Assembly (NCBI GenBank): GCA_964454545.1
Contig: CAYVTI010000011.1
Location: 1 to 57,844 of the forward strand
Direction of reading: 5' to 3'
DNA: 57,844 nucleotides
Source of the DNA: an uncultured Rickettsiales bacterium
GTDB lineage: Bacteria > Pseudomonadota > Alphaproteobacteria > Rickettsiales > JABCZZ01
The position numbers and the translations under genes are program-made. Positions 1 through 57,844 of the stretch are shown piece by piece. A model generated the notes under the pieces. The model was not told the origin of the DNA, searched no databases, and saw only the letters and a program-made list of their open reading frames with translations. The stretch's first letter is position 1. Every line of letters begins with the position of its first letter.

Positions 1-145
1 GAATCACAAAAACAGACCACTGTAAATTATTACTTTTTTATAAGTCTATACCCTAGGTTCTGGGAGTTAGGTTCTAGTGAATATTCTGGCTAATTAAACG
101 GAAATATACTATACGCTAGTACCCAGAACCTAGCCCCTAGAACCT

Positions 146-685
146 ATGAAAAAGCAGCTCCCCAACATATTGACCTATTCGCGCATACTGGTGATACCTT
201 TGCTGGTGCTGGTTTTCTATATCGGCACAACGACGGCCGACCTCGTCTGCGCCATGCTTTTCCTCTATGCGAGCATCACCGATTTCTTCGACGGCTATCT
301 GGCGCGCGCATGGCATGCCCATTCGAACCTAGGCAAATTCCTTGACCCGATAGCCGACAAGCTCCTTATTGCCACCTGCCTGATGCTGCTTGTTGGCAGC
401 CACCGGGCCGCCATACTGCCGTCGCTTGCTATTCTGTGCCGCGAGATACTGGTTTCAGGACTGCGGGAGTTTCTTGCCGATTTAAGAATAAGCGTGCCGG
501 TCTCCACCCTTGCCAAATACAAGACCGCCGCCCAGATGGTGGCGATTTTCCTGCTGCTGCTCGGGCCGGGATTTCCTATGCTGCAAACGCTTGGCGACAT
601 CCTGCTCTGGGCCGCCGCGCTGCTGACGCTTGTCACCGGCTACGCCTACCTGCGCACCGGGCTGAAGCATCTGGCGGAGGAGTAA
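146..685 (+). CDS. pgsA: CDP-diacylglycerol--glycerol-3-phosphate 3-phosphatidyltransferase
   Basis: N-terminal LPNILTYSRI and CDP-alcohol phosphotransferase motif DFFDGYLAR..G..LDPIADK. Confidence 0.96.
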   Translation: MKKQLPNILTYSRILVIPLLVLVFYIGTTTADLVCAMLFLYASITDFFDGYLARAWHAHSNLGKFLDPIADKLLIATCLMLLVGSHRAAILPSLAILCREILVSGLREFLADLRISVPVSTLAKYKTAAQMVAIFLLLLGPGFPMLQTLGDILLWAAALLTLVTGYAYLRTGLKHLAEE

Positions 686-689
686 TAAT

Positions 690-953
690 TTACTTTATAT
701 GTAAGCCTTCTTTAATAAGCTGTTTGATAAGAGTCTGATAAGGTATCACCAGTTCATTTGCCCTTTCCTTTACTTCATTGATCAGCCATTCCGGCAACCT
801 GATAGACACCGATCGGGTAGTAGGTTTCAGGTTGGGAAACCGGGCACGCTTGAAATCTCCCGGCTCAAAATGCTCTGTCAGGTCAAGATCCGCCCACCAT
901 TGCGCTTCCTTTTCCTCGTTCTTGAATTTCGATCTGTTAATTGGCTTTTTCAT
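690..953 (-). CDS. BrnA/CopG-like ribbon-helix-helix antitoxin
   Basis: FKNEEKEAQWW...TRSVSIRLP...IPYQTLIK pattern; overlaps the 3' end of a BrnT gene. Confidence 0.85.
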   Translation of the reverse strand: MKKPINRSKFKNEEKEAQWWADLDLTEHFEPGDFKRARFPNLKPTTRSVSIRLPEWLINEVKERANELVIPYQTLIKQLIKEGLHIK

Positions 954-1233
954 ACAAAACTACCTCTTTTTTATTTACGCTCCGCGCTGATATGATTCTG
1001 ATTCTTTTTTTTCTCAGGGTGAAAACGATATACAGCAACCTCCCTTTTTTCGTCTTGCCAAGCAGGATAAAACGGTCCTCCTTATCCGAGTGCTTTGCAT
1101 CGGCCGCTATCACTTTGTTTTCATCAAAAAATACTTCTTCAGCCTCTTCGGCGGCGACGTTATGCTTTTCCAGGCTTTTATGCCTGTTCCACTCGTCCCA
1201 TTCAAACCCTTCGACATCTTTGAATATATACAT
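937..1233 (-). CDS. BrnT family toxin (DUF497)
   Basis: FEWDEWNRHKSLEKH...EEVFFD...HSDKEDRF..LG...IVFTLR...IRIISAR. Confidence 0.92.
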   Translation of the reverse strand: MYIFKDVEGFEWDEWNRHKSLEKHNVAAEEAEEVFFDENKVIAADAKHSDKEDRFILLGKTKKGRLLYIVFTLRKKRIRIISARSVNKKEVVLYEKAN

Positions 1234-1272
1234 GTATATACTGTATTATACAAATACCACCATCCATGTCAA
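1225..1272 (-). promoter_or_regulatory. Sigma70 promoter (TTGACA-16nt-TATAAT) and perfect 16-bp palindrome TATATACATGTATATA over the brnT start codon (probable antitoxin operator)
   Basis: -35 at 1267-1272 and -10 at 1245-1250 on the minus strand; palindrome 1225-1240. Confidence 0.7.
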
Positions 1273-1286
1273 GCATACTTAACCAT

Positions 1287-1396
1287 GCCTGCCTACGCAC
1301 CGGGCTGAAGCGCCTAAGGGGTAAATAGCCATCGTCATTGCCGCCTGCGCGCCGACTCAACTATGCAGGGGAAATATTTCTGCATGACCCTTCCTG
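1287..1396. repeat. Degenerate duplicated junction: pgsA 3' end + collapsed REP-like palindrome + 3' end of ORF 2193-2633
   Basis: CGCACCGGGCTGAAGC at 653-668 and 1296-1311; ATCGTCATTGCCGC at 1331-1344 and 2094-2107; GGGGAAATATTTCTGCATG at 1368-1386 and 2220-2238. Confidence 0.85.
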
Positions 1397-1460
1397 CCAT
1401 TTGTTATTGAACAAACATCCAGCGAATAATAAGCTGCCTTTAGATAATTTCTTATCAATA

Positions 1461-1489
1461 TTGACAAAGGAAATTATTGGGGGTACAAA
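1461..1489 (+). promoter_or_regulatory. Sigma70-like promoter of the second brnTA operon (probably leaderless mRNA)
   Basis: TTGACA-17nt-TACAAA, with the GTG start 5 nt downstream. Confidence 0.55.
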
Positions 1490-1494
1490 TAATA

Positions 1495-1773
1495 GTGAAG
1501 ATTGAATTCAACTATAAAAAGAATCTGAAGAACAAATATGATCCTTCGCGGGGCTTCGGCTTTGAACGCGCTGAAATGATAGATTGGGAAACTGCGGTAA
1601 CGCTTGAGGATACGCGCAGGGATTATGGGGAACGCCGCTATATAACATATGGAATGATTGGCGAAAGGCTGCATGTGCTGGTATGGACGCCAAGGGGCAG
1701 AAAGCGCCGCGTGATAAGCCTGCGTAAAGCCAATCGGAGAGAAAGGAGTTTATATGAAGAAGAAATCCACTGA
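1495..1773 (+). CDS. BrnT family toxin
   Basis: KIEFNYKKNLKN...RGFGFE...DTRRDYGERRY...LHVLVWTPRG...RVISLRKANRRE; GTG at 1495 chosen as start. Confidence 0.9.
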   Translation: MKIEFNYKKNLKNKYDPSRGFGFERAEMIDWETAVTLEDTRRDYGERRYITYGMIGERLHVLVWTPRGRKRRVISLRKANRRERSLYEEEIH

Positions 1774-2086
1774 AACTTTCACGGCCAGCAATGGCGTAAA
1801 AATAGAATACAGTCCTGAATTGGAAGCTGCAAAACCGCTTAATGATGCCGAATGGAAAAGGATGAAGCGCGTAAAGACAGAGGCAGTGCTGTCGCCTGAA
1901 TACATGCAGGCCATCAATGAATTTGTCTCTAAAAAGATGCGTGGAAGGCCGCCCAAGCCCAATAAGAAGAAAGATATAAAGTTGCGCATTGATCCTGACG
2001 TGCTTAAGGCATTCAGGGCGACCGGCAAAGGCTGGCAGACACGGATGAATGATGCCCTGCGCCACTGGGCTGAAGAACGCATATAG
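1754..2086 (+). CDS. BrnA family antitoxin (DUF4415)
   Basis: RGRPPKP.KK.IKLRIDPDVL.AFRATGKGWQTRMNDALR. Confidence 0.92.
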   Translation: MKKKSTETFTASNGVKIEYSPELEAAKPLNDAEWKRMKRVKTEAVLSPEYMQAINEFVSKKMRGRPPKPNKKKDIKLRIDPDVLKAFRATGKGWQTRMNDALRHWAEERI

Positions 2087-2094
2087 AAAAATTA

Positions 2095-2178
2095 TCGTCA
2101 TTGCCGCGAAGGTGGCAATCTCTTCATCAATAGGATAAAATCCGGAAAAAGAGGTTCCCGCCTGCGCGGGAACGACGA
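2095..2178. repeat. REP/dRS3-like bipartite palindromic element
   Basis: TCGTCATTGCCGCGAAGGTGGCAATCT ... GAGGTTCCCGCCTGCGCGGGAACGACGA; two hairpin arms in inverted orientation. Confidence 0.7.
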
Positions 2179-2192
2179 GGAGGAAATAATAA

Positions 2193-2633
2193 TTAAGCGG
2201 CTTTCGCATCCACCATGCCGGGGAAATATTTCTGCATGGCTTCCTGAGTCTTTTTCTTACCTAATGCTTCATTATAAGCGTATTCAGCACCAGCTGGACG
2301 GGGCGGAATATCAAAATATAGGGAATTACTTCTAAATACGTCATCACTAAGAGATGAATAAAGGACTTTTTCTATTCCCATCTGATTAAAGACAGCCATC
2401 ATATCATCTGCATTAAAAAGTTCATGAACCTGATTCTTGTGCTTCTCATATAGATCACGCATCGCATGTAGAGCCCCCATCATGACCAATCCGTCCTCTA
2501 TATTGTCATCTTTTATTCTCATGCATGCTTCATGCTGAAGTAACATGTAAGTTATTTGCAAATTGCTAACTTGAAGAATTGTCTGTGCGATTTCTTCATT
2601 ATTTGTTCTGGCATTCTCGGAATTATAATTCAT
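2193..2633 (-). CDS. Hypothetical protein (146 aa), downstream partner of the 496-aa orphan
   Basis: Open frame with AAGGAAAG upstream; AT-rich; no recognised motif. Confidence 0.7.
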   Translation of the reverse strand: MNYNSENARTNNEEIAQTILQVSNLQITYMLLQHEACMRIKDDNIEDGLVMMGALHAMRDLYEKHKNQVHELFNADDMMAVFNQMGIEKVLYSSLSDDVFRSNSLYFDIPPRPAGAEYAYNEALGKKKTQEAMQKYFPGMVDAKAA

Positions 2634-2668
2634 AAAAAGTTACCTACTTTCCTTATTTGTATATTAGC

Positions 2669-4159
2669 CTACTGGCGAAAAGTACCACTAGGTAATCTTC
2701 CAGGAGCTTTTCCTCCTGCTACCTCCTGATATGCTTGAGATTGTTGCTTGGTTGCTTTAGCATGATCTGATATTACCACTGCAGCTTCATAAGTAGCCTT
2801 TGCTATCTTATCTACTATTTTAGCCCTTTGTTTCGGGTCTATATGATAATTATCAAAGTGAGTTTGGCAGAGTTGTTCAATCTGACTTTTGATATTACCT
2901 TTACTTACATGTCGACGTTGATCTGCCTGAAGCACTTGATCAGTTGTATCCTGTATAGCATTTAACTTGTTTACTTCACTGCCAACGCTGTCTTGGCTAG
3001 CATCTGTAATATTAGATGAATTATGCTGTGCCATTTGCAAACCAATGTTGCGTCTCTGTCCCCTCTGTTCATGAATAACTTTATTAAATTGAACATCTTG
3101 AAGAGATAGCTGTGTCACATATGCCTCTACAGAATTATTTATATCCCTAATCATCTGTGATCTTTCTTCCTCTTTAATCCTTCCTTTTGGAATTACCCAC
3201 AGAAATTTCGATCTATGTGTAGGGACATGATCCGCCACAAGCATAGCAAGGCGTTTCTCCACATCATCATCAAATCTAGTTTTTCCTTCTATTACTCTGG
3301 TGAGAATTTTATCTTTATCACCCACCTGTTCCACCACATCAGTGCCCAATACATCTTGAGCCAATAGATATAAGCGAGAGTAGTCCTCAGATCGCATACT
3401 GCCTTCCATAAATTTCTTATGCGATCTATCTAATTCATCTCCTAAAGCAACTCCTAAAACTTGACGCCCTCTTCCACTTGAATAAAGTTGCGCTAAGATT
3501 TGTACTTCTTGATCAGTGGGTACCACCGGTGGGTTTAAAAAATTTCCAAAGAATGATCTATTAGTATGTAGATCGCCGATAAAATCTGTTACTGCCGCCT
3601 GAGCAAATTCATCTGCACCAAGACCAGAAAATTTTGGATTATGAGAATAGCTTCTAACTCGTCTATCAAGCGCTTGGTCTAATACTTGGATAATAGGTGT
3701 CCACGACGAATCTAATTGTGGTTGTTGAGGCACAGTTTGAAACTGCATTGTTCCCAGCGGCTGGGACAACGGAACGATTGGTTGTTTAGGACCATTTGGC
3801 TGCGAAACTGGACCACTTGGTGCCACCACTGTCTGCAATGTTGGAGAAGATGCTAGTGTCAACGTTTGCTGAGCTAGTGCAGCATGTTTTTTCACCATCT
3901 GCTCAAGTCCGTTCGGCCAGTTTGCATCGGTATATGTTAAAAGTTCTCCTTGCAATGCTGTATCTCTAGCAAAATTAGCATTGAGACTGGATGGATTAGT
4001 CCGTATACCTCTCAAAATAGCATCTAATCCTGCCTGCTTCAATTCGTTCCAACCAATAGATGAATTGTTTCCTAATGCTTCAGCCATTCCATTAATATAA
4101 TCAGATTGAAACTCTGATAAAACACTATTCAGAGCTTGACTTGCTTGTACTACTGCCAT
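2669..4159 (-). CDS. Hypothetical Gln-rich, probably helical protein (496 aa); candidate secreted effector
   Basis: Long ORF with GAGGGG RBS; AT-richer than flanking core genes; Pro/Gln linker around aa 105-150; no recognised domain. Confidence 0.75.
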   Translation of the reverse strand: MAVVQASQALNSVLSEFQSDYINGMAEALGNNSSIGWNELKQAGLDAILRGIRTNPSSLNANFARDTALQGELLTYTDANWPNGLEQMVKKHAALAQQTLTLASSPTLQTVVAPSGPVSQPNGPKQPIVPLSQPLGTMQFQTVPQQPQLDSSWTPIIQVLDQALDRRVRSYSHNPKFSGLGADEFAQAAVTDFIGDLHTNRSFFGNFLNPPVVPTDQEVQILAQLYSSGRGRQVLGVALGDELDRSHKKFMEGSMRSEDYSRLYLLAQDVLGTDVVEQVGDKDKILTRVIEGKTRFDDDVEKRLAMLVADHVPTHRSKFLWVIPKGRIKEEERSQMIRDINNSVEAYVTQLSLQDVQFNKVIHEQRGQRRNIGLQMAQHNSSNITDASQDSVGSEVNKLNAIQDTTDQVLQADQRRHVSKGNIKSQIEQLCQTHFDNYHIDPKQRAKIVDKIAKATYEAAVVISDHAKATKQQSQAYQEVAGGKAPGRLPSGTFRQ

Positions 4160-4211
4160 AAACCCCTCATCGATCTAAGTCTTTCTTACCCTCCATTATA
4201 CATACTAAGCA

Positions 4212-4226
4212 TTAACAGTGTGTTAA
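4212..4226. promoter_or_regulatory. CtrA-binding box
   Basis: TTAA-CAGTGTG-TTAA about 50 bp upstream of the 496-aa ORF. Confidence 0.65.
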
Positions 4227-4305
4227 TTTTATTTGACAGTTTTATGGCAGTTTTGTGACGGGGAACGTGGTGCGTGGCGGCGTGACGGGTGGCATGCGGG
4301 TATGC

Positions 4306-4331
4306 CGTCATTCCGGCGAAAGATGGAATCT
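4306..4331 (+). repeat. Single arm of the REP-like element
   Basis: CGTCATTCCGGCGAAAGATGGAATCT, similar to 2096-2121. Confidence 0.6.
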
Positions 4332-4346
4332 AAGGAATTCAATAGG

Positions 4347-4480
4347 ATGACAGAAAAACGCTACACATCGTCTAAAATGCATGGTATCTTGCCGCCAGCC
4401 AGTAGAATACAAGGATAAGTACGCCAAAAAAGCGCAAGTTCGGCGGTAAAAAAAGGAAATTTCACCAACTACCTAATAAA
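4347..4480 (+). pseudogene. Possible eroded GIY-YIG nuclease remnant
   Basis: MTEKRYTSSKMHGIL resembles a deleted MxKxYYVYILxSKxxGxLY start; directly follows a REP arm. Confidence 0.25.
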
Positions 4481-4554
4481 ATCTATCATTTCAGACTTGC
4501 AACTCATAAGCTTGTTTTTATAATTAATTTGTTATAATATATAAAGGTAAGCGG

Positions 4555-4911
4555 ATGACGTTCAATATACGGTCGGTTGTCTGGCTTGGAAATTCCAGAA
4601 ATAGCCTGCAGGAGTTTCCTAAACAGGTTCGCAGCGATATGGGCATGGCGCTTTTTGCCGCTCAATGCGGCGAGACAGCCGAGCATGTTAAACCGTTCAA
4701 AGGAGTGGAGAGCGGTGTTTTTGAAATTGCCGAACGTTACAACAAGAATGCTTACCGAATCGTATACGGCGTTCAGATTGGAGAAAGAATATATGTCCTG
4801 CATGCCTTTCAGAAAAAATCCAAGAAGGGCATAGCTACTCCGAAACAGGACATGGATTTAATTATGAAACGTTACAAGGAAGCACGGGAGCACGCAAAAA
4901 ATGACCAGTAA
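4555..4911 (+). CDS. RelE/HigB family toxin (Gp49-like)
   Basis: VVWLGNS...FPKQVR..MG.ALF.AQ.G...KPFKG..SGVFEI...AYRIVY...IYVLHAFQKKS. Confidence 0.92.
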   Translation: MTFNIRSVVWLGNSRNSLQEFPKQVRSDMGMALFAAQCGETAEHVKPFKGVESGVFEIAERYNKNAYRIVYGVQIGERIYVLHAFQKKSKKGIATPKQDMDLIMKRYKEAREHAKNDQ

Positions 4912-5239
4912 GAAAATTACAGAAATTGAATTTGAAATAAGTTCTGACAACATCTTTGCCGATCTCGGCCTTGAGGATGCCGACGAGCTTTATACGCGGG
5001 CTGCGCTCGGCGTTCAGGTCCTGAGAATTATAAGAGAACGAGGCTACAGCCAGAAGGAAGCAGCCGAATTTCTTGGCCTGAAACAGCCGGAGGTCTCTGC
5101 AATCATGTGCGCGAAATTCAGCCGGTTCAGCCAGGAGCGCCTCATCGCTTTTCTTAATAAACTGAATCAGAAAGTGACTATACAGGTCAGCCGCCATTAT
5201 AAAGGCGAACCCTATCAGCAAGTCACTTTCGCTCCATAA
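4901..5239 (+). CDS. HigA-type XRE-family HTH antitoxin
   Basis: SSDNIFADLGL.DA.EL...SQKEAAEFLGLKQPEVS...FSQERL..FL. Confidence 0.9.
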   Translation: MTSKKITEIEFEISSDNIFADLGLEDADELYTRAALGVQVLRIIRERGYSQKEAAEFLGLKQPEVSAIMCAKFSRFSQERLIAFLNKLNQKVTIQVSRHYKGEPYQQVTFAP

Positions 5240-5251
5240 TATGCCCAACAG

Positions 5252-6184
5252 CTAATGCGTCAGAAACCGTTCGGCCTCAAGGGCGGCCATGCAGCCGGTT
5301 CCGGCGGCGGTGACGGCCTGGCGGAAAATCTTGTCCTGCACGTCGCCTGCGGCAAAAACGCCAGTGATATTGGTCTGCGTCGTGCCCGGCCTGGTAATGA
5401 TGTATTTGTCCTCGTCCATAGCCACCTGCCCTTCAAAAATATGGGTATTGGGCATATGGCCGATGGCGATGAACGCCCCGTCGGTCCTGAACTCGGTTAC
5501 CTTCCCGGTCTTGAGGTTCCTGAGACGCGCGGCGGTAAGAGCAGGCGGGTCTTCCGTGCCGACGAATTCCTCGACCACGCTGTCCCAGATCACGGAAACC
5601 TTGGGATTACTGAACAGCCTCTCCTGCCCGATCTTCTCGGCGCGCAGGGAATCGCGGCGATGAATGAGCGTCACCTTGCTCGCAAGCTGGGCGAGGTATA
5701 ACGCCTCTTCCACCGCGCTGTTGCCGCCGCCTATTACCACCACTTCCTTATCGCGGAAGAAAAACCCGTCACAGGTCGCGCAGGCGGAGACGCCGAATCC
5801 CTGGAATGTCTGCTCGCCCGGCACATGGAGCCAGCGTGCCGAGGCGCCGGTCGCAATCACCAGCGTATCGCCAGTATAGACATCCCCGTTATCGCCCACG
5901 CAGATGAACGGCCGCCTGGACAAATCCACCCTCACAATCGTGTCGCGGAATATCTGCGTGCCGACGTGCAAGGCCTGTTTTTCCATCTGTTCCATGAGCC
6001 ACGGCCCTTTGACGGCGTGCTCGAAACCGGGAAAATTCTCCACATCCGTGGTGATGGTCAACTGCCCGCCGGGCTGCATGCCGTGCACCATAATGGGCTT
6101 GAGAGCCGCACGCGCGCCATAAATCGCTGCTGTGCATCCGGCAGCGCCGGAGCCGAGAATGAGGAGTTTGGTGTGATAATTCAT
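5252..6184 (-). CDS. trxB: Thioredoxin-disulfide reductase
   Basis: GSGAAG FAD motif, GGQLTITTDVENFPG, CATCDG active site, GGGNSA, FAAGDV. Confidence 0.97.
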   Translation of the reverse strand: MNYHTKLLILGSGAAGCTAAIYGARAALKPIMVHGMQPGGQLTITTDVENFPGFEHAVKGPWLMEQMEKQALHVGTQIFRDTIVRVDLSRRPFICVGDNGDVYTGDTLVIATGASARWLHVPGEQTFQGFGVSACATCDGFFFRDKEVVVIGGGNSAVEEALYLAQLASKVTLIHRRDSLRAEKIGQERLFSNPKVSVIWDSVVEEFVGTEDPPALTAARLRNLKTGKVTEFRTDGAFIAIGHMPNTHIFEGQVAMDEDKYIITRPGTTQTNITGVFAAGDVQDKIFRQAVTAAGTGCMAALEAERFLTH

Positions 6185-6258
6185 AGCGGCTGTGACCTGC
6201 GGCCTGTGGCCTGATCCTTACAGATCGCTGACCACTGGCTACAAATCACATATTTTCC

Positions 6259-6897
6259 CTACAAGCTTTTCGCATGCTTTTTCAGGTAATTCGCAACGCC
6301 GGAAGCGGTTGCCTTCATGCCTTCCTCACCGCGGTTCCAGTTGGCCGGACAGACTTCGCCGTTCTCCTCATGGAAATTGAGCGCGTCGACCATGCGCAGC
6401 GCTTCATCGACATTGCGGCCAAGCGGCAGATCGTTGACGATCTGATGGCGCACTATGCCTTCACCGTCAATCAGGAACACGCCCCGAAACGCCACCGCCT
6501 CTCCCGTCAGCACGTCATAATCACGGGCGATCGATTTGGTGAGATCCGAAACCAGCGGGAACTGCACATCGCCGATACCGCCTTTTTCCACCGGCGTATT
6601 CTTCCATGCAAGATGGGTAAACTTCGAGTCTACCGACACGCCGATGAGCTCAGCGCCACGCGCCTTGAATTCCTTAACGCGGTTGTTGAACGCAATGATT
6701 TCCGAGGGGCAGACAAAAGTGAAATCGAGCGGATAGAAGAACAGAATCCCCTTCCTGCCCTTTTTGGTCACTTTTCCGTTTGCATCGCGCTTAATTCCAA
6801 GGTGGTTAAACAGGTTGAACTTGTCGTCAAACGAATTATCGGCCAGAACCGCGGACGCGGTGAAATCCGGCGCTACCTTACCTACTAATACAGCCAT
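6259..6897 (-). CDS. ahpC: 2-Cys peroxiredoxin (AhpC/Prx1)
   Basis: FFYPLDFTFVCPSE and GEVCPANW; GGGAGG RBS before ATG 6897. Confidence 0.93.
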   Translation of the reverse strand: MAVLVGKVAPDFTASAVLADNSFDDKFNLFNHLGIKRDANGKVTKKGRKGILFFYPLDFTFVCPSEIIAFNNRVKEFKARGAELIGVSVDSKFTHLAWKNTPVEKGGIGDVQFPLVSDLTKSIARDYDVLTGEAVAFRGVFLIDGEGIVRHQIVNDLPLGRNVDEALRMVDALNFHEENGEVCPANWNRGEEGMKATASGVANYLKKHAKSL

Positions 6898-7033
6898 AAA
6901 ACCTCCCATGTAGATATGAAATTACGAGGGCGTCATATTAGTTCAACCTCCTGCGACAAATCAATCCTTTTATTTGAATTCCCTACTGAAAGGATGTAAG
7001 GATGTAATTCCTTTAAACAACAACTGCAGGTAT

Positions 7034-8323
7034 ATGGAAACCGAAATTGCGCTGACCGCCATTTTCCTATGCATATTGCTATCCGCATTCTTCTCAAGCT
7101 CTGAAACCGCGATCACGGCCGTTTCACGCGCGCGCATCTACCACCTGATACTGGAGGGCAATAAACGCGCCCAGGCTGTCGGCAACCTGCGCAAGAAAAA
7201 GGAACAATTCATCGGGGGAATCATGCTCGGCAATAATGCCGTCAATATCCTCGCATCCGCCTTAGCGACGGAGCTTGCCATCAGGACATGGGGGGATGAG
7301 AACGGGGTATTGTATGCCACCATCATCATGACGGTAGTGGTCGTCATTTTCGCAGAAGTTCTGCCGAAAACCTATGCCATACAGAATTCCGAAAAAGCCG
7401 CCCTGCATCTTGCCCCCGCCATCAGCCTCGTGATGAAGCTGCTTCATCCTCTCAACATGGCGCTGCAGTTCATTACCAGAAACATTCTCAGGCTGTTTGG
7501 CGTCGACATCACCCGCACCCATTCGCTTTCTTCCGCCGCCGATGTCATCCGCGGCACGATCGAGCTGCATCACCACGAAGGAAAAGTGGTCAAGCAGGAA
7601 CGCGACATGCTGGGCAGCATCCTTGACATGCAGGAAGTGCTCGTGAGTGAAATCATGGTGCACCGTCTCAACATGGAAACCATCGATGCCAACCTTCCGG
7701 TCGAAGAAATCATCAACCATGCGGTAGGCAGCGCCCATAGCCGTATCCCCTTCTGGCGGGGGGAGCCGGACAATATCATCGGCGTGCTGCACGTCAAAAC
7801 CCTTATCAAGGCGCTGCGCGAAAATAATAGCAAGCTTACCAGCGAGCAGATACGCAGGACTCTTGTGAAACCCTGGTTCATACCTGAAACGACTACCATC
7901 AACAGCCAGCTGCATGAATTCCGCGCGCAAAGGCAGCATCTCGCGCTGGTGGTGGATGAATATGGCGTGCTGCAGGGATTGGTTACGCTGGAAGACATCA
8001 TCGAGGAAATCGTCGGGCGCATAGATGACGAGCATGATAAGCATGTCACGAGCGACATCATCGCCGTTGGCAATGACAGCTATATCGTGAACGGCAGCAT
8101 GACCATCCGCGACCTGAACCGGGAACAGGGATGGAACCTGCCGGATGACGAAGCGTCCACCATCGCAGGCCTTGTCATAAACGAGGCGGAGCTGATACCG
8201 GAAGTCGGGGAGGCATTCGAATTTCATAACATGCGCTTTGCCATACTGGACAAGAAGGGCAACCAGATTACGCGGCTGAAAATTGAGAAGCTTGCGCCTG
8301 CAGAAACGGAAGAAAACGCCTAA
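7034..8323 (+). CDS. HlyC/CorC (CNNM, DUF21-CBS-CorC) transporter family protein
   Basis: SAFFSSSETA, FAEVLPK, HSRIP, VVDEYG..GLVTLEDIIEEIVG.I.DEHD. Confidence 0.93.
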   Translation: METEIALTAIFLCILLSAFFSSSETAITAVSRARIYHLILEGNKRAQAVGNLRKKKEQFIGGIMLGNNAVNILASALATELAIRTWGDENGVLYATIIMTVVVVIFAEVLPKTYAIQNSEKAALHLAPAISLVMKLLHPLNMALQFITRNILRLFGVDITRTHSLSSAADVIRGTIELHHHEGKVVKQERDMLGSILDMQEVLVSEIMVHRLNMETIDANLPVEEIINHAVGSAHSRIPFWRGEPDNIIGVLHVKTLIKALRENNSKLTSEQIRRTLVKPWFIPETTTINSQLHEFRAQRQHLALVVDEYGVLQGLVTLEDIIEEIVGRIDDEHDKHVTSDIIAVGNDSYIVNGSMTIRDLNREQGWNLPDDEASTIAGLVINEAELIPEVGEAFEFHNMRFAILDKKGNQITRLKIEKLAPAETEENA

Positions 8324-8324
8324 A

Positions 8325-29113: not shown

Positions 29114-31411
29114 TCAGGGTTTATTAGGACCAGGAGTAGGTGTGTTCGCCCATGCGAGAGCCTTTCTACGAAATTGTACAAAGTCCCTTACGATCTCACG
29201 GGCTTCCCTTCCCAGTTCTGCAGGAGTCGCCTGAACGGCAGCTCCAAGTTTTGCTCCCGCTTGACTAAGATCTCGTGCAATATCTTTTCTGATTTTATGG
29301 CTAACGGCGCTGATGTTTTGCTTAGTGAGCTGACCAGGTATGGCTCCTACGGCAGTTCCAATCTGACCTAAAGCGTTGTTGAAACTATTCCAGTCCTGCG
29401 CCGCCTGGGTAGCCGCCTGTGTCCCCATCCTCTGCAGATTCTGACCTATCTTCTGTCCTCTCTGCTGGATCTGCTGGAGGTCAGCGCCAACCTCTCTCTT
29501 CATATTTCCCGCCATCCGACGGGTTGCGCTCCCTTTGCGGAACCTTACATTCCTGCTCACTTTCCAAGTTGTAGTTCCCTTGCGGAACCCTACATTCCGG
29601 GCCACATTCCGAGTTGCAGTTCCCTTGCTGAATACTACGTTCCTGCCAGCTGTTGCAAACCCATGCCCAACAACCTGCGCTCCTGCTGCAACACCATGAC
29701 CGACAGCCTGCGCGGCATTTACTACATTATCTTTAGCGGTTCGCGCGGTATTCACTACTTTAGCTTTCGCTTTTCCAACAGCTTGTCTCGGATGCAACGC
29801 CGTTCTCGTAGCAAACTTGGCAGCTCCTACCATCTTGTTTCCTGCATTTCTAGCCACCGCGCCGTATCCTCCTCTTTTTTGCACTGCGGCATTTACCTTA
29901 CCGGCAGCGGCTTTGCCAAAATCGAACGCCACTGAGCCAGGACCACGCCCGCCGAAGAAGGTATTGGAAGCCCACCTGCCGACCGCAGATCCCCTTACAA
30001 CGCCTGGCCCTGTTCCTCCCGTTATGTCATTTGAAATCTGCTCGATGAACTTGCTGAGATTCTTGCCAAGATGAGTAAGGAGCAGGAAGTAAAAGACATC
30101 CGCCAGCTGTACGGGCGAAGGCCCTTCCCAGTCCATCCCCTGGCCGCATTGCGCCCCACAGCTGTTGGGGTATTGCCCGATGTTGGTGACGGCAAGATTC
30201 TGATAGGTATCCGTCGGGCGCCACCAGTGAACATCAAATACTCCTATCCTGAAAAATGTCACATAACAATAATTAAGAATACCGATAGCGTTATTGACCA
30301 CATGGCCGTGTATATCGGTATTGAATATCATCGCCGACATCAGGTTCATCAGTATAACGGCATAAAAGCCGAGAAAGGCAAAGAGCAATACAGGCTGCAT
30401 AAAAAAGGCCAGCACCTGGCTGGTCCATCCCATGAAAATCTGCCGGGTTTTCTCAAAAAGGACAAAAGGAAAGAAAATAGGAGCCAGTCCTAAAAGAAAT
30501 GCAAGCCCCACCATGGATCGGACATAAGTTATCATGGCGCCGACAAGCATGAATAAAAATTCCACGACCCCCCATAAAATGGTTACGATTATCAACGGAC
30601 CAAACACCAGCGTCAGGAAAGATGCCATCATGACGACAAATGTGAGGGAAAACACCAGCGTCATGGGACCGGTAAGCGACCCCATACTTCCCGGACTTAA
30701 TCCGCCAGTATCGCTGACCGCATTTTGAAAGCTGTTTCCCGCTCCCGCCTGAGAAAAAGACGCTATCAAATCATTGGTGGTGTGGAGTATGGGCAACGAT
30801 ATCCACTGGCTGAAGAAATTCCATCCGCCCTGCCCCACTACGCTCCAGATTATGCTGATCTTTATGAGGCGGGTTACTATTTCGCCTACGCGCAGTGGCG
30901 CAAGCCCAAACACGATCAGGATTCCATACACTGCCACATATAAGAAAACTAGCGCAGTTATAATGCCTTGATAATTGCTATTCCCTATGATGCCCGTGCC
31001 TGCTAACGGATCGCCGTAAAATGTCTGGGAAACATTACTCAGGACATTATTAATTGTATTGAATATGGCGTTTATAATATCGCTTCCAGGCCCAGATCCC
31101 GGACTCAAAGCTTCGGCCATAAGCCCATAATTGTAAAAAATGCCATTCACCACTTTGCCCGGAGGCTCCAGATCCGTGGCACACAGACAAGTGCTGCCAT
31201 CCCCATTCCTGTTAGGACAGGAAGCATACGTGTCACTATAGGAAACAGCAAGAACCCCGACCGCCAGCAGCAAGACGGCAGACAAAAATATAATTTCACT
31301 GAAGCGCAGGGCGGGAATGCCCCTGCGCATTTTCTGCAAGCATACCGCTAATACAGAGTTATTAGCCGCAGAAATCATACACGTATTTTTCCTCAGAATT
31401 TTAATTATCAT
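29114..31411 (-). CDS. virB6: VirB6/TrbL-family T4SS protein (paralogue 3) with repeat-containing basic tail
   Basis: LAPIFFPFVLFEKTRQIFMGW...QPVLLFAFL; close paralogue of 26936-29104. Confidence 0.88.
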   Translation of the reverse strand: MIIKILRKNTCMISAANNSVLAVCLQKMRRGIPALRFSEIIFLSAVLLLAVGVLAVSYSDTYASCPNRNGDGSTCLCATDLEPPGKVVNGIFYNYGLMAEALSPGSGPGSDIINAIFNTINNVLSNVSQTFYGDPLAGTGIIGNSNYQGIITALVFLYVAVYGILIVFGLAPLRVGEIVTRLIKISIIWSVVGQGGWNFFSQWISLPILHTTNDLIASFSQAGAGNSFQNAVSDTGGLSPGSMGSLTGPMTLVFSLTFVVMMASFLTLVFGPLIIVTILWGVVEFLFMLVGAMITYVRSMVGLAFLLGLAPIFFPFVLFEKTRQIFMGWTSQVLAFFMQPVLLFAFLGFYAVILMNLMSAMIFNTDIHGHVVNNAIGILNYCYVTFFRIGVFDVHWWRPTDTYQNLAVTNIGQYPNSCGAQCGQGMDWEGPSPVQLADVFYFLLLTHLGKNLSKFIEQISNDITGGTGPGVVRGSAVGRWASNTFFGGRGPGSVAFDFGKAAAGKVNAAVQKRGGYGAVARNAGNKMVGAAKFATRTALHPRQAVGKAKAKVVNTARTAKDNVVNAAQAVGHGVAAGAQVVGHGFATAGRNVVFSKGTATRNVARNVGFRKGTTTWKVSRNVRFRKGSATRRMAGNMKREVGADLQQIQQRGQKIGQNLQRMGTQAATQAAQDWNSFNNALGQIGTAVGAIPGQLTKQNISAVSHKIRKDIARDLSQAGAKLGAAVQATPAELGREAREIVRDFVQFRRKALAWANTPTPGPNKP
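29523..29650. repeat. About three 45-bp tandem units encoding RNVxFxKGxxTxxVx
   Basis: Units begin at 29523, 29568 and 29613. Confidence 0.85.
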
Positions 31412-33219
31412 CTTCCGGTAATACTCTTCATTACATTCTTCATCGCACCGCTTGCCCCGCTTTTCGCTACATTACCCATATTCTTAACACTACCCATTCC
31501 TTTCTCCGCGCCGCCTGCGACTGCTGACTTCATGGCATCCCCCGCCCCTTGCACCGCCTTCACCACTACGCTCTCGAGCGGAACCTGTGCCAGCTGCATC
31601 AGCCCAATGCCTACGCTGATGCTGATGGACTGAGACATATGCGGTATGACTTCCAGTAAATCCCGGAACACCACTGTGACAATTACCAGGCAGATCAACG
31701 TGATGAAAAGCTGGTAAATGGGAAACTGCAGCTGCGGTACCAGAATCGTTATCTTATCAAGAATTTTATTTATGATGCTGTCTATCTCTTCCTCAGCCCA
31801 ATGCACTAGAGTCGTAACAAGGGTCAATGCCCCGTTGATAAGATTACACGCCCACTGTGACCAGAATGGCTCGCTGCTGCAGCCATTTTTGGGAGGTTTA
31901 AATTGCACGTTTAAATGAAGATAAAAGAGCTTGCCCAAAACGATGCAGCAATCCTTAGGCGGCATCAGGCAATCCGGCTTGTCTGGATCACAGGGGTTTG
32001 CCTTAGGATAATTATTATAATCCAGACAGTTATAACCAGTTTTTGAGACAGGCATAACACAAGAATTTATCAACTGGTTTATAGAGCACACGTCCCCTGC
32101 AGGAAGCGCCGGCTTACTTCCCGGGGAAGCGTTCGGCATAGGCACACACTGAGAAAACTGGCCGTCAATAAACTGCGACTCGACCATCACGGCAAAAGAC
32201 ATGAATCCAATCAAGAACAGCGGCTGGAAAATGATGGAGCTTATAAGGCCAAGCCACTTCCAGAAGAGCTCATGGACAAACTTATTATCAAATACCAGCA
32301 ATGGTATGATCAGGGGGGCAACCAGCATCAATATAGCCAGCGAGAAATAAGACAATAAAATAACATAAATGGCGCGCAGCAGGGTCATAAGTACAAGGAC
32401 AAATAATGTAATCGCAGTTATGATGAGAAATACGGCCAGAGCACCGCTAAAGAATGCAGCGGCCAGAATCATGACGATCCCGACGCCCACTCCCACGCCG
32501 ACAGTCGCGGGATCCGATCCGACATTCATCAGACTCTGGAATATGCAATCGAATTCCTGCCACACCTTATATGCCCCGGCAGGAGGCCCCGCCGGAGCGG
32601 CAGGCGGACTGGCACAGGTAAACTGATTAAATCCCATGGACACAAAACTTACCATTTCATCCGCAGCATCCGTTAACGCAACATATATGCCGTTCCCTGC
32701 AGGCGAACTGTAGATACCTGCGCCTGTAAGGTTATCAATAAGAAATAATATGATAGCTGAACGGAACAACAGCGAGGCGCTGTCTTTTAATAAGTGCTCG
32801 GAATTCATCAGCGTAAGCTTGACGCCGAATAATGTAAGGGCCAGCGTTATGGCCGCCCATTTATAGGGAGTAAGCAAAGTGATTATCTGCCCGAGATAAC
32901 CGCCACCCGGCATGCTGATTACGCCGCTGGTATTGCTGCCCGTAAGCGCATCCGTTATTATTGCCCTGACGCAGTATACCACGGCAACGGTAAACCCTTG
33001 CACATTCTTGCCCGCAGTATCCAGGCAAAGCGCGCCATTTGTGGGACCGGAACCATTACCGCCGCCCCCCATACCGCTACATGAAGGCCAAGGCGTGCAT
33101 GGAGGGGTAAAAGCTTTGGCGTCCTGGAAAAACCCTACAGCGAACAGCACTGTAATCACAGCAACTATGCTGAACAGAACATACGCAAATGACTTTTTAC
33201 TGTCCGTATGGATAATCAT
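31408..33219 (-). CDS. virB6: VirB6/TrbL-family T4SS protein (paralogue 2) with Cys/Pro-rich insert
   Basis: VWQEFDC, APLIIPLLVF...F.KWL...FQP core; array position. Confidence 0.85.
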   Translation of the reverse strand: MIIHTDSKKSFAYVLFSIVAVITVLFAVGFFQDAKAFTPPCTPWPSCSGMGGGGNGSGPTNGALCLDTAGKNVQGFTVAVVYCVRAIITDALTGSNTSGVISMPGGGYLGQIITLLTPYKWAAITLALTLFGVKLTLMNSEHLLKDSASLLFRSAIILFLIDNLTGAGIYSSPAGNGIYVALTDAADEMVSFVSMGFNQFTCASPPAAPAGPPAGAYKVWQEFDCIFQSLMNVGSDPATVGVGVGVGIVMILAAAFFSGALAVFLIITAITLFVLVLMTLLRAIYVILLSYFSLAILMLVAPLIIPLLVFDNKFVHELFWKWLGLISSIIFQPLFLIGFMSFAVMVESQFIDGQFSQCVPMPNASPGSKPALPAGDVCSINQLINSCVMPVSKTGYNCLDYNNYPKANPCDPDKPDCLMPPKDCCIVLGKLFYLHLNVQFKPPKNGCSSEPFWSQWACNLINGALTLVTTLVHWAEEEIDSIINKILDKITILVPQLQFPIYQLFITLICLVIVTVVFRDLLEVIPHMSQSISISVGIGLMQLAQVPLESVVVKAVQGAGDAMKSAVAGGAEKGMGSVKNMGNVAKSGASGAMKNVMKSITGR

Positions 33220-34809
33220 TTAGTGCTTACCTCTGTTCTGCGCCATCTTCTGGGCCATATTTGCCGCTGTTTTGCCAATGCTCTTCGCCGCGTCCTTTAT
33301 ATTACCGGTGGAAGCATCGGCAACCGCTTTGGCCAGTTCAAGCGTCTGCATGACTGCCGCCTCGCCAAACACCTCCGCCTTCACTATCTGCTTGCCGGCT
33401 TGCGTTCCCTGCGATACAAGGCTGCTGGCCACTTCCGGTATATAGCTCATGAGGCTGAGCATGATATATGCCAGAAGCGCCGCAACGAATATGGACAGGG
33501 CAATATCTATCTGGTACTGTTCAACGGTTTTACCGTCTCCCTGATCCAGGGCCAGGCTGTTCCAATCAATCGATCCATTACTGAATGCGCTGTCAAGCAT
33601 CGTGTCGTGTTTCTCGGAATTGAACTGCTCCGCAGATTGCCCGTTATCACCCATTGTGCCGCCGCTACCCACATCTGACGCTACCGTATCACCATGCTTC
33701 TCTATTCCAAATTTAAATACCGAATGTTTCTGGGTTACGTAGTACTTTGTGTTGCTTCCATTTCCATTCTTCGGACCTTGAATCGCATTCAAAGGATTCG
33801 TAGCAGGAGCACCGCTTTGCATATTTGCCACCTTTTGAGCGCCAGCTATCTCATACATAATGGATGTCGGACCCGAATATATAGCATCATCCAAAACAAC
33901 GAAGAGCAAGGCAACATACGCATACATCACAAACGGGATAAGCATATATGCGATGCAATAAGCGAGCCACTTCTGGAAATACTGGAATGAGTGCCTGAAA
34001 AACAGCAGGGGCACGAAAAGATAGCCAAGCACGAACATGAAGGAAAGCGACATGACAGACATGATATAATATTGTGCGAACCTCGCTATCGCGAAAAACA
34101 CCGTCGCAATCAGATAGAAAATTGCAAACACAATAGGAATACCCGTACCGCCAGTAAATATGATAAGAAGAATAATAGCTATAAGACCGAGCACGGCAGC
34201 GACTATCCCAATACCAAGCACCCAACCGATAATACAGTCAAGATCCTGCCACAATGTCCATGGCGGATTACTGCTTGTGCAAAAGACGTGCGTGGCAGAC
34301 TGAATGATAATCTGGCTTATGATATCATTCAGGTTGTTCATCATTGCGATGATGTCCGTATAAATAGTGGAAGCATTGTCACAGAAATAAAATACTCCGG
34401 AGATCTTGAAAAGCATCGTAAAGGTATCTCCTTTGATGTTCTGTATGTCACCCAGCATCAGTTTCAGACCAAACCAGCACACTAGAAATATAGCGAGCGC
34501 TCTAATTGCAGGAAGGTAGAAGGTACTCAAATTCTGCATGACAGCGGTGGTGGTGGACGGAATAAAACCGGAAGGCGGTTCGGTGAGGCACAGGATGAGA
34601 GGATAAAGAAACTGGCCAGGATACTGCCCCCTCATGTTGTCGCAATATTGGAGCGCAGGCACCTGGGCATATGCATCGGCGCCGAAGCACAGGATAAGAA
34701 AAACCGCCAGGAGTGAACATGTAATGAACTGCCTGTACGCTGCGGGCTGTAAACAGGATATCGCCAACCTGCCATTATTCCCCCGCAGCACACAGATGCT
34801 TTTCGTCAT
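33220..34809 (-). CDS. virB6: VirB6/TrbL-family T4SS protein (paralogue 1)
   Basis: LWQDLDC, LFVPLLFF...FQKWL core; ATG 34809 overlaps the virB4 stop (ATGA). Confidence 0.87.
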   Translation of the reverse strand: MTKSICVLRGNNGRLAISCLQPAAYRQFITCSLLAVFLILCFGADAYAQVPALQYCDNMRGQYPGQFLYPLILCLTEPPSGFIPSTTTAVMQNLSTFYLPAIRALAIFLVCWFGLKLMLGDIQNIKGDTFTMLFKISGVFYFCDNASTIYTDIIAMMNNLNDIISQIIIQSATHVFCTSSNPPWTLWQDLDCIIGWVLGIGIVAAVLGLIAIILLIIFTGGTGIPIVFAIFYLIATVFFAIARFAQYYIMSVMSLSFMFVLGYLFVPLLFFRHSFQYFQKWLAYCIAYMLIPFVMYAYVALLFVVLDDAIYSGPTSIMYEIAGAQKVANMQSGAPATNPLNAIQGPKNGNGSNTKYYVTQKHSVFKFGIEKHGDTVASDVGSGGTMGDNGQSAEQFNSEKHDTMLDSAFSNGSIDWNSLALDQGDGKTVEQYQIDIALSIFVAALLAYIMLSLMSYIPEVASSLVSQGTQAGKQIVKAEVFGEAAVMQTLELAKAVADASTGNIKDAAKSIGKTAANMAQKMAQNRGKH

Positions 34810-37205
34810 GATCCATTCACCTTTTCCTGGAATATCGGGAGCCATACATCAGGATTATCTCCATATTCCTTAAGTACCTCGTCCAGTATGTTAACGGTTT
34901 CCGCACGGCCCGAGAGCACACAGATGACATCCTCCATTCCTGACAGGTCTATCCTTGCAACCACGACATCTTTACCCTGCTTCACGAGGAAAAAGCGTGA
35001 CCCTGGGTCCGTTGTTTTCAGCAGATTGAACTCGCGCTCGGAAAGCATGAACGCCTTACGGTACACATCCGTTGCTTTCGGATTAGGCAGAAACAGCTGC
35101 GTGGCAGTTTGCTGAATCAGCGTATCGCTTATGGAGCTGTTGGTGGCATCTTCAACGCTTTGCGTAGCAAAAATCACCATCGCGTTAAGCTTACGTAGAG
35201 TTTTGAGCCAGTCCTTTATCTTGCTGGAAAAGATGGGGTTATCAATAAGTGCCCATGCTTCGTCAAGAACAATGACTGTCGGCGTTCCATCCAGTGAAAG
35301 GTTAATTTTATGGAACAAATATAACAGAACCGGAGCAAGCGTAGCTTTATTGCTCAGCACTGGCCCCATCTCAAACCCGAACACCGCCGCTTCATCGAAA
35401 TTAACCGTATCGTCGACGTTATCGAACAATTTGGCATATTGACCGCTGCCATGCCACATTTTCAGGCGGTTTGCGATGCTCCCCGGCATTTCAACACCAA
35501 AAAATGGGGCAATATTGCTTAATATGCGATCTTTCTGTGCAAGTTTGTAATTACCGGCAACCGCCTCCGTAACTTTTTCCATATCCTCCGCCGTAAATGG
35601 CTCGCCATTCACCGTAACCAGGGCTTTAAGCCACTCTCCGATAAAATTCCTGTTTTCCGTTGTATCGGGCAGCTGCAAGGGATTGAAGTTACATTTTTCC
35701 CCGGGTTCTATGATATTATAGGTCCCTTTCAAGGCACGTATAAAAATCTCGGCGCCGCGATCCTTATCGAAGAAGAACAGACGGCAACGAAATTTCTGCG
35801 CCTGCGCGCACAGGAAGTTCATCAGCACGGTCTTACCCGCTCCTGTAGGACCGATAATCGTTGTATGGCCGACATCGCGAAGATGGAAATTGAAAAAGTA
35901 AGGAGTGCCTGACGAAGTATCAAACACGGTAACCGCATCCCCCCAATGGTTACCGGCTATGCGTCCCGTAGGATAATTATGCAGCGAGGCGAACCCGGCA
36001 AGATTAAGCGTGCTTATTTCAGCCTTGCGCCCGACAAAGCTGAAATTCGCCGGAAACTGGGCCCAGAAACACTGCTCGAGAATCAGTTTCTCGCGTATCG
36101 GATTGATGCCTACGTTTATCAATTCCGAGGTCGCCATGGAGACGGCATCATCAAGACGGGCAAGGCTGTCTTCAAGGCACATAATCGTCCAGTGATGCTG
36201 CCCGAACGCGGCATGACCGCTTTGCGCCATATCAAGCGCGTCACTGATTTCCACCACCTGTGAAACAGCGGCATCATTGGATTGCATCATACGCCTCTGG
36301 CGAAGCTGCATCCTGCTGATACTGGTATTGCGGTTGGTAAACGTAAAAGACTGGCTGATAATAAATTCTACAGGCAATTGCAGAAATGCGTCCATAACCC
36401 CCGCTGCCGTGGCATTGGCATATTCCTTGATGCTGACTATGGCCGCATAGCGGGTTTTGGTAAGCCCGCGCATCTCTATGGCGTTCTTGCCGAAATACAT
36501 CCTCTGCATCATCAGGTTATGCGATATGTCGCCAGGCGTCACCTGCACAGGCTGCGTAATCCCGCAATTGGCAATCCTGCTCAAAAATTCCAGGGGTTCG
36601 GAAAATATCCCCCCGTCCCTCTCATACACAGTAAGCTGCCTTGCGCCGTAATCACGGAAGCTTGACAATACGCGGTGCGTGATCTCGGTCAGCTCCTTAT
36701 GCGCTTCACGCATGGTTTCCACTTTTGACGCTTTATTGGCGGTATCCGTCAGCTTCTGGAAATAATGCGCGAATATGGCAGCGCCCTGGGTATCCGCCTT
36801 GCGGATGATACTGATATAGAGTTCGTTGATATAAGAATCCTTGGAATGATGCTTGTGCTTCCATTTGTCATTGACCACACGCGCAAAGCCTGGTGGAAAA
36901 TCCCCTGCAGGAAACCCTCCCTTGCGGCGGCGGATGATGTGAAACCACATAGCATACCCGCCATCCGCCACGCTTTTGAAGAGCGAGTTACGCACCATCT
37001 TTTTCATATCCAGATCTTCATCGTCCGATGTCTCAAATGAAAATCCTTCGGCTTTCACAAACTGGATAAGCTCGCCCGCCTTGGTGATGATGGTTTCGTT
37101 GTCGTAATGGTGCTGATAGGGAAGAAAATTCGCCACTGAATATTCACGCTCGGAATAATAGTTTTTCGATGTGGTACGGCGTTTCAGTTTCATCTTCATC
37201 GACAT
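34806..37205 (-). CDS. virB4: VirB4 family T4SS ATPase
   Basis: TPYFFNFH..DVGHT.IIGPTGAGKT Walker A, FDKDRG, IVLDEAW Walker B, LRKLN, FATQS. Confidence 0.97.
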   Translation of the reverse strand: MSMKMKLKRRTTSKNYYSEREYSVANFLPYQHHYDNETIITKAGELIQFVKAEGFSFETSDDEDLDMKKMVRNSLFKSVADGGYAMWFHIIRRRKGGFPAGDFPPGFARVVNDKWKHKHHSKDSYINELYISIIRKADTQGAAIFAHYFQKLTDTANKASKVETMREAHKELTEITHRVLSSFRDYGARQLTVYERDGGIFSEPLEFLSRIANCGITQPVQVTPGDISHNLMMQRMYFGKNAIEMRGLTKTRYAAIVSIKEYANATAAGVMDAFLQLPVEFIISQSFTFTNRNTSISRMQLRQRRMMQSNDAAVSQVVEISDALDMAQSGHAAFGQHHWTIMCLEDSLARLDDAVSMATSELINVGINPIREKLILEQCFWAQFPANFSFVGRKAEISTLNLAGFASLHNYPTGRIAGNHWGDAVTVFDTSSGTPYFFNFHLRDVGHTTIIGPTGAGKTVLMNFLCAQAQKFRCRLFFFDKDRGAEIFIRALKGTYNIIEPGEKCNFNPLQLPDTTENRNFIGEWLKALVTVNGEPFTAEDMEKVTEAVAGNYKLAQKDRILSNIAPFFGVEMPGSIANRLKMWHGSGQYAKLFDNVDDTVNFDEAAVFGFEMGPVLSNKATLAPVLLYLFHKINLSLDGTPTVIVLDEAWALIDNPIFSSKIKDWLKTLRKLNAMVIFATQSVEDATNSSISDTLIQQTATQLFLPNPKATDVYRKAFMLSEREFNLLKTTDPGSRFFLVKQGKDVVVARIDLSGMEDVICVLSGRAETVNILDEVLKEYGDNPDVWLPIFQEKVNGS

Positions 37206-37214
37206 AGGAACACC

Positions 37215-37517
37215 CTAAAAAATATCATAAGAGTTGGTGTATCCGTAAAAAGCACGGTTACGGCAACTCATTCCCTTACTTCCCCGCAACATTATCAGTT
37301 CAATAGCCAGCGGCTCCTTCATGCATAGCAGATAGCCTATAAGATGAACAATAGGCGCAAGAACGAACAGGGCAATAAAATTATTCGTGTTGATGAAAGT
37401 TATCAGACAGGTGAGGCCATTTAGCACAAAGTACATATAACTGACCCCCATGACCATCGGCGGGCGCGCAAGCCCCTGAAAAAGCGGATCTGCCTGGAGA
37501 CGTCCTGATTCAGACAT
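37215..37517 (-). CDS. virB3: VirB3 family T4SS protein
   Basis: LQADPLFQGLARPPMVMGVSY, two TM segments, C.NR.FYG.TNSY. Confidence 0.95.
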   Translation of the reverse strand: MSESGRLQADPLFQGLARPPMVMGVSYMYFVLNGLTCLITFINTNNFIALFVLAPIVHLIGYLLCMKEPLAIELIMLRGSKGMSCRNRAFYGYTNSYDIF

Positions 37518-37667
37518 ATTACCCTCGCTGCAAATGTAGTGTTATAGGATTAGCGGACAGATAATAATATAGCATAAATTTGTTTCACTTTTTTGACAGC
37601 GGGTTACAAAAACATCCTTGGCTGGAGCTTTGTTTCAGGCACGCATACATACCCTACAACCCAATTA

Positions 37668-37683
37668 TTAATTTTTTGTTAAC
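37668..37683. promoter_or_regulatory. CtrA-binding box upstream of virB3
   Basis: TTAA-TTTTTTG-TTAAC about 150 bp upstream of the virB3 ATG. Confidence 0.65.
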
Positions 37684-37801
37684 AGTAGGGAGAAAATGAG
37701 GCGTTTTATAACATTAAAATGGGCTGCCCTGCTTTAACAGGCACATAAAGCGGGATTTGAAACACCCCCCTCAAATCCTGTCGATTACCGGAGGAATAGG
37801 C

Positions 37802-37900
37802 ATGGAGATCGTATCAGATTATTTTTTTAATTACTTTCATCATCCGATTCCGTCCTTTCATCTTTACGCATTGAAAGAAACGGATTTAGGAACATGCTAA
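37802..37900 (+). CDS. Possible 32-aa small protein
   Basis: GGAGGA at 37790-37795, ATG 37802, MEIVSDYFFNYFHHPIPSFHLYALKETDLGTC*. Confidence 0.3.
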   Translation: MEIVSDYFFNYFHHPIPSFHLYALKETDLGTC

Positions 37901-38013
37901 AAACTTAAACCTATAATCCCAAAAGGTCATTTGCTGGACTTATTTATGGTTATAAAAAACAAAGCTTGAATTAGAGTATTATATGTATAATATATTGTAA
38001 CATAACAATAAAA

Positions 38014-38088
38014 TGGCTGGGGTGCCAGGGATCGAACCTGGGAATGGTGGAATCAAAATCCACTGCCTTACCGCTTGGCTACACCCCA
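38014..38088 (-). tRNA. tRNA-Gln(TTG)
   Basis: TGGGGTG acceptor stem, anticodon TTG, GGTTCGATCC T-arm, CCA end. Confidence 0.95.
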
Positions 38089-38179
38089 ACGTGCGTGACG
38101 TTATAATAGCCATACGCCTGAAGTGGCAAGCATATTGTTAAAATTGTGGCCTATGGCAATTGGATAAACCAAGTGATGA

Positions 38180-38256
38180 TGGTCGGAGTGACAGGATTTG
38201 AACCTACGACCCCTGCGTCCCGAACGCAGTGCTCTACCAGGCTGAGCTACACTCCG
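38180..38256 (-). tRNA. tRNA-Pro(CGG)
   Basis: CGGAGTG acceptor stem, CTGCG-TTCGGGA-CGCAG anticodon arm, CCA end. Confidence 0.95.
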
Positions 38257-38274
38257 ATGATATGAGGGCAGACC

Positions 38275-39276
38275 TCAATAAGCCCTTTGCACGCAAAAAT
38301 CAATAGTTTCGATAATCGCGTCCTTTTCCGCCGATGCGGGAAAGGGCGAAATAAGGCTGCGGGCCCTTTCGCAGTAGTTTTCAGCGACGGATATGGAATA
38401 GCTTATGGAGGCATATCTGCTTATTAACCCGATAGCCTGCTCCAGATCGCCATCGGCAAATTCCTGCTCCTCAAGGGTGCGTTTCCAGAACTTCCTTTCT
38501 GCTTCCGTGCCTTTCGCATAAGCATGGATAACCGGCAATGTGATCTTGCCATCGCGAAAATCGTCGCCGACGGATTTCCCAAGCTTCGCCTGCTCCGCCG
38601 CATAATCCAGGGCGTCATCCATAATCTGGAATGCGATTCCTAAAAACAGGCCGATTTCCCTCAATATCTTTTCTTCCTTTTTCCTGCCTGCGACCACCGC
38701 GCCAAGCTCACAGGCCGCAGCAAACAACGTGGCGGTTTTTGCCGTCACGACATCGATATATTGCTGCTCGGTCGTGGAAAGGTTATTGGCAGTCGTAAGC
38801 TGCAGGACCTCGCCCTGCGAAATGATGGCCGAGGCGTCCGAAAGAATTTTCAGCGCTTCCAGCGAACCGTCCGCAACCATTATCTGGAATGCGCGGCTTA
38901 AAAGGAAATCTCCTACCAGTACGCTTGACTTATTGCCCCATATCTCATTGGCGGTGGCATTTCCCCGCCGAAGCGTGCTTTCATCCACAACGTCATCATG
39001 CAGGAGCGTGGCCGTATGGATAAGTTCGATACAGGCGGCGAGCTGAATATGGCGATTCCCCTCATATTTGCACAGTTTCGCTGCAATCAGCGTAAGCGCC
39101 GGGCGCAGGCGCTTGCCACCCGCGGCGATGATATGCCGCGCCAGCAGAGGAATAAGGGGAACGCTGTTTTCAAGGCTGGTGATTATAACCTCGTTCACGC
39201 GCGCCAGATCGTCGCCGACTAAGGAATGCAGCGCATTAAGCGACGGCGAAGGTATAGAATATTTAAGGTTTTCCAT
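38275..39276 (-). CDS. ispB: Polyprenyl (octa/decaprenyl) diphosphate synthase
   Basis: GGKRLRP, HTATLLHDDVVD, FQIMDDALDY, GK..GDDF.DGK.TLP; start taken at ATG 39276. Confidence 0.93.
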   Translation of the reverse strand: MENLKYSIPSPSLNALHSLVGDDLARVNEVIITSLENSVPLIPLLARHIIAAGGKRLRPALTLIAAKLCKYEGNRHIQLAACIELIHTATLLHDDVVDESTLRRGNATANEIWGNKSSVLVGDFLLSRAFQIMVADGSLEALKILSDASAIISQGEVLQLTTANNLSTTEQQYIDVVTAKTATLFAAACELGAVVAGRKKEEKILREIGLFLGIAFQIMDDALDYAAEQAKLGKSVGDDFRDGKITLPVIHAYAKGTEAERKFWKRTLEEQEFADGDLEQAIGLISRYASISYSISVAENYCERARSLISPFPASAEKDAIIETIDFCVQRAY

Positions 39277-39331
39277 GCAGATGGCTTTTATCCGGTTGAG
39301 ACCCAACTGTCTATACCTATCATGGCTCTCA

Positions 39332-40060
39332 TTATATATCCTCACGAACCGTGATATGCTCCTCCGCAAGCGCTTTGCCTTTCTCATCGCCTACATTCAG
39401 CAATTCGCCGGTATGGATGACGGCTTTCAGCCGGGGAGGAGAAGCGTGAATAGCCTTGTCATAAAGTAGGTTAAGCGAGAACGCGCCCGTTGGGCAACCG
39501 GCGAAAATCCTTGGATGCAATATCTGCAGCCCCGTATATATGTAAGGCGCGGTTCCTTCCGGATCGCGGCGGATCAGGCTGCCCGCTTCATCCGCAAAAA
39601 AATCCCCTTTTCCTTCATAACCTACCGCATTTTTTGTCGGGTGGAGCAGCAAAAGCGCATCAAGCCCGTCATCCCAGTTCTGGGCAAGCAGCTTCAGAGC
39701 CGGGGCATCCTGCTCAAACCAGATCACATCGCTATTGACTGAGAAAAACGCTTCATTGCCAAAATGATGCAGGGCGTTTGCAATGCCGCCGCCGGTTTCC
39801 AGCCGCTCCTCCTCCCGCGAGAACAGGATCTGCAGCGACGTGCGCCTGCGCAGATAGGCTTCAAGCATGTCCGCTTTATAACATGTATTTACGACTACCT
39901 TTGTTACACCGGCTATCTCAAGCTGGTCGATGGCGCGGTCGATAAGCGCCCTGCCCGCTATTTCTATCATCGGCTTCGGTATCTTCTCGGTCAGGCTTCC
40001 CATGCGCTTTCCAAGACCTGCCGCCAGCACCATTGCCTGCGTGGGAGTTTTTTCAGACAT
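39332..40060 (-). CDS. murU: MurU-like nucleotidyltransferase (MurNAc-1-P uridylyltransferase)
   Basis: AMVLAAGLGKRM..LT..IPKP, LETGGG, NSD..W; partner amgK nearby. Confidence 0.8.
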   Translation of the reverse strand: MSEKTPTQAMVLAAGLGKRMGSLTEKIPKPMIEIAGRALIDRAIDQLEIAGVTKVVVNTCYKADMLEAYLRRRTSLQILFSREEERLETGGGIANALHHFGNEAFFSVNSDVIWFEQDAPALKLLAQNWDDGLDALLLLHPTKNAVGYEGKGDFFADEAGSLIRRDPEGTAPYIYTGLQILHPRIFAGCPTGAFSLNLLYDKAIHASPPRLKAVIHTGELLNVGDEKGKALAEEHITVREDI

Positions 40061-40135
40061 ATTTACTTAAATAATACACAACTGAAAAAGATTGTTGCAT
40101 AACACGCTACGATATTTCAAACTCTTTCTTCATAT

Positions 40136-40873
40136 ATGTTACCCCACATGTTGCCTCACTGTCACGTAGCGCTTTTCAATTTCGGTAATCACACCTTAAC
40201 CGCCGCATTATTCTTAGGAGCTCTGGTAGGAAGTGTTTCCCATTGCGCAGGCATGTGCGGCCCGTTCGTCATCGCCCAGATTTCAGGGTTTTCCGCACCT
40301 GCGGGAAAGAATGCGGGAAGCTGGTACCGCGTGCTTCTTCTTCCCTACCATGCCGGACGCTTGACCACTTACACCTTGCTCGGTGTGCTGGCATCTGCCC
40401 TTTCCGCGCCTGTATTACATAAGCCCGCCTTCCATATTATCTCCAGCATGTTGCTGGTTCTGGCCGGGACATTATTTCTTGCATCTGCATTTTCGCAACT
40501 GGTGCCGTCAAAATATTTTAACTTTAATTTTAACTTGTGCGGCACCCCAACTTGGATTATGCAACTGATTGCTCCCTTGCTTCCTTCCCATTCACTTCTG
40601 GCAGGATATGTACTGGGAGTGCTGCTTGGTTTTTTACCCTGCGGGCTGGTTTATGCGGCAATCATGGCCGTTGCAGCGACAGGCAATATTCTCGCTGCTG
40701 CGGCAGGCATGATAGCGTTTTCCGCAGGGACCATGCCAATGCTCATGGTAATAAGCCTCGGCGGAAAGATGGCACTTAAAAGACAGTATGTGTGGTTAAA
40801 GCCGGCAATGGCGATTTTGATGGTGGTGAACAGTATGATGCTTTTTATAATGGCAGGAAGAGGATTTGTATGA
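40136..40873 (+). CDS. DsbD_2 / TauE-SafE-like membrane protein associated with cbb3 biogenesis
   Basis: [33 protein letters not shown]; stop overlaps the ccoN start. Confidence 0.88.
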
Positions 40874-42321
40874 GCAATTCCATTTCAACCGCCTCTCCCC
40901 GTTATAACGATGACATCGTCAAAATGTTCACTGTTGCAGCCTTTTTATGGGCTGCTTTCGGCATGTGCATGGGGGTGTTCATCGCTTCACAACTTGCATT
41001 TCCTCACCTTAATTTCGAAGAATATTTCTCCTTCGGCCGCCTGCGCCCGGCTCACACCACCGGAGTTATCTTCGGTTTCGCCGGAAATGTTCTTTTCGCC
41101 ACCAGCTTTTTTGTAGTTCAGCGCACCTGCCGCACACGGCTCTGGGGAGAAAAACTGTTGCCCTATACGTTTTGGGGATATCAGGCATTCATCATTATGG
41201 CGATAACCGGTTATATTTTTGGCATCAACCAGAGCAAGGAATATGCGGAACCTGAATGGTATGCCGACATATGGCTTACCGTCGTCTGGATGTCCTACCT
41301 GACTATTTACATGATGACGCTCAGGAACCGCGAAGAGCCGCATATTTATGTCGCGAACTGGTTTTTCCTCAGCTTCATTATCACCGTCGCCATCCTTCAT
41401 ATCTTCAATAACCTGGCGCTTCCGGTTTCACTCCATTCCACCAAGAGCTACTCGGTCGCAAGCGGCGTGCAGGGCGCCATGACCCAATGGTGGTATGGCC
41501 ATAATATGATAGGCTTCTTTCTGACGGCAGGCTTTCTTGGCATCATGTATTACTACGTACCCAAGCAGGCGAACCGCCCGATTTATTCCTACCGCCTGTC
41601 CATCATCCATTTCTGGTCACTGATTTTCATTTATATATGGGTTGGATCACACCATCTCCTTTTCACTGCCCTGCCCGACTGGGCGCAGACGCTCGGCATG
41701 ACCTTTTCCATCATGCTCTGGATGCCATCATGGGGAGGCATGATCAACGGAATGATGACGCTGAACGGCGTGTGGTACAAGCTACGCCAGGATCCCGTGC
41801 TGCAGTTCCTTATCATTGCGCTGGCGTTCTACGGCATGAGCACATTTGAGGGGCCGGTTCTCGCCATCAAGGAAGTAAATGCGCTCGCGCATTATACCGA
41901 TTGGATTATCGGGCATGTGCATTCCGGCGCCCTTGGGTGGGTTGCATTTATCAGTTTTGGCGCGCTTTATTATATGGTGCCGGTACTGTGGAAAAAACCC
42001 GGGATGTATTCGACACGCCTCATAAGTATCCATTTATGGACGGCGACTCTGGGGATTGTGCTGTACATCGTCGCCATGTGGTGCGCTGGTATCACACACG
42101 GTCTGATGGCGCGTGAATATGATAGCAATGGCTTCCTTGTGCATTCATTCGTGGAAATCGTGCAGGCGATGCATCCCTATTACGTCATGCGGGCTCTTGG
42201 CGGCGTGCTGTTCGTGACAGGGTTGTTCATCATGCTTTATAACGTATGGAAAACCATCCACGGTGAGATTGAAACGGAAAGGGAGAAAGCGGGCGCTCAA
42301 TCCGGAGAGGCATTCGCATGA
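40870..42321 (+). CDS. ccoN: cbb3-type cytochrome c oxidase subunit I
   Basis: [38 protein letters not shown]. Confidence 0.97.
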
Positions 42322-43073
42322 TGGATCATGGTAAAATAGAAAAGAACTCTATTCTGCTGCTCATACTGACGATCGTCGCGGTTTCCATCGGAGGCATGGT
42401 GGAAATCCTGCCTTTGTTCCGAATCGAAACGACCATCGAGCCAGTCAAGGGAATACGCCCTTACACGCCGCTGGAGCTCGCCGGACAGAATATCTACATA
42501 CGTGAAAACTGTGCTGTCTGCCATAGCCAGCAGATCCGTTCCTTGCGCGATGACGTGGCGCGTTATGGACATTATTCGCTCGCCGCCGAAAGCATGTATG
42601 ATCATCCATTCCTGTGGGGTTCCAAGCGCATCGGCCCCGATCTGGCGCGCGTCGGCGGAAAGTATTCGGATGCATGGCATGTTTCTCACCTGATGGATCC
42701 GCGTTCGGTTGTTCCGGAATCCGTCATGCCCACTTACAGCTTCCTGATGAGGCGCGGTGTAGACCTGACTGACATCTCCGATCATCTGAGAACGCTGCGC
42801 AAACTTGGCGTGCCTTATACCAAGGAAATGATTGAGAACGCCTATAACGACGCCATAACGCAGGCAAACCCTGATGCGGATTCTACAGGGCTTAAAAAAC
42901 GTTACGGGGATAAACTTAATATCCGCGATTTTGACGGACAGCCGCAATTCGTATCGGAAATGGACGCCCTGATTGCTTACCTGCAGCAGCTTGGAACTCA
43001 GGTGGATTTCAAGACTTATAATCCGGACATGGATCCGCGTGATAAGATAGATACGCCAGAGAGAGGCAAATAA
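42318..43073 (+). CDS. ccoO: cbb3-type cytochrome c oxidase subunit II
   Basis: [44 protein letters not shown]. Confidence 0.97.
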
Positions 43074-43074
43074 A

Positions 43075-43233
43075 ATGATAGACTGGCTTACCGACAACTC
43101 TGGCACTATTATAACTGTCGTTTTCTTTGTTGCGTTCGTTTCCATTTCGTTATGGGCATATATCCCCTCGAACAAAAACAAACTGCAGGATCGGGCTATG
43201 ATTCCTTTTCAGGAGGAGCGCAGGAATGGCTAA
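43075..43233 (+). CDS. ccoQ: cbb3-type cytochrome c oxidase subunit CcoQ (52 aa, below the ORF-track cutoff)
   Basis: MIDWLTDNSGTIITVVFFVAFVSISLWAYIPSNKNKLQDRAMIPFQEERRNG, between ccoO and ccoP. Confidence 0.9.
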   Translation: MIDWLTDNSGTIITVVFFVAFVSISLWAYIPSNKNKLQDRAMIPFQEERRNG

Positions 43234-44101
43234 GAAAATCGAGAAAGACGAGATAAGCGGCGCGGAAACCACAGGACATGAATGGGACGGCATAAAAGAG
43301 CTTAACAAGCCTGCGCCGCGCTGGTGGCTGGTGGTTTTCATCCTCGCCGTAATATGGGCATTTTGCTACTGGATATTCTTCCCGTCATGGCCGGTTCCGG
43401 GCGGAAATTTACGCGGTTTACTTAAATGGACCGAGCATCGAGAACTGGCAAAGGAACAGAAGGAAATTGACGCCATACAGGAAAAATACCAGGCGAAGAT
43501 CCATAATGCCACCGTGCAGGAAATTCAGAACGACACCGATTTATATGAATTCGCCCGCTCCGCAGGCGCGGCAGCTTTCAAGCAGAACTGCACCGCCTGC
43601 CACGGCACCGGCGCACAAGGCGGCAAGGGTTTCCCCAACCTGAATGACGACGACTGGCTGTGGGGAGGAAAGCTTGAAGATATCTATAAAACAATCAAAG
43701 TCGGCGTGCGTTCCACCCATCCGGCAACACGTACATCCCAGATGCCCGCCTTCGGGCGCGACGGCATACTGAACGGAGAGCAGATTTCGGACGTGGCCGA
43801 ATACGTGCAGAAACTCCATGAAGGCGATAAGGCGGAAAAGACCGCCGCCTATGTGCGCGGCAAAGGGATATTTACAACCAATTGCGCAGTCTGCCACGGT
43901 AAGGACGGCGAAGGCAGCCACGCCGTGGGCGCTCCGCGCCTCAATGACGATATATGGTTGTATGGCGGCGACAAGGCGACTATTATCGAAACCATTACTT
44001 ACGCTCGCGCTGGTGTGATGCCGACATGGGAAAAGCGCCTGGGCGACGATACGGTCAAGGAACTTGCCATTTATATTCATTCGCTCGGCGGAGGGGAATA
44101 G
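43226..44101 (+). CDS. ccoP: cbb3-type cytochrome c oxidase subunit III
   Basis: TTGHEWDGIKELN.PAPRWW; two CxxCH motifs (CTACH, CAVCH). Confidence 0.97.
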   Translation: MAKKIEKDEISGAETTGHEWDGIKELNKPAPRWWLVVFILAVIWAFCYWIFFPSWPVPGGNLRGLLKWTEHRELAKEQKEIDAIQEKYQAKIHNATVQEIQNDTDLYEFARSAGAAAFKQNCTACHGTGAQGGKGFPNLNDDDWLWGGKLEDIYKTIKVGVRSTHPATRTSQMPAFGRDGILNGEQISDVAEYVQKLHEGDKAEKTAAYVRGKGIFTTNCAVCHGKDGEGSHAVGAPRLNDDIWLYGGDKATIIETITYARAGVMPTWEKRLGDDTVKELAIYIHSLGGGE

Positions 44102-44107
44102 AGGTAA

Positions 44108-45535
44108 TTGAATGTGAGCGGGAGCATCAGCTATTTTGCAAAGCCCCCCACTGTGTATCCGAAACGCGTATGGGGGCGCTATCGCAAGCTGAAGTGGATT
44201 GCGATGACAGTTCTGCTCAGCATTTATTATCTAGCGCCGTTCCTGCGCTATGACCGGGGAGTGAACGCGCCCGGCCAGGCCATTTTCATAGATTTACCGG
44301 CAAGACGCGCTTATTTCTTCGGCATCGAGATATGGCCGCACGAAGTATATTATATCGCCGGATTGCTGGTCCTTGCCGCCATCGGGCTATTTTTCGTTTC
44401 CGCGATACTGGGGCGCGTCTGGTGCGGCTACGCCTGCCCGCAGACCGTATGGACGGATTTGTTCGTCTGGGTAGAACGTATCGTGCAGGGCGACCGCAAC
44501 GCGCGCATGAAACTGGATAAATCCCCGTGGACGCTTGAGAAGGTATGGAAGAAAGGACTAACCCACTTCATATGGATATTCATTGGTGTCGTGACAGGCG
44601 GGGCCTGGGTGCTCTATTTCAATGACGCGCCGACCTTGATCCACAATGCATATAATCTGCATATCTCTCCAACAGTGGGATTATGGGTCGCGGGACTGAC
44701 ATTCTCCACCTATGTCATGGCAGGGTTCGCGCGCGAGCAAGTCTGCTCCCATATGTGCCCGTATGCGCGCTTTCAGTCCGCCATGTTCGATAAGGACACG
44801 CTGGTTATTTCCTATGACAGGGATCGCGGCGAGCCGCGCAGCAATTACAAGGCGGGAGTAAGCCGCGAAGGGCTTGGCGATTGTATAGACTGCGGCAACT
44901 GCGTCACCGTGTGCCCTACCGGAATTGACATAAGGAACGGCCTGCAGATGGAATGCATCGCCTGCGGCATGTGCGTGGATGCCTGCAACAATGTGATGGA
45001 TAAAATCGGCCTGCCGCGCGGCCTGATACGCTACGACACCGAAACCAACCAGACCGCGCGCACGGAAGCCAAAGCCTGCGGAAAATCCTTCCACGACGCG
45101 CTGCATATCATCCGCCCGCGCACGATATACTATTCGGCCATACTCTGTGCCGTTGGCAGCGTCATGCTATACAGCCTGCTCACCCGCTCGCCTCTGGACA
45201 TCCATGTGATACATGACCGAAATCCGCTATTTGTGAAACTGTCCAATGGCAGCACCCGCAACAACTACACCATCAAAATCATGAACATGACGGATCAACC
45301 GCGCGATTATTCCCTGCAGGTTTCAGGCATTAATAATCCCGATATTAAAATTGAAGGCGCCGGAACTCCGAAAGCCGGGCATCTCAGGGTTTCTCCGGAC
45401 AGCATAGCGGAATACCGCGTCATGCTCTCGGCCAGAGACATGAAATCCGCGCATACCGATATAAACTTTGTCATCAAAGACAATGACACAGGCAAATCCG
45501 CCGCTCACCCTTCCCTCTTCATCAACGGTAAATAA
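44108..45535 (+). CDS. ccoG: Cytochrome c oxidase accessory protein CcoG/FixG
   Basis: GRVWCGYACPQTVW, REQVC..MCPY, CIDCGNCVTVCPTGIDIR, ECIACG.C.DAC. Confidence 0.96.
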   Translation: MNVSGSISYFAKPPTVYPKRVWGRYRKLKWIAMTVLLSIYYLAPFLRYDRGVNAPGQAIFIDLPARRAYFFGIEIWPHEVYYIAGLLVLAAIGLFFVSAILGRVWCGYACPQTVWTDLFVWVERIVQGDRNARMKLDKSPWTLEKVWKKGLTHFIWIFIGVVTGGAWVLYFNDAPTLIHNAYNLHISPTVGLWVAGLTFSTYVMAGFAREQVCSHMCPYARFQSAMFDKDTLVISYDRDRGEPRSNYKAGVSREGLGDCIDCGNCVTVCPTGIDIRNGLQMECIACGMCVDACNNVMDKIGLPRGLIRYDTETNQTARTEAKACGKSFHDALHIIRPRTIYYSAILCAVGSVMLYSLLTRSPLDIHVIHDRNPLFVKLSNGSTRNNYTIKIMNMTDQPRDYSLQVSGINNPDIKIEGAGTPKAGHLRVSPDSIAEYRVMLSARDMKSAHTDINFVIKDNDTGKSAAHPSLFINGK

Positions 45536-45536
45536 C

Positions 45537-46022
45537 ATGAACCCGCCGCTTGCAAAGCCCTCCGATCGTTTCATCCCTTATTACATCATAGGTTTCTTTA
45601 TCTTTCTGATGTTGCTGCTGGGAGGGTTCATCTACATCGCCATACGCGGCTATCCGGGCGAAGTTTTGAACGATTCCTACCAGCAGGGACTACATTATAA
45701 CCGGATCATAGCAGAATCCGACACGCAGGATAAGCTGGGGTGGAACGGTGATATCGGCTTCACCGCCAATGACCTGAATGTAAGGCTGACCTTTACGCTT
45801 GCCGACCGGAACGGCAAGCCTATCACACACGCTGATACAAAAGCATGGTTCATCCGCCAGACCCTTGCAGGGCATGATCAGGAAATCGCTTTAACGCCGG
45901 ATGGCAAGGGAGGCTACAACGGAAAGACGGCCCTTGCATGGAAAGGCGATTGGGAAGTCCATGTTTCCGCCACCTCGGACGGACACAATTACCAACAGGT
46001 GAAAGAGATTAACGTGCAATAA
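45537..46022 (+). CDS. ccoH: FixH/CcoH family protein
   Basis: N-terminal TM, Y..GL.YN..I......KLGW, G.WEV; follows ccoG. Confidence 0.88.
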   Translation: MNPPLAKPSDRFIPYYIIGFFIFLMLLLGGFIYIAIRGYPGEVLNDSYQQGLHYNRIIAESDTQDKLGWNGDIGFTANDLNVRLTFTLADRNGKPITHADTKAWFIRQTLAGHDQEIALTPDGKGGYNGKTALAWKGDWEVHVSATSDGHNYQQVKEINVQ

Positions 46023-46024
46023 AA

Positions 46025-47026
46025 CTACGCCGCAACTTTAAGTACGCCGCGCCATTCCGGTTTTATATTCCTGCCCATCCAGTCTTTCACCGGAGCAAGC
46101 AGCGGATGGGAAAGATCGTTCTCCACATGCCGCCACACGCGCGGCATATAGGACAGATAGCGCGGTTTATTATCCCGTACCGCAAGTCGTGCGAAAGTCC
46201 CCACGATACGGCAATTGCGCTGCGCGCCCATAATGTGATAGGCCGCCATGAAATCTTCTTTCGATATTCCCGTGTTCTCTAAATAGTAGTCTATCGCCTT
46301 TGCCGCCGTTCCCGGATCTACATCGCGGCGCGCGTCTTCCAGGAAGGAAACCATGTCGTAGGCAGGCGGACCTGTCATTGCGTCCTGGAAATCAATCAAC
46401 CCGGCACGGGCAGGAACTTTTCGCGCAGGCAGCCAGAATATATTCTCAGCATGAAAATCATAAAGCACCATTACGCGTTTCATCTCCGGCAGCCTGGCAA
46501 GCACTTCCCTCCACAATTCAAGATACTCGTGCTTTAATGCAGCTTCCGCCTCCGTACCCGAAGCCAGCGGAATGAACCATTCCGGCAAAAGCGAAACCTG
46601 CTGAAGCATGCGCTGTTCATCAAATTCCGGCACATCCCGGTAATCCTGTTTATGCGCCTCCCCATATAATCGGATCAGCACATCAGTGGCAGCCATATAT
46701 AATGTTTCTTCCAGCTCCGGCTGCTTCTCCAATATGCGTGCAAACAAATCATCGCCCAGATCTTCAAGCAACAATAAACCATTTGCATTGTCAGATGCTA
46801 TGATGGAAGGGGCGCTTAATCCACTTTTCAGCAGATGTCCGGCAATTCTTACAAAGGGACGTATATCTTCCTTGTCGGGAGGCGCATCCATGACAACGGC
46901 CTGCTTGCCATCAAGATATACCCGGTAATATTTGCGGAATGAGGCATCGCCCGCAAGCATTTCACGGCTTGCATCTCCCCAGCCGTTTCCCTCAAGAAAC
47001 CTGTCAATCAGATCCGAACGGTTCAC
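46025..47026 (-). CDS. amgK: Anomeric MurNAc/GlcNAc kinase AmgK (APH-like phosphotransferase)
   Basis: LAGDASFRKYYR, VMDAPP, LLLEDLG, DFHAEN, IDFQDA..G..AYD.VS, G.F.RL..RD.K..Y. Confidence 0.88.
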   Translation of the reverse strand: MNRSDLIDRFLEGNGWGDASREMLAGDASFRKYYRVYLDGKQAVVMDAPPDKEDIRPFVRIAGHLLKSGLSAPSIIASDNANGLLLLEDLGDDLFARILEKQPELEETLYMAATDVLIRLYGEAHKQDYRDVPEFDEQRMLQQVSLLPEWFIPLASGTEAEAALKHEYLELWREVLARLPEMKRVMVLYDFHAENIFWLPARKVPARAGLIDFQDAMTGPPAYDMVSFLEDARRDVDPGTAAKAIDYYLENTGISKEDFMAAYHIMGAQRNCRIVGTFARLAVRDNKPRYLSYMPRVWRHVENDLSHPLLAPVKDWMGRNIKPEWRGVLKVAA

Positions 47027-47508
47027 TTCAAATCACTTAGCCTTTCTTTCCATATGTCATCGCCTGAGAAAACCAGCGTGCGTGTATCACCATTCTTGCC
47101 AAAATCAAAGGAAATATCAAGCCGCTGTTTGGGTATCTGTTTTTCTATTATCCGGGGCCACTCAATCAGCGTCACATGCGGCCATAATTCCCTTAAGCCT
47201 AGTTCCTCGGCTTCCTCTTCGTGCTCAAGGCGATAGAGATCGATATGCCACAAGACTTCCTGCACGCCGCCAGCCAGCCCCACGTCATAAGACTGCATCA
47301 GCGTAAACGTCGGACTGGTTATCTCTCTGATATCTCCTACAGCCACCGTTTTAATCACCTCGCGCGCAAACGTCGTCTTCCCGGAGCCAATTTCTCCGGA
47401 AAAAGTGATGACATCGCCAGGCCGTATCTTTCCGGCAACATTGCGCGCCAGAAATTGCATTTCGCTTACAGCTAATGAGTTAAACAGTAAAATTCTTGAC
47501 AACGGCAT
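47023..47508 (-). CDS. tsaE: tRNA threonylcarbamoyladenosine biosynthesis ATPase
   Basis: GEIGSGKTT, SPTFTL, HIDLYRL, LIEW. Confidence 0.95.
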   Translation of the reverse strand: MPLSRILLFNSLAVSEMQFLARNVAGKIRPGDVITFSGEIGSGKTTFAREVIKTVAVGDIREITSPTFTLMQSYDVGLAGGVQEVLWHIDLYRLEHEEEAEELGLRELWPHVTLIEWPRIIEKQIPKQRLDISFDFGKNGDTRTLVFSGDDIWKERLSDLK

Positions 47509-47562
47509 GAAAAAACAGTGTTTTATATTAACAGGGTTAACTATATTTCAAATCGGGCTGAA

Positions 47563-48084
47563 ATGGAAATACCAATTAATAAATCCGAACTCAAAACCGC
47601 GGTTGAGAATATCGCCAAGATAGGGGTCCTGATAGCGGACGACGATCACCGCATAGCGAAGATAGTGCGCGACGTGCTTGAGCTGCTCGGCTTTAAAAGG
47701 ATTTACCTCGCTAAAGATGGTTCCGAAGCGTTGGAACTCATGAATAAAGAGAAGATAGACATGCTGATAACCGACTGGCGCATGTCGCCCATGAACGGCA
47801 TAGGCCTGGTAAAATATATACGTACCAATGATAATTCACCCAACCGCTTCATACCTATCATCATGCTGACCGGTAATGTCGAGCGCGAGCATGTTGAGAT
47901 AGCACGCGATGTCGGCGTTACGGAGTTCCTGGCAAAGCCGTTCAGCGCAAAAACCATATGCAGCCGCATCATCGCTTTAATTGACAATCCGCGAAGTTTC
48001 GTCATGAATAAAACATTCGTAGGGCCTGACAGGAGAAGAAGGAATGTTGCGCCACCCGATAGCGTAGAAAAGAGAAGAACGTAA
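47563..48084 (+). CDS. CheY-like receiver with Arg-rich c-di-GMP-binding tail (Cle-type)
   Basis: Receiver (ADDD, DW.M, KP) followed by PRSFV...FVGPDRRRR. Confidence 0.8.
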   Translation: MEIPINKSELKTAVENIAKIGVLIADDDHRIAKIVRDVLELLGFKRIYLAKDGSEALELMNKEKIDMLITDWRMSPMNGIGLVKYIRTNDNSPNRFIPIIMLTGNVEREHVEIARDVGVTEFLAKPFSAKTICSRIIALIDNPRSFVMNKTFVGPDRRRRNVAPPDSVEKRRT

Positions 48085-48096
48085 TAGGATGCTTGT

Positions 48097-48615
48097 ATGA
48101 CCGAAGATAAAGATCATTTTGCCGAACTGCCTGACAACGAAGCTAAGATACTTCCTCCCGACTACAGCCTAAAAAAAATGATTGGTGAAAATGTTAATAT
48201 AAAAGAAGTGTTCACCGAAGAAGTCGTGGAGAAAGCCCAAGGCACCATAGATCTGCATCAGGATAAATTCCTGGAATGGGCGATAAATGATGTGGCTTCT
48301 CTGGAAGCGGCCTACCAAAAGGCATTGGACAATGCTGCGAGCAACGAGGCTGCAGTAACGGAGATAGAAGAAATATCCGCAACACTTAAAGCCCGGGCGG
48401 GAACGTTCAATTTCGGGCTTGCCACATCCGTCGCTAAATCGCTGAATAGTTTCTGCCAGATACATAGGAAACCAACTGGAGAACATTTAACGGTGATCAG
48501 GAAACATATTGATACGCTATCGGTCGTATTTAATAAAAACATTACCGGTGACGGCGGAGAGGTCGGCAAGGAGCTGCTGGATAACCTGTTTAAGCTGGTG
48601 GAAAAATATAAATGA
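48097..48615 (+). CDS. Hpt-like protein lacking the phospho-acceptor His
   Basis: ISATLKARAGTFNF aligns to the AHxLKGxAGTFG Hpt motif with His replaced by Ala. Confidence 0.6.
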   Translation: MTEDKDHFAELPDNEAKILPPDYSLKKMIGENVNIKEVFTEEVVEKAQGTIDLHQDKFLEWAINDVASLEAAYQKALDNAASNEAAVTEIEEISATLKARAGTFNFGLATSVAKSLNSFCQIHRKPTGEHLTVIRKHIDTLSVVFNKNITGDGGEVGKELLDNLFKLVEKYK

Positions 48616-49211
48616 TACGCAAATTCATAAGCAATAATCAGACGCTGGTCTTTGGTATAGGACTGCCGCTGGTTATGGTGCTTATGTTATCCCTGGCCGC
48701 GGTTATTCCCAGTATGACGGCCACTCCTCCAAAATATGACGTCATATATGCCAGTAACTACTATGAAAACAATAATTATGGCGTGAATATATATGCGGAC
48801 AGCGACAGGAAATTGAAAATTTCCTACACGGGTAATTGCTATGCTGCCACACCTAAAATTTATATTTATAGCCCGCCAAAAGACCAGTTAAGGGAATTTC
48901 CTATAACCGTTCCACGGGATATAATATCCCCTAATTCCACTAACTGCATCAACCCCAGTAAAACTGTCCCTATCAGCGTTCCGGGACTTGAGGATATAAC
49001 CATTGATACATCCAGTGTGGCGCCTGATGGCTATAGTTTTTCTAATGGAAATTATTCAACCATCTCCAACGGATTAATAACCGAGATATTCTTCTCACGC
49101 AGTTATTATAATTACCGGGCCGTGTTGAAAAAAGGAAACTACAGGATCCGGCTTCCGGAAACAGAAGGGTATGGCAGCCTCAAATTCATTGGCTGGATAG
49201 TTCCCAAATGA
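48612..49211 (+). CDS. Hypothetical membrane-anchored protein
   Basis: Single N-terminal TM, Tyr/Asn-rich soluble part; ATG overlaps the upstream stop region. Confidence 0.7.
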   Translation: MIRKFISNNQTLVFGIGLPLVMVLMLSLAAVIPSMTATPPKYDVIYASNYYENNNYGVNIYADSDRKLKISYTGNCYAATPKIYIYSPPKDQLREFPITVPRDIISPNSTNCINPSKTVPISVPGLEDITIDTSSVAPDGYSFSNGNYSTISNGLITEIFFSRSYYNYRAVLKKGNYRIRLPETEGYGSLKFIGWIVPK

Positions 49212-49224
49212 CAATGTCAGCAAT

Positions 49225-50322
49225 ATGAACAGCAAACAGCAGAAAATATTGCAGCTAATGGATGACATGCAAGCCAGCGGCATAACGCTGGCAGACCTGG
49301 AAAAAGAAATATACTGCCGCACGCATACCAAACCAAAAAACAGCATCAGCACCGGCAATATTGCCGTACGGGTATTTATCTATCTCGGCGCAATCCTTAT
49401 TTTCTCAGGAATCAGCACCTATATACACATGTTCTGGAGTAACATGTCCTCATTCATGCGTATTTTTATTACGCTTGGAACCGGAATTGGGCTCTCCGCG
49501 CTGGCTTTGATTGCCATGAGGGAAGGAAAATATCCCAGAATCATTCTGCCCCTTATTATCATCGCAGCCTGCGTGGAAACCACAGGATGGTTCGTGATGA
49601 TTTACGAGCTGTTGCCGCATGGGGATGATACCCGCAAGGCTGTCGCTTTTGTATTCGGCATCATGGCGGTGCAGCAGTCGCTTATATTCAACCTGCACCA
49701 GAGAACCTCGCTCCTGTTCACCGCTATTTTCTTTGCGTATGCCTTCTTAGGCGAAATGCTGGGTATATCGGGCATGAAGCAGGAATATGCCGCTATTCTC
49801 CTGGGAGGATGCCTGATATATACGTCCATTGTCATTTCCCGCACGGAACACCGCCAGATTTCATACATCGGATATCTGGCTGGAGCGTTTTTGTTCAATG
49901 GCGGTATATTCAGGTATATTGAATTGTTATTTGACGGGAACTGGGCCGCTATTATAACCGGTATTTCCTTATGTTCATTCGCCTATTGCCTGAAGGAATC
50001 GGATGATAAAAGATGGTCCGGACCCACCTTCTTCATAGGATCGGCTATATTTTATGATGGCCTGTTTGGCATGGTTTACCATACTCCTTTTGAACTGCTG
50101 TACCTCGCTGCCGCCATCGGCATGATATATGCATGTACATTACTTGAAAGCCGGGTGCTGCTTTTTACCAGTGTAATAGCCATCCTTGGGTTTATAGGGT
50201 ATTATACGACCGAATATTTTGTGAATTCCGTAGGCTGGCCAATCGCGCTTGTCTTGATGGGCATAGCCTTTCTGGGCACTGGCGCTGCAGCGGTAAAGGT
50301 AAAGCAGAAATACCTGCTGTAA
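49225..50322 (+). CDS. DUF2157-like polytopic membrane protein
   Basis: YLGAILIFSGI..YI..FW..M, about 11-12 hydrophobic segments, GWPIALV..G. Confidence 0.7.
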   Translation: MNSKQQKILQLMDDMQASGITLADLEKEIYCRTHTKPKNSISTGNIAVRVFIYLGAILIFSGISTYIHMFWSNMSSFMRIFITLGTGIGLSALALIAMREGKYPRIILPLIIIAACVETTGWFVMIYELLPHGDDTRKAVAFVFGIMAVQQSLIFNLHQRTSLLFTAIFFAYAFLGEMLGISGMKQEYAAILLGGCLIYTSIVISRTEHRQISYIGYLAGAFLFNGGIFRYIELLFDGNWAAIITGISLCSFAYCLKESDDKRWSGPTFFIGSAIFYDGLFGMVYHTPFELLYLAAAIGMIYACTLLESRVLLFTSVIAILGFIGYYTTEYFVNSVGWPIALVLMGIAFLGTGAAAVKVKQKYLL

Positions 50323-50340
50323 AAATACTAGGGTGCATGC

Positions 50341-52188
50341 ATGGCAGAAGTAAACATCATCACTCCGATACCGCAGCTTCAGGCTGTTTCCGGCGTTACG
50401 CAACAATCCCAGAATACGGGCGATTCCGTTATCATTTCAGGAACGATTATCGGCAAGGATGCAAACGGCAATTTCCTTCTCAGGACGCAAAATGGCAATA
50501 ACCTGGCTCTGCAGAGCCATTTTCCGCTTACCTATAACAGTGATCTGGTGCTCAAACTCAATGCCAGCCCCCAAGGCAGCAATGCCCGGATTATCTCCGT
50601 AAACGGCCAGGCGTTTGTGGACTTTGCCCAACCCGCACAGCAGCAAACCGACAGCATAAGTAACCCATTGCTGGCGCAAACACCCCAAGTTCCGGATAGT
50701 GATGCCGCCCCTTCCTCATTTACATCCCTGCGTGCTGTAGTGGTCTCTTCCAGCAGCAGTAATGCATCCGGCACTTCTGCCCAGCCGGGCACAAACGCAC
50801 CGCCCTCACTAACAAACGGAACTCCCGTTATCGTGCGTTTCTCCGTGGCGCAACAGCAAACGCAACCCGATACGGGACAGCCCGGACAACAAAATCCCGG
50901 CTCGCCAGTTCCACAAGACAGTGGACAGAATACGGCAAGAATTCAGACGACAACACAGGCCGAACCGCAGATTGTCAGCACAATTGCCGAAAACGTGACC
51001 AAAGTTCCCTCCACACAATTACCGGCCCAGCCGATAATCAACAATAACAATCCTTCCGATAATAACGCAGGCAAGGCACAGGCTGGAAGCCAGCCCGCCC
51101 CTGCCCAGATGCAGGGCGCCATCATACAGCAAGCCGTTGAGCAGGTTGTCCAGACTGCGCCCAACCCTCTCTATGCAGCCTATGTGAAACAATCCGTTAT
51201 ACCCGGTGAGAAATCCTCAACGCCCGCCACACCCAGTACCAGTGCAGGTGAGCCGGAACCGCATGTCGCCATGCAGGGAAATATGGTGTCGGCTGCCAGG
51301 GATGGCACCATCACCATACAGTCCGGTAATACCCTGCTGACGCTGCAAGCAGCATCTCCGGCCGAGACAGCCAAACTTGCCGCCGGCACAAATGTAACAA
51401 TAGAGTTCCCCACGGCTTCGGCGCAAAACGCATCCGCTGCACCTGTTATCACGTCCGATATTCCGGCGTCGTTTGCGGAAATCGCATCCTCATGGAATAC
51501 TTTCAAGCAAATCATTGGCATGACCGACAATAATTCCCCGTCTATAAATTCCGACGCTGGCAGCAAGCCATCCGGCCTGCTGGCCAGCCTGCCCGCATTA
51601 GGCGCGACCTTCGTTTCATCAAGCATGCAATTATTAAAAAACCTTGCCGGTGGGAATATAAATAGAATTCTTGGAGATGATGTAGTCGAGAAACTGAAGG
51701 AAAGCGGGCAAAATACCCTATTGCAGAAATTTGCCGCTGAGGTGGCGGTCATTAATAATACCCAGTCCGCAAAGCCGGAACAGGCCGCCTCTGGCTGGCA
51801 GGGAATGTTTATGCCCTTTGTCTATCAGGGTGAAGTGCAGCAGGCGCGCATTTATGTCAAACGCGACGCTCCGAATAAAAAGCAACAGGCCACAGGCAGC
51901 AGCGCGGCAGGAACGCGTTTCGTCGTGGAAGTGGATATGTCGGAGCTTGGAGGTATCCAGATGGACGGCCTTATCCGCAAGAAACAGGCGAATACCGTAT
52001 TTGATCTTATCATCCGCAGTAATACTGAATTCTCCCCTGAAGAGAAAACGGATATCGCCAGCATATACAATAGCGTTGCCGAACAGACAGGTTTCCACGG
52101 CTCGCTCGCCTTTCAGGTAGCCCACGATTTTCCGATAAAACCCCTCGACGATATTCTGGCAAACCGGAGCAATGTGATTACTGCTTAA
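50341..52188 (+). CDS. Low-complexity Q/P/S/T-rich protein with FliK-like (hook-length control) C-terminal domain
   Basis: WQ..FMP...G...[32 protein letters not shown]; long disordered linker. Confidence 0.55.
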
Positions 52189-53527
52189 TTTCCAGGCTGT
52201 TTATCAGGTTATTCGCCTTCCTGTCCCGCTCGCCAAGCGGCTTGAGATCATACCGGACTTCAATCAGTTTCAGAATGGAGGTGGTATCATATACCGTGTG
52301 GTCGATATATCCCCGCTTCGCAAAGGGCGATATGATGATAGCGGGCACGCGCTCGCCCGGTCCGAAGCGATCGCCCCTGGGCGGCGCCACATGATCGAAG
52401 AAGCCGCCGGCATCGTCAAAAGTCACGATAATCAGCGAGTCCTTCCATAAAGGGCTTTGTTCGATTCTTCTGATAATCTCAAACGCATGATTTTCACCGC
52501 TTTCCAAATCGGTATATCCCGGATGCATGTCAAATATGCCATCCGGCTTATAGAATGAAACGGCGGGAAGCGTGCCATTCTCAATCGCCTGCACAAAATC
52601 GCTTTCATCTTTCAGATGTTCCTTCCGCGCCTGTGTACCCGGCGCGTAATTCCTGAAATACACAAAAGGCTGATGGTGATAGATAAAGGACGATGCAGGT
52701 TTCCCCGCATCGGCATCGTTCCATCCGCCGCTATACCATGCCCAGCTGATATTCTTCCCGCTTAACCTGTCGCCAATGGTCGGCATGGCCTGAACAGGCA
52801 GGCGTTTCGCAGCGTCGCCTACCTTTTTATCATACGGCGCATTCACAGGCTGTATGGTGTTGACCGCATATCCGTCTGGCGTGAGCGCGCCGTCTTTTAC
52901 AAGCCTGCCCTTGCTATCAAGCTTTGCACGCATTTCTGCGGGAGCATCTTTATATCGCGGCGTGCATGCGCATATAAGCCACAGGTGATTAATGAAAGAT
53001 CCGCCAAACGCTGCAGTAAAGAAGTGATCGGCCAGCGTATAATTCTTCGCATACCGCCAGAGAGGAGAATATTTCTCATCATAATATCCCATGACGAGCC
53101 CTCCGGCATCGCTCATATAGGAAAACTTGTCCATTTTTCCGCCATCCATCTGCTCCTGGAGCTGGTAAAACCTGTGTACCAGATCGCCGGTTTTTTCGCT
53201 GGCATGCACATATCTGCTTATCGGGAAAGGCCGGTTGGAAAGAGTGTCCGGAAACCGCCTGTCAGGATTCTTCCCCTCCATCACCCGGGGCAAAAACGTA
53301 TAAGGTTTGCCATTTTCATCTGTTTGTATGGTTTTTTTTCCTGCACCTTTAAATCCATCCGCTCCCGGAAACGTCCCGAAAACGTTATCAAAACTATGGT
53401 TCTCGAGATAGAAAACGATAATATGGTTTATTCCGGCGAGTTCATGCCGCGGCTTTGGCTCATCCGCGTAAGCAGAGAGAGGCAGCAGCAGAAAGACAAG
53501 CAGGATATTTATGAAGTTGCGCATCAT
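52178..53527 (-). CDS. Secreted acid phosphatase, AcpA/phospholipase C phosphoesterase family
   Basis: Signal peptide, [48 protein letters not shown]. Confidence 0.9.
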
Positions 53528-53592
53528 GGTGTAACAAGCTATTGAGAACAGGGGTTCACACGCTAAGTACTCATAACAAGGGCATAAATTAA

Positions 53593-55446
53593 ATGATCAT
53601 TCAAGCAATAAAGAAATATGCGCCTTTTGAAATTAAGCGCATTGCGAAGCATGTGCTCAAACATCCTTTACCTCGGAATAATGTTCTCGGCTTTCGATCC
53701 CATGAGGATACTCATGAAATACTGCGCATTGAAACGCCGGAATCCGCCCTGAAAGAGGTGGCCAAAAACAACTGGCTGGCCACTTACGCCAGGAATATAA
53801 CTTCACAAGGTGGAGAAGACGGAATAATAGAAAGAATTCTGGAAGTTATAGGCAAGAACAATCCCGGATGGTGCGTGGAGTTCGGAGCCTGTGACGGAAA
53901 ACGGGACTCAAATACCTGGCACCTGCTGAACAACAAGGGCTGGAGCGGCGTGCTTATCGAGCCGGTAGCCGAATGGTACGCAGGACTTAAAGAGAATTAC
54001 AAAAACCGTACTGATGTATATTGCCTGAACCGCTTCGTAAACTGGGAAGGCGTGGATACGCTCGATAATATCTTTTCAGAAACGCCGTTGCCGGAAGACT
54101 TCGAGCTTCTCGTAGTAGACATCGATGGTAACGACGCGCATGTTTTTGAAGCGATGCAGAACTACCGTCCCCATGTGGTTTCCATCGAATTCCACAGGCT
54201 TATCAACCCTGCGGTGCGCTTTACGCCCCCCAAAGATTTTTCCCTGAACTGGTCGGCTTCCCTCGGCGCGTTATATGATCTGGCAAAAGTCAAGGGATAT
54301 GAACTGGTGTGCGCCATCAACTGGAACGCATTTTTTGTCCGCCGCGATCATTTCGGCAAATTCGGTATCAGCGATAACAGGCCGGAAAAGATATATCATA
54401 CGCATGAGGAAATGCGGCTGTTCCAGGGATATGACGGTACGCTGCGCCTCTGCGGCATTGACACGTTTTATTGGAAATACCAGATAAACCGGGAAGGCAA
54501 ACTGGAAAATGTGCGCATAAGCCATAGCGACATACAGGTGCTGCCTGAACATCTTCGGGTTTTCAGGCCGCGCCATACCTATGAATGTAAAACGTTTGCA
54601 ACGCAGGCAGGCAAGCTGGACCACGGTTCTTTTCCGGACAACATATTGCTAGCGAAACGCAGGAACATTACCTCCGAATGCGGAGAAGACGGAATATTGG
54701 AATTTATCTTTGACACGCTTGGCATCAGGAATGGATTTGCAGTGGATGTTGGCGCATGCGACGGCAGATATTTCAGCCAGTCCTATAATCTGCTTTCCAA
54801 TCATGGCTGGCAAGGCATTGCCATCGAAAAAGATCCGCAGGCTTATGCGAAATTGTTGGAGAACTTCTCAGGAAAGAAGGATATACGCTGCCTCCATGCG
54901 GAAGTTACACGCTTTGGCATAACCAGCCTTGATAATATTCTAACTCAATATGATACCCCGCATAAATTTGATTTCCTCACGATAGATATCGAGGGAGACG
55001 ATTACCATATATGGAATTCGCTTAAGGACTTTTCCCCTGCCGTGGTTGCAGTGGATTTCAATCCCAGTATTTCCAATGATATCCTGTATGTGCAATCCTA
55101 TAACGCTCCCTCTCCATTTGGCGCATCGCTAAAAGCATTTATTGGGCTTGGCAGGACCAAGGGCTATGAACTCGCAGCCGTCACGGATTGGAATGCCATA
55201 TTCGTGCGTAAAGATCTGTTTGGAAAACTGGGCGTAAAAGATAACAGCATAGATAATATGTATTATCCCCCGTTTGAAATGCGTATGATGCAGACTATGG
55301 ACTCCTGTCTGCATCTTTTGACCGGTAAGCGCCTCATGCGACAGGATTACGATATCAATTTCGAGAATTTCCAGGTTATGCCACAATCTCTTCGCGGCCT
55401 GGGCAAAGTTTTCGGAGGGACGCCTACGGTCTTTTATGGCGATTAG
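53593..55446 (+). CDS. Protein with two tandem FkbM-like methyltransferase domains
   Basis: [26 protein letters not shown] repeated as [26 protein letters not shown]. Confidence 0.8.
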
Positions 55447-55548
55447 GCAGGCTGATTCTGTTGTCCGCATCAACGAACTAGTTGCTATTGCCAAGAGGTC
55501 TGCTAAGAACGGCATAGCTTCGCCCTTAAATTAAGATTAGGAAGATAT

Positions 55549-56550
55549 ATGACGTTCTACAGCGGTCTAAAAGTCCTCGTTACCGGCGGCACAGGGTTGA
55601 TTGGCCGTCCATTGGTGGAAATGCTGCTGCAAAAAGGCGCTAAGGTTACTATCGTCTCTCTTGATGATCCTTCACGCGCACCCAAAGGTTGCACGTTTGT
55701 AAAGGCCGACCTGCGCGAATTCGCAAGCTGCATGGAGGCATGCAGGGGACAGGACATCGTTTTCCAGCTGGCTGGCGTCAAAGGTTCTCCCGCCATGACG
55801 TCCAAGCGCCCGGCGAGCTTCTTCGTACCTACCATGCAATTTTCCATCAACATGATGGAAGCCGCAAGGCGGAATGGCGTAGGACGTTTCCTGTTCACAA
55901 GTTCCGTAGGCGTATATTCTCCTGCCGAAGTATTTTTCGAAGACGATGTATGGAAGACTTTCCCCTCGCCCAATGATCGTTTCGCCGGATGGGCCAAGCG
56001 CATGGGCGAGCTGCAGGCGGAGGCCTATAAAATCGAATATGGCTGGGATAAGATATCCATAGTGCGCCCCGCCAATGTTTATGGCCCTTATGACAATTTC
56101 GATCCTGAGAATGCGATGGTCATCCCTTCTCTTATCCGCCGCGCCGTCGAAGGGGAAAAGCCTCTGACCGTATGGGGAGACGGTTCCCCGATACGCGATT
56201 TCATCCACGCACGCGATGTGGCGCGAGGCATGATGATGATGGTGGAAAAAGGAGTGAGCGAGCCTGTCAATCTCGGCTCGGGCGCAGGCGTTACCATAAA
56301 ACAGGTAGCCGAAATGGTTGCGAAATACACGCCCGGCGGAAAAGTCGATCTGGTATGGGACACAAGCAAACCAGCGGGTGACGCCAAGCGCCTGATGGAT
56401 ATGAAACGCGCTGCTTCTTATGGCTTCACATGCGAAATCGGCATTGAGGAAGGCATCAGGGAAACGATGGAATGGTTTGTGAATAACCGCAACGATGCCG
56501 ACAAACGCTACATCGCCTTCAACGACCCGATGATGAAAAAGCAGGCCTGA
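55549..56550 (+). CDS. NAD-dependent epimerase/dehydratase (extended SDR, GDP-sugar epimerase-like)
   Basis: GGTGLIG, RPANVYGP.DNF, VWGDG..IRDF..ARD, NLGSG. Confidence 0.88.
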   Translation: MTFYSGLKVLVTGGTGLIGRPLVEMLLQKGAKVTIVSLDDPSRAPKGCTFVKADLREFASCMEACRGQDIVFQLAGVKGSPAMTSKRPASFFVPTMQFSINMMEAARRNGVGRFLFTSSVGVYSPAEVFFEDDVWKTFPSPNDRFAGWAKRMGELQAEAYKIEYGWDKISIVRPANVYGPYDNFDPENAMVIPSLIRRAVEGEKPLTVWGDGSPIRDFIHARDVARGMMMMVEKGVSEPVNLGSGAGVTIKQVAEMVAKYTPGGKVDLVWDTSKPAGDAKRLMDMKRAASYGFTCEIGIEEGIRETMEWFVNNRNDADKRYIAFNDPMMKKQA

Positions 56551-56553
56551 ATA

Positions 56554-57243
56554 TCAAGGACGGCTGAGCGCAGTATCCAGAGAATCGGATAGGTCCAGCC
56601 TGACCCTATCCACCTCGTTGTCCTTCATATCGAACGCCACCGGCTTGCAGGAAATGCTCTCGCCTGCACGTATCTTCTTCCCGGTCTCGATAATAGTATG
56701 GCTTGTCACGATCTCCCGGCCTTCGCTGTCCAGCATGGTAGCGATGAGTTCGGGCAACGTGCGTTTTTCATTGGACGTATTAATCACCGCGCAGTCAATC
56801 TTTACACGGGTTTTATCATCCTTTTTCTCTTTGGAAATTTTGATGTCTGCTATTTCCAGGCCGCTGGTATTATAAATGCCCATCATTTCAAACAATCCGG
56901 AGAATTCAGGATAATCCCTGAGAATATTATCCCGGTAGGCAACCGGATAAAGCAACACATCCAGGAGCAGAAGAAATATGCATAACGCTCGTAAGCCGCC
57001 ATGCCGCCTGACAGCAGGCGATTCAGGCGCAGGCGCTGGAATGGGCCGCTCGATGGCTTCCTTGAGAACCTGTTTCACCCGCTCCTGTGACGCCATTTCC
57101 TGCGGTGAGGGAGAAACAGCATCCGTTCTCTCATGGAACCATGTATGCTTGCAGCTTGCGCAACGGAACGTGCGTCCATGCTCGCCAAATACGGCATCGG
57201 GAACCGTATAACGCGTGTTGCATTCAGGGCAGGTAATGATCAT
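56554..57243 (-). CDS. MJ0042-type zinc-ribbon protein with TM segment and DUF3426-like C-terminus
   Basis: MIITCPECNTRY...FRCASCKHTW; divergent from ftsE as commonly seen in alphaproteobacteria. Confidence 0.85.
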   Translation of the reverse strand: MIITCPECNTRYTVPDAVFGEHGRTFRCASCKHTWFHERTDAVSPSPQEMASQERVKQVLKEAIERPIPAPAPESPAVRRHGGLRALCIFLLLLDVLLYPVAYRDNILRDYPEFSGLFEMMGIYNTSGLEIADIKISKEKKDDKTRVKIDCAVINTSNEKRTLPELIATMLDSEGREIVTSHTIIETGKKIRAGESISCKPVAFDMKDNEVDRVRLDLSDSLDTALSRP

Positions 57244-57287
57244 AGAATATATGTAGATTTTTAACCAGTGGCGATTATAACAATAAT

Positions 57288-57844
57288 ATGAATTTAAGCG
57301 AGAAAATATTTGCATCCCCTTCCCCCGAGCCGAAAGAGGAAGTAGTGAAACTGGAAAATGTTTCCATGGGATACCTGAGCGGGCAGGAAGTGTTGCGTGA
57401 CATTACCTTAAGTATTAACCGCGGCGGATTTTATTTTCTCTCCGGCGCAAGTGGCGTGGGAAAATCCTCTATGCTTAACATCATCTCTTTATCCGTGCGC
57501 CCCACCAGAGGGCAGGTGCGCCTTTTCGGCACGGAAACGACCAAGCTTCCACGGGAAGAACTGCCGGAATTACGCCGCCGTATCGGCACCGTATTTCAGG
57601 ATTACCGGCTTATCGACCACCTAAGCATTGAAGAAAATGTCGGCCTGCCGCTTAAAATCGCCGGGGAACCAAAAGAGGAGATTGCGGGCAAGGTCACTGA
57701 ATTGCTGGAATGGGTAGGGCTCGGACACTACCATAAGGCGCGTCCGGAAATCCTCTCCGGCGGACAGAAGCAGAGAGCGGCCATCGCACGCGCCGTCATT
57801 ACCAAGCCAGATATATTGCTTGCCGACGAGCCGAGCGGCAACCT
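57288..57844 (+). CDS. ftsE: Cell division ATP-binding protein FtsE (partial, runs off the window)
   Basis: GASGVGKS Walker A, LRRRIG.VFQDYRL, LSGGQKQR.AIARA, LLADEPSGN; start at 57288 or GTG 57345. Confidence 0.92.
   Translation, partial: MNLSEKIFASPSPEPKEEVVKLENVSMGYLSGQEVLRDITLSINRGGFYFLSGASGVGKSSMLNIISLSVRPTRGQVRLFGTETTKLPREELPELRRRIGTVFQDYRLIDHLSIEENVGLPLKIAGEPKEEIAGKVTELLEWVGLGHYHKARPEILSGGQKQRAAIARAVITKPDILLADEPSGN

What the first reader, a model, noticed from the sequence alone, without database searches (positions are those of the whole stretch)
644..2246. Two BrnT/BrnA cassettes bracketed by decayed copies of the neighbouring genes' 3' ends: a possible reusable cassette-capture site
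Seen: the spacer between the two divergent TA modules (1287-1396) is a compressed copy of the junction expected without them. It holds the pgsA 3' end (16 bp exact, 25/29 over 644-672 vs 1287-1315), then the REP element with its middle deleted (ATCGTCATTG-CCGCCTGCGCG), then the 3' end of ORF 2193-2633 (19 bp exact, 23/24). A third variant, CCTGCGCCACTGGGCTGAAG (2056-2075), forms the end of the second brnA, again about 20 nt before ATCGTCATTGCCGC. No integrase or transposase is in the window. Inference: each TA module entered with a long target duplication at a REP-marked junction, leaving both flanking genes intact. This resembles integron-like or REP/HUH-assisted accretion of promoter-carrying cassettes rather than IS insertion.
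Basis: partly seen in the sequence, partly recalled or inferred. Interest (0 to 1): 0.78.

Follow-up and report, generated by a model that had tools for sequence, protein, structure and literature searches.

The report
Toxin-antitoxin cassettes inserted with duplicated gene ends
Two small toxin-antitoxin gene pairs were slotted in between two neighbouring genes, each insertion copying the end of the gene it landed in, and the same footprint recurs around similar gene pairs elsewhere in this bacterium and its relatives, which gives a handle on the open question of how such gene pairs enter chromosomes.

Summary
The 110-nt spacer (1287-1396) between the two divergent BrnT-type TA operons is a decayed copy of the old pgsA/orf2193 junction: pgsA 3' end (23/25; 16 exact), REP ends, orf2193 3' end (19 exact; 85% of 40).

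- A same-genus genome (G003) has the empty site: pgsA stop, 12 nt, then the stop of the orf2193 homologue.
- Soil-metagenome contigs show a TA2-less allele in two diverged strains (joint 1330->2094), and confirm the assembled junctions.
- Both inserts are low-GC (0.42, 0.45 against 0.57 for pgsA) and carry no recombinase. TA1 has a perfect sigma-70 promoter.
- The footprint recurs. An AbrB-PIN pair in the same genome sits between two copies of the prmC 5' end. Five of 56 related TA loci in other genomes of the order are bracketed by duplicated hemB, thiC or tRNA 3' ends or gene junctions.
- A metagenome relative (L015) and genome G068 hold serial arrays separated by copies of one junction.

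Best reading: TA cassettes inserted "with long target duplication", a footprint described for restriction-modification units (Nobusato 2000; Furuta 2010). The scan had met similar footprints on other DNA. The joining mechanism is not shown. The REP/HUH or integron-like reading is not supported, and the "third variant" is ordinary brnA coding sequence.

The parts
146..685 (+). pgsA (CDP-alcohol phosphatidyltransferase), intact; its C-terminus ...YAYLRTGLKHLAEE* is like that of relatives
   Evidence: Pfam PF01066 E 7.5e-36; relatives' C-termini
644..685 (+). working copy of the duplicated pgsA 3' end (direct repeat A, left copy), ending at the stop codon 683-685
686..1286 (-). TA1 insert: CopG-type antitoxin 690-953, BrnT toxin 937-1233, consensus promoter TTGACA-16-TATAAT at 1272-1245; GC 0.416
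   Evidence: Pfam; promoter scan 12/12; GC; no paralogue in the genome
1287..1328 (+). decayed copy of the pgsA 3' end (direct repeat A, right copy); the pgsA frame stays open to TAG 1326-1328 and reads ...LRTGLKRLRGK*
   Evidence: shares the lineage-specific CGC (Arg) codon with the working copy
1331..1356 (+). REP remnant: left 14 nt and part of the right arm of the REPIN, with the middle missing
1357..1396 (+). decayed copy of the orf2193 3' region (direct repeat B, left copy); it lacks the roughly 32 nt that hold the gene's last codons and stop
   Evidence: read
1397..2093 (+). TA2 insert: promoter region, BrnT 1477-1773 (a GTG at 1495 is also possible), BrnA 1754-2086; GC 0.446
   Evidence: Pfam; GC; absent from the strain alleles in runs X3 and X4
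2094..2178 (+). REPIN-like element: two inverted REP hairpins; low-copy family in the genome; the right hairpin reads as a terminator for orf2193
   Evidence: fold -21.6 kcal/mol, z -4.6; copies on C35, C68 (2), C34; terminator-like site
2193..2633 (-). orf2193, intact, no known family; homologues lie next to pgsA in G003 (33% identity) and in L015 (38% over the whole alignment, 43% in the best tblastn segment)
2209..2246 (+). working copy of the duplicated orf2193 3' region (direct repeat B, right copy)

Best explanation
The ancestral locus was pgsA and orf2193 lying tail to tail, a few bases apart, with a REPIN later lodged between them.

Two unrelated, horizontally acquired BrnT-type toxin-antitoxin operons then entered separately. 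Each carries its own promoter and no recombinase. TA1 went in at the pgsA stop codon and duplicated about the last 42-45 nt of pgsA. TA2 went in on the orf2193 side and duplicated the REPIN plus about 40-55 nt of the orf2193 3' end. Because the target was copied, both flanking genes stayed whole. The displaced copies ended up side by side between the two cassettes, where they decay as a fossil of the old junction (1287-1396).

This is the footprint called 'insertion with long target duplication', described for restriction-modification units that move without any known mobile element.

Inferred, not shown:
- The joining step is illegitimate. It could be fill-in of a staggered break, a replication template switch, or homology-anchored illegitimate recombination of incoming DNA.
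- Only insertions that rebuild the hit gene survive in these gene-dense genomes.
- The addictive TA pair resists loss.
- Once repeats exist, homologous recombination between them deletes, circularises and re-inserts cassettes, so one junction is reused and arrays build up.
For: Shown at this locus:
- The repeats exist as described.
- G003, same genus, has pgsA stop, 12 nt, then the stop of the orf2193 homologue, with no TA.
- A TA2-less form joins 1330 directly to 2094 across the shared 14 nt. It occurs in contigs of two runs that differ from the window by 13 letters (X3, 376-nt record) and by 22 letters plus 4 gaps (X4). The TA2-bearing form is also present in X3.
- The inserts have GC 0.416 and 0.446, against 0.572 for pgsA and 0.582 for the fossil. 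They have no paralogue in the genome.
- TA1 carries a 12/12 consensus promoter.
- Both pgsA-end copies carry Arg (CGC) where four relatives have Lys or Gln, so the fossil arose in this lineage.

Recurrence in the same genome:
- The prmC 5' end is duplicated, 53 nt at 90.6% (33 exact), around an AbrB-type antitoxin plus PIN_3 toxin.
- prmC of G002 and G003 has no TA upstream. The related TA of G002 sits elsewhere.
- In all, 3 of the 5 TA-type loci found are bracketed; C9 and C63 are not.

Recurrence in relatives:
- Of 29 foreign BrnA loci, 3 are bracketed. G345: hemB 3' end, 50 nt at 96%. G044: 24 nt at 95.8% of a convergent gene's 3' part. G005: tRNA 3' end, 16 nt exact.
- Of 27 foreign CopG-antitoxin loci, 2 are bracketed. 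G115: thiC 3' end, 43 nt at 93%. G068: three copies of one junction.
- Empty hemB/ubiX junctions (overlapping ATGA) occur in G381 and G180, and hemB runs straight into ubiX in G305.

Serial use: L015 has brnA, pgsA-end remnant 1, a CCDC90-like gene, pgsA-end remnant 2, then the orf2193 homologue.

Background rate: at most 10 of 250 random 3.2-kb windows of this genome hold such a repeat pair (7 distinct pairs, one of them the prmC case). One of 12 pgsA/orf2193 loci of relatives holds any pair, a 15-nt exact one in L005 that I took for chance.

Published parallel: Furuta, Abe and Kobayashi 2010 (PMC2853133, passages read). They report repeats over 30 bp, inserts with no mobility gene, and a 46-bp repeat overlapping the 3' end of a flanking gene in H. 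influenzae.
Against: - The joining mechanism is not observed.
- The repeat copies are 80-96% alike, not identical. They may therefore never have been identical and may have come from two alleles.
- In G345 the 52-nt core is 96% alike, but the last three codons plus stop differ sharply. Both tails look like natural hemB tails.
- Three pgsA-end remnants (one in the window, two in L015) begin within about 5-8 nt of the same column. A random, variable duplication does not predict this; a fixed recombination site, or recombination through existing repeats, does.
- A related BrnTA lies next to hemB in two genera, G345 and G202. This hints at site preference, or at transfer together with a piece of hemB.
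- The TA2 duplication needs two later deletions in the left copy (REPIN middle, and about 32 nt at the orf2193 stop) to fit.
- The TA2-less allele could equally be a secondary deletion between the 14-nt repeats.
- Only 5 of 56 foreign TA loci show the footprint.
- The TA census used only five Pfam families and is not exhaustive.
- The runs come from one study and are contigs, not reads.
Confidence: 0.6

Rival explanations
1. Site-specific integration. The cassettes are integrase-less passengers that carry a surrogate copy of a gene end as their attachment site. A tyrosine recombinase encoded elsewhere inserts them, and arrays arise by accretion, as with islands at tRNA or protein-gene 3' ends and their cis-mobilisable remnants.
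For: - Three pgsA-end remnants share nearly the same left edge.
- Arrays are separated by copies of one junction in L015 and G068.
- In G005 the repeat is a tRNA 3' end.
- In G345 there is a near-identical 52-nt core followed by a divergent tail of the same length.
- The genome has 6 Phage_integrase hits and 1 resolvase hit.
- A tRNA 3' end is duplicated (36 nt exact) around about 3.1 kb on C14.
Against: - Related cassettes sit at unrelated targets: pgsA, orf2193, hemB, thiC, a glyS upstream region, and even the prmC 5' end.
- The repeats range from 16 to about 150 nt.
- I saw no shared motif at the cassette ends when reading the sequences.
- No integrase lies on the window's 57.8-kb contig.
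- The working pgsA end is the family-like one, and both copies share this lineage's own Arg codon.
Confidence: 0.2
2. Each TA pair is the last survivor of a larger integrated element (prophage, ICE or IME) that entered at a gene end. The rest was deleted, and the addictive TA pair and the att repeats were left behind.
For: - TA pairs are common cargo of such elements. Belot et al. 2026 propose MGE-mediated acquisition followed by streamlining (PMC13617665, abstract and passages).
- The G005 case holds extra ORFs with an HNH-like Cys/His pattern (my reading; no Pfam hit at E 0.001) beside the TA, between tRNA-end repeats.
Against: In 5 cases read base by base (TA1, TA2, prmC, G345, G115) the insert is little more than promoter plus the two genes. 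Its edges lie 4-30 nt from the coding ends. Repeated independent deletions would not be expected to trim so exactly.
Confidence: 0.08
3. REP/RAYT (HUH) assisted or integron-like capture at a REP-marked site.
For: - A REPIN lies at the junction, and the TA2-less joint falls in the 14-nt REP end.
- Y1_Tnp fragments exist in the genome.
- Earlier scan notes describe hairpin elements that duplicate long targets in other phyla (unchecked).
Against: - The REPIN is intact without TA2.
- No REP was seen at the prmC, hemB, thiC or G044 cases.
- 5 of 5 REPIN copies looked at have no flanking duplication.
- The Y1 genes are broken into frames of 72 and 85-95 aa.
- There is no intI on the contig, and I saw no attC-like site.
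Confidence: 0.03
4. Chance similarity or mis-assembly.
For: The MAG has 75 contigs, and the repeats are short.
Against: Independent Logan contigs bridge all junctions at 100% identity. The repeats line up with the empty site of G003 and the remnants of L015. E-values are given.
Confidence: 0.01

Closest known systems
Insertion with long target duplication of restriction-modification units (Nobusato et al. 2000, Gene 259:99, seen only as a reference; Furuta, Abe and Kobayashi 2010, PMC2853133, passages read)
   Same: - A small addiction-type gene unit with no mobility gene.
- It is flanked by direct repeats longer than 30 bp that align with a single copy in a related genome.
- The repeat lengths vary.
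- The repeats can overlap the 3' end of a flanking gene.
- The mechanism is unknown.
   Different: - The cargo here is type II TA pairs (BrnT/BrnA, BrnT/CopG, PIN/AbrB), plus at least one non-TA small gene.
- Several insertions stack at one junction.
- Both members of a convergent gene pair were hit.
- The repeats are older (80-96% alike).
- In the three papers I opened of the seven that hold both phrases, the term is used for RM systems only.
Islands at tRNA or protein-gene 3' ends and their integrase-less remnants (cis-mobilisable elements; accretion). Recalled knowledge; IME review PMC5704250 seen only in a search listing.
   Same: The gene end is duplicated as attL/attR, the gene stays intact, and tandem arrays are separated by copies of the site.
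   Different: No integrase in cis, no common core seen, targets differ between related cassettes, and one target is a 5' end.
Chromosomal integron cassettes that carry TA pairs (recalled; mentioned in PMC3874152, passage read)
   Same: Arrays of small, often promoter-bearing TA cassettes at one site.
   Different: There is no intI/attI, and I saw no attC. The separators are copies of the local target, not cassette-borne sites. The orientations are mixed.
Minimal mobile elements of Neisseria
   Same: A spot between two conserved genes holds different small cassettes in different strains, with no dedicated machinery.
   Different: Those are exchanged by homologous recombination of the flanks and leave no duplicated target.
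REPIN/RAYT systems
   Same: 2094-2178 is a REP doublet that folds as two hairpins, and belongs to a low-copy family.
   Different: It is a bystander here, and the RAYT-like genes are only fragments.

Membership tests
Insertion with long target duplication (criteria of Furuta et al. 2010) | The insert is absent from a related genome, in which the target is present once | tested here: met
   G003 empty site; TA2-less allele in runs X3 and X4; hemB/ubiX empty sites for the G345 case
Insertion with long target duplication (criteria of Furuta et al. 2010) | Flanking direct repeats longer than 30 bp that align with the target | tested here: met
   pgsA end about 42-45 nt; orf2193 end 40 nt plus REP ends; prmC 53 nt. 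The copies are 80-91% alike, lower than most published cases.
Insertion with long target duplication (criteria of Furuta et al. 2010) | No mobility gene in the insert; insert under 20 kb | tested here: met
   The inserts are 601 and 697 nt and hold only the TA genes
Insertion with long target duplication (criteria of Furuta et al. 2010) | The cargo is a restriction enzyme gene plus a methyltransferase gene | tested here: not met
   The cargo is type II TA pairs. I therefore file it as a variant of the phenomenon, not as a member of the RM set.
BrnT/BrnA-type type II toxin-antitoxin module | A BrnT toxin gene next to, and overlapping, an antitoxin gene, both above the Pfam cut-offs | tested here: met
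   BrnT 89.5 and 67.6 bits (cut-off 34.5); BrnA 84.2 bits (26.1); CopG_antitoxin 79.5 bits (28); overlaps of 17 and 20 nt
BrnT/BrnA-type type II toxin-antitoxin module | Toxicity that the partner neutralises | not testable with these tools
   Needs expression tests
Integron | An intI integrase with attI beside the array, and attC sites bounding the cassettes | tested here: not met
   None of the 6 Phage_integrase hits lies on contig C11. The separators are copies of pgsA and orf2193 ends, not attC.
REPIN mobilised by RAYT | An inverted REP doublet that forms a hairpin, as a repeated family | tested here: met
REPIN mobilised by RAYT | An intact RAYT (Y1 HUH) gene in the genome | tested here: not met
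   Two partial Y1_Tnp matches on C50, in open frames of 95 and 85 aa covering profile positions 34-103 and 74-121
Site-specific integrative element or its integrase-less remnant | The same att core at independent insertions, and a cognate recombinase | tested here: inconclusive
   Three pgsA remnants share nearly the same left edge, but other events use unrelated targets. Recombinases exist only elsewhere in the genome.

The most novel reading that the evidence does not exclude
In this order of small-genome Alphaproteobacteria, gene ends such as the pgsA 3' end act as reusable docking sites. Promoter-carrying mini-cassettes (TA pairs and other small genes) enter with a copy of the gene end. 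They are then passed around as repeat-bounded units: they circularise through their flanking repeats and re-enter any related genome by recombination with the same gene end. The result would be integron-like arrays built without an integrase or attC.
Probability: 0.2. Interest if true: 0.8.

Novelty: new variant of a known kind. Interest (0 to 1): 0.6.

Why it matters
How type II TA modules get into 'ordinary' chromosomal positions is still called unclear (Belot et al. 2026, abstract).

This work gives a set of dated footprints: eight bracketed cassettes in six genomes, plus a further array on metagenome contig L015. Empty or TA-less alleles are in hand for the window locus and for the G345 hemB case. 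Relatives' prmC has no TA upstream, though the synteny there is not conserved.

The footprints show TA operons behaving like the restriction-modification units that insert 'with long target duplication'. This ties two classes of addiction modules to one transposase-free route of entry. It also explains how essential genes in gene-dense genomes survive being hit.

Finally, it gives concrete loci at which the joining mechanism can be tested. A side effect worth testing is that the inserted operon can take over expression of the neighbour: prmC now starts inside the end of the PIN gene, and in G202 the ubiX start is built from the brnA end.

Tried and rejected
- Plasmid search with 673-2092 (distant mode) found 3 Sinorhizobium records, matching only the brnA 3' part (window 2009-2080). 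No source plasmid was found.
- The metagenome scan with orf2193 gave one relative (L015), whose contig ends inside brnA, so the left part of its array is unknown.
- L015's organism was not found in 400 genomes of the order.
- The genome-contig scan with an orf2193 alignment gave one spurious Bacteroidia hit.
- The panD-glyS interval of G068's relatives holds other small ORFs, so there was no clean empty site there.
- I tried to date TA2 from the 3% strain divergence and dropped it, because flanks can recombine independently of the insert.
- A tandem duplication of the junction was considered and rejected. It predicts the order orf-end then pgsA-end in the middle, which is the reverse of what is seen.
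- A single composite insert (TA1, fossil, TA2) was rejected for the same geometric reason.
- The resemblance of the brnA2 end to the pgsA end (17 of 18 with one gap) was kept only as an unexplained coincidence or possible microhomology.
- Weak repeat pairs in L029 and L038 (14-20 nt) were not counted.
- Repeats in L019, L027, L071, L072, L079 and L081 are short-range tandem repeats that do not bracket the TA.
- The joint 1140->1233 (side 20) was ignored as probably coming from another organism.
Full report
**Layout**

The window is contig C11 of a 2.22-Mb, 75-contig genome (GC 0.51).

Reading left to right:
- pgsA, 146-685 (+).
- TA1 on the minus strand: CopG-type antitoxin 690-953 and BrnT 937-1233.
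- A 110-nt spacer, 1287-1396.
- TA2 on the plus strand: BrnT 1477-1773 and BrnA 1754-2086.
- An 85-nt REP doublet, 2094-2178.
- orf2193, 2193-2633 (-), which has no Pfam family.

**Checking the observation**

- 644-668 vs 1287-1311 is 23/25, with a 16-nt exact core.
- 1357-1396 vs 2209-2246 is 85% of 40, with a 19-nt exact core.
- The spacer holds the REPIN's first 14 nt exactly and 13/14 of part of its right arm, with the middle missing.

When the 2.1-kb region is searched against the whole genome, these pairs are its only internal matches apart from REPIN copies.

In the spacer the pgsA frame stays open to a stop at 1326-1328. The copy therefore runs through the gene's end (alignment A1).

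Logan contigs from four soil-metagenome runs of one study bridge every junction at 100% identity. These runs may include the sample the genome came from, and they are contigs rather than reads. This excludes a gross mis-assembly but is not fully independent.

**What the relatives show**

G003, labelled same genus, has pgsA and a 33%-identical orf2193 homologue tail to tail, with 12 nt between the stop codons and no TA. That is the empty site.

Other relatives have different genes after pgsA. Their pgsA C-termini (KHLDT, KHLADN, KYLAQN, KHLSSN) resemble the working copy here (KHLAEE) more than the spacer copy (KRLRGK). Both copies here share an Arg codon (CGC) where those four relatives have Lys or Gln. 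The spacer copy is therefore a decayed duplicate made within this lineage.

In the metagenome runs, two contigs join 1330 directly to 2094 across the shared 14 nt. They lack the REP remnant, the orf2193-end copy and TA2.
- One (run X3, 376 nt) covers 1040-1330 plus 2094-2178, with 13 differences from the window.
- The other (run X4) covers 1298-1330 plus 2094-2285, with 22 differences and 4 gaps.

So two diverged strains carry TA1's flank, the pgsA-end fossil and an intact REPIN next to orf2193. Parsimony favours this being the state before TA2 arrived. A secondary deletion between the 14-nt repeats would look the same.

Both inserts are GC-poor (0.416 and 0.446, against 0.572 for pgsA and 0.582 for the spacer). 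They are single-copy in the genome. TA1 carries a perfect TTGACA-16-TATAAT promoter.

**Is it a one-off?**

No. A scan of the genome for short-range direct repeats found the prmC 5' end duplicated on contig C1. The match is 53 nt at 90.6%, with 33 nt exact, and weaker similarity continues on both sides.

Between the copies lie an AbrB/MazE-type antitoxin and a PIN_3 toxin. The upstream copy keeps an old start codon. The working prmC now begins inside the end of the PIN gene. prmC of G002 and G003 has no TA in front, and the homologous TA of G002 sits at another locus without repeats.

Of five TA-type loci found with five Pfam families, three are bracketed in this way. The Phd-PIN pair on C9 and the PIN ORF on C63 are not.

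**Across the order**

- BrnA homologues occur in 41 of 401 genomes, counting this one. Of the 29 foreign loci fetched, 3 have repeats that bracket the module:
  - G345: hemB 3' end, 50 nt at 96%. The insert is only promoter, brnT and brnA.
  - G044: 24 nt at 95.8%, from the 3' part of the convergent gene.
  - G005: a tRNA 3' end, 16 nt exact, around BrnTA plus extra ORFs.
- The CopG-type antitoxin occurs in 23 of 401 genomes. Of 27 foreign loci, 2 are bracketed:
  - G115: thiC 3' end, 43 nt at 93%.
  - G068: three copies of the panD/glyS junction separate a cassette of a REP plus two small ORFs from a BrnT/CopG pair.
- For hemB, relatives G381 and G180 (G180 is in the same genus as G345) have hemB and ubiX overlapping as ATGA, and G305 has ubiX starting right after hemB. 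These are empty sites. G202 has a related BrnTA between hemB and ubiX with no repeat, and there the brnA end supplies a new ubiX start.
- Background is low. At most 10 of 250 random 3.2-kb windows of this genome hold a comparable repeat pair. These amount to 7 distinct pairs; one is the prmC case and two are tandem paralogues. One of 12 pgsA or orf2193 loci of relatives has any pair, a 15-nt exact one in L005 that I took for chance.

**Reuse of the junction**

The one metagenome relative found with orf2193 (L015; 43% identity in the best segment) reads, in the window's orientation:
1. The end of a BrnA gene very like BrnA2.
2. 12 nt.
3. A pgsA-end remnant with an open frame (HAYLRTGLKYLAEG*).
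4. 5 nt.
5. A CCDC90-like small gene on the other strand. Its Pfam score of 27.6 bits is below the 33.5-bit cut-off, so the name is only a likeness.
6. A second, frameshifted pgsA-end remnant.
7. 4 nt.
8. The stop of the orf2193 homologue.

In alignment A1, the window's fossil and both L015 remnants begin within about 5-8 nt of one another, 45-57 nt before the stop. The pgsA end has therefore been hit repeatedly, with nearly the same duplicated stretch each time.

**Mechanism**

What is shown is a set of discrete, recombinase-free, promoter-bearing inserts. Each is bounded by a copy of its target, at several unrelated targets, with repeat lengths from 16 to about 150 nt. Empty alleles are in hand.

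This matches 'insertion with long target duplication', described for restriction-modification units. I read passages of Furuta et al. 2010: repeats over 30 bp, no other mobile element, and a 46-bp repeat overlapping a gene's 3' end. The first report, Nobusato et al. 2000, I saw only as a citation.

The joining step is inferred. Candidates are fill-in of a staggered break, a replication template switch, or homology-anchored illegitimate recombination of DNA from a relative.

The anchored route has some support. Both hemB tails in G345 look like natural alleles, and a related cassette sits beside hemB in another genus.

The shared left edge of the pgsA remnants and the arrays are best explained by later homologous recombination through the repeats themselves (deletion, circle formation, re-entry). 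A fixed recombination site used by a recombinase encoded elsewhere is not excluded: there are 6 integrase-type hits and 1 resolvase hit, none on this contig.

The REP/HUH or integron-like idea is not supported.
- The REPIN is intact without TA2.
- The other cases have no REP.
- REPIN copies show no flanking duplication.
- Y1 transposase genes are only fragments.
- No attC or intI is present at the locus.
- The 'third variant' is the family-typical BrnA C-terminus, and its DNA also matches brnA-like sequence in Sinorhizobium records.

**Novelty**

Seven papers in the library hold both 'toxin-antitoxin' and 'long target duplication'. In the three I opened (PMC2853133, PMC3874152, PMC2654758; passages only) the phrase refers to RM systems or appears only in the reference list. 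I did not open the other four, and I consulted no supplements.

A 2026 study of TA acquisition (PMC13617665, abstract and passages) calls integration unclear. Its text gave no match for 'direct repeat' or 'target'.

Earlier notes of this scan report long, variable target duplications around small hairpin elements in other phyla. One of them named the same RM parallel (unchecked).

I therefore rate this a new variant of a known kind: TA cassettes, stacked at one junction, using a footprint known from RM units.

Noticed in passing
G000 contig C1 73920-75650 (locus L046 1421-3151): The prmC 5' end is duplicated (74719-74771 vs 75530-75582, 90.6%) around an AbrB-type antitoxin and a PIN_3 toxin. 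The working prmC ORF starts 11 nt inside the end of the PIN gene, so its expression may now depend on the TA operon.
   Followed up: yes
G000 contig C14 13448-16591: A 36-nt exact (48 nt at 96%) copy of a tRNA 3' end brackets about 3.1 kb with no integrase inside. Two integrase-type genes lie 7-10 kb away on the same contig.
   Followed up: partly
window 28094-28252 and 30353-30511: A 159-nt direct repeat (80% alike, 27 nt exact) lies 2.26 kb apart. The second copy is inside a 765-aa membrane-protein ORF (29114-31411, minus strand), and small ORFs lie between the copies.
   Followed up: no
window 1-145: Upstream of pgsA there are inverted copies of a TAGGTTCT/AGAACCTA motif. Bases 3-56 recur at the start of contig C23 (96%), and 116-151 recurs in several contigs of G002. 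A similar AGAACTTAG-type motif makes up the triplicated junction in G068 (L069). It may be a regulator binding site.
   Followed up: no
window 1118-1252: In three runs (X1-X3) a contig matches only this 5' part of brnT1 and runs on into unrelated sequence on at least one side. A close copy of the toxin gene therefore exists in another context in the same soils.
   Followed up: no
L029 (G202:C1) 1040-1700: A BrnTA lies between hemB and ubiX with no repeat. The last codons of brnA, read in another frame, supply a new start and six N-terminal residues for ubiX.
   Followed up: partly
G000 contig C68 2440-3372: Two REPIN copies lie 752 nt apart, embedded in a cluster of other GTCATTGC...GCAATC hairpins (a BIME-like array).
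   Followed up: partly
G000 contig C50 1570-1980 and 6100-6252 (L001, L002): The only Y1 (IS200/RAYT-type) transposase matches in the genome are two fragments.
   Followed up: partly
G000 contig C32 5310-6380: A 54-nt direct repeat (78%) brackets a 303-aa ORF of unknown function. It may be another bracketed cassette that is not a TA.
   Followed up: no
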